IMG/VR virus record: IMGVR_UViG_3300032226_000905
Coordinates: 1 to 64,000 of that record
Length of the DNA stretch: 64,000 nucleotides
Origin: a virus
Taxonomy: Duplodnaviria > Caudoviricetes
Reading direction: 5' to 3' (one strand)
Notes under the pieces: generated by a model
The model's input: the letters and a program-made list of their open reading frames with translations, nothing else
What the model was told of the DNA's origin: nothing
Database searches by the model: none
Shown: positions 1-64,000 of the stretch, one piece after another
How positions within the stretch are numbered: the stretch's first letter is position 1
Layout: each line of letters starts with the position of its first letter
Program-made: the position numbers and the translations under genes

Positions 1-355
1 AACCAGCATGCCATAGGCCGTGTGTAGTTACCGGAATACCCAGCAACTCACTCATGTACTTTAAGTTTATGATACCAGGATGCCAAGCATCAGTAAAGAT
101 AAAGTGATCGCCGGGATGAACGGATCCGTTACAAAATAAACGACCCATCTGTTCAACTTGGTTAGCCTTGTAGATATTAGTACCACCAAAATTGAGGAAA
201 GCACCTGGAGTGGTAGCACGAGGAATATCCTCAGGGCCAGATATAACTTGAACATTATGTCCTCTCTTTCGTAACAAGTCAGGCAAGTGGATTTTCCACT
301 CGCCCGTGTACCTTGTTTCTACAGCTTCGAGATCAACGAGAAAAACGCGACTCAT
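1..355 (-). CDS. Glycosyltransferase (GT-B-like), truncated by window start
   Basis: Not in ORF track; manually translated from ATG at 355: MSRVFLVDLEAVETRYTGEWKIHLP...GAFLNFGGTNIYK...FIFTDAWHPG...GLWHAG, open to position 1; resembles a phage glycosyltransferase family recalled from large T4-like phages. Confidence 0.6.
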   Translation of the reverse strand, partial: MSRVFLVDLEAVETRYTGEWKIHLPDLLRKRGHNVQVISGPEDIPRATTPGAFLNFGGTNIYKANQVEQMGRLFCNGSVHPGDHFIFTDAWHPGIINLKYMSELLGIPVTTHGLWHAG

Positions 356-593
356 TATTGTATCTTGGTTTATTATTATCCCAACGGGGCTTATTGCCCA
401 TGTATGGACGACGAGGACGCTTACTTGCCAGATAAGATTGATAGTTCACAGAATCTTTACGATAAAGATCTGCAGGATTAAAATCGCAGAGTTCAAAACG
501 ACACCAGTCGTGATAGGCTTCGAGATCGTCGAACACCCGGACAACGTCTGGCCGATTTTCAAAATATGCATAGTCCTTGTAATTACGAGCCAT
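333..593 (-). CDS. Hypothetical protein
   Basis: 86-aa ORF in operon, stop overlaps start of downstream gene. Confidence 0.6.
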   Translation of the reverse strand: MARNYKDYAYFENRPDVVRVFDDLEAYHDWCRFELCDFNPADLYRKDSVNYQSYLASKRPRRPYMGNKPRWDNNKPRYNNESRFSR

Positions 594-614
594 GATAGCT
601 TTCTTCCTTATAGA

Positions 615-1010
615 TTAGTACTTGATGAATGAACCATTTTCTCCGTCTTCGGAGACCTCAATCCAAACCTCACGGTTGGGATACTTTGCTTTGATAGTGT
701 CGTGAAGTTCATCAGACATCATCTCGCAACTTTTATAATCAAGACTTAGAACTGAACCTTGACCATTATACAACGTTTCAAGCCATCGCTTGAATTGGAT
801 GAATTCGATGTCCCTATCATTGTGTTGCACAGAGATCCACACCCTGAAATGAAAGATGTGGCGATGAGGATACCCCAAAAACGATACGTCATATTCGTCT
901 CCTGTAGCTAGATTTGAATCTGTTAGAGCTGCAGGATATTTATGTATACCTTCTTTTCTGAAAGTAACCCAGATCATCTTAGTCGGGCGGATATCTTGTC
1001 TAATGATCAT
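615..1010 (-). CDS. QueD-like T-fold protein, candidate DpdL-type (CDG decarboxylase)
   Basis: LGYPHRHIF (LxxxHRHxF) metal motif in place of QueD CxxxHGH, DIEFIQFKRWL and SCEMM...VSEDGENG T-fold-like segments; located in dpdA cluster. Confidence 0.6.
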   Translation of the reverse strand: MIIRQDIRPTKMIWVTFRKEGIHKYPAALTDSNLATGDEYDVSFLGYPHRHIFHFRVWISVQHNDRDIEFIQFKRWLETLYNGQGSVLSLDYKSCEMMSDELHDTIKAKYPNREVWIEVSEDGENGSFIKY

Positions 1011-1234
1011 ATAGACAACAATCCTTTACACAGGACTTGAATTTCATCTCTGGTCATATGAAAATTATATGTACTATAGCTAGCAACTTCTCCCTTTTCG
1101 TCTAGAGATTCTTGTATAAAATCTATAGCCATCAAACCTTCGGGTTTCATACACTCCCAAGATTCCACACGAACTCTAAATGCAGAAGTTTCTTTAACTG
1201 TAATGTTTTTAATATTTAAACTAGGATGTTTCAT
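1007..1234 (-). CDS. Hypothetical protein
   Basis: 75-aa ORF with overlapping start/stop coupling. Confidence 0.6.
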   Translation of the reverse strand: MKHPSLNIKNITVKETSAFRVRVESWECMKPEGLMAIDFIQESLDEKGEVASYSTYNFHMTRDEIQVLCKGLLSI

Positions 1235-1575
1235 CTCTTTAATGCCTCCATCATAACAATTTTAGCTAATGCATCACCTAGATCTTGATCTTCAGTGATA
1301 ACGTGCATACTATTAAAGTTTCGATCTTTATGACTATCGTAACTACGAGTTTCTACAACATATCCACCACTTGCTTTATAAATCTGAAGACGCATACCAT
1401 CACTAGATAGTCTGTCTGATTCTACAATCTGCGGAATATCTTCTTCACAATCGTCACTGTTTAACCAGTTACGAACACGCTGTTTGAATGATAGTTTCAC
1501 TTTTTTTACCTTTCTTATTCTTCGCTGTTTATTTGCTGAGGTAATAGTAGCGATTGCCTGTCCATAATTACTCAT
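1231..1575 (-). CDS. Hypothetical protein
   Basis: Start reassigned to ATG 1575 (MSNYGQ), which overlaps the upstream TGA. Confidence 0.6.
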   Translation of the reverse strand: MSNYGQAIATITSANKQRRIRKVKKVKLSFKQRVRNWLNSDDCEEDIPQIVESDRLSSDGMRLQIYKASGGYVVETRSYDSHKDRNFNSMHVITEDQDLGDALAKIVMMEALKR

Positions 1576-2105
1576 TTGAGTATCTCGTCTTTGCCATATT
1601 GATCCCAATCAGTGAAGCGATCTCTTCCTAACAGGTCCTGTAGGTTATGACACCAAACCCCAGAATTAGTTGCTGCAAAATCTTTATCGTCGATTTTTAA
1701 TGTAGCATTGTAGCCTAGCTGTTGTATATAAGGTAATTTTACACTAATTTGCGGAATAAATCTACGCTTTTCGGTAAGACCGCTCTCTAGCAATCCTTCC
1801 GTTTCTGATACATCAAAGTCTAAGGTACACCACAATTCATCTTCAGCATCGAGACAGACATAGATCATGTTTTCCCACGGACGCCAAGTTTCAATATCAT
1901 TGATACCGTTTGTTTTAAAACTTTGATTAGCACCAAAGTAAATATGCCGACAATTATTATTGCGAGCGAGCTCAAGAATAACATAGGGATCATGAACACC
2001 AACAACAAAAAGTGTCCGAAGCCCAAATGCTGGTGTCTTTTCAATTTCTATCCCTGTAAAGAATGTGATGTTGTTTGCTTTACCTGATTCATAATTTCTT
2101 TGCAT
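1572..2105 (-). CDS. Conserved dpdA-cluster protein, possible modification enzyme (DpdM-like?)
   Basis: FFTGIEIEKTPAFGLRTLFVVG and HIYFGANQSF motifs; position in dpdA operon; the family assignment is a weak recollection only. Confidence 0.35.
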   Translation of the reverse strand: MQRNYESGKANNITFFTGIEIEKTPAFGLRTLFVVGVHDPYVILELARNNNCRHIYFGANQSFKTNGINDIETWRPWENMIYVCLDAEDELWCTLDFDVSETEGLLESGLTEKRRFIPQISVKLPYIQQLGYNATLKIDDKDFAATNSGVWCHNLQDLLGRDRFTDWDQYGKDEILK

Positions 2106-2314
2106 TACCATGTACTCATGTCAGTAATATCCACGGTAGTATCTACATCCTTGTCCGTGTCATTAAAAAGGTTAAATTTAACAGTCACCGCAGGTCCGAT
2201 ACCGTTGCTGTTGTTTGATTCTAAAGTAAACCACTCTACTTCTTTAAAGTGAATAACTATTTTAGCAAGTTTTTCAACTTGAGTACGATTGAGAACAAAA
2301 GTATTTGTTGACAT
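2105..2314 (-). CDS. Hypothetical protein
   Basis: 69-aa ORF, translationally coupled. Confidence 0.55.
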   Translation of the reverse strand: MSTNTFVLNRTQVEKLAKIVIHFKEVEWFTLESNNSNGIGPAVTVKFNLFNDTDKDVDTTVDITDMSTW

Positions 2315-2321
2315 TGTGTGC

Positions 2322-2498
2322 CTATGTGTGAAGTTGTTTGTGCTTTAGTATAGCAATTTCGTCTTTTAAATGCAACCTCTGTTTCTTCAATTCTTCAAGT
2401 TTTAAGTCCTCGAACAGGCCATTTTTTTCCAAATTATCTATCTGTTTATCCAAAGCACGATGTGCTTCTTCCAAATGCTTGATTCGATTTTCGTACAT
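2322..2498 (-). CDS. DUF465/YdcH-like small coiled-coil protein
   Basis: Not in ORF track; MYENRIKHLEEAHRALDKQIDNLEKNGLFEDLKLEELKKQRLHLKDEIAILKHKQLHT with H-x-x-LD and LKK-x-x-L-x-LKDEI pattern; AAGGAG SD upstream. Confidence 0.7.
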   Translation of the reverse strand: MYENRIKHLEEAHRALDKQIDNLEKNGLFEDLKLEELKKQRLHLKDEIAILKHKQLHT

Positions 2499-2507
2499 AA
2501 AAACTCC

Positions 2508-4046
2508 TTATTCAACTTTGAGATTGTCTAGAGATTCATCTTCCCGGTCGTCTTGCCATGAAGTTTCATCTTCTTCTTCCTCATAGAACAGAGTATTGGC
2601 GATGTTTGTTACACCTCCACGTAATCTTGCTCCTTCGAGATTTTGTAAAAAACCAAGTCGTTCTGCTTCAGTGATCATTTCAAAAGCCTCGTCTTTGGTT
2701 TTCGAGTTAAACAGTTCTTCAACAAATCGATTGAAATAAAGAATATTGCGTGGAACCCATTCGCTCATTTCGTCGGATTTATCAGCATCTTTGACCTTGC
2801 GCCAACGTCTCCAATCTGGACGATGTTTGGCATATTCGATATCCATTAGATTATTAGAACGCTGTACTGCACGGATATGACATTCCACATTATGCCCCAT
2901 CATTAGAGCATAAGCAAAACTGTCCCACGATGTTTTACCTTCTTTGCCAATCTTGTTTAGCATTCCTGGTGCATAGTGGCATATGTCAGCAATAGACAAG
3001 CGTCGTCCAAAGTCGCTTTCGAACGGGAAAGGAATATCGTGCCGTCCGGCAAGACCCTTATTATCTGGTGCCTTGTCCATGATAACTGAGAATCGTTTAG
3101 AGGTGTGTTGGGCGTTAGTATACACAAGTCCGTGAGCGGTTGCGATAAAAGGTGAGGCACAGTCGAACGATATCGTGAAGTTTTCATTTACATGTTTCCT
3201 TATTTGACGCTGAATGCTGGTTAGGTAACAACTCCAATCTAACTGTGCAGTGCCTAAGAAGTGCATCCAATCCTTGCCTTCTAACATACCATCAAAACGC
3301 ATAGTAACTAACCTGCGTAGTGTAATAGGCATCTTACACATATTAGCACCGCCCATGGCCCAGCCCTCTGCGGCCTTGTCTTCGTAAACGGTGGAGTCAC
3401 TAAATTCTTTTACTCCTTGATACCAAGCTTCAGCATTTTCCCAATTAGATCCTTGTAGAACATTTAAAAATTTAGTTTGACCTAATCTATTTTCTATAAA
3501 ATATTTGTTGTTAAAACGTGTCTTTTCTAGACAGTCTTCGAATGTCTTTAATCCAGTTTTAGGACTATGGATATGATCACAGGCCCATGTCGGAACGTCC
3601 AGCATCATTGACCAATCTGCAGTGAGTTCTAGCCATTCGAGAATTTTCTGTCTTACCTTATTAGCTTCCGCACCTTCAAAGTTTTGCCAGTCAAATTTAA
3701 TAACTCCTTTACCGATTTGATAACCGCCAGAATCACCTAAGATCATTGTTTTAGAACGATCACGATCCTGTATCATCGATTCCTGCACGAGACTTTTTTG
3801 AAGATCTAATTGTGCATGACCCGCTGAATACAAAGCATTTTTATAATAAAAATATCCCTGTTCTGGATTTAAAAAATTCATACCTTCAATACCGCGATCG
3901 AAACCTTTAGGAATACGTTCGTCTGGAATAAATTTTTCTAATCTTTGTTTTGCGATATATGTGCTATAGAAACTACTAATCGCCGGCAAATAGACCGCAT
4001 AGTCTTTCTGTAACGGAGTTAAATCAACTGGCTGTTTGTTCGTCAT
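2508..4046 (-). CDS. dpdA: DNA-guanine transglycosylase (TGT-fold, DpdA; probably DpdA2-like)
   Basis: TGT catalytic motif LGDSGGYQIG, MMLDVP, LNVLQG, GWAMGG, HFLG, SFDCASP in TGT order; 512 aa; next to DNA polymerase. Confidence 0.8.
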   Translation of the reverse strand: MTNKQPVDLTPLQKDYAVYLPAISSFYSTYIAKQRLEKFIPDERIPKGFDRGIEGMNFLNPEQGYFYYKNALYSAGHAQLDLQKSLVQESMIQDRDRSKTMILGDSGGYQIGKGVIKFDWQNFEGAEANKVRQKILEWLELTADWSMMLDVPTWACDHIHSPKTGLKTFEDCLEKTRFNNKYFIENRLGQTKFLNVLQGSNWENAEAWYQGVKEFSDSTVYEDKAAEGWAMGGANMCKMPITLRRLVTMRFDGMLEGKDWMHFLGTAQLDWSCYLTSIQRQIRKHVNENFTISFDCASPFIATAHGLVYTNAQHTSKRFSVIMDKAPDNKGLAGRHDIPFPFESDFGRRLSIADICHYAPGMLNKIGKEGKTSWDSFAYALMMGHNVECHIRAVQRSNNLMDIEYAKHRPDWRRWRKVKDADKSDEMSEWVPRNILYFNRFVEELFNSKTKDEAFEMITEAERLGFLQNLEGARLRGGVTNIANTLFYEEEEDETSWQDDREDESLDNLKVE

Positions 4047-4269
4047 GTGTCAGAGTTCTCTCTTGTATGTTCCAAAAATGTTCAATTGCCTTTTTAGCAG
4101 ATTCATAATTGATGTATTGGCCTAGGTAGCGTTCTTCATTTAGCTCACTGTAAACTCTAGCACCGTAGATATTCGTATGTGCCAGATTATACACCTGACC
4201 GATGATCCTACCATTTTCTTTTTCAAAATAGTAGGACACTTTGTGATCTGCGTCACGCCATTCTTTCAT
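4024..4269 (-). CDS. Hypothetical protein
   Basis: 81-aa ORF between clamp and dpdA. Confidence 0.55.
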   Translation of the reverse strand: MKEWRDADHKVSYYFEKENGRIIGQVYNLAHTNIYGARVYSELNEERYLGQYINYESAKKAIEHFWNIQERTLTHDEQTAS

Positions 4270-4271
4270 AT

Positions 4272-5009
4272 TTAGGCAGCCTGTGCTGGAATAATATATT
4301 TGTAAGTAGCAAGTCCGCTATCTAGTGTAATTTGAATAGCACCTTCATTTGATAACGACATTTTTGTGTTGTTGACATCGGCGATTTTAAGAATGCTCAA
4401 GATTGGTAGTACCGGCCAAGTCCAGCCACGGTCAAGTTTGCCTGCTACATTTTGTGCAAATACAAATTCGCCACCATGTGTCGAAGCATCACCAAAAATA
4501 AACTTTAGATTACCACTGTCTGTTTTAGCAAGAAATGTCGGATGCTCGTTGTTAGCACCGGCCTGGAAATTAAAACGCTGAACAGCGGCTACGGTTGGTT
4601 CAATCTCGACATCCCATTTAACTCCACGAAACTTCACTGTTTTCATCTTTTCGTTGATGATTTCTTGATTCATAAATCGATAATCGTTACGGAAGTCACC
4701 GTCTTTGTTTTCAAAGTGGATACCTACGGGAATAGTTTCGCCATTGCGTTCTGCTGTGGTAATTGAAATTTTTGCATCTTCTTTGTATTCTGCACCATCT
4801 AACAGATATTTTAGTTTATTGAGCTGAGGCATACCGAATACTCCAATCATATCCGAATAAGGATTAGCAGTTTCTGCCTCCATAATCACAGATCGATCAT
4901 CAGCCATTGAATTGATAACTGTGCCTTTTTCTGACCCTGTAACTTTAACCGTTGTTAAAAATCCCAGGTTTTGTGTATGACTTACGATGTCTTGTAAAAT
5001 ATCTTTCAT
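4272..5009 (-). CDS. DNA sliding clamp (gp45/PCNA-like)
   Basis: 245 aa, adjacent to PolB, C-terminal GLATYKYIIP resembles clamp C-terminal strand; PolB ends in clamp-binding-like FNKLFDFE; clamp loader present in window. Confidence 0.6.
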   Translation of the reverse strand: MKDILQDIVSHTQNLGFLTTVKVTGSEKGTVINSMADDRSVIMEAETANPYSDMIGVFGMPQLNKLKYLLDGAEYKEDAKISITTAERNGETIPVGIHFENKDGDFRNDYRFMNQEIINEKMKTVKFRGVKWDVEIEPTVAAVQRFNFQAGANNEHPTFLAKTDSGNLKFIFGDASTHGGEFVFAQNVAGKLDRGWTWPVLPILSILKIADVNNTKMSLSNEGAIQITLDSGLATYKYIIPAQAA

Positions 5010-5034
5010 TTATAGAGTCTCCATGTATAGTAAG

Positions 5035-5063
5035 ATTATATTTAGATCTTGAGAAAAAATCAA
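5035..5063 (-). promoter_or_regulatory. Sigma70-type promoter upstream of clamp gene
   Basis: TTGATT-17 nt-TATAAT. Confidence 0.7.
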
Positions 5064-5071
5064 CCTAGAAA

Positions 5072-7738
5072 TCACTCAAAATCAAACAGTTTGTTGAATG
5101 TATTATCTGACCTTGTTGAACTGATGTCCCATTCCAAAACACCAATTAAATTTTCTAATTTTTCATCGATGACAGTATTTTCCATCTCTGCATCATCGAA
5201 AGGCATGTCCTTGAACCATTGTGGCAATCTAAGTTCGTCTACCGGATAAGCCACTGAAGTATATCCCATTGGGTTATCTTTGAGCTTGCAGACAATAACT
5301 TTGGCTCCATCAACGATCTGCATAGAATACTTGTCATCCATCATTCGTTTTAGTGTATTCCAGTTTAGGCTGGCTCGTACATGACCGGGCATATTAGTTT
5401 TGCCTTGCTTTTTTTCTTTAGCAAGATATTCTGTAATATTATTAGCACGTTTGGGAGAACCCTTTTCCCATCCGGGTCTAGTCTTGAAATCTGTGCGGAA
5501 GTCAGTAATATAATCTAATACTTCTTCTTTGGCCGCACCGTTCAGCACTCGAGTCAATACTTCACTTAGGAAGTCTTGGATAACAACCGGGGTATCTGAC
5601 CTTTTGAGATCCAACCCCATGGCTTTGATTTTTCCTGGGTTACCGTCGATGTCTGATCGTTTTCCTTCTTTGTCGTAGTACAAGACTGCATATCGTTTCT
5701 TAGTAATGAACAGACCTTTCGATGCAACGATTTCACGTCCTGCTTTGATAACTTCTCCTCGACTTTTTGGGCAGTGGAAAGCATCTGACATGAATTTGAT
5801 GAATGTGCCATTTACAGTTTCTCCTATAGTATCGTAGAGTTCAATTACCGATTCTCTGGACCAGGGAATCGTACCTTTCTCAATGTCTTTTTTTAGAGTA
5901 ACATATGCAGAAAAATAACAAGAGTCTGTATCACCGTAGATGATCGCTCGTCCGACATGATCGTATTCGCCCGTGATGATCTCATTGACTTTACCTGCCA
6001 TATGTTTGGCAACTTGCCTGCCAGTTAGTGTAGTCGATTGGCCGATCCTATTATCAAAGAAACGACACCCTGGATTCAAGATAGCACCGTATAAACTGTT
6101 GAGGTTAATCTTTTTGACCAACTGACGCTTATCCCAATATTCTTCTTCGACCTTGTTTCCAGCCTTGATACAATCTTTGAGTTTAGCCTGCATTTCTTTA
6201 CGTTCTTTATACCAACGAGCTAGAAGTCCGGGAATGATTCCTTCTTTTTCATAGGTAAAGATAGTGCCGTTGGCACTTAGCATCCAAGGCTGGTTGCTTT
6301 CGAATATAAGATCGTAGATCTGTGCAGCACTAAGAGTATCGCTGCCGCCATCCTCCCAGTCTATAACAATTTCACGACCTACTTCACGGTTCATAACACT
6401 GGTATATTCTATGCTGCCGAATATACCTTCCCAGGCACCAGCGAAGCTACGTCCCTTTGCCATCTCAGCAGAGATAAAGTCTTTGGTACCGTCTTGTCGA
6501 AGTTGACCTACTATAGTCTCTGGACCCATATTCAAAGCTCGAATTGCCGAAGGATACAGACTGTTGATATCTAGAGAACCAATCCATTCGTGTATTCCTT
6601 TTTTAGGAAATGCAACATACGCACCCGCGGCCGGCTCCGAACCAGGTTCTCTCTGTATTCTATTAGGAACAATCAGCCCTCTACGATGAGCTTCGTTGAT
6701 GATCGCCTGTTCTGTAACAGCCACAGCTCCCATAGTAGTTTGAATCAACACAGTGTTCTCATGAGCAATGGTGTTGGCTAGATCGATAAATTTAAGTTTT
6801 CTATCTAGGTCATCTAACAGCATAGTATCGTTTCTATTATATTCAATGAACTTTTTAAAATCATTGTTGTATAGCTGATCTAATGTGCCTTCGTACTGTG
6901 TCTTTGTTTTACCTAATTCATATTCAGCGATAGCATCTAGTCGATATGTGTGTCTTTCTTCGTAGGTGTATTTTCTATAAAGTTCCAGGCTGTCGATATG
7001 AACACGGCCTATAAGATCATAGGTCACTGCAGTTTTGCCAAATTTTTCATATTCACGCTTTTTGGGAAATTGATTCCAGAGACAGAATCTTCGAGTATCC
7101 TCTTTACTTAGAACTTTAGTAACTCGATTTACAGTGTAAGGAATATCAAAACCTTCTGAGTTCCAACCGCTAAGAACATCGGCATCTTCTATAAGATGCA
7201 GAAATGTATCTAACATGTCTGCTTCATTATCAAATAGTAATGTATTAGGGAATTCTTCTATCTGCTTCTTGGCCTTGTCCATACCGAGTGTTTTGGGAGG
7301 AATAGCGAGACATACAAGACTATCCATCCATTGTAGATGAACAGCGATAGCAGTGATTGGCATAAATGCATCATCGGGTGATGCATACCCACGTTCTGGG
7401 TCGAAGTCTACTTCAATATCGAAAAATGCTATATTGAGTTTTGGAGCATCAACGTTTAGATAATGATCTTCTAGGCAACGGTAAATTGGATTGATATCTG
7501 ATTCATACAGTTTTTTATTTGAATGAATCGCGAGTTCTTTTCGTAGTTCCTTTACATTCTTACAGGTCACACGGGTTAGTGGTTCACCTTTGATTGAATG
7601 AAATTTACCTCGGGGATCTTGATAATAAAAAATATGACGTGCAGGATATTCTTTATAATGTCTCTGACCCTTGTCATCTCGTTCGACAACATTGATCATA
7701 TCCTGATCTCTGTCATAGAAAGCGTCTACATAACTCAA
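5072..7738 (-). CDS. Family B DNA polymerase with 3'-5' exonuclease (gp43-like), TTG start
   Basis: ExoI FDIEVD, ExoII GWNSEGFDIPY, ExoIII YNRND; Pol A DINSLYPS, Pol B KINLNSLYG, Pol C YGDTDS. Confidence 0.95.
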   Translation of the reverse strand: MSYVDAFYDRDQDMINVVERDDKGQRHYKEYPARHIFYYQDPRGKFHSIKGEPLTRVTCKNVKELRKELAIHSNKKLYESDINPIYRCLEDHYLNVDAPKLNIAFFDIEVDFDPERGYASPDDAFMPITAIAVHLQWMDSLVCLAIPPKTLGMDKAKKQIEEFPNTLLFDNEADMLDTFLHLIEDADVLSGWNSEGFDIPYTVNRVTKVLSKEDTRRFCLWNQFPKKREYEKFGKTAVTYDLIGRVHIDSLELYRKYTYEERHTYRLDAIAEYELGKTKTQYEGTLDQLYNNDFKKFIEYNRNDTMLLDDLDRKLKFIDLANTIAHENTVLIQTTMGAVAVTEQAIINEAHRRGLIVPNRIQREPGSEPAAGAYVAFPKKGIHEWIGSLDINSLYPSAIRALNMGPETIVGQLRQDGTKDFISAEMAKGRSFAGAWEGIFGSIEYTSVMNREVGREIVIDWEDGGSDTLSAAQIYDLIFESNQPWMLSANGTIFTYEKEGIIPGLLARWYKERKEMQAKLKDCIKAGNKVEEEYWDKRQLVKKINLNSLYGAILNPGCRFFDNRIGQSTTLTGRQVAKHMAGKVNEIITGEYDHVGRAIIYGDTDSCYFSAYVTLKKDIEKGTIPWSRESVIELYDTIGETVNGTFIKFMSDAFHCPKSRGEVIKAGREIVASKGLFITKKRYAVLYYDKEGKRSDIDGNPGKIKAMGLDLKRSDTPVVIQDFLSEVLTRVLNGAAKEEVLDYITDFRTDFKTRPGWEKGSPKRANNITEYLAKEKKQGKTNMPGHVRASLNWNTLKRMMDDKYSMQIVDGAKVIVCKLKDNPMGYTSVAYPVDELRLPQWFKDMPFDDAEMENTVIDEKLENLIGVLEWDISSTRSDNTFNKLFDFE

Positions 7739-7748
7739 ATTTTTCTCC

Positions 7749-7797
7749 TTTGTGATTTATGGCTCACAAATACCTACATTGCGGATTATGGCCTCGC
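7749..7797 (-). promoter_or_regulatory. Twin hairpins in polymerase 5' leader (candidate translational operator)
   Basis: UUUGUGA-GCCAUAAA-UCACAAA abutting AAGGAG SD, and GCGAG-GCCAUAA-UCCGC; both loops carry GCCAUAA. Confidence 0.5.
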
Positions 7798-7814
7798 CTG
7801 CCATCTACATTTAT

Positions 7815-8108
7815 TTAATTACTTAGCATTCTCACTAGACCTACACTGTCGATAGTGACTAACAAGAGGTAGTTAGCAAGCATGCCAAACGATTTCCTAG
7901 TATAAGCAGCCCAAGCATACATAGCGCAACCAGAGATCCAAATAGGGTACAACGCAAGTAGAGGCGGGTTTGGGACTGTGGCTGCCATAGTAATACTGCA
8001 CCCAATACTGATAGCCCAAGCAAGTAACTCAACAATAAAACGGAAACGATTACTGCGCCAATCATTTTGTATCCAATTTATAGTAGGTCGAAATATGTCA
8101 TTTATCAT
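7815..8108 (-). CDS. Small membrane protein
   Basis: Three hydrophobic segments in 97 aa. Confidence 0.6.
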   Translation of the reverse strand: MINDIFRPTINWIQNDWRSNRFRFIVELLAWAISIGCSITMAATVPNPPLLALYPIWISGCAMYAWAAYTRKSFGMLANYLLLVTIDSVGLVRMLSN

Positions 8109-8375
8109 TTAGTCCTTTTCAGGAAGATTTTTGGTAACACCTAAGATACCTTCAATTTCTTCCCATTCAGCCTCATGCTCTTTCCAATTATCTTTATGAG
8201 CAATTTTAATAGCTTTGTTGATCCAGCTGGGTTTGATCTGCAGTTCTTCTGCTACTGCTTTTACAGTTTCTTTTAGACCTTCTTGGAGATCCTCAACTTC
8301 GCGCAATACATTTGAGCCCTCGTTGATAAGACGTTCGAGTTTAGCTTTTTCTTCGGGACCGTACATTTTTGCCAT
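8109..8375 (-). CDS. dsbA: T4 DsbA-like dsDNA-binding protein
   Basis: Helical 88 aa with AEELQIKPSWINKAIKIAHKDNW...EE.E matching the T4 DsbA pattern (ELG...N...HKDN...EE). Confidence 0.7.
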   Translation of the reverse strand: MAKMYGPEEKAKLERLINEGSNVLREVEDLQEGLKETVKAVAEELQIKPSWINKAIKIAHKDNWKEHEAEWEEIEGILGVTKNLPEKD

Positions 8376-8386
8376 GATTTTTTCCT

Positions 8387-9007
8387 TTAATTTGTTGTAT
8401 AGTTAAAATTACCTGATACTGAGATACGGTAATCGTCTGAAGTGTAAAACGGATATACAGCATGCATTAAACTAGCCGGGAACATCAGCATAGTTCCTTC
8501 CATCTCCTGATCACAGGCTACTAGTAAACTTTTAATCTGACCCAACGTATCTGTATATAAGAATTCAAAATGTCCCGGAACATTGGTGTTACTGTCTTTT
8601 CCGGGTCCTAGATTTTTTTCTTCTTTAGCTGAATACGGAATCTTTAACCAAATAACAAATGATAATATTCCAGCGTGACTATGAGTGGGATTGAACTCAT
8701 GTTTAGTTTGAAAGTTTACCCAACTATAATCTAAACAGAGCTTTGAATTCGATTCTTTTTTATAGTTGTTACGATCTATAAAGTCTTGAGCATCTAGTAA
8801 CAACAAATTTTCAAGGTAGGTTAGATTATTGATTAAAAGAAATTCTTTTTTGATATTACCTGCGAGATCTTGATTAAATTTTTCAGCAGAATCAAAATTG
8901 CCTTTTATCTGAGAGATTTCTTCCCAGATAGGAGATAACTCTTCGGCAGTTAGTTGCCTAGTGAGGTAACCGATGTTCGGGAACGTTCTGTGTACACGCT
9001 GCGTCAT
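8387..9007 (-). CDS. Putative 2OG-Fe(II) oxygenase
   Basis: WVNFQ..HEFNPTHSH, FPASLMHAVYPF, RISVSGN motifs. Confidence 0.8.
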   Translation of the reverse strand: MTQRVHRTFPNIGYLTRQLTAEELSPIWEEISQIKGNFDSAEKFNQDLAGNIKKEFLLINNLTYLENLLLLDAQDFIDRNNYKKESNSKLCLDYSWVNFQTKHEFNPTHSHAGILSFVIWLKIPYSAKEEKNLGPGKDSNTNVPGHFEFLYTDTLGQIKSLLVACDQEMEGTMLMFPASLMHAVYPFYTSDDYRISVSGNFNYTTN

Positions 9008-9013
9008 ATGACT

Positions 9014-9042
9014 ATTATATAGTCATAAAAAAAGCCGGTCAA
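9014..9042 (-). promoter_or_regulatory. Sigma70-type promoter, leaderless start of oxygenase gene
   Basis: TTGACC-17-TATAAT-6 nt-ATG; -10 lies inside palindrome ATGACTAT-TAT-ATAGTCAT (9008-9026). Confidence 0.7.
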
Positions 9043-9057
9043 TGAATAACCGGCTTT
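9027..9057 (-). terminator. Intrinsic terminator
   Basis: AAAGCCGGT/ACCGGCTTT stem followed by T-tract on minus strand after 9077. Confidence 0.75.
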
Positions 9058-9076
9058 ATTTTACCAAAAGGTAAAA

Positions 9077-10033
9077 TTATTTTTGATCTTCGCTTAGAAC
9101 GTCGTACATTTCGAATACACCACCCATTCTTTCGTAGACTAAACCTGCGAAAAGTTCTGATTTCATACCTTCGCCTAGTTTATTTTGAGCAACACGAGTT
9201 GCCCAGGCAAATAGTTCCTTGTCGAGAGGATCAATGGCCTGCTGACCGCCACTTTCTTGTACTAGTTTGGCCATATCTCTGAAAGTCAACGATTGTTCAA
9301 CTGATTCTGCAACTACTTTCTTAGAAGTTTTTACAGACTCATTCTTTTTGCCAAAGTATTTCTCTTGTTTGGCCGACATACCTTTCTTGCCGTCTTTCTT
9401 GTCGCCACCTTTATCAGCAACAGCTTTCTTCATTGGCTCTTTCTTGTCACCGTCTTTGTCCATGTCTAAGAAGTCTGGCTTCGCTGCTTCGTCCATCTTC
9501 TTTTCTTTCTTTGCGGGTTTCCTGGCTTCTTTTACAGATTCTTCTTTTTTCTCACCCTTTTTCTTATCGACCATAGCGAGAAACTTTTCACGTGCAGCTT
9601 TTTGTTTATCGCTGGCTTCTTCGATACTTTCTGAACTGTGTTTTTTAACAGAGTCTTTACCAAAACGTTTTTGCCAATCTTTGCTCTTAGCCTTCTCAGC
9701 TTTGTCTAATTCTCTATCGCCCTTTTTTTCAGCAGCTGATTTAGCTGCCTTAGAAGGCTTAGACTGTGCTGGTTCAGAATTGTCTTCACCATCATAGTCA
9801 TCTTTCTTCTCATGTTTGATACCTTTTTCTGTTTTAGTAACAGTGCCACCTTTGTGGGTCTTTTCAGTATCACCTACTTTCTTTAGTTCTTCAGAAAGAG
9901 GAGTTAGGCCAGCTAATACACGAAACTCAGTGTCTTCATCTAAACGTATAGGTGTGCTTTGTTCTGCACCTTTTGGAAGATCGATCGGACCGTCGATGCT
10001 TTCGATTTTGCTGATAATTGATTTGAAATCCAT
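9077..10033 (-). CDS. Lys/Glu-rich hypothetical protein, putative internal head/core protein
   Basis: Low-complexity K/E/D; repeated (L/I/V/M)-x-E-(A/S) sites (SIEEA, VKEA, MDEA, VAES). Confidence 0.5.
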   Translation of the reverse strand: MDFKSIISKIESIDGPIDLPKGAEQSTPIRLDEDTEFRVLAGLTPLSEELKKVGDTEKTHKGGTVTKTEKGIKHEKKDDYDGEDNSEPAQSKPSKAAKSAAEKKGDRELDKAEKAKSKDWQKRFGKDSVKKHSSESIEEASDKQKAAREKFLAMVDKKKGEKKEESVKEARKPAKKEKKMDEAAKPDFLDMDKDGDKKEPMKKAVADKGGDKKDGKKGMSAKQEKYFGKKNESVKTSKKVVAESVEQSLTFRDMAKLVQESGGQQAIDPLDKELFAWATRVAQNKLGEGMKSELFAGLVYERMGGVFEMYDVLSEDQK

Positions 10034-10034
10034 T

Positions 10035-10343
10035 TTAGTTTCCTTGTTTTTTCTTTAGCCACTGCTCTTTGAGATCGTTTTTAACCTGATGTTCGATACT
10101 CTCTTCGAATTCTCTAGGACCGTGTTTGACCGCCTCACCTGCCATTTTTTCATACTCTAGATAATGGTATACGCTAGAAATATAATCAGCGGCTTTGGTA
10201 ATTTTACTCTGTACCCAACCATCGAGTTCTTCGTTTTCGTCGATCATACGAAACAATTTAGCAGAATACTGTGCTAGTTTATAAAGCTCTGCTCGAGCCA
10301 TTTTAGCTTCGTGATCGTCATGTTGTTGAATTTTAAGGTCCAT
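10035..10343 (-). CDS. Hypothetical protein
   Basis: 102-aa helical ORF in late block. Confidence 0.6.
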   Translation of the reverse strand: MDLKIQQHDDHEAKMARAELYKLAQYSAKLFRMIDENEELDGWVQSKITKAADYISSVYHYLEYEKMAGEAVKHGPREFEESIEHQVKNDLKEQWLKKKQGN

Positions 10344-10350
10344 ATCGTAT

Positions 10351-10596
10351 TTATCTTTTTATCGCAGGGCCGCCAAATAGGCTAGTTCCTGTATCGTCTA
10401 ATGCATTATCTGAAGGTTTCTGCTTTTTAGGTTTCGGCTGCGGAGGTGCTTTAGTGCCGCTTTTTCCCGGACTACCCGTATAAGATTTCTGGCCTCTAGC
10501 AGACCCTGGGCTAATGTGTGGATTTACTACTGTAGTAATATTAGCTGCTGAAGTAGCACCTGTGGTAGCGGTTTCTAAAAGTTCTCTTATTTTCAT
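10351..10596 (-). CDS. Hypothetical protein with MKIRELLE N-terminal tag
   Basis: TAAATA-5 nt-ATG upstream; tag shared with neighbours. Confidence 0.6.
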   Translation of the reverse strand: MKIRELLETATTGATSAANITTVVNPHISPGSARGQKSYTGSPGKSGTKAPPQPKPKKQKPSDNALDDTGTSLFGGPAIKR

Positions 10597-10600
10597 AGTA

Positions 10601-11338
10601 TTATTTATTGCGTCCGCTTTTCATATTAGCACACCAGTGATACATTTTAGCTTTTTCGCCTGATGCGTTTTTAGCCCGTTTTCGTAAGTCTGTTACACTT
10701 CCGTTACAGCTAGCACCTGAACGTTTTACACGTCCCGGACGACTCTTGCCTTTAACCTTGCCATCAGCAAAATTTTCTCCTACATTATAAGTTTTATCAG
10801 TCTTTTGTCCTTTTTTCTTTTCATGTGATTTAGGATCTATATCTGTAGTATCTAATCCTGTTTTTTTCAGTGCATCAATATATTTGTGTTCTGTGTCTTC
10901 GTCGCCAAAAGCTAAAATAGCACTAGGTGGTCCTTTACCAAAATCATGTTTGCCTAGACCTTTTAGATCGCTGATATGCTGTCCTAGTTTATACCAATCA
11001 TAAACATCACTGACATCTACTTTAACTGTGCCCTTGGGCATAGTTGGTTTAGTTTCAGGACCTGTCGGCTTCTCATTAGGGTGTTTATCTTCAGTAAGTT
11101 TATTCAACTTTCTATAATAATCCCCACCTATTTTCATCTTTGATTGTTTGTACAGCATCATAAGTTGTGATGCCTGTGATTGTACATAGGAAGTTTTAGG
11201 AATACTAGCCATTCGATCAATGGCTAATTTCATAGCATCAACTCCTGTTTCTGCATGTATAGCAAGACGATCTTTAATAATTCGTTTTACATCCGTATCG
11301 GATATTTTTAATTCTATGATAAATTCTCTGGCTTTCAT
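10601..11338 (-). CDS. Hypothetical modular protein with MKAREFIIE tag
   Basis: N-terminus resembles T4 capsid-targeting sequence; C-terminal Cys/His basic module. Confidence 0.6.
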   Translation of the reverse strand: MKAREFIIELKISDTDVKRIIKDRLAIHAETGVDAMKLAIDRMASIPKTSYVQSQASQLMMLYKQSKMKIGGDYYRKLNKLTEDKHPNEKPTGPETKPTMPKGTVKVDVSDVYDWYKLGQHISDLKGLGKHDFGKGPPSAILAFGDEDTEHKYIDALKKTGLDTTDIDPKSHEKKKGQKTDKTYNVGENFADGKVKGKSRPGRVKRSGASCNGSVTDLRKRAKNASGEKAKMYHWCANMKSGRNK

Positions 11339-12321
11339 TTCATCGCTACCTGGAATGCTTGATGTTTTTCTTTGCGCTGATCGAGATGTTTCAATCCAGG
11401 ATTTATCCCTTTGGTTACATCCTTGGTGTTTTTAAAACTGTCAACTTTGTCTCGAACACGTTCTTTCCAAAACCATACAGCTACTTTGGCAGCAACATCT
11501 GGACGCTCTACTAGTTCCGGTTTATTGACTAGATCCAAACCTAATGCTTGACCAGCACGTTTATAATTATCTTTACCTGTGAGCTGTATGTAACCGCGAC
11601 CTTTATATTTTGCACCGTCTCCGGGTTTGGTATTGCCTAGTATCTTTGCTTTTCGTGGTGCAAATCTAATATCGTATTTTTTAAAATCTAACGAACCGCC
11701 GATCTCTTTCATGTGTTTAAAATCTAAAGTTTCGTGAGCACACTGCGCCAGAAATGCTGCTAATTCTTGACCTTTGATTCCTGCTTTCTCTGCTTCTTTT
11801 TTAAGATAAACTTCGTGTGGATTACCTGTTACAGATTTCGATATTTCTTTTTTACTGATCTGGGATATAGGATCTTTCTGCTTAGGTTTTGCTGCTTCTG
11901 CATCCCCAGGGCTACCTAATGCTAGTGCAGTACCCAATGCGCCGGCAGCTGCCCAGTCTTTCCATCCCTCATCAACATCAAACTCTTTACCTTGTAGTTT
12001 GACACCCACTGTGTCTTGAACTAATTTCCATGCCAGACCCTTTTTACCACGTTCTAAAAATTGTTGAAATAATTCTTTTTTCTTATCGTCGGCTACTTGA
12101 AAAAATTTAGCCAGCTCCATCATTCCAAGGTTGCCAGGATAGGAAGCTTCATAATTGATGCTTTCGCCTCCTCCTCCACCGTCACCGCCTCCCGATCCGC
12201 CGCCGTCGCCACTGTATCCTACCGCATATCCATAACCACCATAGGGACCTGGGCCGTAAGCAGCCCAACGTGGTCTACGTTTACGCTTTTTCTTTTCGGT
12301 GACGAACTCGTGAGCTTTCAT
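11335..12321 (-). CDS. GH19 lysozyme/chitinase-like hydrolase with long N-terminal extension (putative virion-packaged)
   Basis: AAFLAQCAHET, YKGRGYIQLTGKDNY, AVWFW GH19 motifs; MKAHEFVTE tag; Gly-rich linker. Confidence 0.8.
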   Translation of the reverse strand: MKAHEFVTEKKKRKRRPRWAAYGPGPYGGYGYAVGYSGDGGGSGGGDGGGGGESINYEASYPGNLGMMELAKFFQVADDKKKELFQQFLERGKKGLAWKLVQDTVGVKLQGKEFDVDEGWKDWAAAGALGTALALGSPGDAEAAKPKQKDPISQISKKEISKSVTGNPHEVYLKKEAEKAGIKGQELAAFLAQCAHETLDFKHMKEIGGSLDFKKYDIRFAPRKAKILGNTKPGDGAKYKGRGYIQLTGKDNYKRAGQALGLDLVNKPELVERPDVAAKVAVWFWKERVRDKVDSFKNTKDVTKGINPGLKHLDQRKEKHQAFQVAMK

Positions 12322-12491
12322 ACTCGACTATAAGAATTGGGCGGGCGATCTTCTTCGCTTTGCTGTTCTGGAAAGACCAAATAATCATTTTCTTGTTGGT
12401 TTAACAAGGCCAGATCTCTTTCAGGAGGTATTGGACCACAGCCTAATCGAATCCATTCTGATTCACTATAATAATATTGTTTATCTTTCAT
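12318..12491 (-). CDS. Small hypothetical protein (57 aa)
   Basis: Not in ORF track; [26 protein letters not shown]... fills the gap with ATGA overlaps at both ends. Confidence 0.55.
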
Positions 12492-12814
12492 ATTGAGAAA
12501 CTACTCCCGCAACCGCATGTTGTTTGAGCATTTGGATTTTTTATGCTAAATGACGATCCATTTAAATCTTCGTTATAATCTATAACGGCTCCTTCCATAT
12601 ATTGCATACTCATTGCATCTATAACTAATTTCCAACTACTGTCTAATGTAATTTCCCAGTCGTCGTCGTTTCGCTCTTCATCAAAAGTAAAACCGTAACT
12701 AAATCCCGAACAACCACCACCTTGAACAAATGTACGTAACATGAGTTGAGGATTATTTTCTTCCATTAGGAGATCTAAGATTTTAGCCTTTGCTGTATCA
12801 GTTATCTCAACCAT
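12488..12814 (-). CDS. A-type Fe-S carrier (HesB/IscA/ErpA family)
   Basis: [11 protein letters not shown] and C-terminal CGCGSSF. Confidence 0.9.
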
Positions 12815-13032
12815 TTTTTATCCCCCACAGGTTTTTCACCAGTTAGATAAGGTAAACTGAACCAAAGTTGAAACCATTCAGGAGTTCCTGGACGTATATC
12901 ATGCTTTTTCATTAGTTCTCCTTTTTCGTTACCAGTCAAACTGATATTACTTCCTTGTTCGATAGTATATGGAGTATACCCTTTGAACTGTTTAATACCA
13001 GCTAATTGTTTTAGTTCACTTATCGGATCCAT
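12802..13032 (-). CDS. Hypothetical protein
   Basis: 76-aa ORF in operon. Confidence 0.55.
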
Positions 13033-13774
13033 CAGCTTTCTTATGGCTCTTATAGCCTTTATTTTTCATTGACCATGCTAGTGCAAACGGATTATCGATA
13101 TCTTTGTGCTTCTTCATAGCTTTGACTGTGCCTTTAAATCCTGGAGGAGCCTTCTCAGAGACACTTTCTGTAGCTGGTTCACCGGTGATAGACACAGTCC
13201 ATTTCTTTCCAGTGGATTGAGATTTCGCTTGTGCCCAATTCTGTAGCTGACGATAGTGATCTCTTTCTTTGTAGTCGTCGGCAAACTGACCCCGACCTTT
13301 AAACACTTTCCATTTTTTACCATTGATATAGATAGCAAAGTTATTTGGGGGCTCTGTATTACCTTCGTCCCAGTCCTCTGGATCTCTTACTCTTTCAGAC
13401 ATGCTTTCGTCTTGTTTTTGTAAATCAGCATACGCACTTACAAAGTCGCTTGGAAAATCTTCATCGTAGTTGAGTTTACCAAACGCAGCCTTTTTACCTA
13501 AGTCTCTAACCATCAACGGGTAGGCAGCGTCTAACACTTCTTCTGCTCGACCACTGGCATCAAGGTTGGGATTCATATCAAACACTTCTTGGGCCAACTG
13601 TTCATAATAATAACCGTCCGAACCTTCCATAGGTACAAGATCTTTTTTGTGTTTAACATCGCCTTGCTTTTCAGCTTTGCGTTTGTCTTTGTGTGCGCCG
13701 GCACCTGCGGTTTTTTGATTCTTAGCTACAAAGTTACGTGGCTTGCTTGCCGGTATAAATTCTTTGGCTTTCAT
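13016..13774 (-). CDS. Hypothetical modular protein with MKAKEFI tag
   Basis: Modules separated by PMEG, SMSE, WDEG, SVSE sites. Confidence 0.6.
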   Translation of the reverse strand: MKAKEFIPASKPRNFVAKNQKTAGAGAHKDKRKAEKQGDVKHKKDLVPMEGSDGYYYEQLAQEVFDMNPNLDASGRAEEVLDAAYPLMVRDLGKKAAFGKLNYDEDFPSDFVSAYADLQKQDESMSERVRDPEDWDEGNTEPPNNFAIYINGKKWKVFKGRGQFADDYKERDHYRQLQNWAQAKSQSTGKKWTVSITGEPATESVSEKAPPGFKGTVKAMKKHKDIDNPFALAWSMKNKGYKSHKKADGSDK

Positions 13775-13776
13775 AG

Positions 13777-14505
13777 TTAGGCTACCTGTTTATGCATTAG
13801 TTGATAGGTTTTTAAAAATTCTTTCTCTCGATTACTTAGAGGTCTACCAGTTTTTACTTTTGCTACAATATATTTGTAGTAGGCATCGTCGTCAGCGAGT
13901 TCTGTGATTTCTTCACTTTCGTTGATTCCCATACCTTCTCGAACAGCTGCAAATAATTTTTTCGCATATTGACCAGCACCTGTGGCTTTTTCAAAAGCTT
14001 CAAAATTATTATTAGCCGCTGCTGATCTAGCTGCCGATGCAGATACTCCGGCAACACCTTCTGCTCCATCTTCTCTTTCACCGCTAGATTTAAAATCTAA
14101 AACATCAAATTTGTAATATCCGTGAGGCTTGCCGTCGACGCCGTTGTACATTTCTAAAAGTTTTTTCATGCTTTCTAGACGATCGCTGCCTGCTACAAAC
14201 GTAGCGTCTCTGTACCCGAGATCGTAAAGATAGCTGGCTACCTTGACAGGAGTATTTAGGCCCGAGTCATCGACTACTGCATCGGAATGTTCTGGTAGTA
14301 TGAGTTTGATAAATTTTATTTTTGTTGCATAATCTAATGGATTATCTTTTTTATCCTGAGAAGGACTTACGAAAATTTTGTAATCTCCTCCTATACCAGA
14401 GACTGTATCTAAAAGTTTTTTATGTCCAATGGTGGGAGGATTCAATCTGCCGAAACAGAACGCCACATGTTTATTGCCTGCTTCAAACAGTTCGTTTAAT
14501 AACAT
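13777..14505 (-). CDS. HxGH nucleotidyltransferase (cytidylyltransferase/NMNAT-like)
   Basis: FGRLNPPTIGH, VAGSDR, GVSAS motifs; MLLNELFE tag. Confidence 0.8.
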   Translation of the reverse strand: MLLNELFEAGNKHVAFCFGRLNPPTIGHKKLLDTVSGIGGDYKIFVSPSQDKKDNPLDYATKIKFIKLILPEHSDAVVDDSGLNTPVKVASYLYDLGYRDATFVAGSDRLESMKKLLEMYNGVDGKPHGYYKFDVLDFKSSGEREDGAEGVAGVSASAARSAAANNNFEAFEKATGAGQYAKKLFAAVREGMGINESEEITELADDDAYYKYIVAKVKTGRPLSNREKEFLKTYQLMHKQVA

Positions 14506-14840
14506 TATTTGTAATCACCACGTTTTAAAAACATTTCTTGTTCTCGGCAAAAATGTTTAGCAAGTTCGATGAGTTTTTCTTTGGGAAATTTCTCTTCTGG
14601 GTTTTCAACATCAAACTTATCACAATATGATTCAAGACAATGTTCTAATGGTCGAATATAAATTTTATATGCGTTAGGATTACCTTGATATTCTTTATGG
14701 CGTTTTACCGCAGGAAAGAAATGCTTAGTTAGCATAGAATCGTCATTATCAATATAGAATTTTAAATCATCTAACCAATCTATATCAGGTTGATCTTGTT
14801 TAGGAGCGCCAATGGCGCTGAACATTTCATTTAATAACAT
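14505..14840 (-). CDS. Hypothetical protein with MLLNEMF tag
   Basis: N-terminus nearly identical to neighbour's. Confidence 0.6.
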   Translation of the reverse strand: MLLNEMFSAIGAPKQDQPDIDWLDDLKFYIDNDDSMLTKHFFPAVKRHKEYQGNPNAYKIYIRPLEHCLESYCDKFDVENPEEKFPKEKLIELAKHFCREQEMFLKRGDYK

Positions 14841-16447
14841 TACCAGCTCCTACAGGACCAGTAACGTGCTTTCCAACGTGGACCTGGGTTTTTGCAATTA
14901 TGACGGGCACGGAAACTCTTTCTACGTGCAGGATTTGATTTTTTGATACGCATTTTTTTATCGCCGAAGTTTACTTTAACGATTTTACCATTTGGTTTGC
15001 GTACATATACTTTTGATTTTTTAACATCGCCGGCCATCTTCTTGCCTAGAGGTACTTCACGACCTTGGTATTTGGCTTCGTCGACATCATCGTCTGGTTT
15101 AGTTGATTTTTCAATAGAATAAATCATGCCTTTGTTGATTTTGTCGTTGTCTTGATCGTCTTCTTTGTCGTCATCATACTTGGCATAATGCTTTAGACCT
15201 TTGTCTGTTCTAATTACAGTGCCGCCTTTGTGAGTACGTTCTTCTTGTGATTCGTTGTTACCATAGTCACCGTAGTCTTCATCTGAGCCAAAACCTGCCG
15301 ATGCTAGTGCATAGTTGTCATCTGTTTCGCCGCCTTCGTCATCACTCTGTCCGCCGAACTCTTGTTGCACAATGTCCATCAGCATCATTTCAATTTTTTC
15401 AAAATCATCTTTGGGGTGCAGACCTGTTTCGCCAGTGATGTCTTGTATTTTATCTTGTAGATATGCACCTACTGGGCCATCATCGCTCAATAAATCATAT
15501 AATTTATCGTAGTCCTCATCGTCTGCAATTTGACTCAACTCTGCTGCGATTTCGGCCATGCGCCCTTCTTCAATGCCTGTATCTTCTTTCTTATATTTGT
15601 CTTTGATACGACCTAGTTCTTCTTCTGATGCTCCATTACGGCCTGCTTGCGCTAATGCAGCCATTCCATCTTTGCCGTATTTCTTTTTACCTGTGTAATA
15701 TTGCAGTCCGCTTTCTTCTAAGTCTTCGCCCATCTTCACACAGTTGTCTACACGCTTGCCACCTTTCATTTTAGTGCCCATGCGCTTGTAGCCTTTCCAG
15801 CAGGCTTTGCCATCTAGCCCTTTTTGTTTTTCTTCACGGACGATTTCACCATCTAAGAATATCAGTCCTTCGTTAGTCAACATGTCTAAGGCAGTGTCGT
15901 CTAACTCGATAACGATACCGTCTTCTAGAATATCTACTATTTCTGTAGCGATCTCGTGATCTTCTGAAAAACTAATACCAAAAGCATCGCCTATTTGAAA
16001 TAATCCTTCGTCGATACTTTCCTTTCCAGCGAACCCTTGAGCAGCACCTTTAATTCCACCTTTGACACCGCCGATAATCTTACGGCCAACCTGGGCCATG
16101 AACGGCTCGTCTTCTTTTTCTCTATCGGCTTTTAGTTTAGCAATTCGATCATCACTTTGTTTATCCATGCTCTTTTTAAGATGATCTGATGCATCTGCAC
16201 GAATTTTATCAAAATCTATGCCACCTTCTGTGAATCCCTTGGCTTTGGCTTCTTTTTCTAGGTCTGATCTACGTTGCTCGATCGCAGCTGAAATTTCTGG
16301 ATCTTTGCCGGCGACTGGATCTGATTCAAGATCGTCGAGGGCTTGTCGTTTAGTGGCTAGATCGTCTTTGTCTTTAAGAGCAGTTTCAGTGACAATAGCG
16401 TCTAATTTAGATAATAGGTCTCTCATAGTATGATTCCGTAAGGTCAT
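14840..16447 (-). CDS. Large modular acidic/basic protein, putative internal head polyprotein
   Basis: Many x-x-E-(G/S/A) junctions; CWKGY...NCVK module; C-terminal KVNFG...RKSFRARHNC...ARYWSC module. Confidence 0.55.
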   Translation of the reverse strand: MTLRNHTMRDLLSKLDAIVTETALKDKDDLATKRQALDDLESDPVAGKDPEISAAIEQRRSDLEKEAKAKGFTEGGIDFDKIRADASDHLKKSMDKQSDDRIAKLKADREKEDEPFMAQVGRKIIGGVKGGIKGAAQGFAGKESIDEGLFQIGDAFGISFSEDHEIATEIVDILEDGIVIELDDTALDMLTNEGLIFLDGEIVREEKQKGLDGKACWKGYKRMGTKMKGGKRVDNCVKMGEDLEESGLQYYTGKKKYGKDGMAALAQAGRNGASEEELGRIKDKYKKEDTGIEEGRMAEIAAELSQIADDEDYDKLYDLLSDDGPVGAYLQDKIQDITGETGLHPKDDFEKIEMMLMDIVQQEFGGQSDDEGGETDDNYALASAGFGSDEDYGDYGNNESQEERTHKGGTVIRTDKGLKHYAKYDDDKEDDQDNDKINKGMIYSIEKSTKPDDDVDEAKYQGREVPLGKKMAGDVKKSKVYVRKPNGKIVKVNFGDKKMRIKKSNPARRKSFRARHNCKNPGPRWKARYWSCRSW

Positions 16448-16471
16448 ACTATATTTATCGCACTATTATTT

Positions 16472-16828
16472 TTAGTGATTATAACGAACTAGGGTAATCG
16501 TACCGTTCTGTAGGTTATATGCGGCGCGAATCCATACAAAGTTGCCGGTAAAATTGATAGATATCGTATTAGTCCAAGCTGAACTATCATCATCCAGACC
16601 AATAGCTGTTCCTTCGATGTCAAACCATTCGGAATCTCGAGGATTTAGTGCTAGAGTGGCCTGCAATTTGATCACACCCACAAATGCATCGACACTATAA
16701 ACCGCTGTATGCAGGACATCGAAATTCTTATGGTATCCTGCACCTGGATGTTTTTCACTGTAAGAAAACGCAGAATCGGTAGCTTCTGCGGTGATGTTTG
16801 ATAATAATATTCTATTTTCAGTGGACAT
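16472..16828 (-). CDS. Hypothetical beta-rich protein (probable structural)
   Basis: 118 aa, TAAATA-4 nt-ATG upstream. Confidence 0.55.
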   Translation of the reverse strand: MSTENRILLSNITAEATDSAFSYSEKHPGAGYHKNFDVLHTAVYSVDAFVGVIKLQATLALNPRDSEWFDIEGTAIGLDDDSSAWTNTISINFTGNFVWIRAAYNLQNGTITLVRYNH

Positions 16829-16831
16829 CTC

Positions 16832-17506
16832 TTATTTATCGACTATAACGTATTCGTGAACCTTCCCACACACATCGGATCCACGCATCTTCAACATCAA
16901 CAATGTATTAGAATCTTCTACTAGGAGATATCTACGATCCCAGTTCCAATCAGTGGCTAAGAACCAATTTTTAACAGCAGCTGATATTAGAATTCGATCT
17001 TGTGTATCTAACCACTGAAGAAATTTGATTTTTGATTCTTTATTTCCTTTTAGTTTATGGGGTTGAAGATATACCTTAAACTGATACTTATCGTGGGGAT
17101 ATTTTTTAACAACTACGTGATTAGAATTTTCTATGATATCTAGAGAATCAGCGTCAGGCGCACTAATACTAACTACAGCAAATTTAAGAGCCTGTTGGCA
17201 TTGATCATATATATCTGGGTCGTTAGTGTAGATATCTATATGATTGGTTTCTATACGTTTTGACCATTTCTGTAAATCTAAACTAGAAAGAAAATGACAA
17301 ATCTTGATTATATCTTTGGAGTTTGCTCGAGTCCTTGGTAATATAAATGAATTTCTTGGTCTAGTTTCTGATATTTCTTCAGATGATAGTATATCAATGG
17401 TTTCGTCTAAACTGTGATTTCTAAGTATAGAGATTCCTGGAATTTTCAATCCAACACGATATAACCATTTACCGTAGAATTTTCTTCTAGTTATCAGCGA
17501 TTTCAA
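16832..17506 (-). CDS. Hypothetical protein
   Basis: 224-aa ORF; exact start uncertain. Confidence 0.55.
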   Translation of the reverse strand: MKSLITRRKFYGKWLYRVGLKIPGISILRNHSLDETIDILSSEEISETRPRNSFILPRTRANSKDIIKICHFLSSLDLQKWSKRIETNHIDIYTNDPDIYDQCQQALKFAVVSISAPDADSLDIIENSNHVVVKKYPHDKYQFKVYLQPHKLKGNKESKIKFLQWLDTQDRILISAAVKNWFLATDWNWDRRYLLVEDSNTLLMLKMRGSDVCGKVHEYVIVDK

Positions 17507-19820
17507 CTTTAGATTCCTGTGCTAGAGCTAATTCTCTTTTCAACGCCTTGCGCTCTTCCTTGGTCATAGGCCTAGCACGTTCTTTTATTTCAAATTCTAA
17601 TTCATCTTCTCTTAGACTGACATAGACATTGCCACCGTTTACTAGCTCACCGAATAGAACTTTTCTGCTGAGAGGAGATTTAATTTTATTATCGATCAAT
17701 CTCGATAGGGGTCTTGCGCCCATCTTTTTATCATAGCCTTTGTCTGCTAGATATTTTACAGTGTCGTCCGTTAAAAAGATTTCAATATTTTTGTCTTTGA
17801 GTTGTTGATTTAATTCATTGACAAATTTAACAACAATCTTTGAAACAGTACCGATGCTAAGTTTGCCAAATTTAATAACAGCATCTAAGCGATTGCGGAA
17901 TTCTGGAGCGAAGAATTTTTTAATAGCTTTATCATCTTCTCCGTCTTTTTCAAACTCTCCGAAGCCAATAGTATTATTTTCGTTGTCTCTGGCTCCTAGA
18001 TTTGAAGTCATAACAAGAATACAATTACGACCGTCTGCTTGTTTACCGTTTGATCCAGTAATAAATCCGTTGTCCATAAACTGTAAGAGAATATTAGAAA
18101 CATCAGGATGAGCTTTTTCAATCTCGTCTAACAATAGAATACAGTTTGGAGTTTCCTGCAATTTAGTAATTAGTTGTCCGGCATTATCTTCGTAACCTAC
18201 ATATCCCGGAGGTGCTCCGATCAATCGAGCAACACTGTGCTTTTCTTGATATTCGCTCATGTCAAATCTTATCAAGGCCATGCCCATCTTATCTGCCAGT
18301 TGTTTAGCAGTTTCAGTTTTTCCGCAGCCTGTAGGACCGAGAAACAAAAATGAACCAATAGGTTTATTAGGGGATTTCATTCCGGCTTGAGCTACAAAAA
18401 TCTTATCTAGCAAAGTATCGACAGCTGTATCTTGACCTAACACAGATGCTTTCATCGAACCTTCTAGGTTAGAAAGATTTTTACTTTCTTTTTGTGCTAC
18501 TGTTTCTAAGGGCATGTTGATCATTTTAGAAAGTTCGTAGGTAATCTGTTCAACGTCTACGATCTGTTCAACCCCTTCCATGGATTCATCATCTTTGATT
18601 TTATACCTAGCACAGGCACAGTCGATGATATCAATGGCCTTATCAGGAAGTTTTTTATCGCTCATGTATTTTATAGATAATTTAACCGCTTGATCGATAG
18701 CCCCTTCAGTGATTTTTACATTATGATGTTTTTCGTAATACTTTTTAATACCTTTGATAATCTTTACAGTAAGTTCCTGTGTGGGTTCGTCAACAGTAAC
18801 ACGCTGGAATCTGCGCATTAGAGCACGATCCTTTTCAAAGTGCTTGCGATATTCTTCCCAAGTCGTTGAAGCGATCAGTTTAATAACGCCTTTGGTGAGA
18901 ACAGGCTTTAGCATATTAGCTAAATCATTGCTTGATTGATTAGCAGCACCAGCACCCTGCATCATGTGTGCTTCGTCAATGAAAAGAATAATTTTACCTT
19001 TCTTCTCGAGCGCAGAAAGAACAGCCTTGATACGTTCTTCAAAGTCTCCACGATACTTACTACCGGCAAGTAGGGCACTGATATCTAGAGTATATACTTG
19101 ATGATCCTGAATAAACTTAGGAACTTTCTTTTCGAAAATCTTACGTGCAAGACCCTCTGCAATAGCAGTCTTACCAACACCGGGCTCGCCGACCATTAGC
19201 ACATTACATTTGCTGCGTCTCGCTAAAATCAACTGTATTTTTTCTAATTCTTCATCTCTTCCAATAACCGGATCAATTTTTCTTTGTTTAGCTAACAAAC
19301 TGAGATTAGTGCAAAATTGATTTATGATTCTTTCCATCTGCGAATTGTTTGTAGGTGCTGTGACCGGTTCGTCGTTTTCTTCTACTACTATCTGTTCCTG
19401 GAAGAATCTTACAAATTTATCTTTGACCAACCCGCCCTTGGTAAGAAAGTAAAAGCCGAAACTATTTTTTTCGCTGAGTACACTGATAATAATATCAGCA
19501 ACCTCCATTCGTTGACGACCGCTGAACAATACCTGTGTAAAACAACGATTCAACACACGTTCAACTACGTTGGTTTTTTTAGGTTTAACTTTATTTCCGA
19601 CAATGACGATTTCGTTTAGATTATTCTTGATAAAATGATCTAGATTAGTTTTAATAAAATTAGCATCTGCACCAAATTCCGAGATCATATTAAAAGAGTC
19701 AGAATCACACATTATACTATAGACTAGATGCTCTACAGTGATATATTCATGATTATGCTGTTTGGCTACTTCGACAGCATGATTAAAAATATTGGATAAC
19801 TGCTCGCTCGGTTCTATCAT
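17487..19820 (-). CDS. clpA: ClpA-type Hsp100 AAA+ chaperone
   Basis: Clp N-domain (HEYITVEHL), Walker A GEPGVGKT and GPTGCGKT, Walker B FIDEAH and [23 protein letters not shown]. Confidence 0.93.
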
Positions 19821-20308
19821 TATGATTTCCTTAGTTTCTTCATAGCTAATTGTAACTTCATTCGTGATACTCTGTCAACAAAACATATACCATTGAGATG
19901 ATCAAATTCGTGTTGAAATACTCGGGACATGAGTCCATTTATTTTAGCTGTGTGTATCGCTCCGGTTGAATCTTGATATTCTACTACTATCTCTTTGGGC
20001 CGTTTGATAGATAACCAAAGATTCGGATAACTGAGACAACCTTCTTTGAATAATTCTGTTTCTTCACTGCATTCTAATATCTTAGGGTTGAATATTCCTA
20101 AGGGTTCAAATCCAGGAATGGTTTTACTGCCCATGACGAAGAAATTTTTAGCTATACCAACTTGATTGGCTGCTAGACCAATCCCGTTATTTTCTAACAT
20201 AAATTTAATCATAGCTGATTCAACTTCTTGAGCATTGCCGTCTTGCTCAAACATCCAATCGCTGCTGGATTCAGTCAATGTTTCGTGAGGACCAAGTTTA
20301 AATTCCAT
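19820..20308 (-). CDS. def: Peptide deformylase
   Basis: GIGLAANQVG, EGCLS, QHEFDHLNG. Confidence 0.93.
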   Translation of the reverse strand: MEFKLGPHETLTESSSDWMFEQDGNAQEVESAMIKFMLENNGIGLAANQVGIAKNFFVMGSKTIPGFEPLGIFNPKILECSEETELFKEGCLSYPNLWLSIKRPKEIVVEYQDSTGAIHTAKINGLMSRVFQHEFDHLNGICFVDRVSRMKLQLAMKKLRKS

Positions 20309-21140
20309 GTTGTTTTAGAGACTCGATAATTTTTAACTGTTCTTTATTCAATTGTCTAGGTATTTTTACTTTTAATTTTATAAGGAGATTACCTCGTTGC
20401 CTACTTCGCACATTAGGGAATCCTTCGTTTCGACAGCTGAGCACAGTCTCTGACTGAGATCCAGGTGGAACAGTGATTTCTAGATCTTTGTTATCTAATG
20501 TTTTAATAGATAGTTTGGTACCTAGGATAGCATCAGTTACAGAAATCTGTCTTTCAACGACTAGATTATCACCTTCTCTTCTGAACATCGGATGCTGTCT
20601 AACTCTTATGTTTATAATTAGATCTCCAGGAGGAGCATTCGGAATACTGTTATCTCCCATGCCTTGATATCGGATTTGCTGACCTTCTTCTATTCCTGCA
20701 GGAATAGATATACTGATTATTTTTTTCTTACCGCCAGGGATAGAAACTTCAGCATCAAGCTCTTTACCGTGAAGTATGTCTTCTAGGGTCAACTCTACGC
20801 CTAAACTTATGGTTTTATTTCTAGGCATGTGTCTACCACCAAACCCGAACCCAAAGTTACCGAACATATCTTCGAAATTACCTGTGTTAAAATGGAATTC
20901 GAAAGGTCCTTGACCGTGAAATCCTTGTCCTCGAGATTGCTGGTTAGGATCCACGCCCATATCAAACATCTGTTTTTTCTGAGGATCGCTGAGAGTTCGA
21001 TAGGCTTCTTCTACTTCTTTAAATTTATTAGCATCACCTCCTCGATCTGGATGATGCTTCATCGCCAGAGATCTATAAGCCTTTTTAATTTCATCGGCAG
21101 TAGCATTGCGATTTACACCTAAAGTTGAATAGTAATCCAT
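20298..21140 (-). CDS. dnaJ: DnaJ/CbpA-type co-chaperone (no Zn finger)
   Basis: J domain with HPD, G/F-rich linker, DnaJ C-terminal domain. Confidence 0.9.
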   Translation of the reverse strand: MDYYSTLGVNRNATADEIKKAYRSLAMKHHPDRGGDANKFKEVEEAYRTLSDPQKKQMFDMGVDPNQQSRGQGFHGQGPFEFHFNTGNFEDMFGNFGFGFGGRHMPRNKTISLGVELTLEDILHGKELDAEVSIPGGKKKIISISIPAGIEEGQQIRYQGMGDNSIPNAPPGDLIINIRVRQHPMFRREGDNLVVERQISVTDAILGTKLSIKTLDNKDLEITVPPGSQSETVLSCRNEGFPNVRSRQRGNLLIKLKVKIPRQLNKEQLKIIESLKQHGI

Positions 21141-21148
21141 AATAGTTT

Positions 21149-21180
21149 AAAAAATAAAAGGCCCAACGGACCTTTTATTT
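21149..21180 (-). terminator. Intrinsic terminator-like hairpin
   Basis: AAATAAAAGGTCC/GGGCCTTTTATTT stem, T-rich tail. Confidence 0.6.
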
Positions 21181-21200
21181 AATGCAGATTTACTGATCTA

Positions 21201-21428
21201 TTATTTTTTCTTCTCAGGTACTGCTGTGCCTTCGTGCTTCTTGTGAACTTTTACTTCTTTACAATCTTGTTTTGGTTTTTTAGTTTTTGGATCAATTACT
21301 GGCTTGCCGTCTTTGCCCTGTACATCAACGCAGACTTTTTTAGTTTCTGCTTTCTTTTCTTCAGCAGCATAAGTAGGATACGCTACGGTCAATGCCAATC
21401 CTGCTGCAAAAATTATACTCTTAAACAT
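21201..21428 (-). CDS. Small secreted Lys-rich protein with two Cys
   Basis: Sec signal peptide MFKSIIFAAGLALTVAYPTYA; KKVC...QDCKEV. Confidence 0.65.
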   Translation of the reverse strand: MFKSIIFAAGLALTVAYPTYAAEEKKAETKKVCVDVQGKDGKPVIDPKTKKPKQDCKEVKVHKKHEGTAVPEKKK

Positions 21429-21440
21429 ATTTTTCTCCTT

Positions 21441-21731
21441 TTATTTTCTGCTCATCCAAGCAGTTACGCCCATAAAGGCACCTACGATACTAGCCTGTGC
21501 TATATAAAATAAGCCTAATAAATCTGCCAATGCTGCTACTCTAGATTCGGAAACTATAGGACTGAATAATACAGCAGTAAACACTATCATAGAAATAATA
21601 GCCACCCATGCCATCCTACGATGTGCATCGGCCTTTTCTTCTCTAAGCTCTAGTTCTAAAAGCTCGTTGCTTTTTTCTAGATCTTCTTTAGAAACTTTTC
21701 CATCTGCGTCTGTATCTATGACTTTAACCAC
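21441..21731 (-). CDS. Holin candidate (2 TM) with N-terminal EF-hand-like loop
   Basis: DTDADGKVSKED loop; two TM helices; adjacent to spanins and endolysin. Confidence 0.45.
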   Translation of the reverse strand: MVKVIDTDADGKVSKEDLEKSNELLELELREEKADAHRRMAWVAIISMIVFTAVLFSPIVSESRVAALADLLGLFYIAQASIVGAFMGVTAWMSRK

Positions 21732-21742
21732 CCTTCGCTCCG

Positions 21743-21967
21743 TTATTTAATCTGTTCTAAAACAAAGGTAATTTTGTTTTGATACTTCACCATGATATTT
21801 TTTTTTGTATAATAATCTGAAAACATGATACACTCAGGTGAAATTTCTTTGAAATTACAGACTTCTACAGTGTAGACTTTTTGATCTAACCAATAGGTCA
21901 ACTTAGCTCTTTTTCTAAAGAGTCTAGTGAACCAGCCTAGCTCTTTGACTTCGATGTCATCTGTCAT
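21743..21967 (-). CDS. Hypothetical protein
   Basis: 74-aa ORF within lysis cassette. Confidence 0.5.
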   Translation of the reverse strand: MTDDIEVKELGWFTRLFRKRAKLTYWLDQKVYTVEVCNFKEISPECIMFSDYYTKKNIMVKYQNKITFVLEQIK

Positions 21968-22398
21968 TTCTTTTCTTCTAGCTTCTTTTCTTCTTTTTTG
22001 GGTTCGTAATATTCTTTGTACTTGATTATGATGTTACGCTGAGTGTTGATCATATTACGAAGTTCAGCTATAGTAACTGCCAGTGCCTGATACCCATCGG
22101 CGGTAAGAGAAAATACCACAGAATCATTACCTTTTTCTTCTATCTTTTTAAACACTTCCTCTTGATTAGCTGGTGTTACAATAATCCACTCGATGGGTTT
22201 TAACTTCAAAGGGTCGGGATTGGCAATATCTAAAGGTGTTTTTTCTGCGGCCTTGGTGGTGATCTCGATAGGTTTTTCTCTCTTACCAAAGAGATTAAGG
22301 CTGGCACAGCCGCTGAGATTAGTTACCAGCAGCAGGCTTGTAGTTAGGATTAGCCAACGAGGGGCATTCACGATTGATTTCACTTGGTTTAGTTGCAT
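21964..22398 (-). CDS. Outer-membrane spanin (Rz1-like lipoprotein)
   Basis: Lipobox LSGC after hydrophobic stretch; overlaps 3' end of i-spanin. Confidence 0.7.
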   Translation of the reverse strand: MQLNQVKSIVNAPRWLILTTSLLLVTNLSGCASLNLFGKREKPIEITTKAAEKTPLDIANPDPLKLKPIEWIIVTPANQEEVFKKIEEKGNDSVVFSLTADGYQALAVTIAELRNMINTQRNIIIKYKEYYEPKKEEKKLEEKK

Positions 22399-22822
22399 TT
22401 TTTTCAGCCTCTGTTAAAGGCGCTCCGGATGCGATTTCAAGACAACGAAGAGCATTTACGGTGCCTCGATTTACAGCACGTTCCAAACTTGCAGGTTTCG
22501 CTGCGGCAGATTTTCCAAACTCTCTTTTTTGTCCATCAGCACCGACGGAAAATCTATCTTTGAGATTTTCCATATCTTTATTTTGTAATTTAATGGTGGT
22601 GTTTAATTCATTGTTTAACTGTTTGATTTTTTCTTGATCTGCTCTCATTTGAGCCATAGCTTCATTTTGTAAGCGAACACCTTCTTCTAGTTTTCGACTG
22701 TTTTCTTGAGCTATGGCCAAATCAGCTTTAAGATTGATTAGAAAATAGCCACCAGCTGCTATTATCAGCACTATGATAAGTGCTACAATAGCTTTGATGG
22801 CTCCACCAATTCCAAACATCAA
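22319..22822 (-). CDS. Inner-membrane spanin (Rz-like)
   Basis: N-terminal TM then long coiled coil; directly downstream of endolysin. Confidence 0.7.
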   Translation of the reverse strand: MMFGIGGAIKAIVALIIVLIIAAGGYFLINLKADLAIAQENSRKLEEGVRLQNEAMAQMRADQEKIKQLNNELNTTIKLQNKDMENLKDRFSVGADGQKREFGKSAAAKPASLERAVNRGTVNALRCLEIASGAPLTEAEKNATKPSEINRECPSLANPNYKPAAGN

Positions 22823-23448
22823 GCCACTCCGAAAATGTGCAGTGCGTGTTCGTAGTGATGCTTGCGATCTTCTAGACCGATAGTTCCGCCGTTGATTCTC
22901 TTGGTTAGTGTAAGAATATCACCGGTATCGGCCCACTGATTGAGTTTATTTTGTTCCCAGAAGAAACAGGCTGACTGTACAGCACCTTCAAAAGTCTGTA
23001 GATATTCGCTGGCTTCTTCTACAGGAATGTCTAAACTAGCAGCAAAGAATGTATAGTTGTTCTTTCCTGTCAGTTGAATAAGTCCACGACCGCAATATTT
23101 CCAACCGTCGCCTGATGATTCATCACCATTGCCCATACGATTAGCATAGACTCTATTAGCAATTTTTTCTGGCTTGTTAGCATATTCTGCTGCAACGGCG
23201 TCATCTGCAAAATATTTAGGAAATACTTTGCGAAGGCTAGCTGCTTTGTAGTTGAGATTTTCTTTTAGAAAAATAAAGCCGCCGCTTTCGTGAGCACACT
23301 GGGCGAGAAAGGCTGCCACACGCTGCGGTGTATTGATTTCGTAATCTGGAAGTATTTCTGAAATAGCCTTGTACCATTGATCCACGTAGGGATTTTTAGG
23401 AATCATTTCTTTTAATTGCTCTTTGGTAAAATTAAATGTAAAGCTCAT
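22819..23448 (-). CDS. Endolysin, GH19 family
   Basis: AAFLAQCAHES, ENLNY, YCGRGLIQLTGKNNY, INGGTIGL. Confidence 0.9.
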   Translation of the reverse strand: MSFTFNFTKEQLKEMIPKNPYVDQWYKAISEILPDYEINTPQRVAAFLAQCAHESGGFIFLKENLNYKAASLRKVFPKYFADDAVAAEYANKPEKIANRVYANRMGNGDESSGDGWKYCGRGLIQLTGKNNYTFFAASLDIPVEEASEYLQTFEGAVQSACFFWEQNKLNQWADTGDILTLTKRINGGTIGLEDRKHHYEHALHIFGVA

Positions 23449-23450
23449 GG

Positions 23451-24176
23451 TTATATCCTTTTTAATAACATACTACGGTCACCGTTAGTAAACAGTAACT
23501 TATCCCCAAATTTACTTATATCATAATCACCTAACACCTTTGTTAGCCAAAAAATTTCAGCAGCCGAATCTTCGTCCATGGATATTTTATCTTCTAATAC
23601 TATGTTGTCGTCGGCTAATAATTTAAATTCTAATTTTTTATCGAACGGTTTATGAATAGTGATCACGTCTTGATCCATAGTCAGCTCATTCATTATTGTT
23701 CTGTTGAAAAATGATTTAACAGATTCAGTTCGCATCTTAGATAAGAATGCATCATATGATGACGCACTGGTTGGAATTACTCGCTTGATAATTTCTTCTT
23801 TAACCGGATGTGCTGATGATTCTTTGTGATATTTAAATTTGAATTCGTCAATACCGGTGAGTCTATTTATACCATAGGTCAATTCTTTGATCTGTTCTGC
23901 TAATTTTTCGCTTCGTGCTAGTTCTACAAATACAAAGTACTCGCCATTTTTATTTTCCCCAGAACTGACATCAGCATCTAACACAAAGGAATATCCCTTC
24001 TCGATGAATTCCATAAGATCCTTGGCAGGGTTACGATCCTTGGCAGTGAAACTTAAAACTACGACATCCCGATCTTCGCCCATCTTTGATCGATAAGTAT
24101 CGACTTCAAATACCGGAGAGATCATTTCTTTAAGATCTTCGGACCGTAGACCTTCATTGAGCTGGCTGTTCTGCAT
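23451..24176 (-). CDS. Hypothetical protein
   Basis: 241-aa ORF in late operon. Confidence 0.65.
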   Translation of the reverse strand: MQNSQLNEGLRSEDLKEMISPVFEVDTYRSKMGEDRDVVVLSFTAKDRNPAKDLMEFIEKGYSFVLDADVSSGENKNGEYFVFVELARSEKLAEQIKELTYGINRLTGIDEFKFKYHKESSAHPVKEEIIKRVIPTSASSYDAFLSKMRTESVKSFFNRTIMNELTMDQDVITIHKPFDKKLEFKLLADDNIVLEDKISMDEDSAAEIFWLTKVLGDYDISKFGDKLLFTNGDRSMLLKRI

Positions 24177-24687
24177 TTGCTGTTTCCTGTGGAGCAGCAG
24201 CTTCTTGTTCTGGTTGCTGCTGGACTATATTATTCTGACTTAGGATATCTTCTATTTTGTTTTTATCGAGATTTTTATAGCCTCGGTTGATATCACTCAT
24301 TAGTTTTTTAGGCATCATAATTTTCACGATCCAGATATCTTCGTGATCTATTTTACCTTTGCGTGTTCCTGGACGTATGTCCTCGGGTTTTTTAATTTTT
24401 CGAACCTTAGAAATCTGACTTTCACCGATTTTTACTTTGCAGCCGTATTCTAGCAATCTCATGCCACCCTTGGGCTCCGGCATCTTATCTTTTGGCCACA
24501 TAAAACTGCAGGTAACAAAGTATCGATCTTCGACCGGTCCTTCTAGTAGTTCACCGTCGATCCAGTTTTCGTAAACATAGACATCTAATTCGTCTATGAC
24601 ACGTTCGAAGTCTTTAAGTAAACCGAGGCTGTTGTTAGACCCGTATAAATTTTCAATATTAGCTATTATGTCTTTAATATCTGCCAT
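24154..24687 (-). CDS. Hypothetical protein
   Basis: 177-aa ORF; TAAATA at 24702-24707 and GGGAG SD upstream. Confidence 0.65.
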   Translation of the reverse strand: MADIKDIIANIENLYGSNNSLGLLKDFERVIDELDVYVYENWIDGELLEGPVEDRYFVTCSFMWPKDKMPEPKGGMRLLEYGCKVKIGESQISKVRKIKKPEDIRPGTRKGKIDHEDIWIVKIMMPKKLMSDINRGYKNLDKNKIEDILSQNNIVQQQPEQEAAAPQETANAEQPAQ

Positions 24688-24829
24688 GATTTCTCCCTAA
24701 GTATTTATCCGTCAAAACTTAAACATAAACTATAATAATTCTAGGCTATTGTTAAATACTTTTGTGTTCGGCTACGGACACCAACGGTTTGAGGTCCGTG
24801 CCTACACGTAAAAGGAGGGCTAACCTTAT

Positions 24830-25570
24830 ATGAAGCGAAAAAGAGCAGTTGCAACAAAATCACACGCTCAACAGCACCAACAGCAGTCTAACGTAATCAA
24901 TCTAATAGACAATCAGTATCAAAAACGTCATCGGGTCCAGATCTATCCAAAAAACCTCAATCAAGAAAGTTATCTACTAAAGCTGAACGATCGGCAAAAA
25001 ATGATTATTTTTGCTATCGGACCGGCTGGCACAGGTAAAACAATGCTTGCAGTTCAGTGGGCTATAGATCAGCTCAAATACGGTGATTCTGATCGCATAA
25101 TAATTACCAGACCTGCTGTATCGGTAGATGAAGAACACGGATTTCTACCTGGAGATCTCCAGCAAAAAATGGAACCGTGGACCAAGCCCATAATGGATGT
25201 ATTCGCAGAAAATTACTCAGCTAGAGACATTACTAACATGATAACCGAGGGGGTGATTGAAACCAGTCCTCTAGCATACATGAGAGGTCGAACATTCAAG
25301 AACGCTATAATCATCGCAGATGAAATGCAGAATGCAACGCCAAGCCAGATGAAAATGTTGCTGACTAGACTAGGTCAGGGATCTAAGATGGTAGTTACCG
25401 GAGATCTGCAACAGGCTGATAGACCTTGTAACAATGGACTATTAGAATTTTTACAGCTCTATAACAACTTTGATAACCACAGATACGTGGATATCTGTCA
25501 TTTCACAGTCGGGGATATTGAACGACATGAAGCAGTAAAGGAGATACTGGCAATCTACGGTGATTCTTGA
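24830..25570 (+). CDS. phoH: PhoH-like ATPase
   Basis: GPAGTGKT, IITRPAV, LGF-like HGFLPG, YMRGRT, DEMQN, TRLG, VVTGD. Confidence 0.93.
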   Translation: MKRKRAVATKSHAQQHQQQSNVINLIDNQYQKRHRVQIYPKNLNQESYLLKLNDRQKMIIFAIGPAGTGKTMLAVQWAIDQLKYGDSDRIIITRPAVSVDEEHGFLPGDLQQKMEPWTKPIMDVFAENYSARDITNMITEGVIETSPLAYMRGRTFKNAIIIADEMQNATPSQMKMLLTRLGQGSKMVVTGDLQQADRPCNNGLLEFLQLYNNFDNHRYVDICHFTVGDIERHEAVKEILAIYGDS

Positions 25571-25572
25571 AA

Positions 25573-25597
25573 TGTTAGGGGATCTAATCCCCTAACA
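25573..25597. terminator. Hairpin between convergent phoH and clamp loader genes
   Basis: Perfect 10-bp stem TGTTAGGGGA/TCCCCTAACA. Confidence 0.65.
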
Positions 25598-25602
25598 CAA
25601 AT

Positions 25603-26532
25603 CTAAGTATTATCGTTCAAACGTCCTAGTTTGACTAAGGTAGCAGCTAGATTTATTTCTGCGTCTCCGCAGATGGTATGATCTACCAGTCCGGTCTTTA
25701 TGATCAATATGGCCTGATCCTGTTTCTCTGTAGATTTGTAAAGTGTAGAAAGATTATCATATAGCCAACGATAAACTTCTTCCATTTCTTCTGCACGAAT
25801 TTTTCCGCAGAGTAATTTGCGGGCTTCGGTGATTTTTCCTTCATTGAAAAGTTCGACCATGTCGAATTTCCAGTCGGCAGCACCTTCGTCTGCCTTGTTA
25901 GGCATCATCAGTTTACCTTCTTGAACATTCTGCTGTACGAGATTGATACATTTTCTAAGATCCGGATATGCTACTTTGACATAATTGTCTAGTGTCTCAA
26001 GATCGAAGTCCACAGCCTCTTCAACAAGAATAGTAGCAACACGAGCGGTAAACTCAGTAAGATCCGTTCGCTCAACGTGAAATCCTTGACATCGTGAATG
26101 TAAAGCAGGGATAATGCGATTAGGGTAGTTACAGGTGAGGATGAAACGAGCAGTTGAGTGATACTCCTCCATGACCCCACGTAACGCTGCTTGAGCATTC
26201 GGACTAAGATAATCAGCTTCATCTAATAGCACCACCTTAAAAGGTCCAAACGGAATCATCTGGACGAAGTTTGTAATTTTGTCTCGGACATCATCGACAG
26301 AGTTCGTACGACTAGCATTGATTTCTAGTACATCATAATCTTCGATACCTAGTTCATTGATCAATATTTTAGCCAACGTAGTTTTACCGATGCCGGCATT
26401 CCCGCTGAGCAAAAGATGGGGAATACTGCAATCTTTGATCCAGGTCTCTATCTGTTTACGTTGAGATTGATCTCTAAATACATACCCATCTATGTTTTTA
26501 GGACGATATTTTTCAACCCATAAATCTTTCAT
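25603..26532 (-). CDS. Clamp loader AAA+ subunit (RFC small/gp44-like)
   Basis: WVEKYRP, GNAGIGKTT, EINAS, LDEAD, SRC motifs. Confidence 0.92.
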   Translation of the reverse strand: MKDLWVEKYRPKNIDGYVFRDQSQRKQIETWIKDCSIPHLLLSGNAGIGKTTLAKILINELGIEDYDVLEINASRTNSVDDVRDKITNFVQMIPFGPFKVVLLDEADYLSPNAQAALRGVMEEYHSTARFILTCNYPNRIIPALHSRCQGFHVERTDLTEFTARVATILVEEAVDFDLETLDNYVKVAYPDLRKCINLVQQNVQEGKLMMPNKADEGAADWKFDMVELFNEGKITEARKLLCGKIRAEEMEEVYRWLYDNLSTLYKSTEKQDQAILIIKTGLVDHTICGDAEINLAATLVKLGRLNDNT

Positions 26533-26930
26533 TGTTCATATCCCTGTTTCAATATCGCTCTTTCTTTGCTTAGATAATCTTTGAGATCCGGCGGCGTCCA
26601 CCCTACAGGTTTTAATACCTTACCATCTTCACGCTTGCGAACTTTTCCATCTTCACCAATTTTGGCAAAATTAGAACGCATGACTTCTTTCCACGCACCC
26701 TCGGCATCTGCTCCTATGCTGTGGATAGCGCCGATAGTAACAACCAAAATGTCTATTAGAGCATCTAACATTTCTACTTTGTCTTTGGCCAGAATAGCTT
26801 GATTTAATTCCTCGGCCTCTTCTTCAATCAGCTTGAGATACATGTTAAATTGATCAGCGTTTCGAGAGTCGACAGTCTGATCACAGGCCCGCATAAATTT
26901 TTCTTGATCACGAAAAGGATTCGTCATCAT
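26529..26930 (-). CDS. MazG-like/all-alpha NTP pyrophosphohydrolase (dUTPase-like)
   Basis: LIEEEAEEL, EMLDALIDILVV, SNFAK, GKVLKP. Confidence 0.8.
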   Translation of the reverse strand: MMTNPFRDQEKFMRACDQTVDSRNADQFNMYLKLIEEEAEELNQAILAKDKVEMLDALIDILVVTIGAIHSIGADAEGAWKEVMRSNFAKIGEDGKVRKREDGKVLKPVGWTPPDLKDYLSKERAILKQGYEQ

Positions 26931-26936
26931 TCCTCC

Positions 26937-27179
26937 TTAGGATTTTAATACTTTAATGATACGCTTTTTTTCTTGTTCTTTCAACCACTGTTTTTCCAAA
27001 TCGCCGAAATCTGGACTCATTTTCAGTGCGTCGTCAATGATCTGTTTGAGCTGATAAAGATCTTTCTTGCATTCAAATACTGTAAATCCATCATTGTATG
27101 GACTAGCACATTCTCTAGCCAACGAGTGGATTTGCTTTGCTATATCAGCTAGATCCCAATTTTTCTTTTTGAGATGCAT
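26937..27179 (-). CDS. Hypothetical protein
   Basis: 80-aa ORF. Confidence 0.55.
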   Translation of the reverse strand: MHLKKKNWDLADIAKQIHSLARECASPYNDGFTVFECKKDLYQLKQIIDDALKMSPDFGDLEKQWLKEQEKKRIIKVLKS

Positions 27180-27538
27180 CAGACACTATCTGATACGATG
27201 ATATCTAAGGGATCTGGAGCTTCGTCACTGACACCCATGATTCCGTTGACGTCCACTCTCCAGATATCTTTTTCACCTTCACCATCGTCAATACGGATTT
27301 TTCTAGTCCAGCGACCGTGTTCGATCAGAATCCATTGACCGGGTTTTACATCAGTCTGTTTTGGACCAATACAGTAGACTCTGCCCCATCTAGGATGAAC
27401 TCCGTGTGATTTCGCATCATCGCTTCTAAGTATCAAACCTGCTGCAGTCTTGGTTTCTCCGAAATTCATATCAGTTACAAGAACCCAATCTTTGATTGCT
27501 CTAACTTTTATATGTTTGACATCATAGGGCGTAGACAT
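27179..27538 (-). CDS. groES: GroES-like co-chaperonin
   Basis: RAIKDWVLV, KTAAGLIL mobile loop, GRVYCIGP, VKPGQWIL. Confidence 0.8.
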   Translation of the reverse strand: MSTPYDVKHIKVRAIKDWVLVTDMNFGETKTAAGLILRSDDAKSHGVHPRWGRVYCIGPKQTDVKPGQWILIEHGRWTRKIRIDDGEGEKDIWRVDVNGIMGVSDEAPDPLDIIVSDSV

Positions 27539-27768
27539 TATTTTTTATTTCCTCTAGTGGCGATTTCGTCATTGATAGCTCTAGGATTATTTTTGTAATA
27601 ATCTTGTAGTATCTGTTCACGAGTTCGAACAATTTTTCCGCCCGGACCTAGTTCGTCGCCTCTGGCATTTACTTTCATATTTCCTATCGCAGGAGTATGT
27701 TCATTGCGTATGGTTAGTTTTTCCATATCGATCTGTTTGCCCTGCATACTTGTATAAACTCTACCCAT
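27538..27768 (-). CDS. Hypothetical protein
   Basis: 76-aa ORF with AAGGAG SD. Confidence 0.6.
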   Translation of the reverse strand: MGRVYTSMQGKQIDMEKLTIRNEHTPAIGNMKVNARGDELGPGGKIVRTREQILQDYYKNNPRAINDEIATRGNKK

Positions 27769-28237
27769 TATATTTCTCCTTAAAGAATTCTTCTATTGGT
27801 AAGTTGTATTTAATACTGTCTATCTTATGGACCCCTATAAGATGAAGTACATAACTGGCCACGCTGGATCCACGTCCTACTCCCCAAACTACGTTGTTAG
27901 CTCTGAGAGTATCTACGATATATTTCATAGCTTTAAGCATAGGGATCATATCGTATTTGGCAAACAGCCTTAGTTCTTCTACAACTCGCTGTCGTATTTC
28001 AGGAGTAGGGCATCTTTGATATAACCAATCTAATATATCCATTGTCCGATATTCCTCCGGAATATTCCAATGTGTCGGATCAATTTCTTTGGGGGGAATT
28101 GGATAATCTAGGCGTTCTGAATCTACTCGTTTTAGATACGATTCTAATTCAGGGTCATCGCAGAGACATTTAGAGATGATTTCAGGTCCGTGCCTGATCA
28201 CTCCTTGAAATAGTTGTTCGACATTATTTGTTGACAT
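27761..28237 (-). CDS. Stand-alone fragment of DNA polymerase III alpha (DnaE) fold
   Basis: RVVEEL...YIVDTLRANNVVWGVGRGSSVASYVLHLIGVHKIDSIKYNLPIEEF mirrors DnaE GPGRGSAAGSLVAY.LGIT.IDP...L.FERF; ends before catalytic DxD. Confidence 0.75.
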   Translation of the reverse strand: MSTNNVEQLFQGVIRHGPEIISKCLCDDPELESYLKRVDSERLDYPIPPKEIDPTHWNIPEEYRTMDILDWLYQRCPTPEIRQRVVEELRLFAKYDMIPMLKAMKYIVDTLRANNVVWGVGRGSSVASYVLHLIGVHKIDSIKYNLPIEEFFKEKYNG

Positions 28238-28460
28238 TTATCAGTTGATCCAGATCTCCATCTAGTCCGGTATTGAGACGATCTCTATACCTTCTAGACA
28301 TTTCTTCTTTGTATATTGTAACAAAAGTTGAGAGCTGTGTCAACAGTTCAGGTTTACCTAAACGCTGTGCAACAAAATATTTTTTGGTTAGTTCCTGTAC
28401 TTTTTCTTCCAGTTCTTGATCTTTGAGCTGGCTGAGATCAGATTCCAAAGGATGAAACAT
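28224..28460 (-). CDS. Hypothetical protein
   Basis: 78-aa helical ORF. Confidence 0.55.
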   Translation of the reverse strand: MFHPLESDLSQLKDQELEEKVQELTKKYFVAQRLGKPELLTQLSTFVTIYKEEMSRRYRDRLNTGLDGDLDQLINVNK

Positions 28461-28466
28461 TTTTTA

Positions 28467-29051
28467 TCAGCTGAACTGACCTAGGTAATGTAGAAATATT
28501 CTATCCGATTTGTGTCTCCAGACTTCGACGATCAAGGGATCCCCGGCACCTGCTGCCAATTCTTGACTGGTAATTACAAATGGAGTAGGAAATCCAGCGG
28601 ATTTCTTTAAAATAGTACCACCGGTAGTGATAAATGTTAGTGTTCGAGCGGTACCGTCACCGTAGAGCTCTAGGGTGACTTTGCCCATGCCCGAAGGAGT
28701 TGTAGCATCATCTGGAAAATTTAAGAAGTCAACGTTGACATTAGCACCAAATCTATAGATCTGATATCTTCCATTTTCAAAATCTATGGTTAGTCCTGCA
28801 GTGATCGTTCCGCCGTCGAATTTCTTTTCATAGACATTCTGCAGAACAGCATTGGTTATGATATTTCTGTTGAAGTCAGTATCTTGATCTGTGCGAGCTG
28901 TGTTGTCCTGAAGATCTTCGATTTCAGATTTGGCTTCTAGAAAGTTAGTTTTGATAGTATCAAAGTTATCACGGAAAACCTGTGTGTCATTATCCTGGCC
29001 TGCTACAGGAAAGTTTTCGTTTATTGAGGCATAATTTATTGCACTAGTCAC
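28467..29051 (-). CDS. Probable virion structural protein
   Basis: FPVAGQDNDTQVFRDNF..IK.NF...K.EIEDLQ N-terminal segment then beta-rich domain; follows baseplate gene. Confidence 0.55.
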   Translation of the reverse strand: MTSAINYASINENFPVAGQDNDTQVFRDNFDTIKTNFLEAKSEIEDLQDNTARTDQDTDFNRNIITNAVLQNVYEKKFDGGTITAGLTIDFENGRYQIYRFGANVNVDFLNFPDDATTPSGMGKVTLELYGDGTARTLTFITTGGTILKKSAGFPTPFVITSQELAAGAGDPLIVEVWRHKSDRIFLHYLGQFS

Positions 29052-31558
29052 GGTAATTTTTCTCCACGTTGCGGAAACGCAAGGTATTTATCCTCTATTT
29101 GACCATCTAAAATATCTATGACATAACGATCTGCGGTAAAATCGATGCTTTTGAAATCAAATCCGTTGGATTTAATCCTGCTGATCACAGCTTCGGAATT
29201 TCCAGGTTTTAGAAAGCACAACGGTATGGCTTTAGCAAACCCCGATTCGACAAATGAGCGATCTTGTATACTGCGCATCCATAATGGTAAAAAAGTCCTT
29301 TCTCGATTGCCCACTGCTTTGATCCTTGATCTCATATTTTTTATACTGTTAGGAAACACACGTTGATGGTCTCGATCACTGACTAAAGGAATGTCGCTGT
29401 CTATTCTTATCGCATCATAGCTAACTAATACTCTGCTGTTTATGGTATTTGATAATTCTACGGTTTTGCTAATACTCTTGCCATTTTTTTCGAGTTCATC
29501 CACTACTTCCACATAGACTATTTCGTAGATTATTTCTTGGGTGGTCTGATCTTTAGCCACAGCATATTTCACATCTCCGAATCTGATCTGTTTTCGATAA
29601 TGATTGCGGCTCATAGCCTGCACATATTTTACAGCATTGACACTTTCGATTCCTGCAAATAACAGCATACGTAGTTCGCCTTGTATACCGAAGTTAGGAT
29701 CTCCATATCTATAGATTTCGTCAGATCTAAATATACCAGAATCAGTGATAAAATTATACCAAGCTAGTCTTTTTGGTTTACTTTGGAAGGCCTTGAGATA
29801 GAGATTAGCAAATGATTTGGTATTTTCAGTATCTACTGAAATATTAAACTCTCGAATGTTTTCAGCAAAATTTGCAGAGTCTCTAGCTCTTATAGAAAAA
29901 GCAAACACTCGATCAAATGTAGTAGCACTGTTGTCGAATGTGTTATTAAATTGTTTTGAACCTGTAGAGCTGTCTTCAGTTTCGGGATCTATGCTGTCTA
30001 CCCGATCATAAAATCTTATTATACCGGGAGCAGAATCGTCACCAAATTGATTAACCTTACCTAAGATCAGTCCTGTAGTAATAAGATTTAAGCCCGGAGG
30101 TAATGTTCCAGAGACTAATTCGTAAATAACTTTGCCTCCATAATAATTACTTTCGGCTTCTACATAGATATCGCTGGGCTGATTAGGTTTGATGCTGCCG
30201 CGATCAGAATCGGTGATCCAGGTTATAGCACTTTCGATTTCACCGATAATGTCTATAGTAAATGTTTTATCGGAAGTAGATACTGCTAGATTCCAATATT
30301 CACCTTCTTGAGGAACTTGGTTACGATTTGTCCTTAGACATACATAGATAAATCCACGAAATCTTACTGCTTCGTTAGGAAGGTATGTTCTAGTCGCAGA
30401 CCAGTCACCGACTAGAGTATATTCTATTTCTGCTAGAGCTGCTGGAAAACTCACAGCCTGCATGGTAAATTGATAGGTGGTAGTGATAGCAGCTTGATAA
30501 GGAACACGTCCTGCTATTTCTCCGGTGATGGTATCTAGGGTCAATCCTGGAGGCAGTGTGCTGGCGGATCCGTCAGGGTTCGTTGAAATCAAAAAGTAAG
30601 TGATAACTCCGTCGAGGCTAGGAGGATCGTATACATCAAGATACACAGTTACATAATTGTTAGCACGGTACTGACCGAGATAGCTTTCGGTAATCCATAA
30701 AGGTTTGCGATCGCTGCTGTTGTCTGCTCGGAATAGATTAGTATCGACTTGTACGATCGAATTGTCTGCCTGTAGAAACTCTTCGGTAACTACCCAGATA
30801 CGAAAAATTCTACGAACATCATTGACACCATCAGTGATGCCTACTACGAAAGTATAGAATCTGCTGAGCCTTCGTGGAGTTTGGCTAGGTTCATTATAGT
30901 CAAAGGATACGTTGTCATAGAAGTAGCTGTCATAACCGTTTGATCTAGCTTCGGCAACATCTAGAGGAGTTATATCATAACCTGCAGTATCAAAGGCTCC
31001 TGTGAGATTACCTACATAGTCTACTGCGAAAATAGGATCTGTGAATCCAGAGATAACTCCATCTTCGCTGAGACTAAGACCTGGGGGTAATTCTCCTCCC
31101 ATAGGACTGAGATAGAATTTTAGTGTATCCCCGGCGGTGAGATCTGTGTCAGTAGCTTCTAATTGGAAATTTACATAGGCGTTGTCTAAAACAAAATAAT
31201 TGTCGCCTTCACCTACTTTGAGGAATCCTTCCGCGGTCAGCCATCGAGGAACGTCCGACCCGTCTACTGATAATCTAAAAGTTCGGTCTTCGATATCTCG
31301 TCCATCGCTGGCTCTGATCACAAATCTACTCTCGGTAAATCGTTTGACTTCTACTGGAGACCCTGTAATATATCCTGTGGTCTGTGAGCTATCTGTGATA
31401 TCAGAGTTGACTATGCGCAGACCTCGAGGTAGACTACCTGCTATCAGTGTATAGATAATCGGTCCTTGATCGGAGGTTGCTTCAAGCGGAATCGATAGAG
31501 TGATACGCTCAGTGATAATTCCTAGATCGCCTGCAGCAGTGATCCACGTTATGGCCAT
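29048..31558 (-). CDS. Baseplate/structural protein with tandem Ig-like repeats
   Basis: Repeated GSLPRGL/GELPPGLSL/TLPPGLTL/GTLPPGLNL Ig-like units. Confidence 0.65.
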   Translation of the reverse strand: MAITWITAAGDLGIITERITLSIPLEATSDQGPIIYTLIAGSLPRGLRIVNSDITDSSQTTGYITGSPVEVKRFTESRFVIRASDGRDIEDRTFRLSVDGSDVPRWLTAEGFLKVGEGDNYFVLDNAYVNFQLEATDTDLTAGDTLKFYLSPMGGELPPGLSLSEDGVISGFTDPIFAVDYVGNLTGAFDTAGYDITPLDVAEARSNGYDSYFYDNVSFDYNEPSQTPRRLSRFYTFVVGITDGVNDVRRIFRIWVVTEEFLQADNSIVQVDTNLFRADNSSDRKPLWITESYLGQYRANNYVTVYLDVYDPPSLDGVITYFLISTNPDGSASTLPPGLTLDTITGEIAGRVPYQAAITTTYQFTMQAVSFPAALAEIEYTLVGDWSATRTYLPNEAVRFRGFIYVCLRTNRNQVPQEGEYWNLAVSTSDKTFTIDIIGEIESAITWITDSDRGSIKPNQPSDIYVEAESNYYGGKVIYELVSGTLPPGLNLITTGLILGKVNQFGDDSAPGIIRFYDRVDSIDPETEDSSTGSKQFNNTFDNSATTFDRVFAFSIRARDSANFAENIREFNISVDTENTKSFANLYLKAFQSKPKRLAWYNFITDSGIFRSDEIYRYGDPNFGIQGELRMLLFAGIESVNAVKYVQAMSRNHYRKQIRFGDVKYAVAKDQTTQEIIYEIVYVEVVDELEKNGKSISKTVELSNTINSRVLVSYDAIRIDSDIPLVSDRDHQRVFPNSIKNMRSRIKAVGNRERTFLPLWMRSIQDRSFVESGFAKAIPLCFLKPGNSEAVISRIKSNGFDFKSIDFTADRYVIDILDGQIEDKYLAFPQRGEKLP

Positions 31559-31568
31559 CTCGTGATCC

Positions 31569-32114
31569 TTAGAGTTCTCCTAGGTCAATAGTCAATGAAC
31601 TAGGGTTAGACACAGTACCGAAATCTAGATTTGATGACTGTGCGTATAATTGTATGATGTTCGTGTACGAGCCACTGATAGTACCAAAATCCATGTTGCT
31701 AAGGATATCCGTGACTGGTAGTACTGTGTTGATTTTAACAGCATCACCTTGTACAAAAGTAGTGATATCGTTACCGCCAACTATACTGATGTTAGGGTAA
31801 TTGTCCGCATCCATGATACCACTGTTAGTGGTGATAGTTTCAAAGGCACCAGGCTGATTGTTTGTGAATATGATAGAATCGGTAAGTTCGTTGATAAACA
31901 TTTTGTTACCAGCGACTAATCTCTTTAGCTTAAATTCGTTCCCTGCTTTTTCTTTAAATATGCCAGCCCCTGTAGAGCCGACGTTGCTCATAGTAGGAGT
32001 TAGGCTAGAATACAGATCTGTGAAATTAGCATTTACTTTTTGGAACGCAGTCCGTAAATCATCACCTAATCCATCGTTTACTACATTACCTATGTTGATC
32101 GTTTGTATGGCCAT
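31569..32114 (-). CDS. Baseplate/tail-fibre connector with T4 gp9/gp10-like N-terminus
   Basis: INIGNVVNDGLGDDLRTAFQKVNANF motif. Confidence 0.65.
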   Translation of the reverse strand: MAIQTINIGNVVNDGLGDDLRTAFQKVNANFTDLYSSLTPTMSNVGSTGAGIFKEKAGNEFKLKRLVAGNKMFINELTDSIIFTNNQPGAFETITTNSGIMDADNYPNISIVGGNDITTFVQGDAVKINTVLPVTDILSNMDFGTISGSYTNIIQLYAQSSNLDFGTVSNPSSLTIDLGEL

Positions 32115-32146
32115 TTTGCGCTCTCTTTAGTATATTTACCGTTTCA

Positions 32147-32893
32147 TCAGAATGGTTTAGTAGCACTCTGCGTTACTGTGCCGTTGTTTGTTACAGTTTG
32201 TTCGTTTACTGAGTCTGTGGTCACTGCTGCACCCAGCATCAGATACTTGGCACCAGCAAAGCCACCCAACGGTGCTATAGGTGCTGTGACTGTGCTAGTG
32301 GCACTGGCGTAAACTGCTGAGCCCACTGTGACTCGCAAGTTGGTAATAAAACCGGGCCAATAGCCTCCGTAGAATTTACCTATGTTATTACTCACGCCTG
32401 CAAAATTCAGTGTGTTGACCTGTGTGCCGCCGCTGATACCGACGCCGCCTGCGGCAGTGCTGGCACGATAACAGGTCACAACAGCACTGGTACTCACAAA
32501 GGTACCCACCCACATTGTTTCTACTTTGGTATCGGCATCGCGATTCAGTATGATGTACTGCCACTTGTTGACCTGCAGGGTATCAGAGGGAAAAGTATAA
32601 GTTCTTTGACCACCGCCACCATATGCGTCCAGAGTAAACGACTGTGCATCATTGGTGAATAGACTTAGAGCACCTGAAGCACCGCTGGGGTGCTGTGGGG
32701 CAATCAACCCTCTTTGAGAGGTATAGTTGGCGTTGTTGTAGAACCAACCTTCTATGGTGTAAGCATTGGCACCTATTGCAATGCCTGGACTCAAACTAAG
32801 AAACTGGCTGCTTCCGTTAAACTGAAGACTGCCTGCAAGTGGGGTGTAGAGGCCAGCGGCGTAACTGGCCAGTAATGCTACTGCTCCTGCCAT
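32147..32893 (-). CDS. LamG/concanavalin-like lectin domain protein
   Basis: SLQFNGSSQFL, YTIEGWFY, NKWQYIIL, GFITNLRVTVG. Confidence 0.7.
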   Translation of the reverse strand: MAGAVALLASYAAGLYTPLAGSLQFNGSSQFLSLSPGIAIGANAYTIEGWFYNNANYTSQRGLIAPQHPSGASGALSLFTNDAQSFTLDAYGGGGQRTYTFPSDTLQVNKWQYIILNRDADTKVETMWVGTFVSTSAVVTCYRASTAAGGVGISGGTQVNTLNFAGVSNNIGKFYGGYWPGFITNLRVTVGSAVYASATSTVTAPIAPLGGFAGAKYLMLGAAVTTDSVNEQTVTNNGTVTQSATKPF

Positions 32894-32894
32894 A

Positions 32895-35354
32895 TTATGT
32901 TAGTCCTATTCCGTTAATGTACCACAAGGTAGACGCTACCTTGACTGCTGTGGCCATACCATTTGCAGCCAGTGTTCTTGTGCCAGTTGAACTGCTGCCT
33001 GCCAATCTCAATGTATCTGTGTTAATCACAATAAGCACTGTGGTAGCACTTGGTCCAGCTATAAATGTAAGAGTAGTTCCTATGGGATAGGCCACTGATG
33101 AGTTGTCCGGAATAGCTATAGCCTGTCCTGTAGTAGTCACATAAATGTGTTTGCCTGCATCACCTATGGCCAGTGTGGCCGAAGTACTTGTTCCACTCTG
33201 TGGTAGACCTAAATAGCCCACGCTCTTGACAGTACTGGCTGTGGTAGCATCTGCTATGGCATTGATTACAACACCACCAGAGCCATTGCATTCTAATTCA
33301 AGATTAGCGTTTGTGACCGTTGTAGTGATTCTATTGCCCACCACAGTGATCTGATCAGTGTTGAAACGTTCAGCAGTGACACTATTACTGTATGAAACTT
33401 CTTTGGTACTGGCGTTGTATTGTAATATTCCGCTGGTAGCACTGATATTTCTAATTGGTGCTACTGTGAATGTGTTGGCAGTGGTTTGCTCCAGGGGATC
33501 GCCAGTGGCATTTATAATGATCGAGTTTGCAGCTTGATTATTGTAGCCAGCTTTCTTGCCAATCGCTATAGCATTGGCACCTTGATACGATTCGCCAGCA
33601 CTCTCGCCAATGGCCACTGCGGCAGCACCTTGTGTGTAATAACCAGCACTAGACCCAATAGCTATAGCTGTCGCACTTTGTGAATTTAGTCCAGCTTCAT
33701 AACCAAATGCTATAGCATTGCCGGCGGTGTCTTTCAATGTCGTATTGTTGGCCAATCGCAACTTACCATCGGTGCCAAATTCCCACATATAGGTGTTATT
33801 GTTAGTGTAAACTCTAACAGGATACGCCCCAAGACCTCTTAGATTTAAATTTTGGTTGGCTCGTAAATCTAGATTGAGTGTGGTTCGCAGATCAAGATCC
33901 ATAGCCTGAGCGTCAACTAGTATCTCACCTCCATCGACATCCATATTAATTTTGCTTTGCAGCTGGTAGTAAAAAACTAAACTGGTTATTGGTACGGTTG
34001 TTCCCTGTCCTCCAGGAGGAACAGCGTCCAGGCCGAGTAGAACACCAGACCCTCCGCCATTGTTGTTGTCATAAAAAACATTGGGGGTCCTTGCCCCACC
34101 ATTGATGGATACTTCATAGGCTAAGCCAAGTGAGCCAGGGCCAGTGAGCCAAAAATCTTGAAGGCCTTGGGCATCAGTAAAGCGGGCGGCCCCTAAGCCG
34201 CCTTCGTTATTCCACGATCCACTGCCCCAATCAGCGGAAGAAAAAGAAGTAGTTGAATCACGCCACACACTCATATAAGTGCCATTATTGGGGTCTAGGT
34301 TTATTTCATTTCTTAATACAGAATTGGCATCTTTGGCCTGTAGTTGAAATTCTTGAGCAATAGGTGCTGTTATGATTCCATTTGCCGGTACTGTTAATAC
34401 ACCAGCACTGCTAAGACTGACTGTGTAAGCACCGTTGACTAAACTGCTAACGCTGCCACCGCCACCTAGTACACTTGTGCCTGTACTATCTTTAATATCG
34501 CCGCCTGCTGGCAATGTCAGGTGGCCATCTGCCCCAAACCGCCAATTGAATGTGCTGCTGTCCGGAGTGTCTATGGTGATGTCGATGTTGGTAGCGGATT
34601 TAATTCTACTGTCATCAGGCAGGATCAAGGTGCGGTCTGTATTAAATGTCCAAGTTTGAGAGGGATCTTCAGCATTATCAACTAAGACTAGGTTGATTTC
34701 TTTAGTGTTGCCTTGGTTCCATACACTGATATAAGAACCGTCTGCTACTTGAAGTTGTGCTAGCCCATCGCCTTCAACGGCCAGTTGATTTTCTGAAACA
34801 ATGCCCTGTGCATTGACTTTGAAAGCGCCGGTTGATTCTACGACAACCGAATAAGCACCGTTGACCAATCTATCAAAGCTGGTAGGTATAGTGGGCTTGC
34901 CAGTTAGATCAGCATAGGCACCTGTGGTAGCCACTGTAGCAAATGTGGTACCGCCTGTTATTAGACTTCCGTTGACCAATAGATTACCTGCACCGTTGAC
35001 AGATAATGCTGTGCCACCTAAGAAAATTGTGTTGTTGCTGACATACAGGCTGCGGAACGGTTTAGTAGGAGATCCTAAGTTACTGCCATTGGCCACACTT
35101 GGAGTAATATCCCCGTCTACTGTAATCTCACCGTTTACTGTAATTGGTTTATCGATAACAATAGCAGTACTGTCATCAGTACTCATTGTACTACCGGTAA
35201 ATGTAAAAGCCCCTAGATTTAATGTTGTATCGGCTAATCCCAGTGCTGTATAGAGTTCTGTGAAGTTAGCGTTGACCTTATTAAAAGCTGCTCTTAGACT
35301 ATCGCCATTTTTGGCGTTGGCCGCTGTACCTATGTTGATCGTTTGTTTTGACAT
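32895..35354 (-). CDS. Tail fibre/adhesin with gp9/10-like N-terminus and YadA-head-like repeats
   Basis: INIGTAANAKNGDSLRAAFNKVNANF; AIAFGYEAG/AIAIGSSAG/AVAIGESAG/AIAIGKKAG repeats. Confidence 0.7.
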   Translation of the reverse strand: MSKQTINIGTAANAKNGDSLRAAFNKVNANFTELYTALGLADTTLNLGAFTFTGSTMSTDDSTAIVIDKPITVNGEITVDGDITPSVANGSNLGSPTKPFRSLYVSNNTIFLGGTALSVNGAGNLLVNGSLITGGTTFATVATTGAYADLTGKPTIPTSFDRLVNGAYSVVVESTGAFKVNAQGIVSENQLAVEGDGLAQLQVADGSYISVWNQGNTKEINLVLVDNAEDPSQTWTFNTDRTLILPDDSRIKSATNIDITIDTPDSSTFNWRFGADGHLTLPAGGDIKDSTGTSVLGGGGSVSSLVNGAYTVSLSSAGVLTVPANGIITAPIAQEFQLQAKDANSVLRNEINLDPNNGTYMSVWRDSTTSFSSADWGSGSWNNEGGLGAARFTDAQGLQDFWLTGPGSLGLAYEVSINGGARTPNVFYDNNNGGGSGVLLGLDAVPPGGQGTTVPITSLVFYYQLQSKINMDVDGGEILVDAQAMDLDLRTTLNLDLRANQNLNLRGLGAYPVRVYTNNNTYMWEFGTDGKLRLANNTTLKDTAGNAIAFGYEAGLNSQSATAIAIGSSAGYYTQGAAAVAIGESAGESYQGANAIAIGKKAGYNNQAANSIIINATGDPLEQTTANTFTVAPIRNISATSGILQYNASTKEVSYSNSVTAERFNTDQITVVGNRITTTVTNANLELECNGSGGVVINAIADATTASTVKSVGYLGLPQSGTSTSATLAIGDAGKHIYVTTTGQAIAIPDNSSVAYPIGTTLTFIAGPSATTVLIVINTDTLRLAGSSSTGTRTLAANGMATAVKVASTLWYINGIGLT

Positions 35355-35365
35355 ATATTGCTCCG

Positions 35366-38056
35366 TTATAAGGTCCTTTTTATTCTAGGTCTAGGGTATA
35401 CTGCTCCAGTGGCGGGTCTTATTTTATAATTGATCTTAGGATAGGTATTACCTGTGTCCTGTCTTTCTTTATAATAGAACAGAAATAGATTAGGGGCTCC
35501 CTGCAAATTTTGTCCGTCTGTGGGAGTACTACCACTGGCAGTCAATTGATTCTGCTTGGCATAATTGATTATGTAAGTTTTAGCATCGGTCTGCGTCATG
35601 TTCGGATAGATTTCTAAAGCACAGGCGATGACTCCACATACCTGTGGGCTGGCCATGCTGGTACCGTTGTATTTTCCTATATAATGACTTCCGCTTCTGG
35701 GATCCGGAGTGCTGCTGGCATAACCTGGCAAGGCACTGATAATCGCAGTTCCTGGAGCCCATATGTCTACACCTGGTCCGCAGTCACTGAAGAGAACTTT
35801 CTGATCTATCTGTATACTATCTACAGCGCCTACGCAGATATTTGGAATATCGTAGGTTCCACTAGAAGTATTATCATTGGCAGTAGGGCTGGTTCCTCGC
35901 ATATAATAATAAGGACTAGATACACTTCCTGGGTATCTTGTACCCATTTCGAAAGTATTGTTCCAGTCAGTGCCACCCGGGACATCGTGTTTCCATCGAC
36001 CGTTACCGGCAGCACCTACGAATATAATTCCTTCATCGATGGCGTCTTCGATGTCTGCATCTAATGCGGCCACACGCACAGGTATTCTTTGTCCGGATAT
36101 AAATCCCCAGGTGTTTAACTGTCCTGTGGTAAACGCCTGTCCAGTGACCGTTTTCCTATTGTTTTGCCCTATGACTAGGTCTATCTGCGTAGGAGTAGCT
36201 TCATAGAATGTGTATTGATACCGCATTCCGGGATTACCTAATGTACCAATGACAGATCCGTTGCCTTCTACGATCACTCGGTAAGTTCTATTAGGAGCCG
36301 ATCCTTCAGTACCATAATAGATTCGCTGTACTGAGTTGTCGTCAGAACCAACCATTATCTTAGGAAAGTTAGGAGTATCAGCATCAATACCGTAATAGAT
36401 CGTCGATCCACCGCCAAATGTCAGATAGGTATTAGTACCAAAATATAATGTGCTATGATTTGTACCTAGATAAGTGATATTGAAAGGAACGTTCAGTGTC
36501 CAATAACCGTCATCGTTGTTGCCTACAGTGGGTGTAGTGCTAGATGTAAGACCTGTGATGGAACCTATGCTTTGTATTCCTAGATCTGTGACGGTGGCCG
36601 TGGGACTAGTTCCTCCTGAAGTTTCTATAGTGCAATACATGGCAAAGGTTGTTAGAGGTGCATCGCTTGCAGAAGTATTGAGATTGGTGATGTAATTTAT
36701 AGTATAGACTTCATTGTTGGCCATCACGTAGGTCTGTTGTATGTCTGTTTCAACTTCCAATCCAGTTTCCGGACCATCTGAGTAGGTAACGTTGACTCCG
36801 CTAGGACTAGTGATAGTGATGCTCGATGACAATGTAACCGTACCAGTATTGCCTCCTGATGCTGTGTTGTTTCTAAGACTTACTGTACCTGGTCCTTGGA
36901 CCAGCACTGTGTATGAGGCAGCTGGAGGCACTATTCCAAAAATATAAACCTGATATGAACCAGACTGAGTCCACGATGCTGGAACCGAAGTAAATGATGC
37001 TGTAGCACTAGGACCGGTTCCGCCAGTGGTAGAAATTCTCTGTGCTATATTTTCCGGATTACCGGTAAAGTTAGCCAGCAAGGCATTGGAACTGTAGACA
37101 CCACTGGCTCCACCGTAGGTAGTGGGCGGATTGGCAAATGGAGTATTTCTCGTTCCTCTGTAGGTCACTGCAGTGATATCCGAAAAACTCCATTCGGCTG
37201 GAAAAATACTCATGCCCCAACTGTTGTTGCAGATAGTGGGATTACGTCTACCTGTGGCAGGATTTATAGATTTGTTTCTATGGAATTCTCTAATATAATC
37301 GATGACATAGGGAAAGTTACTGTCGCCTACGGCACCAGCATAGTAATAGATATTATAGATATTAGCGTCTCTAGCCCACCCTTGCGTATTACCTGCTACA
37401 GTGCCTGCTACGTGTGTGGCATGATCGCTGGTATTGCTGTAGGTATAGGTCCCCGAAGCTGATCCCTTGACCACTGAATCGTGCTGAAACCAATTGTATT
37501 GAACAGTTCTAGTTGAACCAGTACCGTCAGCGTTAGCACGAAATTCTGGATGATTCCATACTAGGCCATCGCCATCGACAATAACTACGTCTACATGTTT
37601 TCCTGTCTGAGTCAGACTTATCGTAGCAGTTTGCGAAGCTGTGCCGCTACCTGTTCCTTCGAATCCTGTGCCACCCCACCCAGCTCGCTGTGAAGCTTCA
37701 GTGCATCTCAGCAGAGCCCAATTTTTCATGTTAGTGGAGTTTGAATTTGATTTGTCCCAGTTAGAACTAGTTTGAGTTACATTAGTTCCGGCTTCAATAC
37801 CTAGCTCTTTCGGTACTAACTCTATGGTTTTAATTCTTGGGTCAGAAGACAGTTGTCCAGCTTCCCAGGCAGTTAGCCTATAGATAGTTCCACGACTACC
37901 GGGTCTTCGACTCACACACTCTACAGCTCTGATCAATTCTAATCCAGGAGGGCTTTTTCCTGCTGATTCTAATTCATCATAGATATCGTCGAGGTCATCA
38001 TAGCTGTGTGCCACGACAATATATTGTTTGGTTCTGATGTAGTCTAATAATGACAT
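35366..38056 (-). CDS. Subtilisin-family (S8) serine protease with large insertion
   Basis: Triad VIVDGDG, HATHVAGTVAG, GTSMASPQV; oxyanion AAGNG; propeptide-like N-terminus. Confidence 0.88.
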   Translation of the reverse strand: MSLLDYIRTKQYIVVAHSYDDLDDIYDELESAGKSPPGLELIRAVECVSRRPGSRGTIYRLTAWEAGQLSSDPRIKTIELVPKELGIEAGTNVTQTSSNWDKSNSNSTNMKNWALLRCTEASQRAGWGGTGFEGTGSGTASQTATISLTQTGKHVDVVIVDGDGLVWNHPEFRANADGTGSTRTVQYNWFQHDSVVKGSASGTYTYSNTSDHATHVAGTVAGNTQGWARDANIYNIYYYAGAVGDSNFPYVIDYIREFHRNKSINPATGRRNPTICNNSWGMSIFPAEWSFSDITAVTYRGTRNTPFANPPTTYGGASGVYSSNALLANFTGNPENIAQRISTTGGTGPSATASFTSVPASWTQSGSYQVYIFGIVPPAASYTVLVQGPGTVSLRNNTASGGNTGTVTLSSSITITSPSGVNVTYSDGPETGLEVETDIQQTYVMANNEVYTINYITNLNTSASDAPLTTFAMYCTIETSGGTSPTATVTDLGIQSIGSITGLTSSTTPTVGNNDDGYWTLNVPFNITYLGTNHSTLYFGTNTYLTFGGGSTIYYGIDADTPNFPKIMVGSDDNSVQRIYYGTEGSAPNRTYRVIVEGNGSVIGTLGNPGMRYQYTFYEATPTQIDLVIGQNNRKTVTGQAFTTGQLNTWGFISGQRIPVRVAALDADIEDAIDEGIIFVGAAGNGRWKHDVPGGTDWNNTFEMGTRYPGSVSSPYYYMRGTSPTANDNTSSGTYDIPNICVGAVDSIQIDQKVLFSDCGPGVDIWAPGTAIISALPGYASSTPDPRSGSHYIGKYNGTSMASPQVCGVIACALEIYPNMTQTDAKTYIINYAKQNQLTASGSTPTDGQNLQGAPNLFLFYYKERQDTGNTYPKINYKIRPATGAVYPRPRIKRTL

Positions 38057-38057
38057 G

Positions 38058-40115
38058 TTAGCCTTCTAGTTTAACAGCGGTTAATGTCACAGTGATCGTA
38101 GTAGTTCCACCGGACTTGTTAGTGACCGCTAGCTCTATGGCCGTGGTCGGTGATGACTCGTTGTTGAAACCTATCGCTCCTGGACTAATTAAAATTGTCT
38201 GCGCACCAGTGGTTATAACTTCAGCTATCACTCCAGATCCTGGTGTAGGATCTGTGCCTTCTGATCTTCCAGAATCAGCTGAACGGCTAGCAGCGTCGGT
38301 GTAAATCCTAACCCAAGCAGCTGCACTGGTCTGTATCTTATAAAGCATGTAACCTTTGTAACCTGTGATCTGTAGGTTACCTGTAGCGGCATTGGCTAGA
38401 CTAGCAGTAGTTCCTGCGAGTGCTGCTCTGCTGGCTAATAGACTTGTAGGTTTGTTATCTAAATCACCATAGTCTATGCCCTGTGTTCCACTGCTGAAAA
38501 TAATATCTCCACTGGTGCCACCACCTAGTGTTACCGGAGAGTTAGAAGCTCCTTGTATAAGAATAGTGCCAGATGTTGATATAACAATATTACCAGTGCT
38601 GTCATTGATGCTTAAACTTCCGTAGATATTTGAAGTGCTGCCTTTGATGGTAATACGACCTTCGTTGTCGCTGGTCGTAGTTATTCCAGCTGTGCCTAGA
38701 AATTCTATGACCTCTCCAGTGAATATGGGTCTCAGCGTCGAATCATCTGCAGCTACATAAAGCTCAAAGTCTCCTCCTCCACCTACACCTACACCTCCAC
38801 CACCGATAGAATTGATAGTAATAGATCCTGCAACAGGATTAGCATCTAGTGTAACATTAGTTCCTGCTATAAATGTTAGAGTTTGACCTGCCGGAATATC
38901 TACGATGGTGCTACCGGTATCTACAACAGCAAATGATAATCCTAGATTTTCTTCTGGAACTATGGCATTGATTGTGATACTGTCATTTGTAGGATTTGTA
39001 GTAAGAGTAACATTATTGCCTGCCACTAATACTAAAGTATCTGTGACATTATCTGCCTGTACAGCACCCTGACCAGCTACAGAAATATTTTGAAATCCAT
39101 ATCTAGTGTTTGTGATAGTTACGCCGCCAGTAGCTGCACTAACTGACATTCCGTCCCCAGCAGTCAATGATGTGACACCGGTATTGGTAAGATTTACAGA
39201 TCCAGTGGAATTACTCACGCTGATTCCTGTATTACCTGCCAGAGATGTAACTCCGGTATTGTTTATAGTCACAGACTTAGCAGTTGAGTTAGGTGTTAAA
39301 CTTATTCCGCTTCCTGTGCCAAAAACCAAAGTTGCTGAGCCAGTACCAGAATCAATGATTGTAGGATCTCCGCTGACTGTTACATATCGGAAAGTATTCT
39401 GAACGATATTTGGGGCAGAATTAGTTACGCGAACAGTATTAGCAACACTGGTATCTAAAGTAATTCCAGATCCAGGATCAGTAACAACACTGATGACGCC
39501 ACTGACAGCGATAGAATAGTTTGTTTTAGTTCCGGTAATTGTTATACCAGCCCCAGCACTAACATCGATAACTCCGGCGTTAGTAATTGATTTAGTGGTA
39601 GTTCCTAGTATACTAATACCAGCATTTCCTGCAGTAATATCAACAACACCGCTGTTAGTGATAGTCAATGTATCAGTAGTAGCATTTGTGGTCAATGTAA
39701 TACCTGCATTGCCTGAGGTAATAGTCAACACGTCGTTGCCGCCGGCATCAGCTACGATATTACTCTGCCCAGAAACCGCGATCTCTCTAAAATATTCGTT
39801 GTCTAGTACACTGCCACCTATTGTTGATCCTGCTGGAAGATTCAGAGCAGTTCCAGAAGCAGTGATCACAGCGTTACCTAGATAGAGACTTGAACCGCTG
39901 AGATAGAGATCTTTCCATCGTTTGGCTGCAGATCCTAGATCGTATTGCTCTGTGTATCTAGGAATTAGGTCAGTACCTAGATCAGTGAATTCAACTCCGG
40001 TGCCTCCTATGGCAGCATATATTTCATTGAAGTTGTCGTTGATATCGTTGAATGCTTGATCAACGGTGCTCCATATGATTGGAGGCGAGTTTGAACTGAT
40101 AGTTTTCTTTGCCAT
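38058..40115 (-). CDS. Repetitive tail-fibre/structural protein
   Basis: Tandem ITNxGV-x-x-x-AG-x-GI-type repeats; AFNDINDNFNEIY N-terminal motif. Confidence 0.65.
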   Translation of the reverse strand: MAKKTISSNSPPIIWSTVDQAFNDINDNFNEIYAAIGGTGVEFTDLGTDLIPRYTEQYDLGSAAKRWKDLYLSGSSLYLGNAVITASGTALNLPAGSTIGGSVLDNEYFREIAVSGQSNIVADAGGNDVLTITSGNAGITLTTNATTDTLTITNSGVVDITAGNAGISILGTTTKSITNAGVIDVSAGAGITITGTKTNYSIAVSGVISVVTDPGSGITLDTSVANTVRVTNSAPNIVQNTFRYVTVSGDPTIIDSGTGSATLVFGTGSGISLTPNSTAKSVTINNTGVTSLAGNTGISVSNSTGSVNLTNTGVTSLTAGDGMSVSAATGGVTITNTRYGFQNISVAGQGAVQADNVTDTLVLVAGNNVTLTTNPTNDSITINAIVPEENLGLSFAVVDTGSTIVDIPAGQTLTFIAGTNVTLDANPVAGSITINSIGGGGVGVGGGGDFELYVAADDSTLRPIFTGEVIEFLGTAGITTTSDNEGRITIKGSTSNIYGSLSINDSTGNIVISTSGTILIQGASNSPVTLGGGTSGDIIFSSGTQGIDYGDLDNKPTSLLASRAALAGTTASLANAATGNLQITGYKGYMLYKIQTSAAAWVRIYTDAASRSADSGRSEGTDPTPGSGVIAEVITTGAQTILISPGAIGFNNESSPTTAIELAVTNKSGGTTTITVTLTAVKLEG

Positions 40116-43100
40116 TATGCTCTTCCCACGGCAACTTCAATAGTGCCAATATGATCTGAATCGTAATTTTCTAATGCTTTACCTATAATAGTTCCTGCTC
40201 GAGCATCACCTCCTGCACTAACAGCAACACCGCTTATAGATGATGTAATTAATAAATCACCTTTGCTGATTTTTCCAACCACTCGACAGGGCACACGTCC
40301 TTGTAGAGCTATCAGTGTTTTGATTCCCGGACAATCTGTATTCATAACATAGGCAGCATTATCGCTGACAACGCCAGCTACTCTGTGATCGGCCTTGACA
40401 TTAGAACTGGTAATTTCTCGTTCACCGCCAAATACCACTACGGTTCCGACACTGTACTCCTTATCGCCCTCGTAGTATTCTGCTAGGTCAGCATAGGTTG
40501 CCTGCATCTTTGAACCTGAAGCTAAACTCCAGGTACCTGTGATAGTACCTGCTGTAGAAGTACCACCAGTAGTCAACGCCACAGTCTCTACAGATCCGCA
40601 GCGTATTGGAGCCAACACCTGAACTGTTCCTGGGTGAGTTCTGAATGTATGTACATCGTTATCATAGTAGGAAATCTTAGTTCCACCTGCAGTACCGTCA
40701 CCTAACAGCAGTGCTACCTGTCCGGAGAAGCCGTGTACCTGAGTATATCCACCTCCAGTGATAGTAGTGGTATCTAATATAATTTTAGTATCTACTATCA
40801 GTCTTTCTACAGAAACATATCTTGCACCAAAGTCTCCGTTGCTGTCTCGAACAACTAGTTTACTGTTATCACCAATACCGGTATAACTAGCAGTCATATC
40901 TACGATGGAATAATCAGTATCTGCGGTAGCAGCGAACCCGATACGTCTAAGGAAACCAGTTCCGCCAGCGTACTGAGATTTTTTCACAGCGCCGCCGTCA
41001 TTGACTACAGTAGTAAATGGTACAGCACTAACGTTGTTGGTTACTAATGTAGAATTACCTAGAACAGTTTTTGTTGCGATCTGTTCAATTTTACCTACTA
41101 CTATACCATTATTTTTTACACTGATCCAACCGTTGGTAGCATCAAACTGTGCAGAATCAAAACTGGCTAGTCCTAGATCAGCTTGTGCGATACCAGTAGC
41201 ATTAGCTCTGGTGCTTGCTGCGGTCATAGACAGTTTACTCTGTGCGATAGCTGCTGCTGCATTGACATCTGCGTTTATAATCGAGCCAGCATTGATCTGT
41301 GCATCAACAGTATTAGCAGTGCTGTCAATATTAAAACTGATGTCACCTACTACAGCAGAGTTCTGTGCGAAATTAGCAGCACCGGTAAAAGTTAAAATAT
41401 CAGCACTGCGAACATTTGAAAGGCTAATATCTTGGAAATTATTAAATGTTAGACTTCTTAGATTGATCGCATCTTCTGGATCGGTAGCATCTCCTAGATT
41501 GGTAATCTTAAAATCATCTAGGTTCATATTGGCCTTCATGGCCAATTGTCCGTCTAGGCTCATAAAACCGCCGGAGAATGATGGAATCAAACTTGGTTCG
41601 ATAATTGGAGCGCCGTTATGGCTAACTCCTAGTCGACGATCGAGATAAGTTCTTACAGCATTTTCAGTTGGTACAGTATCTGTGGCATTGTCTGAAAAAC
41701 TTGAATCTACAGAAAATTCAGATATCGGAACACCTCGTTTAAAACCAATACCATCTAGATTACTTAGAGCAATAGCCGCAGCAAATGTAACTGTACCAGT
41801 TCCTTGGTCAACTCGGAAGTATGGTCCTACACTAAAGTTACCAAACTGGTCAGTAGTCACATAGAAACATCTACCAACACCGCGTTCAACGACTTCATTT
41901 CCCGGATTATACGGATTTACCGGAGGTCCGAAAATTTCATTTGGATAGTTGGTATCGGCATAAGATCCGGTTCCAATGTCTAATAAATCATGTGCAGTAA
42001 CACGGACCAGCGCGATACGTATGGTCAGTGTACCTGGCTCGTCTTTGGGAACTGCTGATTTGAGTGTAGGCGGTGTTGAAAAATATACCACGCTATCAAG
42101 CAGTGCCGGAGAAACTGTCATCAATGCATAGGGCAATAGCGTTACTGTTTCATCTGAATACGCAGTGACTGTGTATTCACGACCTTTAAACACAAATTTA
42201 GTATTGAGGATCCGATCTTCCTCTTCGCCGCCGACTGGCACTACTGCAAAGGTACTGTCTCCAACACGTCCAATAACCTTGCCTACAGATTGAATACCAC
42301 TTTGTGTACCAGTGGTTTCAATTTCTACCGCAGGAACAGGCGAATTAGGCGCAGCATCATTGACTATTGTGAAGGTATTTGGGCTAAGAACTGTTTTGAC
42401 AAAATAATGTGATGTGGAATTGATTCCAGTCGGTAAAGTACCTGTGGTTTCAAATCTAATCACATCGTCGGCTAAGAATCCGTGACTGGTCAAAGTCACA
42501 ACGGCAGGATTAGCTATACTGATTGTACAAGTACTGGCAGAAGTCACAAAAGGTTGAGAAGGCCATACAGTAGCATCAACATAGTTGTAGGATTCTCTAA
42601 GAGTAGTTCTAGCCAATCCTTCTACAACATATTCGTGTGTGCCCGAGCCAGCGGTAGTAGTGGCTATTGCTGTTCCGGCCTTGGTTAGTGAGATACTGAA
42701 ACTATTAGCTGTAAATCCGTTAGCTAAAACAAAATATACATCTGTGGTGTTTATACCAGAAGGTAATGTTCCTGAGGTTTGGAAACTGACTTGATAATTT
42801 GGCTGTAGTCCATGCGAGGCTCTAGTTATAACTGCCGGGCTTCCGTTACTGATAGTACAGACACGGCCGCCTTCTGGATCATTGTAATCTTCAAACTGTA
42901 GGATACGATAGACATCGTTACTTTCTCGAAGTATCATACCGGTAGATGGTCGAACTGCAACATCTACGACATCGCCTGTCAGCACTGTCTGTGTTCCCTG
43001 TCTAATAGTTACTCGAGTATTGTCCGGTACCTGTAGAGCCAGACCGTCTACGCCTGCACCTTCTGCACTCTGTAGACTGAGCTTGGCTACACCTGGTGGA

Positions 43101-46100
43101 ATATCACCGCCAATTTCTGCAGTCGAGACTGGATATCTATATAGGCCACCTAGTCCGTGATCTATTTCGATCTCGGATAGGTTTAATGGAGCATAAGTCC
43201 AATTGTCGACATAGATGATCAGACCACCAGCAGTATTTTGATAAGGTGAACTAGGAAAATATACCTGCGCCACTTGACTTAGATCGTAGTATAATGTAAT
43301 TGGAGTAGGAACTTCTAGAGGGTCAGCACCTTCTGCTACCAAAGCATAATTTCCGTGTGCGCTAGAACCACCTACTGAACGTATCTGTCCACCATTGATC
43401 GCATAGTAAGAGATGTGGTTATAATATGTAAACATCGATACCGCTTCAGCTAAACCACCGTTTGTAACCACTACGCCATAACCTAAATCGTTGATCTGTG
43501 TAAAGTCATTGCTCAACATAGATCTATTACCAGGCATCAGTATTTCGTAGATATTGGCATTTGCATCTACAAAATCTATAGTGGCCTGTTGGATATCAGT
43601 CTTTTCAGCTAATAAAATTGTTCGGGCAGTTTTTAAAGATGAAGTATAGGCATAGGCATTTAGATCAGGTAAAACTTCTGCAGCAGCAGCAGAGACACCG
43701 TTGGTGATAATATCGCTGACTTCGTCTAGTAAATTTTGTATTAGAGTCTGAGCGGCACCGTCACTGGCTGAACCAGTAACCCGTGTTTCTGCGGTATAGG
43801 TTGTAACAGGTGCTGCATTGACGATTACCTGACGGGCTAGATAGTTAGCATAGTCAATACCATCGGCCGTTTCTGCTAGCTGACCTGAAGGAATCTGTAA
43901 CGATACTGCATCACCAACACCATTATAGTAGGCGATACCAGCATATCTAGTCGCACTGTTTCCGCCATAGACCAGATCATAAATCAGTGCCTCGATTATA
44001 TATTGTACATCTCTAGCACAAGTATTTGAATTAAAACTCAATGAAGGATAGGTAGCCTGAAGATACCCGACAGTTTCTGCTTTAATAAAATTGATATTAG
44101 ACTGTAATAACACTTTCGCATTTATGATGTTTGCAGCTAGGCCGGGAGGATTACTGTATAGTACTGCAGGAGCAAATGTGGTTCCGTTTCTGATAATGTT
44201 GTCTATGGTAGTTTGACTGGTTTCTACGGTAGACTGAGCACCAGCGTATAAACTCAGTGCGGCAAAAGCTAGATCGTGTGCATAACTGACGGCTCTAGCA
44301 GTTAGATCTAATTGTTCATCGATGACCACAGCTGCATTAGCCTGTCTATAAGTTAAACCTGCTCTACGGTGATTGAAGTTAGTTCCTAGAACAATATCGT
44401 ATCCTACTGAGTCAATAATAAGTCCTACATCTCGATAGCAGATGTCGTCATTATAGGCAAATACACTTCGTGTCCAAGGAGTAGCCTCATCTAGTATTAG
44501 AGATGCTGTTGATCCGTTGACGTTAAATGTGAAATCTCTAACATAGTTGATACGATACACCGTATCTTCGACGATAAAAGACGCAGGTAATTGAGGAAAT
44601 CTATCTAAGCTTCCAACTCTCAAGAAACTGTTATCGTCTACAGTACCGTTACCAGTAGGAACTACCAGTGTGTTATAGATAAACACTGTGCCTACATTAT
44701 TATCTATGGAGCCTAGGGCTATATAATTTGTAGATCCTACAGTTCTAATAGTATAACTTCTTCCTTTGATTATGTTTGTGACATTGATTATTTCTTTACT
44801 CAGCAGTTCAAATCGAATATTTCCAGTAAACCCGTCAATGAACATACCGCCATGAAACCCCTGTCTTCCAGAACTTTTGCTAAAAGATGCGCACTCCTGA
44901 GCATAAGGAGATTTGGCCAGTATCTGTCCTCGAGGATCTAGAACAGTAAAAAATCCTCCATGACCTTGAACAGTGATAGCCTGCCAACGCACAGCATCAT
45001 TGGCCAAGAACACATCCATCTGATCGTTATTTTTAGGAGTGTTCACGCTGCCATAACCAGGACCGCTTTCATCGATAACATCTATCAGAGCATTAGTCAG
45101 TGCACCTATGACTCCCCCGTCGTTGACAGCATAACCGCCCCCGGTGTAGATAGGTAAACCAGTGCCGTTTACAGGTTCAGTAAGTCCGCTGTCTGTATAA
45201 AGAGAAAAGCTAGTGGCATTGATAAAAGTAATATAGTAATCGTTACCGTTGAGCTGTGTAGTTCCGCCCAGTTCATCGATGATTATATTGTCTCCAGTAG
45301 ATAACCCATGGGGACTGCTAGTAGTAATGACTACAGGATTGGTTCGAGTCAATGCCGATATATTAAAACTAGTTCCGCCTACTCCGCTTTCAGCTATGTA
45401 GGCACCATCTATGATTTGAAGGAATGTATTTTGATAGATTTCAGTGATTTCGACATTTCTAATAACTAATTGTGCCAGAGTGGCCAATCTTCTAATACCC
45501 GCCTTGGTTTCATCGAGCTGACTTTGTATCGCTATCAATCCGCTGGCATTTTGATAATACTTCAGGGCAGCTGATATAGTTCTGTCTGATCCACCGTATT
45601 TTAAATCGAATATCATCGAATCTAAAATCAATCCGACATCTCTTTCACAGATATCTCTGTTATAGTTAAAGGCACCTACAAAAGGAGCGATGTTGTTTGA
45701 AATCTGATAATCAATCCATCCTATGACTTCTTTCTGTATGAATGATCTGTTTAGGAATAATAATTGTGCTGCGGCTCTGTAAGAACCTTTATTATTGATG
45801 ATTGGATAAACTGGATCTTCTGAATCTGTTAGATAGTGATATCCAAATAATCGATCTGCGATAGTTATCTGATCTAGGTTAGCTTCACCAACCGTGAGAT
45901 CTCTACGGAATTTATAAAAAGCCCAAGGACTAGAGCTCACACCAGGTCTTGGTCTAATAATAACTCTACGGAATTCATCACCTACTATAGATACGTTCTG
46001 TGGGACTTTTAATGGTAAATTTTCTTCGTAGATTCCACTTTCGACTAGAACTGTTATCTGTACAGGTTTAGCTACATCACCGTAGGATAGGACTTCGGGA

Positions 46101-47728
46101 TATCCTATATCTCCAGGTTCTAAAAATTTTCCGAATTTAATATCTACATCAAATATTTCTCGCCCGCTGCTGTCTAGAGATCCGCTGTGTGCTAGTATCT
46201 GAGCCAATGCTCCGGATGTCTCTCCTCTAAGAAACAGTCCTTCTCTAATGTCTCTTGTTCTAATGGCTTCCGGAGTTCCTGTAAGAACATCTCCTGTGAA
46301 ATCAGTACGTTGTCCTCCTGTTTCTACAAGAAATCTTGGCAGGCTAACTTCGATACCTGGTAGAGATGTAAATCCAGTTCCTTGATCAGTTACGGTAATA
46401 CTTTGTACAACTCCGCCCACAATATCAGCGGTACCGAATGCTCCTGTTCCGCCACCTCCAGTAATGCGTACAGATACTAAACCATAACCTGATCCACCAT
46501 TATCAATCTCTACATTATTGACTTTATAGGTTAGATTAAAGGTACAGCCGTCACCGAAATCACTGTCATCAGTGGTAGCCACATTAGTGCTGCCTGGCAG
46601 CGCAGTGTATACTCCAGAACTCAACTGTCTGAAAGTTACTACAGCTCCAGGTGTTGTAGCAGTTGAAAGCACCTGGTATCTAGCAGGCTCGATAAATGTT
46701 CCGCCGGTGATTGTTATGATGTCTCCTACATTATAGTTTACACCTGGTTGATTTATCGTGGCGGTATCAACACTCATCAATACGGTTCCGGCAAAATTAC
46801 TACCCGAACTCGGTGCTTCATCTATAAGATCAAGAGTACATTGATTAGCACCATTGTTATAGGTCAATACTTTCTTGTAAGGACCTAGTTCAATCCTGGA
46901 TTCTAATACTATTTCTTCTGCACGTTTTAGTGCTGCTTCTAGAGTTCTGTAGGCATAGGCTAGAGCACGACCCTGTATTTCTGGACTTATACCGTTTCTA
47001 GAATCTTCTCCAGAAGTAGCTACATATAAGTTTACTGAGCTGCCGAATGCTGAGTTATCTACATACCTTTTTGTAGCAGCTATAAGACCGTCGTATATTT
47101 CGTCATCGTCGGGTTCCGGATCTCTAGCCAAGATCAATGGCCCGGTCATTTGTCCAAAACTAGGATCAACATTGCCGGTTCTTGGATTGATTGCGTTAGT
47201 TCCTGCTTTTGAAACTTTAGTATCCGCATAGCCTTTGTTTACAGCTTCATCTTCGAGAGTAGGTAAGACGGGAGTAACTCCATCTTGTGCAAACATTCCT
47301 CGGATTTTATGTGTAATACCTCCAGATCTAACATTTAGATCTCCGCCTAGCTGAGGACTAGTATCTCCCACAACCTGAGCAAATTCTGAGCTAATAACTA
47401 TTTCGTTAGGATTGGTAGTAAAATCTAGGGCAATGCCCTCACCTTCTACTAGCTTTTTAAGCGTGACTCCTGATTCAAAATTGTTGAGAGTTACAAGAGG
47501 AGTATTACCAGTATCAGGATCGTTTTGACCAACGATAGTTTCGTCAGTCCATTTGAAATTTTCGTCTCTTTTTACATCATCAAGACCAAAAAAGGTTAGT
47601 CTTTCGCCGAGACCTAAAGAACTATAGAGTTCGCGGAAATTGTCGTTTACCTTGCGAAAGGAATCGCGTATACTGTCGCCGGTTCCATCGTTGCCAACGA
47701 CGCCTATATCAATGATTTTACGTGCCAT
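40115..47728 (-). CDS. Giant (2537 aa) virion/baseplate protein
   Basis: gp9/10-like N-terminus (IDIGVVGNDGTGDSIRDSFRKVNDNF), repeated small beta modules (NPVVIT...HGL), C-terminal YADLAEYY...GTVV...GRVPC module. Confidence 0.75.
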   Translation of the reverse strand: MARKIIDIGVVGNDGTGDSIRDSFRKVNDNFRELYSSLGLGERLTFFGLDDVKRDENFKWTDETIVGQNDPDTGNTPLVTLNNFESGVTLKKLVEGEGIALDFTTNPNEIVISSEFAQVVGDTSPQLGGDLNVRSGGITHKIRGMFAQDGVTPVLPTLEDEAVNKGYADTKVSKAGTNAINPRTGNVDPSFGQMTGPLILARDPEPDDDEIYDGLIAATKRYVDNSAFGSSVNLYVATSGEDSRNGISPEIQGRALAYAYRTLEAALKRAEEIVLESRIELGPYKKVLTYNNGANQCTLDLIDEAPSSGSNFAGTVLMSVDTATINQPGVNYNVGDIITITGGTFIEPARYQVLSTATTPGAVVTFRQLSSGVYTALPGSTNVATTDDSDFGDGCTFNLTYKVNNVEIDNGGSGYGLVSVRITGGGGTGAFGTADIVGGVVQSITVTDQGTGFTSLPGIEVSLPRFLVETGGQRTDFTGDVLTGTPEAIRTRDIREGLFLRGETSGALAQILAHSGSLDSSGREIFDVDIKFGKFLEPGDIGYPEVLSYGDVAKPVQITVLVESGIYEENLPLKVPQNVSIVGDEFRRVIIRPRPGVSSSPWAFYKFRRDLTVGEANLDQITIADRLFGYHYLTDSEDPVYPIINNKGSYRAAAQLLFLNRSFIQKEVIGWIDYQISNNIAPFVGAFNYNRDICERDVGLILDSMIFDLKYGGSDRTISAALKYYQNASGLIAIQSQLDETKAGIRRLATLAQLVIRNVEITEIYQNTFLQIIDGAYIAESGVGGTSFNISALTRTNPVVITTSSPHGLSTGDNIIIDELGGTTQLNGNDYYITFINATSFSLYTDSGLTEPVNGTGLPIYTGGGYAVNDGGVIGALTNALIDVIDESGPGYGSVNTPKNNDQMDVFLANDAVRWQAITVQGHGGFFTVLDPRGQILAKSPYAQECASFSKSSGRQGFHGGMFIDGFTGNIRFELLSKEIINVTNIIKGRSYTIRTVGSTNYIALGSIDNNVGTVFIYNTLVVPTGNGTVDDNSFLRVGSLDRFPQLPASFIVEDTVYRINYVRDFTFNVNGSTASLILDEATPWTRSVFAYNDDICYRDVGLIIDSVGYDIVLGTNFNHRRAGLTYRQANAAVVIDEQLDLTARAVSYAHDLAFAALSLYAGAQSTVETSQTTIDNIIRNGTTFAPAVLYSNPPGLAANIINAKVLLQSNINFIKAETVGYLQATYPSLSFNSNTCARDVQYIIEALIYDLVYGGNSATRYAGIAYYNGVGDAVSLQIPSGQLAETADGIDYANYLARQVIVNAAPVTTYTAETRVTGSASDGAAQTLIQNLLDEVSDIITNGVSAAAAEVLPDLNAYAYTSSLKTARTILLAEKTDIQQATIDFVDANANIYEILMPGNRSMLSNDFTQINDLGYGVVVTNGGLAEAVSMFTYYNHISYYAINGGQIRSVGGSSAHGNYALVAEGADPLEVPTPITLYYDLSQVAQVYFPSSPYQNTAGGLIIYVDNWTYAPLNLSEIEIDHGLGGLYRYPVSTAEIGGDIPPGVAKLSLQSAEGAGVDGLALQVPDNTRVTIRQGTQTVLTGDVVDVAVRPSTGMILRESNDVYRILQFEDYNDPEGGRVCTISNGSPAVITRASHGLQPNYQVSFQTSGTLPSGINTTDVYFVLANGFTANSFSISLTKAGTAIATTTAGSGTHEYVVEGLARTTLRESYNYVDATVWPSQPFVTSASTCTISIANPAVVTLTSHGFLADDVIRFETTGTLPTGINSTSHYFVKTVLSPNTFTIVNDAAPNSPVPAVEIETTGTQSGIQSVGKVIGRVGDSTFAVVPVGGEEEDRILNTKFVFKGREYTVTAYSDETVTLLPYALMTVSPALLDSVVYFSTPPTLKSAVPKDEPGTLTIRIALVRVTAHDLLDIGTGSYADTNYPNEIFGPPVNPYNPGNEVVERGVGRCFYVTTDQFGNFSVGPYFRVDQGTGTVTFAAAIALSNLDGIGFKRGVPISEFSVDSSFSDNATDTVPTENAVRTYLDRRLGVSHNGAPIIEPSLIPSFSGGFMSLDGQLAMKANMNLDDFKITNLGDATDPEDAINLRSLTFNNFQDISLSNVRSADILTFTGAANFAQNSAVVGDISFNIDSTANTVDAQINAGSIINADVNAAAAIAQSKLSMTAASTRANATGIAQADLGLASFDSAQFDATNGWISVKNNGIVVGKIEQIATKTVLGNSTLVTNNVSAVPFTTVVNDGGAVKKSQYAGGTGFLRRIGFAATADTDYSIVDMTASYTGIGDNSKLVVRDSNGDFGARYVSVERLIVDTKIILDTTTITGGGYTQVHGFSGQVALLLGDGTAGGTKISYYDNDVHTFRTHPGTVQVLAPIRCGSVETVALTTGGTSTAGTITGTWSLASGSKMQATYADLAEYYEGDKEYSVGTVVVFGGEREITSSNVKADHRVAGVVSDNAAYVMNTDCPGIKTLIALQGRVPCRVVGKISKGDLLITSSISGVAVSAGGDARAGTIIGKALENYDSDHIGTIEVAVGRA

Positions 47729-47752
47729 AATTTATCCTAGGATAGTACTGTC

Positions 47753-47796
47753 CTAGTATTTAGCCCAAAAAAACATAAGCCGGATGTAAATACTAG
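47753..47796. promoter_or_regulatory. Back-to-back late-type promoters
   Basis: Inverted pair of TAAATACTAG (47753-47762 minus, 47787-47796 plus) between divergent genes. Confidence 0.7.
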
Positions 47797-48084
47797 ATGT
47801 TTCTCAAGACTGAAATTATAATCACTGAACACGAAAGGCCTAGTAAACTAGGTCGTGTTTATAAATTTTTCAGAAAGAAAACAGAAGCAATATTCCGCTG
47901 TGACAGCTGCGATGAACTTTTTCGTAGAGATCTAAAACACATAGACAGAAAGCGTCTCAGCAATAATTATTTTCATTGCTGCGGTAACTGTGATGCTAAA
48001 AAGTTCGCTCAAAGAAAGGGCGTTGAGCGCAAGAAAATATGGGATATGCCTGCTAGCCTTGATTGGCCTGTAGGTAAGTATTAG
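47797..48084 (+). CDS. Hypothetical Zn-finger protein
   Basis: CDSC and CCGNC motifs. Confidence 0.65.
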   Translation: MFLKTEIIITEHERPSKLGRVYKFFRKKTEAIFRCDSCDELFRRDLKHIDRKRLSNNYFHCCGNCDAKKFAQRKGVERKKIWDMPASLDWPVGKY

Positions 48085-48407
48085 ATCCTAAACGATTCTC
48101 CACAACCGCAGCGATCCTTCTCTGCAGAGTTACGGAATTCAAATCCTTCATTGACACCCTGTTTTACATAATCTATTTCTAGATCTTTAAAATAAGCTAG
48201 ATGTTTTTGATTGATATACACACAGAAATCATCAAACAGTTTGGTATATCCGGGATCTAAATCAGAAATATCATCTAGATATTCTAAAGTATAAGCCAGT
48301 CCCGAACAGCCCGTGGTTTTGATTCCGATAGAAATTCCTTTGCCCCGACCTCGACGAGCTAGATGCTGTCGTATTTTTTCAGTCGCGGTGCTTGTTACGG
48401 TAATCAT
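48081..48407 (-). CDS. iscA: Fe-S cluster assembly protein IscA
   Basis: TTGCSGLAY and CGCGESF. Confidence 0.9.
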   Translation of the reverse strand: MITVTSTATEKIRQHLARRGRGKGISIGIKTTGCSGLAYTLEYLDDISDLDPGYTKLFDDFCVYINQKHLAYFKDLEIDYVKQGVNEGFEFRNSAEKDRCGCGESFRI

Positions 48408-48762
48408 CTATGGCAGCCTTTATAGAATCTTCAGCTAATATGCTACAGTGTATTTTGACCGGTGGTAGTGCTAGTTCTTCTGCGATCGCAGTATTTTTAA
48501 TTGACGCAGCTTCGTCAAGAGTTTTACCTTTAACCCATTCAGTAACCAGCGAACTGCTAGCGATCGCACTACCGCAACCGTAAGTTTTAAAACGAGCATC
48601 TTCAATAATACCATTTTCATTGACCTTGATCTGTAATTTGAGAACATCGCCGCATGCAGGAGCACCAACGAGTCCTGTGCCTACAGAGGGATCGTTCTTA
48701 TCAAAACTTCCAACGTTTCGAGGATGCTCGTAGTGATCGATGACTTTTTCGCTGTATGACAT
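48379..48762 (-). CDS. iscU: Fe-S scaffold IscU
   Basis: Start MSYSEKVIDHY (48762); GAPACGD, GCGSAIASSS, LPPVKIHC. Confidence 0.95.
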   Translation of the reverse strand: MSYSEKVIDHYEHPRNVGSFDKNDPSVGTGLVGAPACGDVLKLQIKVNENGIIEDARFKTYGCGSAIASSSLVTEWVKGKTLDEAASIKNTAIAEELALPPVKIHCSILAEDSIKAAIDDYRNKHRD

Positions 48763-48764
48763 GA

Positions 48765-49037
48765 TTATGGACGTTGAGGATATATGCCCTGTGTTGAGAT
48801 CACTGCACGGGGACCATTGTTCCAATCCTGTGCCTTGACTCCGGGCGCTCGTGGATCCATCGGGCGTAGATCTGGCAAGCAAAAATTATTACGGCCATCG
48901 CCACCATATCTTGTTCCCATCAGCGAGTATAGTGCTGCATTCTGCTGTATAGACAAACATTGTCCATTTGCTTCAAGAAATCCAACAGGGGCAAAAGTTC
49001 CTGTAAACCACATCACCATGCCTAAAATTATTTCCAT
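48765..49037 (-). CDS. Stand-alone phage tail-collar domain protein
   Basis: GMVMWFTGTFAPVGFLEANGQ.L...NAALYSLMGTRYGGDG..NF.LPDLR. Confidence 0.8.
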   Translation of the reverse strand: MEIILGMVMWFTGTFAPVGFLEANGQCLSIQQNAALYSLMGTRYGGDGRNNFCLPDLRPMDPRAPGVKAQDWNNGPRAVISTQGIYPQRP

Positions 49038-49048
49038 TCTTTTTCTCC

Positions 49049-49600
49049 TTATATGAGTCTTTGATTGACAGCGTCCCAATTGATGATACGCCAAATATTG
49101 TTTAAGTATTTGGCTTTATCCTGTTGATAGTCTAACGCCCAGGCATGTTCCCAAGCATCTATCAGTAGTGAGATCTTCATACCTTTACGGTATTCATGAT
49201 TATGAATAGTATGTAGTTTACCATCATAATCCATATAAATCCAGTTTGAACCCTGTGCAGCCATAAATTCTTTTTCAACCGCTTCTTTGAACTTATCAAA
49301 GTCTCCATACTTTTCATCTATTAGAGATTTACTGAGTCCCTCGGGCTTATTAGCAGCCCTCGGCGGGGTAAGATTAGAAAAGAATATATTGTGTAGCATA
49401 GCGCCACCATAGTTAAAATCAGCGTCGCCTTCACCTTTATTGTATCGTTCAGAATACTTTGCGGCCAAACCATCATAATGATATTTGATTGTAGCTTCGC
49501 TCATCACGGGCTCTAGCTCTTTCTTGTCAAATTTGAGCTTGTCCTGATATATTTCACGTCGATCTGTATTTTCGGTTATACTTTTAATAAAATGTAGCAT
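49049..49600 (-). CDS. sod: Divergent Fe/Mn superoxide dismutase
   Basis: LEPVMSEATIKYH, LHNIFF, DAWEHAW; four metal ligands present; start set at 49600 (TAAATA-5-ATG). Confidence 0.8.
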   Translation of the reverse strand: MLHFIKSITENTDRREIYQDKLKFDKKELEPVMSEATIKYHYDGLAAKYSERYNKGEGDADFNYGGAMLHNIFFSNLTPPRAANKPEGLSKSLIDEKYGDFDKFKEAVEKEFMAAQGSNWIYMDYDGKLHTIHNHEYRKGMKISLLIDAWEHAWALDYQQDKAKYLNNIWRIINWDAVNQRLI

Positions 49601-49641
49601 AAGCATATTTACCGTATAAATAACCTACAAGGAGATTTAAT

Positions 49642-49953
49642 ATGGAAATCTTATTAGCGATCGCTGTTATAGTTGTAATTGGAGCTCTTATCTATTTTAA
49701 TAGAAATAATAAAGGTCTCGATGTCAACAAAGACGGCAAGATTGATTCTGCTGATGTAAAGGCCGCTGTTCAAAATGTAGTCTGTGGAGTTAAAGAAACT
49801 GCAGATGTCAACAAAGACGGTAAGGTTGACGCTGCTGACGCTGCGGTAGTTGTTGAGAAAGCTAAAACAGAAGTTAAAAAGGCCGCTACGAAAGCCAAAA
49901 CTGCTGCTAAGAAAGTGACAACTCGCGGTCGCAAGCCAGCGGCTCAGAAGTAA
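49642..49953 (+). CDS. Membrane-anchored protein with two EF-hand/dockerin-like loops and K/A-rich tail
   Basis: N-terminal TM; DVNKDGKIDSAD and DVNKDGKVDAAD; TATAAATA at 49615-49622 and AAGGAG SD. Confidence 0.7.
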   Translation: MEILLAIAVIVVIGALIYFNRNNKGLDVNKDGKIDSADVKAAVQNVVCGVKETADVNKDGKVDAADAAVVVEKAKTEVKKAATKAKTAAKKVTTRGRKPAAQK

Positions 49954-50968
49954 TCTTTTTAGCCTCTTCGTAGAGTGCGAAAGAAGCCAAGTTCTTTGCC
50001 TTTGACTCACACATAATATCGAACTGATCCCAAAAACTCAGTGCCCACTGATTCGCTGCTGTATTCCAGTAGAAGTTTGAGTGTGCTCTGAGTTTTGCTT
50101 TTTTGTGACCGCCTTCCATCAACGCATGAAGGGAGGGAAGGGAGTCTGCGGAATGGTCAATAAGATGCTCTTCCCGTGATACACTATAATGTATAACAGG
50201 CCGAACACTACGCCAACTGTCAATAATCCTTTTAACACGGTCGTCAGTAGTTTCAATGTATTCTCCAGTTTTAATCCAATGATGATGAATGTCTAAGACC
50301 AAGGCACAATGATCAACAAGTTCGATGCTATCTTCAATACCCCAGGTCATTTCGTCGTTTTCGATTGTAAGAGTATTACGAGCTTCGGGAGTCATTCGGC
50401 TTAGTGCGCTGATAATACCTTTCGGGCCTTGTCGACCTGCGATATGCACATTGATCTTAAAGTCTTGGAATGCCTGACCATAGCCCATCCAGCGAGCCAT
50501 GTCTACGTGATACTCAAATTCTTCTATTGAGCGATCGACAATATCTGGACTATCGCTAGCAAGCACAGTAAACTGGCCGGGATGAAAACTAAGCCGAACA
50601 CGATTCTCACGGGCCAAGTCACCCACTGTCGAAAAATTTCTTTCGCAATAGGCTCGGACATCATGCTGCCTCCAAAACCGCTTCCAATTAGGCTCAGTAT
50701 ATACAGGCAATATATCACTGCTGAGTCGTACCATTCTAAGATTTTCATCAAGGGTTCCTACCTTTTCAACTAGTTTACGTACAGCTTCAATGTTACCTAC
50801 CATTAGGTCCCAGAGTTTTTGTTCAGCAACAGGTTTGGTTTGCCGATTCAACCATGCTACAGTAGTACTGCCAGTATTATACTGTTTGCAGTTGTCTTTT
50901 TGTTTAATACCGTCGATCTGTGAAGGACCGTCGATCCATTTACAGGCAAAGCCTATGCGTTTGGTCAT
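49907..50968 (-). CDS. uvsE: UV-damage endonuclease UvsE/UVDE
   Basis: RIGFAC, VRLSS, RLSFHPGQF, IENDE, LVLDIHHHW, HYS, RAHS, MCESKAK. Confidence 0.88.
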   Translation of the reverse strand: MTKRIGFACKWIDGPSQIDGIKQKDNCKQYNTGSTTVAWLNRQTKPVAEQKLWDLMVGNIEAVRKLVEKVGTLDENLRMVRLSSDILPVYTEPNWKRFWRQHDVRAYCERNFSTVGDLARENRVRLSFHPGQFTVLASDSPDIVDRSIEEFEYHVDMARWMGYGQAFQDFKINVHIAGRQGPKGIISALSRMTPEARNTLTIENDEMTWGIEDSIELVDHCALVLDIHHHWIKTGEYIETTDDRVKRIIDSWRSVRPVIHYSVSREEHLIDHSADSLPSLHALMEGGHKKAKLRAHSNFYWNTAANQWALSFWDQFDIMCESKAKNLASFALYEEAKKITSEPLACDRELSLS

Positions 50969-51136
50969 TTAGTGTACAGCTTCCCTGACATCTACTTCAC
51001 ACTCGACTACCCAATTATTAAATTCGGTAAACTTGTTGACTTCTATGCCTAGCCCAACTGCTTCGTTTACAAAGTGTTGTAGAAGTGCATTATAAAGTTC
51101 GTCGGGCATTGTGTCTTTATCAAATTGAATTTTCAT
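50969..51136 (-). CDS. Small hypothetical protein (55 aa)
   Basis: Not in ORF track; MKIQFDKDTMPDELYNALLQHF... fills gap exactly. Confidence 0.55.
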   Translation of the reverse strand: MKIQFDKDTMPDELYNALLQHFVNEAVGLGIEVNKFTEFNNWVVECEVDVREAVH

Positions 51137-51359
51137 TAGATAATCCTGAAATAAGAAGTTCTCGTTCAGTCATATACGCTACGGGTTTAATCCAGCCACG
51201 ATCGAGACATTCTGTTAAAATCAATTTATATTCGTAGGGAATATGTTGATTGATTTCAAATCCTGCTCGCGGTGCTTGAACAAACTTATCAACAATATGA
51301 AACCTGGGATCATCTTGTTTGATTGTACGAATTTGACTTTGGTGTGTAGTAAATGTCAT
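51120..51359 (-). CDS. Hypothetical protein
   Basis: 79 aa; directly downstream of promoter. Confidence 0.6.
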   Translation of the reverse strand: MTFTTHQSQIRTIKQDDPRFHIVDKFVQAPRAGFEINQHIPYEYKLILTECLDRGWIKPVAYMTERELLISGLSNENSI

Positions 51360-51365
51360 ACTGTA

Positions 51366-51394
51366 AGCATAACATCGTTATCGCCAGTTGTCAA
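51366..51394 (-). promoter_or_regulatory. Sigma70-type promoter, leaderless
   Basis: TTGACA-17-TATGCT-6 nt-ATG(51359). Confidence 0.7.
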
Positions 51395-52199
51395 CTACAT
51401 ATGGATCCGTTATATCATGTGGATTTGGATCACCGTGAAACACACAGATTGAACAGCCTTTCGGAATAGTTACATCTCTTGCTGTTTTAAAAAATCTACG
51501 GCCGCCACCCATAGTCAGTTCGGACCGATTTCGAATTTCCCATTTGTAGCTCTGTATCCAAATTTCTGGAAAAAATTTAATCCTTGTTTTGGCTACTTGC
51601 CAGATCCAATCTTGATCACCGTGTAATCTCTGAGCTCGGCTCTGATCATTTTTGAACACAGTGTAGATATCTGGATGCAGACCAGCTGGCCAAGTCATGA
51701 CAGAACTGTTGAGAATATTCCATTTAGGATTGAATTTTCTGTTGAAATCTCTGATTCCTAGAAACTCTTGTCCCTGATCTAAAACTAATTTATTGATATT
51801 GTCGTGAATAATTACATCGAGATCCATATACAATATCCTACCCGGTAATTTTAAATCGGGATCGAACATGTGTACCTTGTGCCACCAACCTTTAACGTAT
51901 CCCTGATTAGGATACACAAGACTCTTCACTCCGTCGATGGGATGTTGATCATCGGTTAGGCAATAGAATTCATAGGGGATAGTTAGATGTCTCGAAACCA
52001 TATTGCGAAGTTTTTCCACATAGTCGCGACCGTATTTGGTTCCGAATCTCACACATAGCACAGAAATAGGAGGCCCATTGTATTCTAGTTTAGGCTCTTG
52101 AATTATGGGAGCCGGTACAGGCACATCATCCGGAAGATGTCCAAATCTTTTATAATGCTGCCACTGTTCTTTAGTTAGACCTTCTTTTGACAACTTCAT
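51378..52199 (-). CDS. Glycosyltransferase (GT-A, DxD)
   Basis: [44 protein letters not shown]. Confidence 0.8.
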
Positions 52200-53004
52200 C
52201 TATGGCCACCAATTCTTCTAATATATTTTTTAATTTGTCTAAGTGAACCATATTAGGTCCATCACTAGGAGCTGCATCGGGATTTTCGTGAGTTTCCATA
52301 AACACACCAGCAATACATCCTGTGGCTACAGCCGCCCTCGCCAAGTATGGGACCATAGTTCGATCACCGCCGGATCGTTCTCCCATTCCCCCAGGCTGTT
52401 GGACAGAATGAGTGGCATCAAAGACCACTGGATACCCGGTGCTTGCCATAATGGGTAGACTACGCATATCAACAACAAGATTATTATATCCATGAGTGTA
52501 TCCTCTTTCACATAACATAATACGTTCATTTCCAGTTGAGGCAATTTTTGCCGCAACGTTCTTCATATCGTGGGGTGCAAGAAATTGCCCTTTCTTGACA
52601 TTGATAGCACATCCAGTTTCACCTGCGGCTAGTAATAGATCAGTCTGTCTACATAGGAATGCTGGTATCTGTAGTACATCAATGCCAGCATCTGCAACTA
52701 ATTGTGCTTGATATGATTCATGAATATCAGTTAGAACGGGAATTCCAAATTCATGTTTGATTGAATTTAAAATTTTAAGTCCTTCGTCAATACCTATTCC
52801 TCTTTTAGTAGAGATGCTAGATCTATTAGCTTTGTCAAAACTGCTTTTGTAAACTAAATCGATATCTAATTCGTCGCAGATTTCTTTTATACTACCTGCT
52901 AAAAATTCGGCATGACTCTGACTTTCAATTTGGCAGGGTCCGGCTATAATAAAGATTTTATTATCGTTGCCGGCAACGATTCGATTGATAGAAAGTGATT
53001 TCAC
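52171..53004 (-). CDS. kdsA: KDO-8-phosphate synthase
   Basis: [61 protein letters not shown]. Confidence 0.95.
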
Positions 53005-53011
53005 AGAATAT

Positions 53012-53203
53012 TTACCAGTGTCTAATTACGTTTACAATAATAAACAAACAAGTGATCACATGAATTATTACCCAAAATGTTTTAAGAAATAATGCAATTC
53101 TTGCTTCACGTATAGTAAGAATAGGAACATCCGGACGATCTTCGTCCGTCTGCCCCATTAGATGCCCAGTTGCCCGAGCCCATATACGTTCAAAACTATT
53201 CAT
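53012..53203 (-). CDS. Small membrane protein
   Basis: C-terminal TM helix. Confidence 0.55.
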
Positions 53204-53724
53204 CCTTCGTATGTGGCTGAGTTGCCTGCATGTTCAAATACTTCTACTGAACGAAGACGAACACCTCGCCCAACAGGATATCGTGCTTCAAATATACGAC
53301 CATCAGGATGTGTCCAGCCATCGCCTGTTTGATAAGAATTGAGTATTTCGTTCATTGTACGATACGCTAGTTCAGCAAACTTTTCACAGCCCACAGCTTC
53401 TACGATACGTAGGTCACAAATGCCACCATCGGCCTGTTTGCCTAATTTGGCCATTTGTTTGAAAAGTTCTAAATGAGGGTCGTCTGAACCTACACACAGA
53501 GTATGATCAAACTGCCACTCCGACCATTCTTTGAATGCTTTGAGTCCACCGAAGTCCATGACCCAATTACGATCGTCTAGGGTTTCTGATTCAAAGATTA
53601 GTTTGATACCGATTGAGTATCCGTGTAGTAATGAGCAATGACTGTGAGTTGATCGCCATTGTCTAAAACAGCATGACAGGCCTCTGTCATTGCCGTAGGT
53701 TTTTGTTGAAAGATATTTCGCCAT
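53200..53724 (-). CDS. queD: 6-carboxytetrahydropterin synthase QueD
   Basis: CSLLHGY, WVMDFG, FDH, CEKFAE, VEVFE; start MAKY at 53724 with AGGAGG SD. Confidence 0.85.
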   Translation of the reverse strand: MAKYLSTKTYGNDRGLSCCFRQWRSTHSHCSLLHGYSIGIKLIFESETLDDRNWVMDFGGLKAFKEWSEWQFDHTLCVGSDDPHLELFKQMAKLGKQADGGICDLRIVEAVGCEKFAELAYRTMNEILNSYQTGDGWTHPDGRIFEARYPVGRGVRLRSVEVFEHAGNSATYEG

Positions 53725-53758
53725 CTCTTGCCTCCTATGCATAAAGCGAGTAAGTTTG

Positions 53759-53809
53759 ATGACATGCAGAATTTATAAAGCGGGTTGAATGCCATGGAAG
53801 ACCGCTGAT
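53759..53809 (-). ncRNA. Candidate preQ1-I-like riboswitch aptamer in queD leader
   Basis: P1 AGCGG/CCGCU, U after P1, AC before P1 3' strand, UUAUAAA tail, P2 AUGGCAU/AUGUCAU; begins at predicted TSS. Confidence 0.5.
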
Positions 53810-54444
53810 GAACTATTATAAGATATATTTAACGTAAATGCAACATCAAATGTTGAAATGCGGACATTCTTTTTTCGCCATTCTTCGGGGCACTGCCATT
53901 CTTTGAAATTGATAATATTGAACTCGGTGTCAGGATAATAATGAAATACTCGCTCGATCTGATATCTCCAATATGAAGGATCTACGGCCGTTGATGCAGA
54001 ACTGGAATAGTTGTCAGTATCTCTGTAAATATTATTGACACGACCCTGCCTTCCGTAGAGATCCATCCCAACGATATCTATAGATTTAAATCCAAGCCTG
54101 GCTGCTAAAAGAACTGCATACGGGCCACTGCCCCAATGTTCTGGATTATCGGGACGGTGTTTACTCTGATAGGGCAATTCGGGTAATAGTTTTACATTTT
54201 TATTTTTTTCTATCTTACGGAAATAATGATGCCAGTGATTTCTTACATAGATTGTAGTAGAGTCTGTATTGGGATTTTCTAAAGCTTCTCTCACCATTCT
54301 TTGGTCACAGCAGATTAAATGATCTACAATAAGATCTCTATGCACGGCATTGCAACCGATCAATGTGTGAGTATTTTTTAGTAGAGAAATATCAAGACTT
54401 TTACGACTTTCGCCGTTGCCGATGACTAGGGCTTTTGAGCCCAT
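53773..54444 (-). CDS. MAF/DUF115-like putative glycosyltransferase
   Basis: ALVIGNGESR, IGCNA, GSGPYA, IDIVGMDL motifs; start MGSK at 54444. Confidence 0.6.
   Translation of the reverse strand: MGSKALVIGNGESRKSLDISLLKNTHTLIGCNAVHRDLIVDHLICCDQRMVREALENPNTDSTTIYVRNHWHHYFRKIEKNKNVKLLPELPYQSKHRPDNPEHWGSGPYAVLLAARLGFKSIDIVGMDLYGRQGRVNNIYRDTDNYSSSASTAVDPSYWRYQIERVFHYYPDTEFNIINFKEWQCPEEWRKKNVRISTFDVAFTLNISYNSSSAVFHGIQPAL
53815..53843 (-). promoter_or_regulatory. Sigma70-type promoter of queD
   Basis: TTGCAT-17-TATAAT. Confidence 0.7.
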
Positions 54445-54445
54445 A

Positions 54446-55321
54446 TTATCCTCTTTCTTTGATCTCGCCGAATGGATACCAGCTGCCTGGGTTTCCTGCA
54501 CGTAGGCAGATCCAACCTACGTTTCTTCCTACAGTAGGATTGGTATTCCAGATGATGTCGGAGACATTATGATTGCCTTCTCTAGGAGGTTCAGAAGCGT
54601 AGCTATGTAGACGATTTCCAAATCGTATTGAGCCTGCCACATGTAAATCCACAGCAGGATCAGGGTTAGTTACACCCACGGCAAGTTTTCCGTTGATAGA
54701 TACTTGAACAGGATTTCTATTGAGATTTCCTAATTGTATATTACCGCTGGCAGAGACAGTGATTCTAGGCGTGTTATCTGTGACTATATTAAAGTCTGTA
54801 GAAGCAAAAGTACCTACCATTCCCTGCATATTGCCAGTGGTACCTAGCATTACTTCTATGCCCATTTCTGCGACACTGAATCCTGCGTTAGGCGCTTCTG
54901 TTCCAAGCCCCAGACGATCACAGGCTGCGTTATAGAATAGATACTGATTGATACTAACAGAACCGTCTACGATCAATCCTCTGAGTCTTCCTACAGACTG
55001 AAGGCTGCTTTTTGTAACAGTATTGCCTAACTCGATTTCACTTAAAACAGGCACTCCACCGATAGAAAATGTTTTTTTATTATCAAGATCGATGCTTTCT
55101 GATGAGAAGAATCTATCAGGATGGCTGTTGTAAACAAATTGTTTGGTGTATCCTTGACCGCTCCAGATTACGCCTTTACCATAATTATCAGTGCCTTTTT
55201 TAGCACGAAATTCAAGAAATTGTGTTATTTCTTGGGCTACAGGTCGATGAGCTGCATCAGCTAGATCTTTGATGATCTGATTGAGGTCTGTTAGGGATTG
55301 ATCTAAATTGGCATTGTTCAT
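54446..55321 (-). CDS. Probable virion/tail-fibre-like protein
   Basis: LGLGTEAP and LAVGVTNP...LHVAG repeats; start MNNANL (TAAATA-5-ATG). Confidence 0.55.
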   Translation of the reverse strand: MNNANLDQSLTDLNQIIKDLADAAHRPVAQEITQFLEFRAKKGTDNYGKGVIWSGQGYTKQFVYNSHPDRFFSSESIDLDNKKTFSIGGVPVLSEIELGNTVTKSSLQSVGRLRGLIVDGSVSINQYLFYNAACDRLGLGTEAPNAGFSVAEMGIEVMLGTTGNMQGMVGTFASTDFNIVTDNTPRITVSASGNIQLGNLNRNPVQVSINGKLAVGVTNPDPAVDLHVAGSIRFGNRLHSYASEPPREGNHNVSDIIWNTNPTVGRNVGWICLRAGNPGSWYPFGEIKERG

Positions 55322-55349
55322 ACCAATATTTATCACTCGCTAACAGAAT

Positions 55350-56543
55350 CTATGATTGTACTTTTAGCAGAATAGTATCTTCGTTGATACGTCCGTTGAG
55401 CTTGATATCTACTGCTTTAATGTCATCAAGAAACTTACGAAGTTGTACTTTACCAGCCGCTTTGAACTCTTTTAACTGCTCTTCAGGCTTACGCAGAGTC
55501 TTTTGCACAGATTTATACTCGTCAAACCCGGTGATTGATGTGCCTTTGACTCCTAGATCAGAGAATTCTCCTGCGATATATTTGCCTAATTTACGGGTCT
55601 TGATGTTGAAAATCCACAGTTCTTTAGCACCAATAATGTCTGTAGGGTTGATAGACACTAATTTTAGTGGCTCGTTGGTTTTGGAATATTTCAATTTAGC
55701 CACGAGTTTTTCCGCAGGAACTGATTTTTTAGCACGGGGTTTTTTATTGATCTTGGCTTCCTGCATCAGCATACCGCAGGCTGAAAGTATTTCGTTATAA
55801 AATGCCGAGATTTTTTTGATATGTGCTTTGCTCAAATGGCTGTAGCCTTCTTTAAGTTGATCGCACTTTCCTTCAAGTACTTCTAGATATTCGTCGTGCT
55901 GTCGCTGATATATATCTCGGATAATTCTAGCATGAGCAGCCTTAGCTTGCTTGCCTTTGAGCAAATTTAGGATTTTAAATGCTTTGGGATCAAATGCTTC
56001 TGGATCTTGGCTAAAGTTTTCTAATGTATCTTCGATTTCTTCGGTCATTTTGTAAGAAGCTTCGCGGAGTCGATCTTGAATAGTGATCTGAGGAACTGCA
56101 GGTTTGTCTTCTTCTACGACTTCGGGTTCAGCATCATTTTTGCCATCCTCGATGATCTTAGAGATCTGTTCTCCTAACCACTGTGCGGTATTTCGGCCGT
56201 CATTGAAGTCGGTACGTATTGGAGGCATGCCTTTGAGTAGATTGGCCGCGATAGATCCCATAGTAGAATTACAGCGAAAATCTTTGGTATCTTTGAATGC
56301 TTTGATTTGATCCTTAGTATACCCACTGGAGCTCATCCAACTAATGACCTTAGGTTTAAGGTCTCGCCCATTGAATTCCAAACGATAATAATCCATAGAT
56401 AAACGGAAATGACGATGAAATTGATCAGTATTCCAAGCTTCGTGTCCGTCCCATTTTGGACTCAGATCTTTAACAGATTTGAAACGGTGTTCTGCTACTT
56501 GTTTTTTAGTAATACGAGTTTTGGTTGCGGCTTTGGCCATCAT
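55350..56543 (-). CDS. Large basic hypothetical protein (early)
   Basis: 397-aa ORF with own sigma70-type promoter and AGGAG SD. Confidence 0.7.
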   Translation of the reverse strand: MMAKAATKTRITKKQVAEHRFKSVKDLSPKWDGHEAWNTDQFHRHFRLSMDYYRLEFNGRDLKPKVISWMSSSGYTKDQIKAFKDTKDFRCNSTMGSIAANLLKGMPPIRTDFNDGRNTAQWLGEQISKIIEDGKNDAEPEVVEEDKPAVPQITIQDRLREASYKMTEEIEDTLENFSQDPEAFDPKAFKILNLLKGKQAKAAHARIIRDIYQRQHDEYLEVLEGKCDQLKEGYSHLSKAHIKKISAFYNEILSACGMLMQEAKINKKPRAKKSVPAEKLVAKLKYSKTNEPLKLVSINPTDIIGAKELWIFNIKTRKLGKYIAGEFSDLGVKGTSITGFDEYKSVQKTLRKPEEQLKEFKAAGKVQLRKFLDDIKAVDIKLNGRINEDTILLKVQS

Positions 56544-56562
56544 CTGCTCCTATGGTGTAAGT

Positions 56563-56820
56563 TTATAATGTTATTATAGCACCATTATCATCAATGGTCA
56601 ACCGTTCTACTTCATCCATATCTCCGTCTTGAGTTTCTGAAAGTATAAAAATCTCTCCGCCTAATTCTTCTAAGGTTTTTTCGGCTAACTGTTTGGCCTC
56701 TTTAAGGCTTTTAGTAGTGTCGACAAGTTCTTCGTGGCCCTCGTCGTTATGCCATACTTCGTAAAGTTCCCATCTCATTTTGGGGTTATTAGTCTCCGTT
56801 AAATTTTTCCCAATCTCCAC
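56563..56820 (-). CDS. Hypothetical protein
   Basis: 85-aa ORF; start uncertain. Confidence 0.5.
   Translation of the reverse strand: MEIGKNLTETNNPKMRWELYEVWHNDEGHEELVDTTKSLKEAKQLAEKTLEELGGEIFILSETQDGDMDEVERLTIDDNGAIITL
56573..56601 (-). promoter_or_regulatory. Sigma70-type promoter
   Basis: TTGACC-17-TATAAT. Confidence 0.7.
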
Positions 56821-57355
56821 CAGGCGCTATTGCCCAGCCAAGACGCTGGAGATCATTCCGGATCTCGTCGGTGATATAACCTTCAGGAACATATTTACGC
56901 TGATTCCATAATTTTTCAGAATCTTCGTCCTGATAATCATTTCGAATGCCCGAACAATACCAATCTATATAGTCGCCTTGTTGTCGCATGTCTGCTATTA
57001 TGCCGCCAGAGTGTCTCCAAGAACATGACCATTCTTGTTGTTTAAGGATAGGAATCACATCTAATTTAATGAATCCGTTATTACACATAGACGCATATAG
57101 ATGCTGAGCGTAGGAATCATCGCCACGAACTTTCTCTAGAATCCAATCAGTAGTTAGAAGATCGTATTCCATATTGTTGACACGACTTTGGGGATCGTTA
57201 AACTTATTTTTATGTTCTTCTAAGACTTGTTCGAACCAATCAAGATAATTTTTGTTGATAGGTTCGCCTTTTTCTTCCTGTCGTTTAACATAGCCGCCCT
57301 TTTGGAAGCTATGTCGGTCAGGACTCTTACTGGGATTCTTCATACGACTTGACAA
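56789..57355 (-). CDS. Hypothetical protein
   Basis: 188-aa ORF with WSCSWR..GG...Y.DWYCSG. Confidence 0.6.
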   Translation of the reverse strand: MSSRMKNPSKSPDRHSFQKGGYVKRQEEKGEPINKNYLDWFEQVLEEHKNKFNDPQSRVNNMEYDLLTTDWILEKVRGDDSYAQHLYASMCNNGFIKLDVIPILKQQEWSCSWRHSGGIIADMRQQGDYIDWYCSGIRNDYQDEDSEKLWNQRKYVPEGYITDEIRNDLQRLGWAIAPGGDWEKFNGD

Positions 57356-58586
57356 TTCTATTCATAGACACTTCTGGATCCCATTCTTTACAATATTTTT
57401 TACGATTAGCACGACCTTCTTTGGTATTTGGATCATAGTCAACCCATGAAAACTCTGTGCCATCACATTCTGGGCAGTGACTATTGTAATCATCATCTTC
57501 ACGCATATCGCTACGCATACCTACCCAACCGCATTCTTTGTTATCACAGATAGCATCCACGGGCTCGGGAGGTTGATTGACCCATGAGCTTGTGTCCCAA
57601 TTGTACCCGCTCCAGGTTTCTACCCCAGCGATTGATTTAAACTTGCCGTGTTCCCATTCACCAAACTCTGTGCCATTCCAATATGCTGTGCCATATGTTG
57701 TTCCGTAACTTTTCCAAACACAGCTGTACCAACCTTCTATTGTAGGTTTGACTTTTTTAAACTTAAAAGTTTCAGACTTTTCCCATTCACTTGGACTTGT
57801 ACCAATTGGGGGATGTCCCCAATCCTTTTCTTCGGGCTCATAGCGTTCAAAATTTCCTTTGTCGTCGATGAGGCGAACCATGATCATGTCCGAACTTTTT
57901 CCGTCGGTACTGCCACCGTTGTTGTCGATCTCTTCTCCGTCGTACATCACTGAGTTGATTATTTCTTCACCGTCTACTTCGTCATAGTAGAGTTCTAGTT
58001 TTTCAATATCAAACGGTGCTCGTAGTTCAAACTCTCCCTCAAAGAATGTTCCTTTCTCGTTTGAACTACCAATAAACACCACTTCGCCTTTTTTGCGCAT
58101 ACCAACCCAAATTTCGTCTTGACAGCTCCAGGCTGGACTCCCATCACCACCATCGCAGTCATCAAAACTTTTTTGGAAAATTGTATCGCCGTTTTCATCT
58201 TCGATCTGTACGGTTCCGGCGCTTCGACTCACTCCATTGATGTGTGCCATATTATCTGTTTCATACCACTGTCCGGGTGTAAACGGTAACTGATCTAGAT
58301 CCAAGTCCATTTCTTCTTGAACAGTGTCTTCATCGCTCCAGGCTATTTCCTGCAGGTCTACCGAGTTCTCCATACAGTAATCCCAGACCTTGGGATCTAC
58401 TGTACCCATGACTTTTTCGCCACCATAACCCCACATCGAAATCTTGTAGGTTCTAGGAGTGAACTTTAAAACTTCAATGAGTTTTTGTTGTTCGGCTATC
58501 TTCTGTACTTCTAATTCTTCGGAAGTTGGCTCCGGCGCATCGCCTGGCGAAAAAGGCCAAGAGCCTTTAGGATTAGTGGTTGTCAT
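57327..58586 (-). CDS. Acidic hypothetical protein with C-terminal Zn-ribbon
   Basis: CDNKEC...CPECDG. Confidence 0.65.
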   Translation of the reverse strand: MTTTNPKGSWPFSPGDAPEPTSEELEVQKIAEQQKLIEVLKFTPRTYKISMWGYGGEKVMGTVDPKVWDYCMENSVDLQEIAWSDEDTVQEEMDLDLDQLPFTPGQWYETDNMAHINGVSRSAGTVQIEDENGDTIFQKSFDDCDGGDGSPAWSCQDEIWVGMRKKGEVVFIGSSNEKGTFFEGEFELRAPFDIEKLELYYDEVDGEEIINSVMYDGEEIDNNGGSTDGKSSDMIMVRLIDDKGNFERYEPEEKDWGHPPIGTSPSEWEKSETFKFKKVKPTIEGWYSCVWKSYGTTYGTAYWNGTEFGEWEHGKFKSIAGVETWSGYNWDTSSWVNQPPEPVDAICDNKECGWVGMRSDMREDDDYNSHCPECDGTEFSWVDYDPNTKEGRANRKKYCKEWDPEVSMNRIVKSYEESQ

Positions 58587-59050
58587 ACATATTCTCCTTC
58601 GTTTGCAATTTTAGATGTTGCCTTTTGTTTTGAATTACTTTTACTTCGAAATGTTTTTACATCATTGATAGCTGATTTAATGGTCTCTGAATAATTCAAT
58701 GCCTGTTGTTCGGACATAGTGATAGTGGTTTCAGTTCTGACGTATCCTCGAGTCCATATCTCCCAGGTCATTTTAACACGACGAACAAACCCATTGAACA
58801 GATCTTTCCAAAACCAATCCCATTCCTGCACCCAGATAGTATCAATGTCATAGCGTTTTTTTACTGATTCTGACCAATAATTAGATTTAACTATGACGTA
58901 GGCATTGACATTTACTCCAGTGTCGCCTGCTTCAACTTCAAAGTCGATGTCGTGATCGGGTTGACCGCAACCGCAGACTACTTTATAAAACTTTGAATCA
59001 CCGTATTCGCCGGTCTTCATGATGCCTTCTGCTGGAGTTTCTACTTTCAA
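58583..59050 (-). CDS. Hypothetical protein
   Basis: 155 aa, CGC...H motif. Confidence 0.6.
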   Translation of the reverse strand: MKVETPAEGIMKTGEYGDSKFYKVVCGCGQPDHDIDFEVEAGDTGVNVNAYVIVKSNYWSESVKKRYDIDTIWVQEWDWFWKDLFNGFVRRVKMTWEIWTRGYVRTETTITMSEQQALNYSETIKSAINDVKTFRSKSNSKQKATSKIANEGEYV

Positions 59051-59292
59051 TGGTAATGTCCCTGTTCTGGTTTTAATTCTATTACTTTATCTCGGCTATT
59101 AGAAATACTGTCAATCATCTTATTATATTCGCTGTCGTCTAACACTGTTTTATAAATGCTCATAGATTGTGCGACAAGAATGGCTGCGATCTCAATAGGT
59201 GAGTGTCCTTTGTCAATCATAGAAGAATGTATGACCCAATAATCTTGATAGAGATTATCTAAATCAGTATTTGTATTTTTTTCGGCGTTCAT
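59047..59292 (-). CDS. Hypothetical protein
   Basis: 81-aa ORF. Confidence 0.55.
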   Translation of the reverse strand: MNAEKNTNTDLDNLYQDYWVIHSSMIDKGHSPIEIAAILVAQSMSIYKTVLDDSEYNKMIDSISNSRDKVIELKPEQGHYH

Positions 59293-59458
59293 TTTCGTCT
59301 CTTTCTTTTATTATTTGATGTCTGTATTCTCTCCGTAACCACCATTTAAACTTTTGAAAATATTCTCGTTCAGTGAGCCTATCACCATCGTGATACAGCA
59401 GCCGCTCTTCACAGTTCTCGACCCAAAGATGATGTATCCAGTGTCTAAATGGAGTCAC
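59264..59458 (-). CDS. Hypothetical protein
   Basis: 64-aa ORF. Confidence 0.5.
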   Translation of the reverse strand: MTPFRHWIHHLWVENCEERLLYHDGDRLTEREYFQKFKWWLRREYRHQIIKERDENERRKKYKY

Positions 59459-59460
59459 GA

Positions 59461-60276
59461 TTATGTCCAGAGGCTCTGACGTACTTTGATTAAACGAATC
59501 ATCATTTCTTCATCTTCTTGTTCGTATTGTGCTTCCAACTCACGGCTTTTGTCAAGAGCAGTCTTGCACATTTCGGCTTCTTCTGCGGTTTTATCTTCCA
59601 TATCGAGGAGATGATAACCTTTTTCACGACGTAGATTGCAGTAGGATGTCCATCCGCTGGCATCATGAACGTCTGGACGTTTTGGATAAACATCTTTCCA
59701 CCAACGATATAGTTCTAGTATTTCTCTAGCAGCCTTGGCCTGATAGGTAGGCTCAGCTAGATGCTTCTCACCATCTTCCAAAAACTCTTCGTTGGTTAGA
59801 GTCATTGCCCATTCTAGATAAGCAATACCTGCTTCAGGACAACGCCAGTTGCGATACCATCTGCGCCACCAAGGGTAACTATATTTTTTCTTATCTTCAT
59901 TGCTCCAGACACAGTAATGCCATGCCTGTTCTATCTCGACAAAATCCACAAGTCCATTAAAAAGGCAGGGAAGAAAACGATTTCCCACATCATGCCATTG
60001 GCCGGGAGCAATATCCCGAGGATGGGCTGTAAGAGCATGACTACGGGTAACCCAACGATTGTTGATATAGTAGCGTATATCGTTTAACCTTTCTGGAATC
60101 CAGCACCAAACATTTTGAATTTTATCCAAACCTTCTTCAGCGATCCACCAACGGATCGGATACTTGGCCTTAGCGGCCTTTTCCCATTCTGACCATTGTT
60201 TTCCTGTGCCGCACTTTAGCTTAGTGGTGCCACGGATCCAATCGGCAAATGGAGAGCATGTCCAATAATCTCTCAT
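59461..60276 (-). CDS. Trp-rich hypothetical protein (early)
   Basis: 271 aa downstream of consensus promoter. Confidence 0.65.
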   Translation of the reverse strand: MRDYWTCSPFADWIRGTTKLKCGTGKQWSEWEKAAKAKYPIRWWIAEEGLDKIQNVWCWIPERLNDIRYYINNRWVTRSHALTAHPRDIAPGQWHDVGNRFLPCLFNGLVDFVEIEQAWHYCVWSNEDKKKYSYPWWRRWYRNWRCPEAGIAYLEWAMTLTNEEFLEDGEKHLAEPTYQAKAAREILELYRWWKDVYPKRPDVHDASGWTSYCNLRREKGYHLLDMEDKTAEEAEMCKTALDKSRELEAQYEQEDEEMMIRLIKVRQSLWT

Positions 60277-60313
60277 TATAATTCCTTCTCAGACTTTGTA
60301 GTCGAACACTTTA

Positions 60314-60342
60314 ATTATACGATCTTTTAGAAAATCTGTCAA
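60314..60342 (-). promoter_or_regulatory. Perfect-consensus sigma70 promoter
   Basis: TTGACA-17-TATAAT. Confidence 0.8.
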
Positions 60343-60348
60343 GACCTC

Positions 60349-61017
60349 TCAATTTTGGATCAGACTATCAGCCATAGGAAATATCGCCGAAATTGCCTTG
60401 GCACAGGCCAACGCTATCAGCTGGTGTTCTTTCTGTGTGCCGTTAGCTGAACGCAGCTCAATAAAGTGTATCCATGAGCGTAGTGTTCCATTCATATACA
60501 AGCGACTTTCTATAAGGCCTTCTGGTAGAACAGCTCGGGCCTGTTCTTTGGCTATGCCTTTAGCGATAGCCCATTGATAGGCACTTCTTGCGTAGTCAAT
60601 GACCTGCTGTTGCTGATATTCCCAATCTCGTTGTAGGCGTTGATCATCCGTTTTGACTGAGTTCTGTCTGTTTTTTGGGTCTTGAAGTCGTGCTTCTCTA
60701 ACCACGAACGAGAGGTCTTGAGTAGGGTCAGCATATCGCTGACTGAATTCTTGAAAACTGAAACTTCTGTGTCGCAGGATCTGTCGGGCGATGTCTCTAG
60801 TAGTTTCGATTTCAACGCAGGCTGAGACCATTTCAAGTGGGCTCCAGTGTTGGTGTTTGACCAGGTATCGGATGAGTTTGTCTGATGTCTCGGTGTTAAA
60901 TTGGTTTGCGGGATTGCTGACACGGGCGCAATACGCAATGAGTTCCTGCGCATCTGTGATGCCCAGATCTGCAAATTCTGATGTTGGTTGTGAATAGGAT
61001 ACCAAACGTACATTCAT
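60349..61017 (-). CDS. thyX: FAD-dependent thymidylate synthase
   Basis: HWSPLE, RQILRHRSFSFQEFSQRY, AKEQARAVLP, LRSWIHFIELR. Confidence 0.95.
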   Translation of the reverse strand: MNVRLVSYSQPTSEFADLGITDAQELIAYCARVSNPANQFNTETSDKLIRYLVKHQHWSPLEMVSACVEIETTRDIARQILRHRSFSFQEFSQRYADPTQDLSFVVREARLQDPKNRQNSVKTDDQRLQRDWEYQQQQVIDYARSAYQWAIAKGIAKEQARAVLPEGLIESRLYMNGTLRSWIHFIELRSANGTQKEHQLIALACAKAISAIFPMADSLIQN

Positions 61018-61571
61018 TATTTTTCCTTTATAATAATATCAAAGTTTACCACAGACCTAGGATATTTTTTAGGAATACCTCCTCCATGATAAAGTGTGCC
61101 ATCGAATACCAGCACTCTTCCTTTTTTAGGACTAACTCGTTGGGTAATATTTCCCTGGCTGTCAAAAAAAACAGTATCTCCGTCGCTGTCGTTTAGATAG
61201 TATAGTACTACCATATGAGGAAAATTGCAATCCACGTGTGGTGCATAATGTTCTAATTTTGTTTCATAGGGCAGTATCAGATACAATCTTGCTAATATAA
61301 CTGCCTTGAGAATCCAATCAAAATGATCGCAGACTATCTGCGGTATAAGACCAAAATTTTCAAGATGCGAACTGGTCTGTGTATCTGATTTAAGGACATG
61401 CACAAAACTGATAGGATTACTTCCGTCCTCTAACGCTGTTGATTCGTACTTGACTTTAAAATCGATCATAGGATGCATAACTTCGTCATCCACAGAAGTT
61501 CGACCTAGAGTGATCAACTCAAAATAATCCTGCAGATGTTTTGGAATCAGATCATCAAATACTTGAATCAT
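61017..61571 (-). CDS. 2OG-Fe(II) oxygenase
   Basis: PHVD, YYLNDSDGDT, FDGTLYH, RSVVNF. Confidence 0.8.
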   Translation of the reverse strand: MIQVFDDLIPKHLQDYFELITLGRTSVDDEVMHPMIDFKVKYESTALEDGSNPISFVHVLKSDTQTSSHLENFGLIPQIVCDHFDWILKAVILARLYLILPYETKLEHYAPHVDCNFPHMVVLYYLNDSDGDTVFFDSQGNITQRVSPKKGRVLVFDGTLYHGGGIPKKYPRSVVNFDIIIKEK

Positions 61572-61574
61572 TGA

Positions 61575-62048
61575 TTATGTTTCTTTTAAAATCTTCATGA
61601 TCTTTTCTTTTTCTAAAAGATCTCGTTCTAGTTCCATGTATTGATTACGCAGTTCTTTTAACTTATCCCAACGTTCTTCTAGTTCTGGATTTGGTTTAAG
61701 TATACCTAACCGCTCCTCGATTTTCTCTATGGATTCGCTCAAACTCTTGCCGCCTATCTTGATATCACTACCAGGCTTCATATCAATCCCTTCAGTGGTA
61801 ATACTGACTGTGGAATCATTAGCAAAGTAGGTCGAATATATCGAAGATGTTCCTGAACTGGTCGTATAACCTCCTACAGTGGATCCAGGATAGTTACCAT
61901 AAGTTACTCTAGATGGCAATGATATCGTAGAGATACCACCGAGAGAATTATTTAAACTTGATACACTATACGAAGGTTGCGTCGTAGACCAATCGCTGAC
62001 ATTGATAGTAACAGTGCCGCTACCGTCTTCTATATTTTCTTCATCCAT
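61575..62048 (-). CDS. Hypothetical Ser/Thr-rich protein with coiled-coil C-terminus
   Basis: 157-aa ORF. Confidence 0.6.
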   Translation of the reverse strand: MDEENIEDGSGTVTINVSDWSTTQPSYSVSSLNNSLGGISTISLPSRVTYGNYPGSTVGGYTTSSGTSSIYSTYFANDSTVSITTEGIDMKPGSDIKIGGKSLSESIEKIEERLGILKPNPELEERWDKLKELRNQYMELERDLLEKEKIMKILKET

Positions 62049-62049
62049 T

Positions 62050-62610
62050 TTATTTGATTCCTATGATCATAAATCTTCGGAAACTCCAGTTAGGATAGGT
62101 AAACAGCTTTTCTCCGGTAAAAAAAGTTTCAGATAGATTAAATTCTTTAACAAACTCGTCTAAATTGCTATGGCATTCTGTGTGATCTTCGTGAGGCATA
62201 TCGTTGCTCTGCAATACTACCAAGCAGTCTTTGGGTATGTTTTCAAACCATTTTCGAGACTCGATGTGTTCTACACTGGTATTGATCACAGTGTCAAAAT
62301 CATCGATAGTGTAATGAAAGTCGTTGGCATCGCTAGTTATACTCTTGAACTGCCAGTCCTGCCATTCCCAAGAGTTGTTGATCTTATCAGCGATTTTTTC
62401 AACTTCGGGATCAATATCTAGGCTACGAAAATTTTTGATTTTCATTCGGTTACGAATTCGCAGTATGAAGTTTGTTAGACCATACCAACCACCTAGGCAA
62501 AGTATCTGTCTAGGTTGAGCCAGCAGATTGAGTTCTACGACTTTTTCCAGCGACTCAGCTAACCATACCTTGCTGAGAACTTGACCGCTGGAAAAAGCAT
62601 CGAAGTTCAT
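62050..62610 (-). CDS. Class I SAM-dependent methyltransferase-like protein
   Basis: LCLGGWYG motif I, SLDID, VINTSVEH. Confidence 0.6.
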   Translation of the reverse strand: MNFDAFSSGQVLSKVWLAESLEKVVELNLLAQPRQILCLGGWYGLTNFILRIRNRMKIKNFRSLDIDPEVEKIADKINNSWEWQDWQFKSITSDANDFHYTIDDFDTVINTSVEHIESRKWFENIPKDCLVVLQSNDMPHEDHTECHSNLDEFVKEFNLSETFFTGEKLFTYPNWSFRRFMIIGIK

Positions 62611-62611
62611 A

Positions 62612-62806
62612 TTACTTGGCCTTGGCTTCTTTGCGGGCGTTCTTTTCTGCTGTGATTTCGTTGCGGCGTGCTTTGATCAGTTTGGCAGCTTCTTGCAGAG
62701 CTTTACGAGCACGAGTACCTGCGGCTGAATTACCACCTGTGAATTTAGCATCTTCTGCTAGAAATGTTTCAAATTGAGTTTTTAGTTGTTCTACTGTGTT
62801 TGACAT
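62612..62806 (-). CDS. Histone H1-like protein (Hc1 family)
   Basis: KFTGGNSAAGTRARKALQE...RRNEI. Confidence 0.75.
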   Translation of the reverse strand: MSNTVEQLKTQFETFLAEDAKFTGGNSAAGTRARKALQEAAKLIKARRNEITAEKNARKEAKAK

Positions 62807-62849
62807 TTTGTTTTCCTTATAAAATGTGTCTAATACTTATCGTAGTAAA

Positions 62850-62960
62850 TGGTGTGGCCGGTAGGTTTCGAACCTACAAAGGCTACGAACTATGTCAGCG
62901 CCCCGTCCCCTTTCCGAACTATGGGCTCGGCGGGAGCTTTGCCAATTTGCTCACGGCCAC
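62850..62960 (-). ncRNA. Non-canonical tRNA-like RNA (111 nt, encoded CCA)
   Basis: Acceptor GTGGCCG/CGGCCAC+ACCA, D-arm AGC-AAATTGGCAAA-GCT, T-arm GTAGG-TTCGAAA-CCTAC; anticodon/variable region expanded to about 57 nt. Confidence 0.75.
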
Positions 62961-62965
62961 AGCTT

Positions 62966-62994
62966 ATTATATACTAAAAAAATACATAATGCAA
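62966..62994 (-). promoter_or_regulatory. Sigma70-type promoter of the tRNA-like RNA
   Basis: TTGCAT-17-TATAAT, 5 nt before G1 of the acceptor stem. Confidence 0.75.
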
Positions 62995-63067
62995 TAATTT
63001 TAAAAAATTTTTTAGGAAAATTCTAGCTAGATATATAGTATAGATATTTTATTTTTAAGGAAATCAA

Positions 63068-64000
63068 ATGAAACTAAAACTTTTACCATTACTATGTCTT
63101 TTTGGAATTTCTACGGCCTACTCTCAGGTTTCAGTATATGGTGTTATCGATACCAGTATCCAATCTTATAATAACGGAACTACTAGTTTTACTAGAGCAG
63201 CTGACAGTCAATACAGCACGAGTCGTTTGGGATTTCGAGGAACAGAAGACCTCGGAGGCGGACTAAGTGCCTTTTTTCAAGTGGAAGGTCAATTAAATCC
63301 TGCTACAGGTTCTATGGGATCTACTACAGTAACTACCAATGAAATTTTTAATAGAGACGCATACGTTGGTATCAAATCTCCCGTGGGATCTATTAGAATG
63401 GGACGAACTGATGTGGCTTTGGTAGGAGAGATGGATTTATTTGTATCACAATCTGGAAACTTTGGTATGCATCCAACTAACGGTACCAGCGTTGAATTGG
63501 GTACCGATCAAAAAAACGTGGTCAGATATGACAGCCCAGTTTATCGAGGATTTCAACTTATAGTAGGTCATGCTACTAATAATGTAGGAGCAACCACGGA
63601 TGCCGTAGCGGATCAAAATGGAGTCGCTCTAAGATATGAAGTAGGCAAACTAAAGGCCGGAGTAGGTCATCAGAAAAATCAAGGTGTAGGTGTGGCAGCA
63701 CGTGAGACCACGACTGCAGGATTAGCCTATGATTTTTCTATTTTGTCAGTTGGTACCGCATATGCAAGGGGTGATAATTCGACCACTACTGATGTGACTA
63801 GTTCGACATGGGTAACCTCAGTAAGGGTACCGTTGCAGCAACAGTATGCTGCACATGTCGTATATGCGCACAGCTCAAATGGTTCCAGCACTACTGATAA
63901 CAAAGGCAACGGTGTTACATTAGCAGTTACTAAAAATTTAAGTAAACGCACTGCATTGTATGGCGCCTATACCAAAGTCTATAATCAGACTAATTCATCA
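63068..64000 (+). CDS. Gram-negative general porin (betaproteobacterial type), truncated by window end
   Basis: Not in ORF track; signal peptide, QVSVYGVIDTSI, SRLGFRGTEDLGGGLSAFFQVEG, NRDAYVGI, RYDSP, NLSKRTALY; AAGGA SD. Confidence 0.88.
   Translation, partial: MKLKLLPLLCLFGISTAYSQVSVYGVIDTSIQSYNNGTTSFTRAADSQYSTSRLGFRGTEDLGGGLSAFFQVEGQLNPATGSMGSTTVTTNEIFNRDAYVGIKSPVGSIRMGRTDVALVGEMDLFVSQSGNFGMHPTNGTSVELGTDQKNVVRYDSPVYRGFQLIVGHATNNVGATTDAVADQNGVALRYEVGKLKAGVGHQKNQGVGVAARETTTAGLAYDFSILSVGTAYARGDNSTTTDVTSSTWVTSVRVPLQQQYAAHVVYAHSSNGSSTTDNKGNGVTLAVTKNLSKRTALYGAYTKVYNQTNSS

Follow-up and report, generated by a model that had tools for sequence, protein, structure and literature searches.

A conserved pseudoknot in the leader of phage queD genes as a candidate riboswitch-like ON switch

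The 64,000-nt stretch of phage DNA analysed here (the window) carries a queD gene whose leader a first-pass annotation had read as a variant preQ1-I riboswitch. This raises the question of whether the leader RNA is a conserved structure, whether it belongs to the preQ1 family and in which direction it would control queD. We found a 48-nt H-type pseudoknot at 53806-53759 on the minus strand, which follows a TATAAT box and precedes the queD start at 53724 (Table 1). The elements that the annotation had described (TTGCAT-17-TATAAT, P1 AGCGG/CCGCU and a 7-bp P2 AUGGCAU/AUGUCAU) are all present on that strand at the sites given, P2 containing one G-U pair. The P2 5' strand also resembles the start-codon region AUGGC.

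Table 1. Positions of the queD leader elements and adjoining genes in the window
Feature	Position	Strand	Details
Upstream ORF, 242 aa	53773..54501	-	No Pfam match; TAA 53775-53773 within L3
Putative sigma-70-type promoter	53815..53843	-	TTGCAT 53843-53838, 17-nt spacer, TATAAT 53820-53815
Conserved H-type pseudoknot ('aptamer')	53759..53806	-	Order P1 5', L1, P2 5', L2, P1 3', L3, P2 3'
P1 5' strand AGCGG	53802..53806	-	Partner CCGCU 53783-53779
L1 UCUUCC	53796..53801	-	Family pattern N-C-U plus 0-6 more nt
P2 5' strand AUGGCAU	53789..53795	-	Conserved core is the 3'-most 5 nt
L2 UCAAC	53784..53788	-	Family pattern UCA[U/C/A]C, final C abutting P1
P1 3' strand CCGCU	53779..53783	-	Pairs with AGCGG; pair counts and covariation
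L3 UUAUAAAUUCUGC	53766..53778	-	Fixed 13 nt, family pattern N-U-A-N-A-N-A-Y-U-C-U-G-C
P2 3' strand AUGUCAU, common 'switch' strand	53759..53765	-	Partner 53795-53789 in the pseudoknot
Predicted sequestor hairpin (expression platform)	53720..53763	-	Leader MFE; hairpin -11.4 kcal/mol
Shine-Dalgarno (SD) AGGAGG	53736-53731	-	Upstream of queD AUG 53724-53722
queD, PTPS/QueD-like 6-carboxy-tetrahydropterin synthase, 174 aa, putatively regulated gene	53200..53724	-	Pfam PF01242, E = 5e-13

The window QueD is 47% identical to the QueD of Pseudomonas phage Iggy, which lies within a QueE-QueC-QueD-FolE-DpdA cluster, and its PDB matches are CPH4 synthases. The association of the pseudoknot with this type of gene is close. 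In all five genomes searched, two of them near-complete, it occurs once per genome, directly upstream of the only PTPS/QueD-like gene; second copies before other pathway genes (FolE, QueE) were not found in these five genomes, where all other model matches scored at most 15.5 bits. Across about 118 loci the first gene downstream is PTPS-like in 114 and the PTPS gene is second in the exceptions, while queE follows the PTPS gene in some loci. The genes preceded by the pseudoknot have two very different PTPS N-termini, or encode a canonical HGH-type QueD; other first genes are rare.

A covariance model built from homologues (R1) scores the window site at 67.8 bits (E about 2e-25), the next best match in the 86-kb record reaching 14.9 bits. 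The homologue set consists of 142 distinct versions from IMG/VR phage contigs, over 101-142 of which P1 and P2 covary. In a model-made alignment to which P2 was not fitted, compensatory double changes occur at 10 of the 12 base pairs. The covariation score is 0.418, compared to 0.147 for shuffled alignments (none of 500 reaching 0.418) and at most 0.107 for slid registers, and a plain MAFFT alignment of the homologues agrees. As both MAFFT and the P1-only model shift P2 by one column in some subfamilies, P2 was recounted on an alignment anchored at UCANC and CUGC. The energy of the single-sequence fold is unremarkable (MFE z = +0.42); we did not count this against the element because a pseudoknot cannot be scored by such folding.

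P1 is paired in 97-100% of the 142 distinct aptamers and occurs in seven fully paired variants (AGCGG, AGAGG, AGUGG, UGCGG, ACCGG, AUCGG and GGCGG). When P1's three variable pairs were left free in a pattern scan, all three were complementary in 113 of the 120 matches. On the anchored alignment, P2 pairs 1-5 are paired in 82-91% of homologues, with up to four Watson-Crick types per position. The homologues are mutually related, so that there were fewer independent events than the counts of covarying cells suggest, yet the P1 helix variants recur in different expression-platform classes. The annotation had made its proposal conditional on covariation among homologous leaders; that covariation is clearly strong, and its claim of a riboswitch-like H-type pseudoknot in a phage queD leader is borne out as a real and conserved structure by the model score and by P1 and P2 alike. 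Judged from sequence comparison, the leader pseudoknot is more than a chance fold and is strongly conserved. Covariation of this kind proves a structure and not the binding of a ligand.

While the helices vary, about 20 unpaired nucleotides are invariant in the family, an anatomy that resembles that of riboswitches. The first position of L1 is U in 51, A in 46 and C in 45 of the 142 homologues and is followed by an invariant C-U (142/142). L2 has an invariant U, A and final C, with C at its second position in 141 of 142; the base preceding the final C is U in 71%, C in 20% and A in 9%. Two sequence marks given for a preQ1-I aptamer, a U after P1 and an AC before the P1 3' strand, therefore hold in the window and do not extend to the family, where the first is shared about equally among U, A and C and the second is mostly UC. 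L3 is 13 nt long in all 142 sequences, its adenines at positions 3, 5 and 7 and its UCUGC block being invariant or nearly so. At least four different expression platforms follow the same conserved aptamer. The element thus combines a conserved aptamer, invariant junction and loop nucleotides, variable platforms and a place in the 5' leader of a metabolic gene, the features by which riboswitches are generally recognized.

The upstream ORF enters the element, as the annotation had cautioned, and the promoter and the pseudoknot's 5' half lie within its last 25 or so codons. We considered whether conservation might be a by-product of this overlapping ORF and rejected this explanation. In many loci the end of the upstream gene lies 20 to more than 1000 nt ahead of P1, or another gene (FolE, for example) takes its place, and the pseudoknot is unchanged. 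The overlap is not a conserved coding feature, since in many relatives the end of the homologous protein is 20-80 nt, or more than 600 nt, away from P1 on its upstream side.

The transcription signals upstream are less uniform. In the window the 3' end of the TATAAT box lies 8 nt ahead of P1. A TAnnnT box ends exactly 7 nt ahead of P1 in 11 of 17 class B leaders and ends 6-8 nt ahead of it in 27 of 72 class A/D leaders. A promoter scan of the window did not call the TTGCAT/TATAAT promoter because its -35 hexamer agrees with TTGACA at no more than 3 of 6 positions. Class C leaders have a -10-like box within the platform, which may yield an unregulated transcript.

The P2 3' strand has a second possible partner, which is the start codon in classes A, B and D and the SD in class C. 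In the window, the base helix of the predicted sequestor joins GUCAUC (53763-53758) to GAUGGC (53725-53720), covering the start codon; further pairings are CUU/AAG and an anti-SD CUC.CU (53750-53745) with AG.GAG of the SD. Among 85 class A/B/D leaders the base helix is paired in 96-100%; within it, the non-coding -1 position covaries (C-G in 64 leaders, U-A in 17). The P2 5' strand GACUU, the P2 3' strand AAGUC and the start region GAUGACUU of class D vary in concert, and in class C, where CCUAUG pairs with CAUAGG over the SD, compensated variants are present. Pseudoknot and sequestor are mutually exclusive folds, and compensatory changes maintain both. Two other pairings in the first-pass annotation fared less well. 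The second UCGCU copy, offered as an alternative P1 partner, is found in a subset of leaders only, where it serves as the anti-SD arm of the sequestor, and close relatives do not conserve the pairing of UUCUGCAU (UGCAU/AUGCA) over the SD.

Because the strand that can pair with the start codon or SD is also the P2 3' strand, formation of the pseudoknot should free the ribosome-binding site, which predicts an ON logic; the feedback-OFF logic implied by the annotation would thereby be reversed. When the P2 3' strand is blocked in silico, the mean computed unpaired probability of the SD-AUG region rises from 0.47 to 0.59. Of the 141 leaders, 69 gain more than 0.15 and 5 show a drop; for class C the gain is modest. 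The window P2 duplex has an energy of -5.3 kcal/mol compared to -7.2 kcal/mol for the sequestor base helix. Going by nearest-neighbour helix energies alone, the sequestor hairpin would be the default state and queD would be left untranslated. A stabilised pseudoknot would hold the P2 3' strand, freeing the start codon and SD so that queD is translated.

The likeliest stabiliser would be a small molecule bound in a pocket of invariant loop nucleotides at the P1-P2 junction, and the invariant C beside P1 points to a guanine-like face on this ligand. Pterins, such as 7,8-dihydroneopterin triphosphate (the QueD substrate) or a folate, are candidates, as are 7-deazapurines (CDG, preQ0, preQ1) and guanine or GTP. 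Sensing of substrate or supply would suit the ON logic better than end-product feedback. The best reading, and in our view a probable one, is that the element is a new phage-specific, riboswitch-like ON switch, a cis-acting 5'-leader RNA controlling the translation of queD or queD-queE. Against it counts that a biosynthetic gene switched ON by a metabolite of its pathway is unusual. More tentatively, and with slightly less than even confidence, we hypothesize that it constitutes a new riboswitch class, so far virus-only, in which a preQ1-I-like fold has been rewired to ON; it would sense a guanine-like pterin or 7-deazapurine (e.g. dihydroneopterin triphosphate, folate or CDG/preQ0) and would gate GTP-derived carbon into the phage 7-deazapurine pathway.

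Alternatively, and as the main rival, the same switch may be a translational operator, with a protein of the phage or its host recognising the pseudoknot, for example QueD acting on its own leader or a general regulator of phage translation. Stabilisation could come just as well from a protein or another factor, the invariant loop nucleotides would suit protein recognition no less than ligand binding, and confinement to one phage lineage is what co-evolution with a lineage-specific protein would produce. H-type pseudoknots in phage leaders are moreover known protein-binding sites: the leader pseudoknot of T4 gene 32 nucleates the cooperative binding of gp32 and represses translation. The queD element resembles it in being an H-type pseudoknot that lies in a phage gene's 5' leader and has a predicted role in translational control, but it competes with a sequestor of the ribosome-binding site and the gene encodes a metabolic enzyme. 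The divergent PTPS types and occasional other first genes downstream mean that strict autoregulation would need a conserved partner elsewhere, and the small size, junction-centred conservation and link to a metabolic gene are typical of small pseudoknot riboswitches. We consider a protein operator unlikely.

We regard as rather improbable a device with no dedicated effector, in which the kinetics of co-transcriptional folding, temperature, Mg2+ or ribosomes terminating on the upstream ORF tune queD translation. Transcription of the pseudoknot ahead of the start codon makes kinetic control possible, and the stop of the upstream ORF falls within L3 both in the window and in many relatives; a ribosome terminating there would unfold P1 and cover the P2 3' strand. 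Such coupling fits poorly with a pseudoknot that stays the same whether the preceding gene ends within it, ends far upstream or is FolE, and the number of invariant unpaired nucleotides exceeds the needs of a folding timer or thermometer.

The family to which the annotation had assigned the element required a separate comparison. No Rfam 15 family matches the pseudoknot, either at the gathering threshold in the window or in a search with 4227 families at E<=10 (351 nt around the site and one relative's leader). The annotation had suggested a search with the preQ1-I model RF00522, whose gathering threshold is 39 bits; over five phage genomes at E<=10 it gave 16 weak matches, none at the pseudoknot. 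The preQ1-II (RF01054) and preQ1-III (RF02680) models likewise had no match at E<=10. The curated families preQ1-I/II/III, pistol, fluoride, SAM-II and THF were all rejected as assignments, with no Rfam match at the gathering threshold or at E<=10.

In preQ1-I aptamers the ligand-pairing specificity cytosine is located immediately 5' of the P1 3' strand, following U in type I or A in types II and III, and one or more conserved L1 uridines right after the P1 5' strand contact the ligand (PMC11625349). The queD element shares the H-type crossing topology, a P1 of 5 bp with GG/CC at its end, an invariant C (142/142) adjoining the P1 3' strand, mostly after U as in type I, an L3 that opens U/A-rich with conserved adenines, and a position upstream of a queuosine/7-deazaguanine pathway gene. 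The layout claimed by the annotation thus stands for P1, for the C before the P1 3' strand and for the A-containing L3, and fails for the L1 uridine. The differences are of size and of sequence. The aptamer is 48 nt long compared to about 34 in preQ1-I, and L1, L3 and P2 are all larger and have their own invariant blocks. L1 has a variable first nucleotide and then an invariant CU in place of the conserved U or UU; L3 is a fixed 13 nt with a UCUGC block, whereas that of preQ1-I is short and A-rich; and P2 has 5-7 bp compared to 3-4. The P2 3' strand of preQ1-I overlaps the SD or a terminator, which makes ligand binding repressive, while here it is an anti-start-codon or anti-SD strand predicted to act as an ON element. 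In the searches made here, the present element was moreover found on phage contigs only. Membership as a preQ1-I variant was accordingly dropped, given the lack of an Rfam match, the unconserved L1 uridine and loops with invariant blocks of their own. Every described preQ1 riboswitch represses (PMC11625349).

That the element is nonetheless an ordinary, diverged preQ1-I riboswitch repressing queD as preQ1 or preQ0 accumulates is very improbable: the likeness of layout (5-bp P1 with GG/CC, invariant C mostly after U, L3 adenines; PMC11625349) and the que gene association speak for it, but RF00522 and the rest of Rfam leave the site unmatched in the searches above, the L1 uridine is not conserved, the P2 3' strand contains no SD and has the start codon or SD as its partner in the other fold, which predicts ON, and preQ1 itself may not be made, because TGT/DpdA and a full QueC were not detected in the genomes examined.

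Other known systems offer partial parallels to an ON switch for queD. The Vibrio vulnificus add adenine riboswitch is a translational ON switch in which the ligand-stabilised aptamer frees the ribosome-binding site. As in add, an aptamer strand of the queD element doubles in the helix that sequesters the SD or start codon; the aptamer of add is a three-way junction, whereas this one is an H-type pseudoknot in a phage setting. SAM-II/SAM-V, fluoride and guanidine-III riboswitches are likewise compact, at 40-60 nt, and their pseudoknots have invariant junction nucleotides. THF-I and THF-II riboswitches recognise the guanine-like face of pterins, a ligand type plausible for the present pseudoknot. 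None of these (SAM-II/SAM-V, fluoride, guanidine-III, THF-I/II) shows sequence or model similarity to it or an Rfam match at E<=10.

The carriers of the pseudoknot are uncultured freshwater jumbo phages, and it is present on hundreds of IMG/VR contigs. Among the first 120 pattern matches listed from 185,579 species genomes of bacteria, two are real, both on small MAG contigs (L247 and L300) that are probably mis-binned phage DNA. A blastn search found no match to it in cultured phages, and the model found no motif before queD in Flavobacterium phage immuto, Sinorhizobium phage Phosso, Achromobacter phage Motura, Stenotrophomonas phage Mendera or Pseudomonas phage Iggy. A literature search found no relevant description of a queD-leader or phage preQ1-type motif.

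To our knowledge, few riboswitch classes are carried and used by phages, and we know of none for the 7-deazaguanine pathway that phages use for DNA protection. If the reading as a new riboswitch class is true, the queD element would be the first riboswitch to serve a pathway of viral nucleobase modification and, among relatives of the preQ1 family, the first to activate, its predicted ON response being the opposite of that of all described members. Its preQ1-I-like fold would illustrate how an OFF switch can be rewired to ON. The pseudoknot would offer a compact new ON-switch part for synthetic biology, and its 48-nt size and very clean covariation support make it ready for biochemical ligand screening. 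Should a protein bind instead, the pseudoknot would add a new member to the translational operators of phages, one whose switching mechanism is well defined. Identification of a ligand would show what these jumbo phages sense before they invest GTP-derived precursors in base modification.

The leader of queD in the window contains a 48-nt H-type pseudoknot, with helices P1 and P2 and loops L1, L2 and L3, and all elements of the finding lie on the minus strand. The window derives from an 86-kb fragment, the virus record being estimated 23% complete. Its QueD shares 47% identity with the Pseudomonas phage Iggy protein, whose gene belongs to a QueE-QueC-QueD-FolE-DpdA cluster, and is of the type common among phages annotated with 7-deazaguanine genes. 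At the CGRLHGH of E. coli QueD both phage proteins have CSLLHGY, so a presumed zinc-binding histidine is substituted in this phage subfamily.

Features of the queD leader and its flanking genes in the window
Feature	Position	Strand	Remark
Upstream ORF	54501-53773	-	No Pfam match; TAA stop inside L3
-35 TTGCAT	53843-53838	-	17-nt spacer to -10
-10 TATAAT	53820-53815	-	8 nt before P1
P1 5' strand AGCGG	53806-53802	-	
L1 UCUUCC		-	Between P1 5' strand and P2 5' strand
P2 5' strand AUGGCAU	53795-53789	-	
L2 UCAAC		-	Between P2 5' strand and P1 3' strand
P1 3' strand CCGCU	53783-53779	-	
L3 UUAUAAAUUCUGC	53778-53766	-	
P2 3' strand AUGUCAU	53765-53759	-	
Spacer, P2 3' strand to AUG		-	34 nt, with AGGAGG (53736-53731)
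Sequestor GUCAUC	53763-53758	-	Pairs with GAUGGC (53725-53720, start codon)
Sequestor CUC.CU	53750-53745	-	Pairs with AG.GAG of the SD
queD ORF	53724-53200	-	174 aa, AUG start; PTPS/QueD family, PF01242, E = 5e-13

The overlap with the end of the upstream ORF, raised as a caveat in the first-pass annotation, does exist in the window. It is not a conserved coding feature, because the homologue of the upstream protein ends 20-80 nt or >600 nt before P1 in many relatives and the gene at this place is FolE in one relative genome. The -10 box is perfect and the -35 hexamer has 3/6 matches; a promoter scan of the window did not call this promoter. When leaders are grouped by expression platform (classes A to D), 11 of 17 class B leaders have a TAnnnT box whose end is exactly 7 nt upstream of P1, and in 27 of 72 class A/D leaders this distance is 6-8 nt, a placement consistent with transcripts starting at the aptamer.

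Within queD, about 35-50 nt past the start codon, lies a terminator-like hairpin (7-bp stem) with a U-run (53673-53690, minus strand), which may be an attenuator or may coincide by chance with the conserved sequence encoding GLSCCFRQ. Further downstream (51378-53004, minus strand) come a gene for a KdsA-like Kdo-8-phosphate synthase (PF00793, E = 3e-73) and an unassigned ORF of ~270 aa, and the same pair follows queD at an independent locus (L168), downstream of the motif. The side-by-side placement of a deazapurine/pterin enzyme with a sugar-acid synthase is recurrent.

Single-sequence folding of the leader is uninformative for this element (z = +0.42). Searching IMG/VR for relatives of QueD yielded 594 loci; the leaders of the 80 that were retained carry the same element with obvious compensatory changes. 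We also scanned IMG/VR with the pattern of invariant loop letters only, so that neither queD nor P1 complementarity was selected for; the three variable P1 pairs are all complementary in 113 of the 120 matches listed, two of the three in 6, and 1 is a false positive. Across 142 distinct aptamers aligned by their invariant blocks, P1 is paired in 97-100% with seven fully paired helix variants, and the five core P2 pairs in 82-91% (as many as four Watson-Crick types at a position), compared to 8-54% in slid registers, apart from a few higher values in single columns.

A model-made alignment of 101 distinct sequences, in which P2 is not fitted since the model encodes P1 only, shows double changes in 10 of 12 pairs and a covariation score of 0.418 against 0.147 when shuffled (0/500 shuffles reach the observed value; at most 0.107 in slid registers). 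The queD-derived set, aligned plainly with MAFFT, gives the same picture. P1 and P2 thus covary among phage queD leaders, which bears out the pseudoknot first seen in this one sequence. The same P1 variants occur in different platform classes, so the changes arose repeatedly. The most conserved parts of the element are the loops: N-C-U plus 0-6 nt in L1, U-C-A-[U/C/A]-C in L2 and a fixed 13 nt, N-U-A-N-A-N-A-Y-U-C-U-G-C, in L3.

In the minimum free energy fold of the window's leader P2 is absent and a sequestor hairpin takes its place. Its GUCAU is also part of the P2 3' strand, and pseudoknot and sequestor therefore exclude each other. This design is general among the leaders, which sort into four classes. 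In classes A, B and D (85 distinct leaders), G-[U/C]-C-[A/G]-U-[C/U] is 96-100% paired with [G/A]-A-U-G-[G/A]-C over the start codon, and the non-coding -1 position covaries (C-G 64, U-A 17); the P2 5' strand (GACUU), P2 3' strand (AAGUC) and start region (GAUGACUU) of class D all differ together from the other classes. In class C (about 50 leaders), the strand pairing with CAUAGG of the SD is CCUAUG, whose first two letters are the CC of the P2 3' strand, and there are compensated variants such as CCUAUA/UAUAGG. We are highly confident that the pseudoknot and its mutually exclusive sequestor are real.

The class C loop between these two strands is nearly always TGnTAnnnT, mostly TGCTATAAT or TGCTAAAAT (for example L009:2965-2995, L146 and L039). 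This sequence is an extended -10-like box and may be an internal promoter, in which case a short-leader queD mRNA would escape the switch.

With the P2 3' strand blocked, the computed SD-AUG unpaired probability rises from 0.47 to 0.59 on average (up >0.15 in 69 of 141 leaders, down in 5), at a platform cost of about 5 kcal/mol. For the window, the P2 duplex is the weakest at -5.3 kcal/mol, against -7.2 for the sequestor base helix and -11.4 kcal/mol for the whole sequestor hairpin. The default state would be OFF, and any factor that stabilises the pseudoknot would turn translation ON. We consider it probable that pseudoknot formation activates translation.

R1, a covariance model built from homologues, was run on the window's record and on four related ones (236-382 kb, two of them 98-100% complete); each of the five contains exactly one strong copy (50-68 bits), and other matches score at most 15.5 bits. 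In 5/5 records this copy is directly upstream of the sole PTPS gene. Among the loop-letter matches listed, the first downstream gene is PTPS-like in 114 of about 118, with at least two very different N-termini, and PTPS comes second where another gene is first. A clear queE follows queD in some loci, and the first gene of one locus is a canonical HGH-type QueD. At L020:2576-3525, the motif precedes a tandem PTPS pair, a canonical CxxxHGH-type QueD (141 aa) and the phage 'HGY' type. A degenerate second copy (L091:4-59, plus strand, 25.6 bits) with altered P1 and CUGC block lies ~1 kb upstream of an intact one (L091:998-1054). The motif was found neither before queD in five cultured phages nor by blastn against 50,697 phage records, and only two small MAG contigs are real among the first 120 pattern matches listed from a bacterial/archaeal genome collection.

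No Rfam 15 family matches the site, and the literature searched for queD or phage preQ1-type motifs yielded no description of the element. The first-pass annotation had read it as a preQ1-I-like variant riboswitch sensing preQ1, preQ0, CDG or 7-deazaguanine; a riboswitch-like pseudoknot before phage queD is retained from this reading, while family membership, control logic and ligand were wrong or unproven. Like preQ1-I (PMC11625349), the motif has an H-type pseudoknot fold, its 5-bp P1 ends in GG/CC, the base directly 5' of the P1 3' strand is an invariant C that mostly follows a U, as in type I, and adenines occur early in L3. It differs from preQ1-I in the absence of the conserved L1 uridine, in additional invariant blocks (CU in L1, UCUGC in L3) and in its longer P2, and the family's own model does not match it. 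The P2 3' strand of preQ1-I contains SD bases and ligand binding represses, whereas that of the motif is anti-start or anti-SD, so the wiring is inverted; repressing mechanisms alone are listed for all five preQ1 motifs (PMC11625349). We therefore reject preQ1-I membership and place the motif, by its mode of action, next to the small pseudoknot riboswitches; it may be distantly related to preQ1-I. Mechanistically it comes closest to translational ON riboswitches, for example the add adenine riboswitch, and among phage leader pseudoknots to that of T4 gene 32.

Taken as a whole, the element looks like a riboswitch: its invariant nucleotides cluster in the pseudoknot loops, the helices vary and several expression platforms are interchangeable. 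We lean towards a small molecule as effector; a protein could act in its stead, and preQ1 itself is improbable. A ligand presenting a guanine-like Watson-Crick face would be a good match for the invariant C beside P1. Such a face is common to pterins (the QueD substrate H2NTP, neopterin, folates), 7-deazapurines (CDG, preQ0, preQ1) and guanine nucleotides. The ON logic would be easier to reconcile with a substrate or supply signal than with end-product feedback.

FolE and a QueE-like radical SAM enzyme are encoded in related near-complete genomes. Neither TGT/DpdA nor full-length QueC was detected in five genomes, QueC-like matches being weak and partial, and therefore the end product may be something other than preQ0 or preQ1. 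Two ~311-aa ORFs located past the window's end (G000:C1:72553-72774 and 77751-77954) match QueC only in its N-terminal PP-loop part (22-26 bits) and are PP-loop ATPases, not clear QueC orthologues. In a 236-kb relative (L216 = G005:C1:98500-110500, minus strand 1225-9765), one strand carries, in order, FolE, motif, PTPS, 288-aa ORF, 669-aa B12-binding radical SAM enzyme, 178-aa phosphoribosyltransferase, 242-aa ORF, QueE-like radical SAM enzyme and MetK. Taken together with the failure to detect TGT/DpdA and full-length QueC, this gene set suggests a nucleotide-level 7-deazapurine route, which would be closer to the PRTase step in tubercidin/toyocamycin biosynthesis than to base exchange by DpdA.
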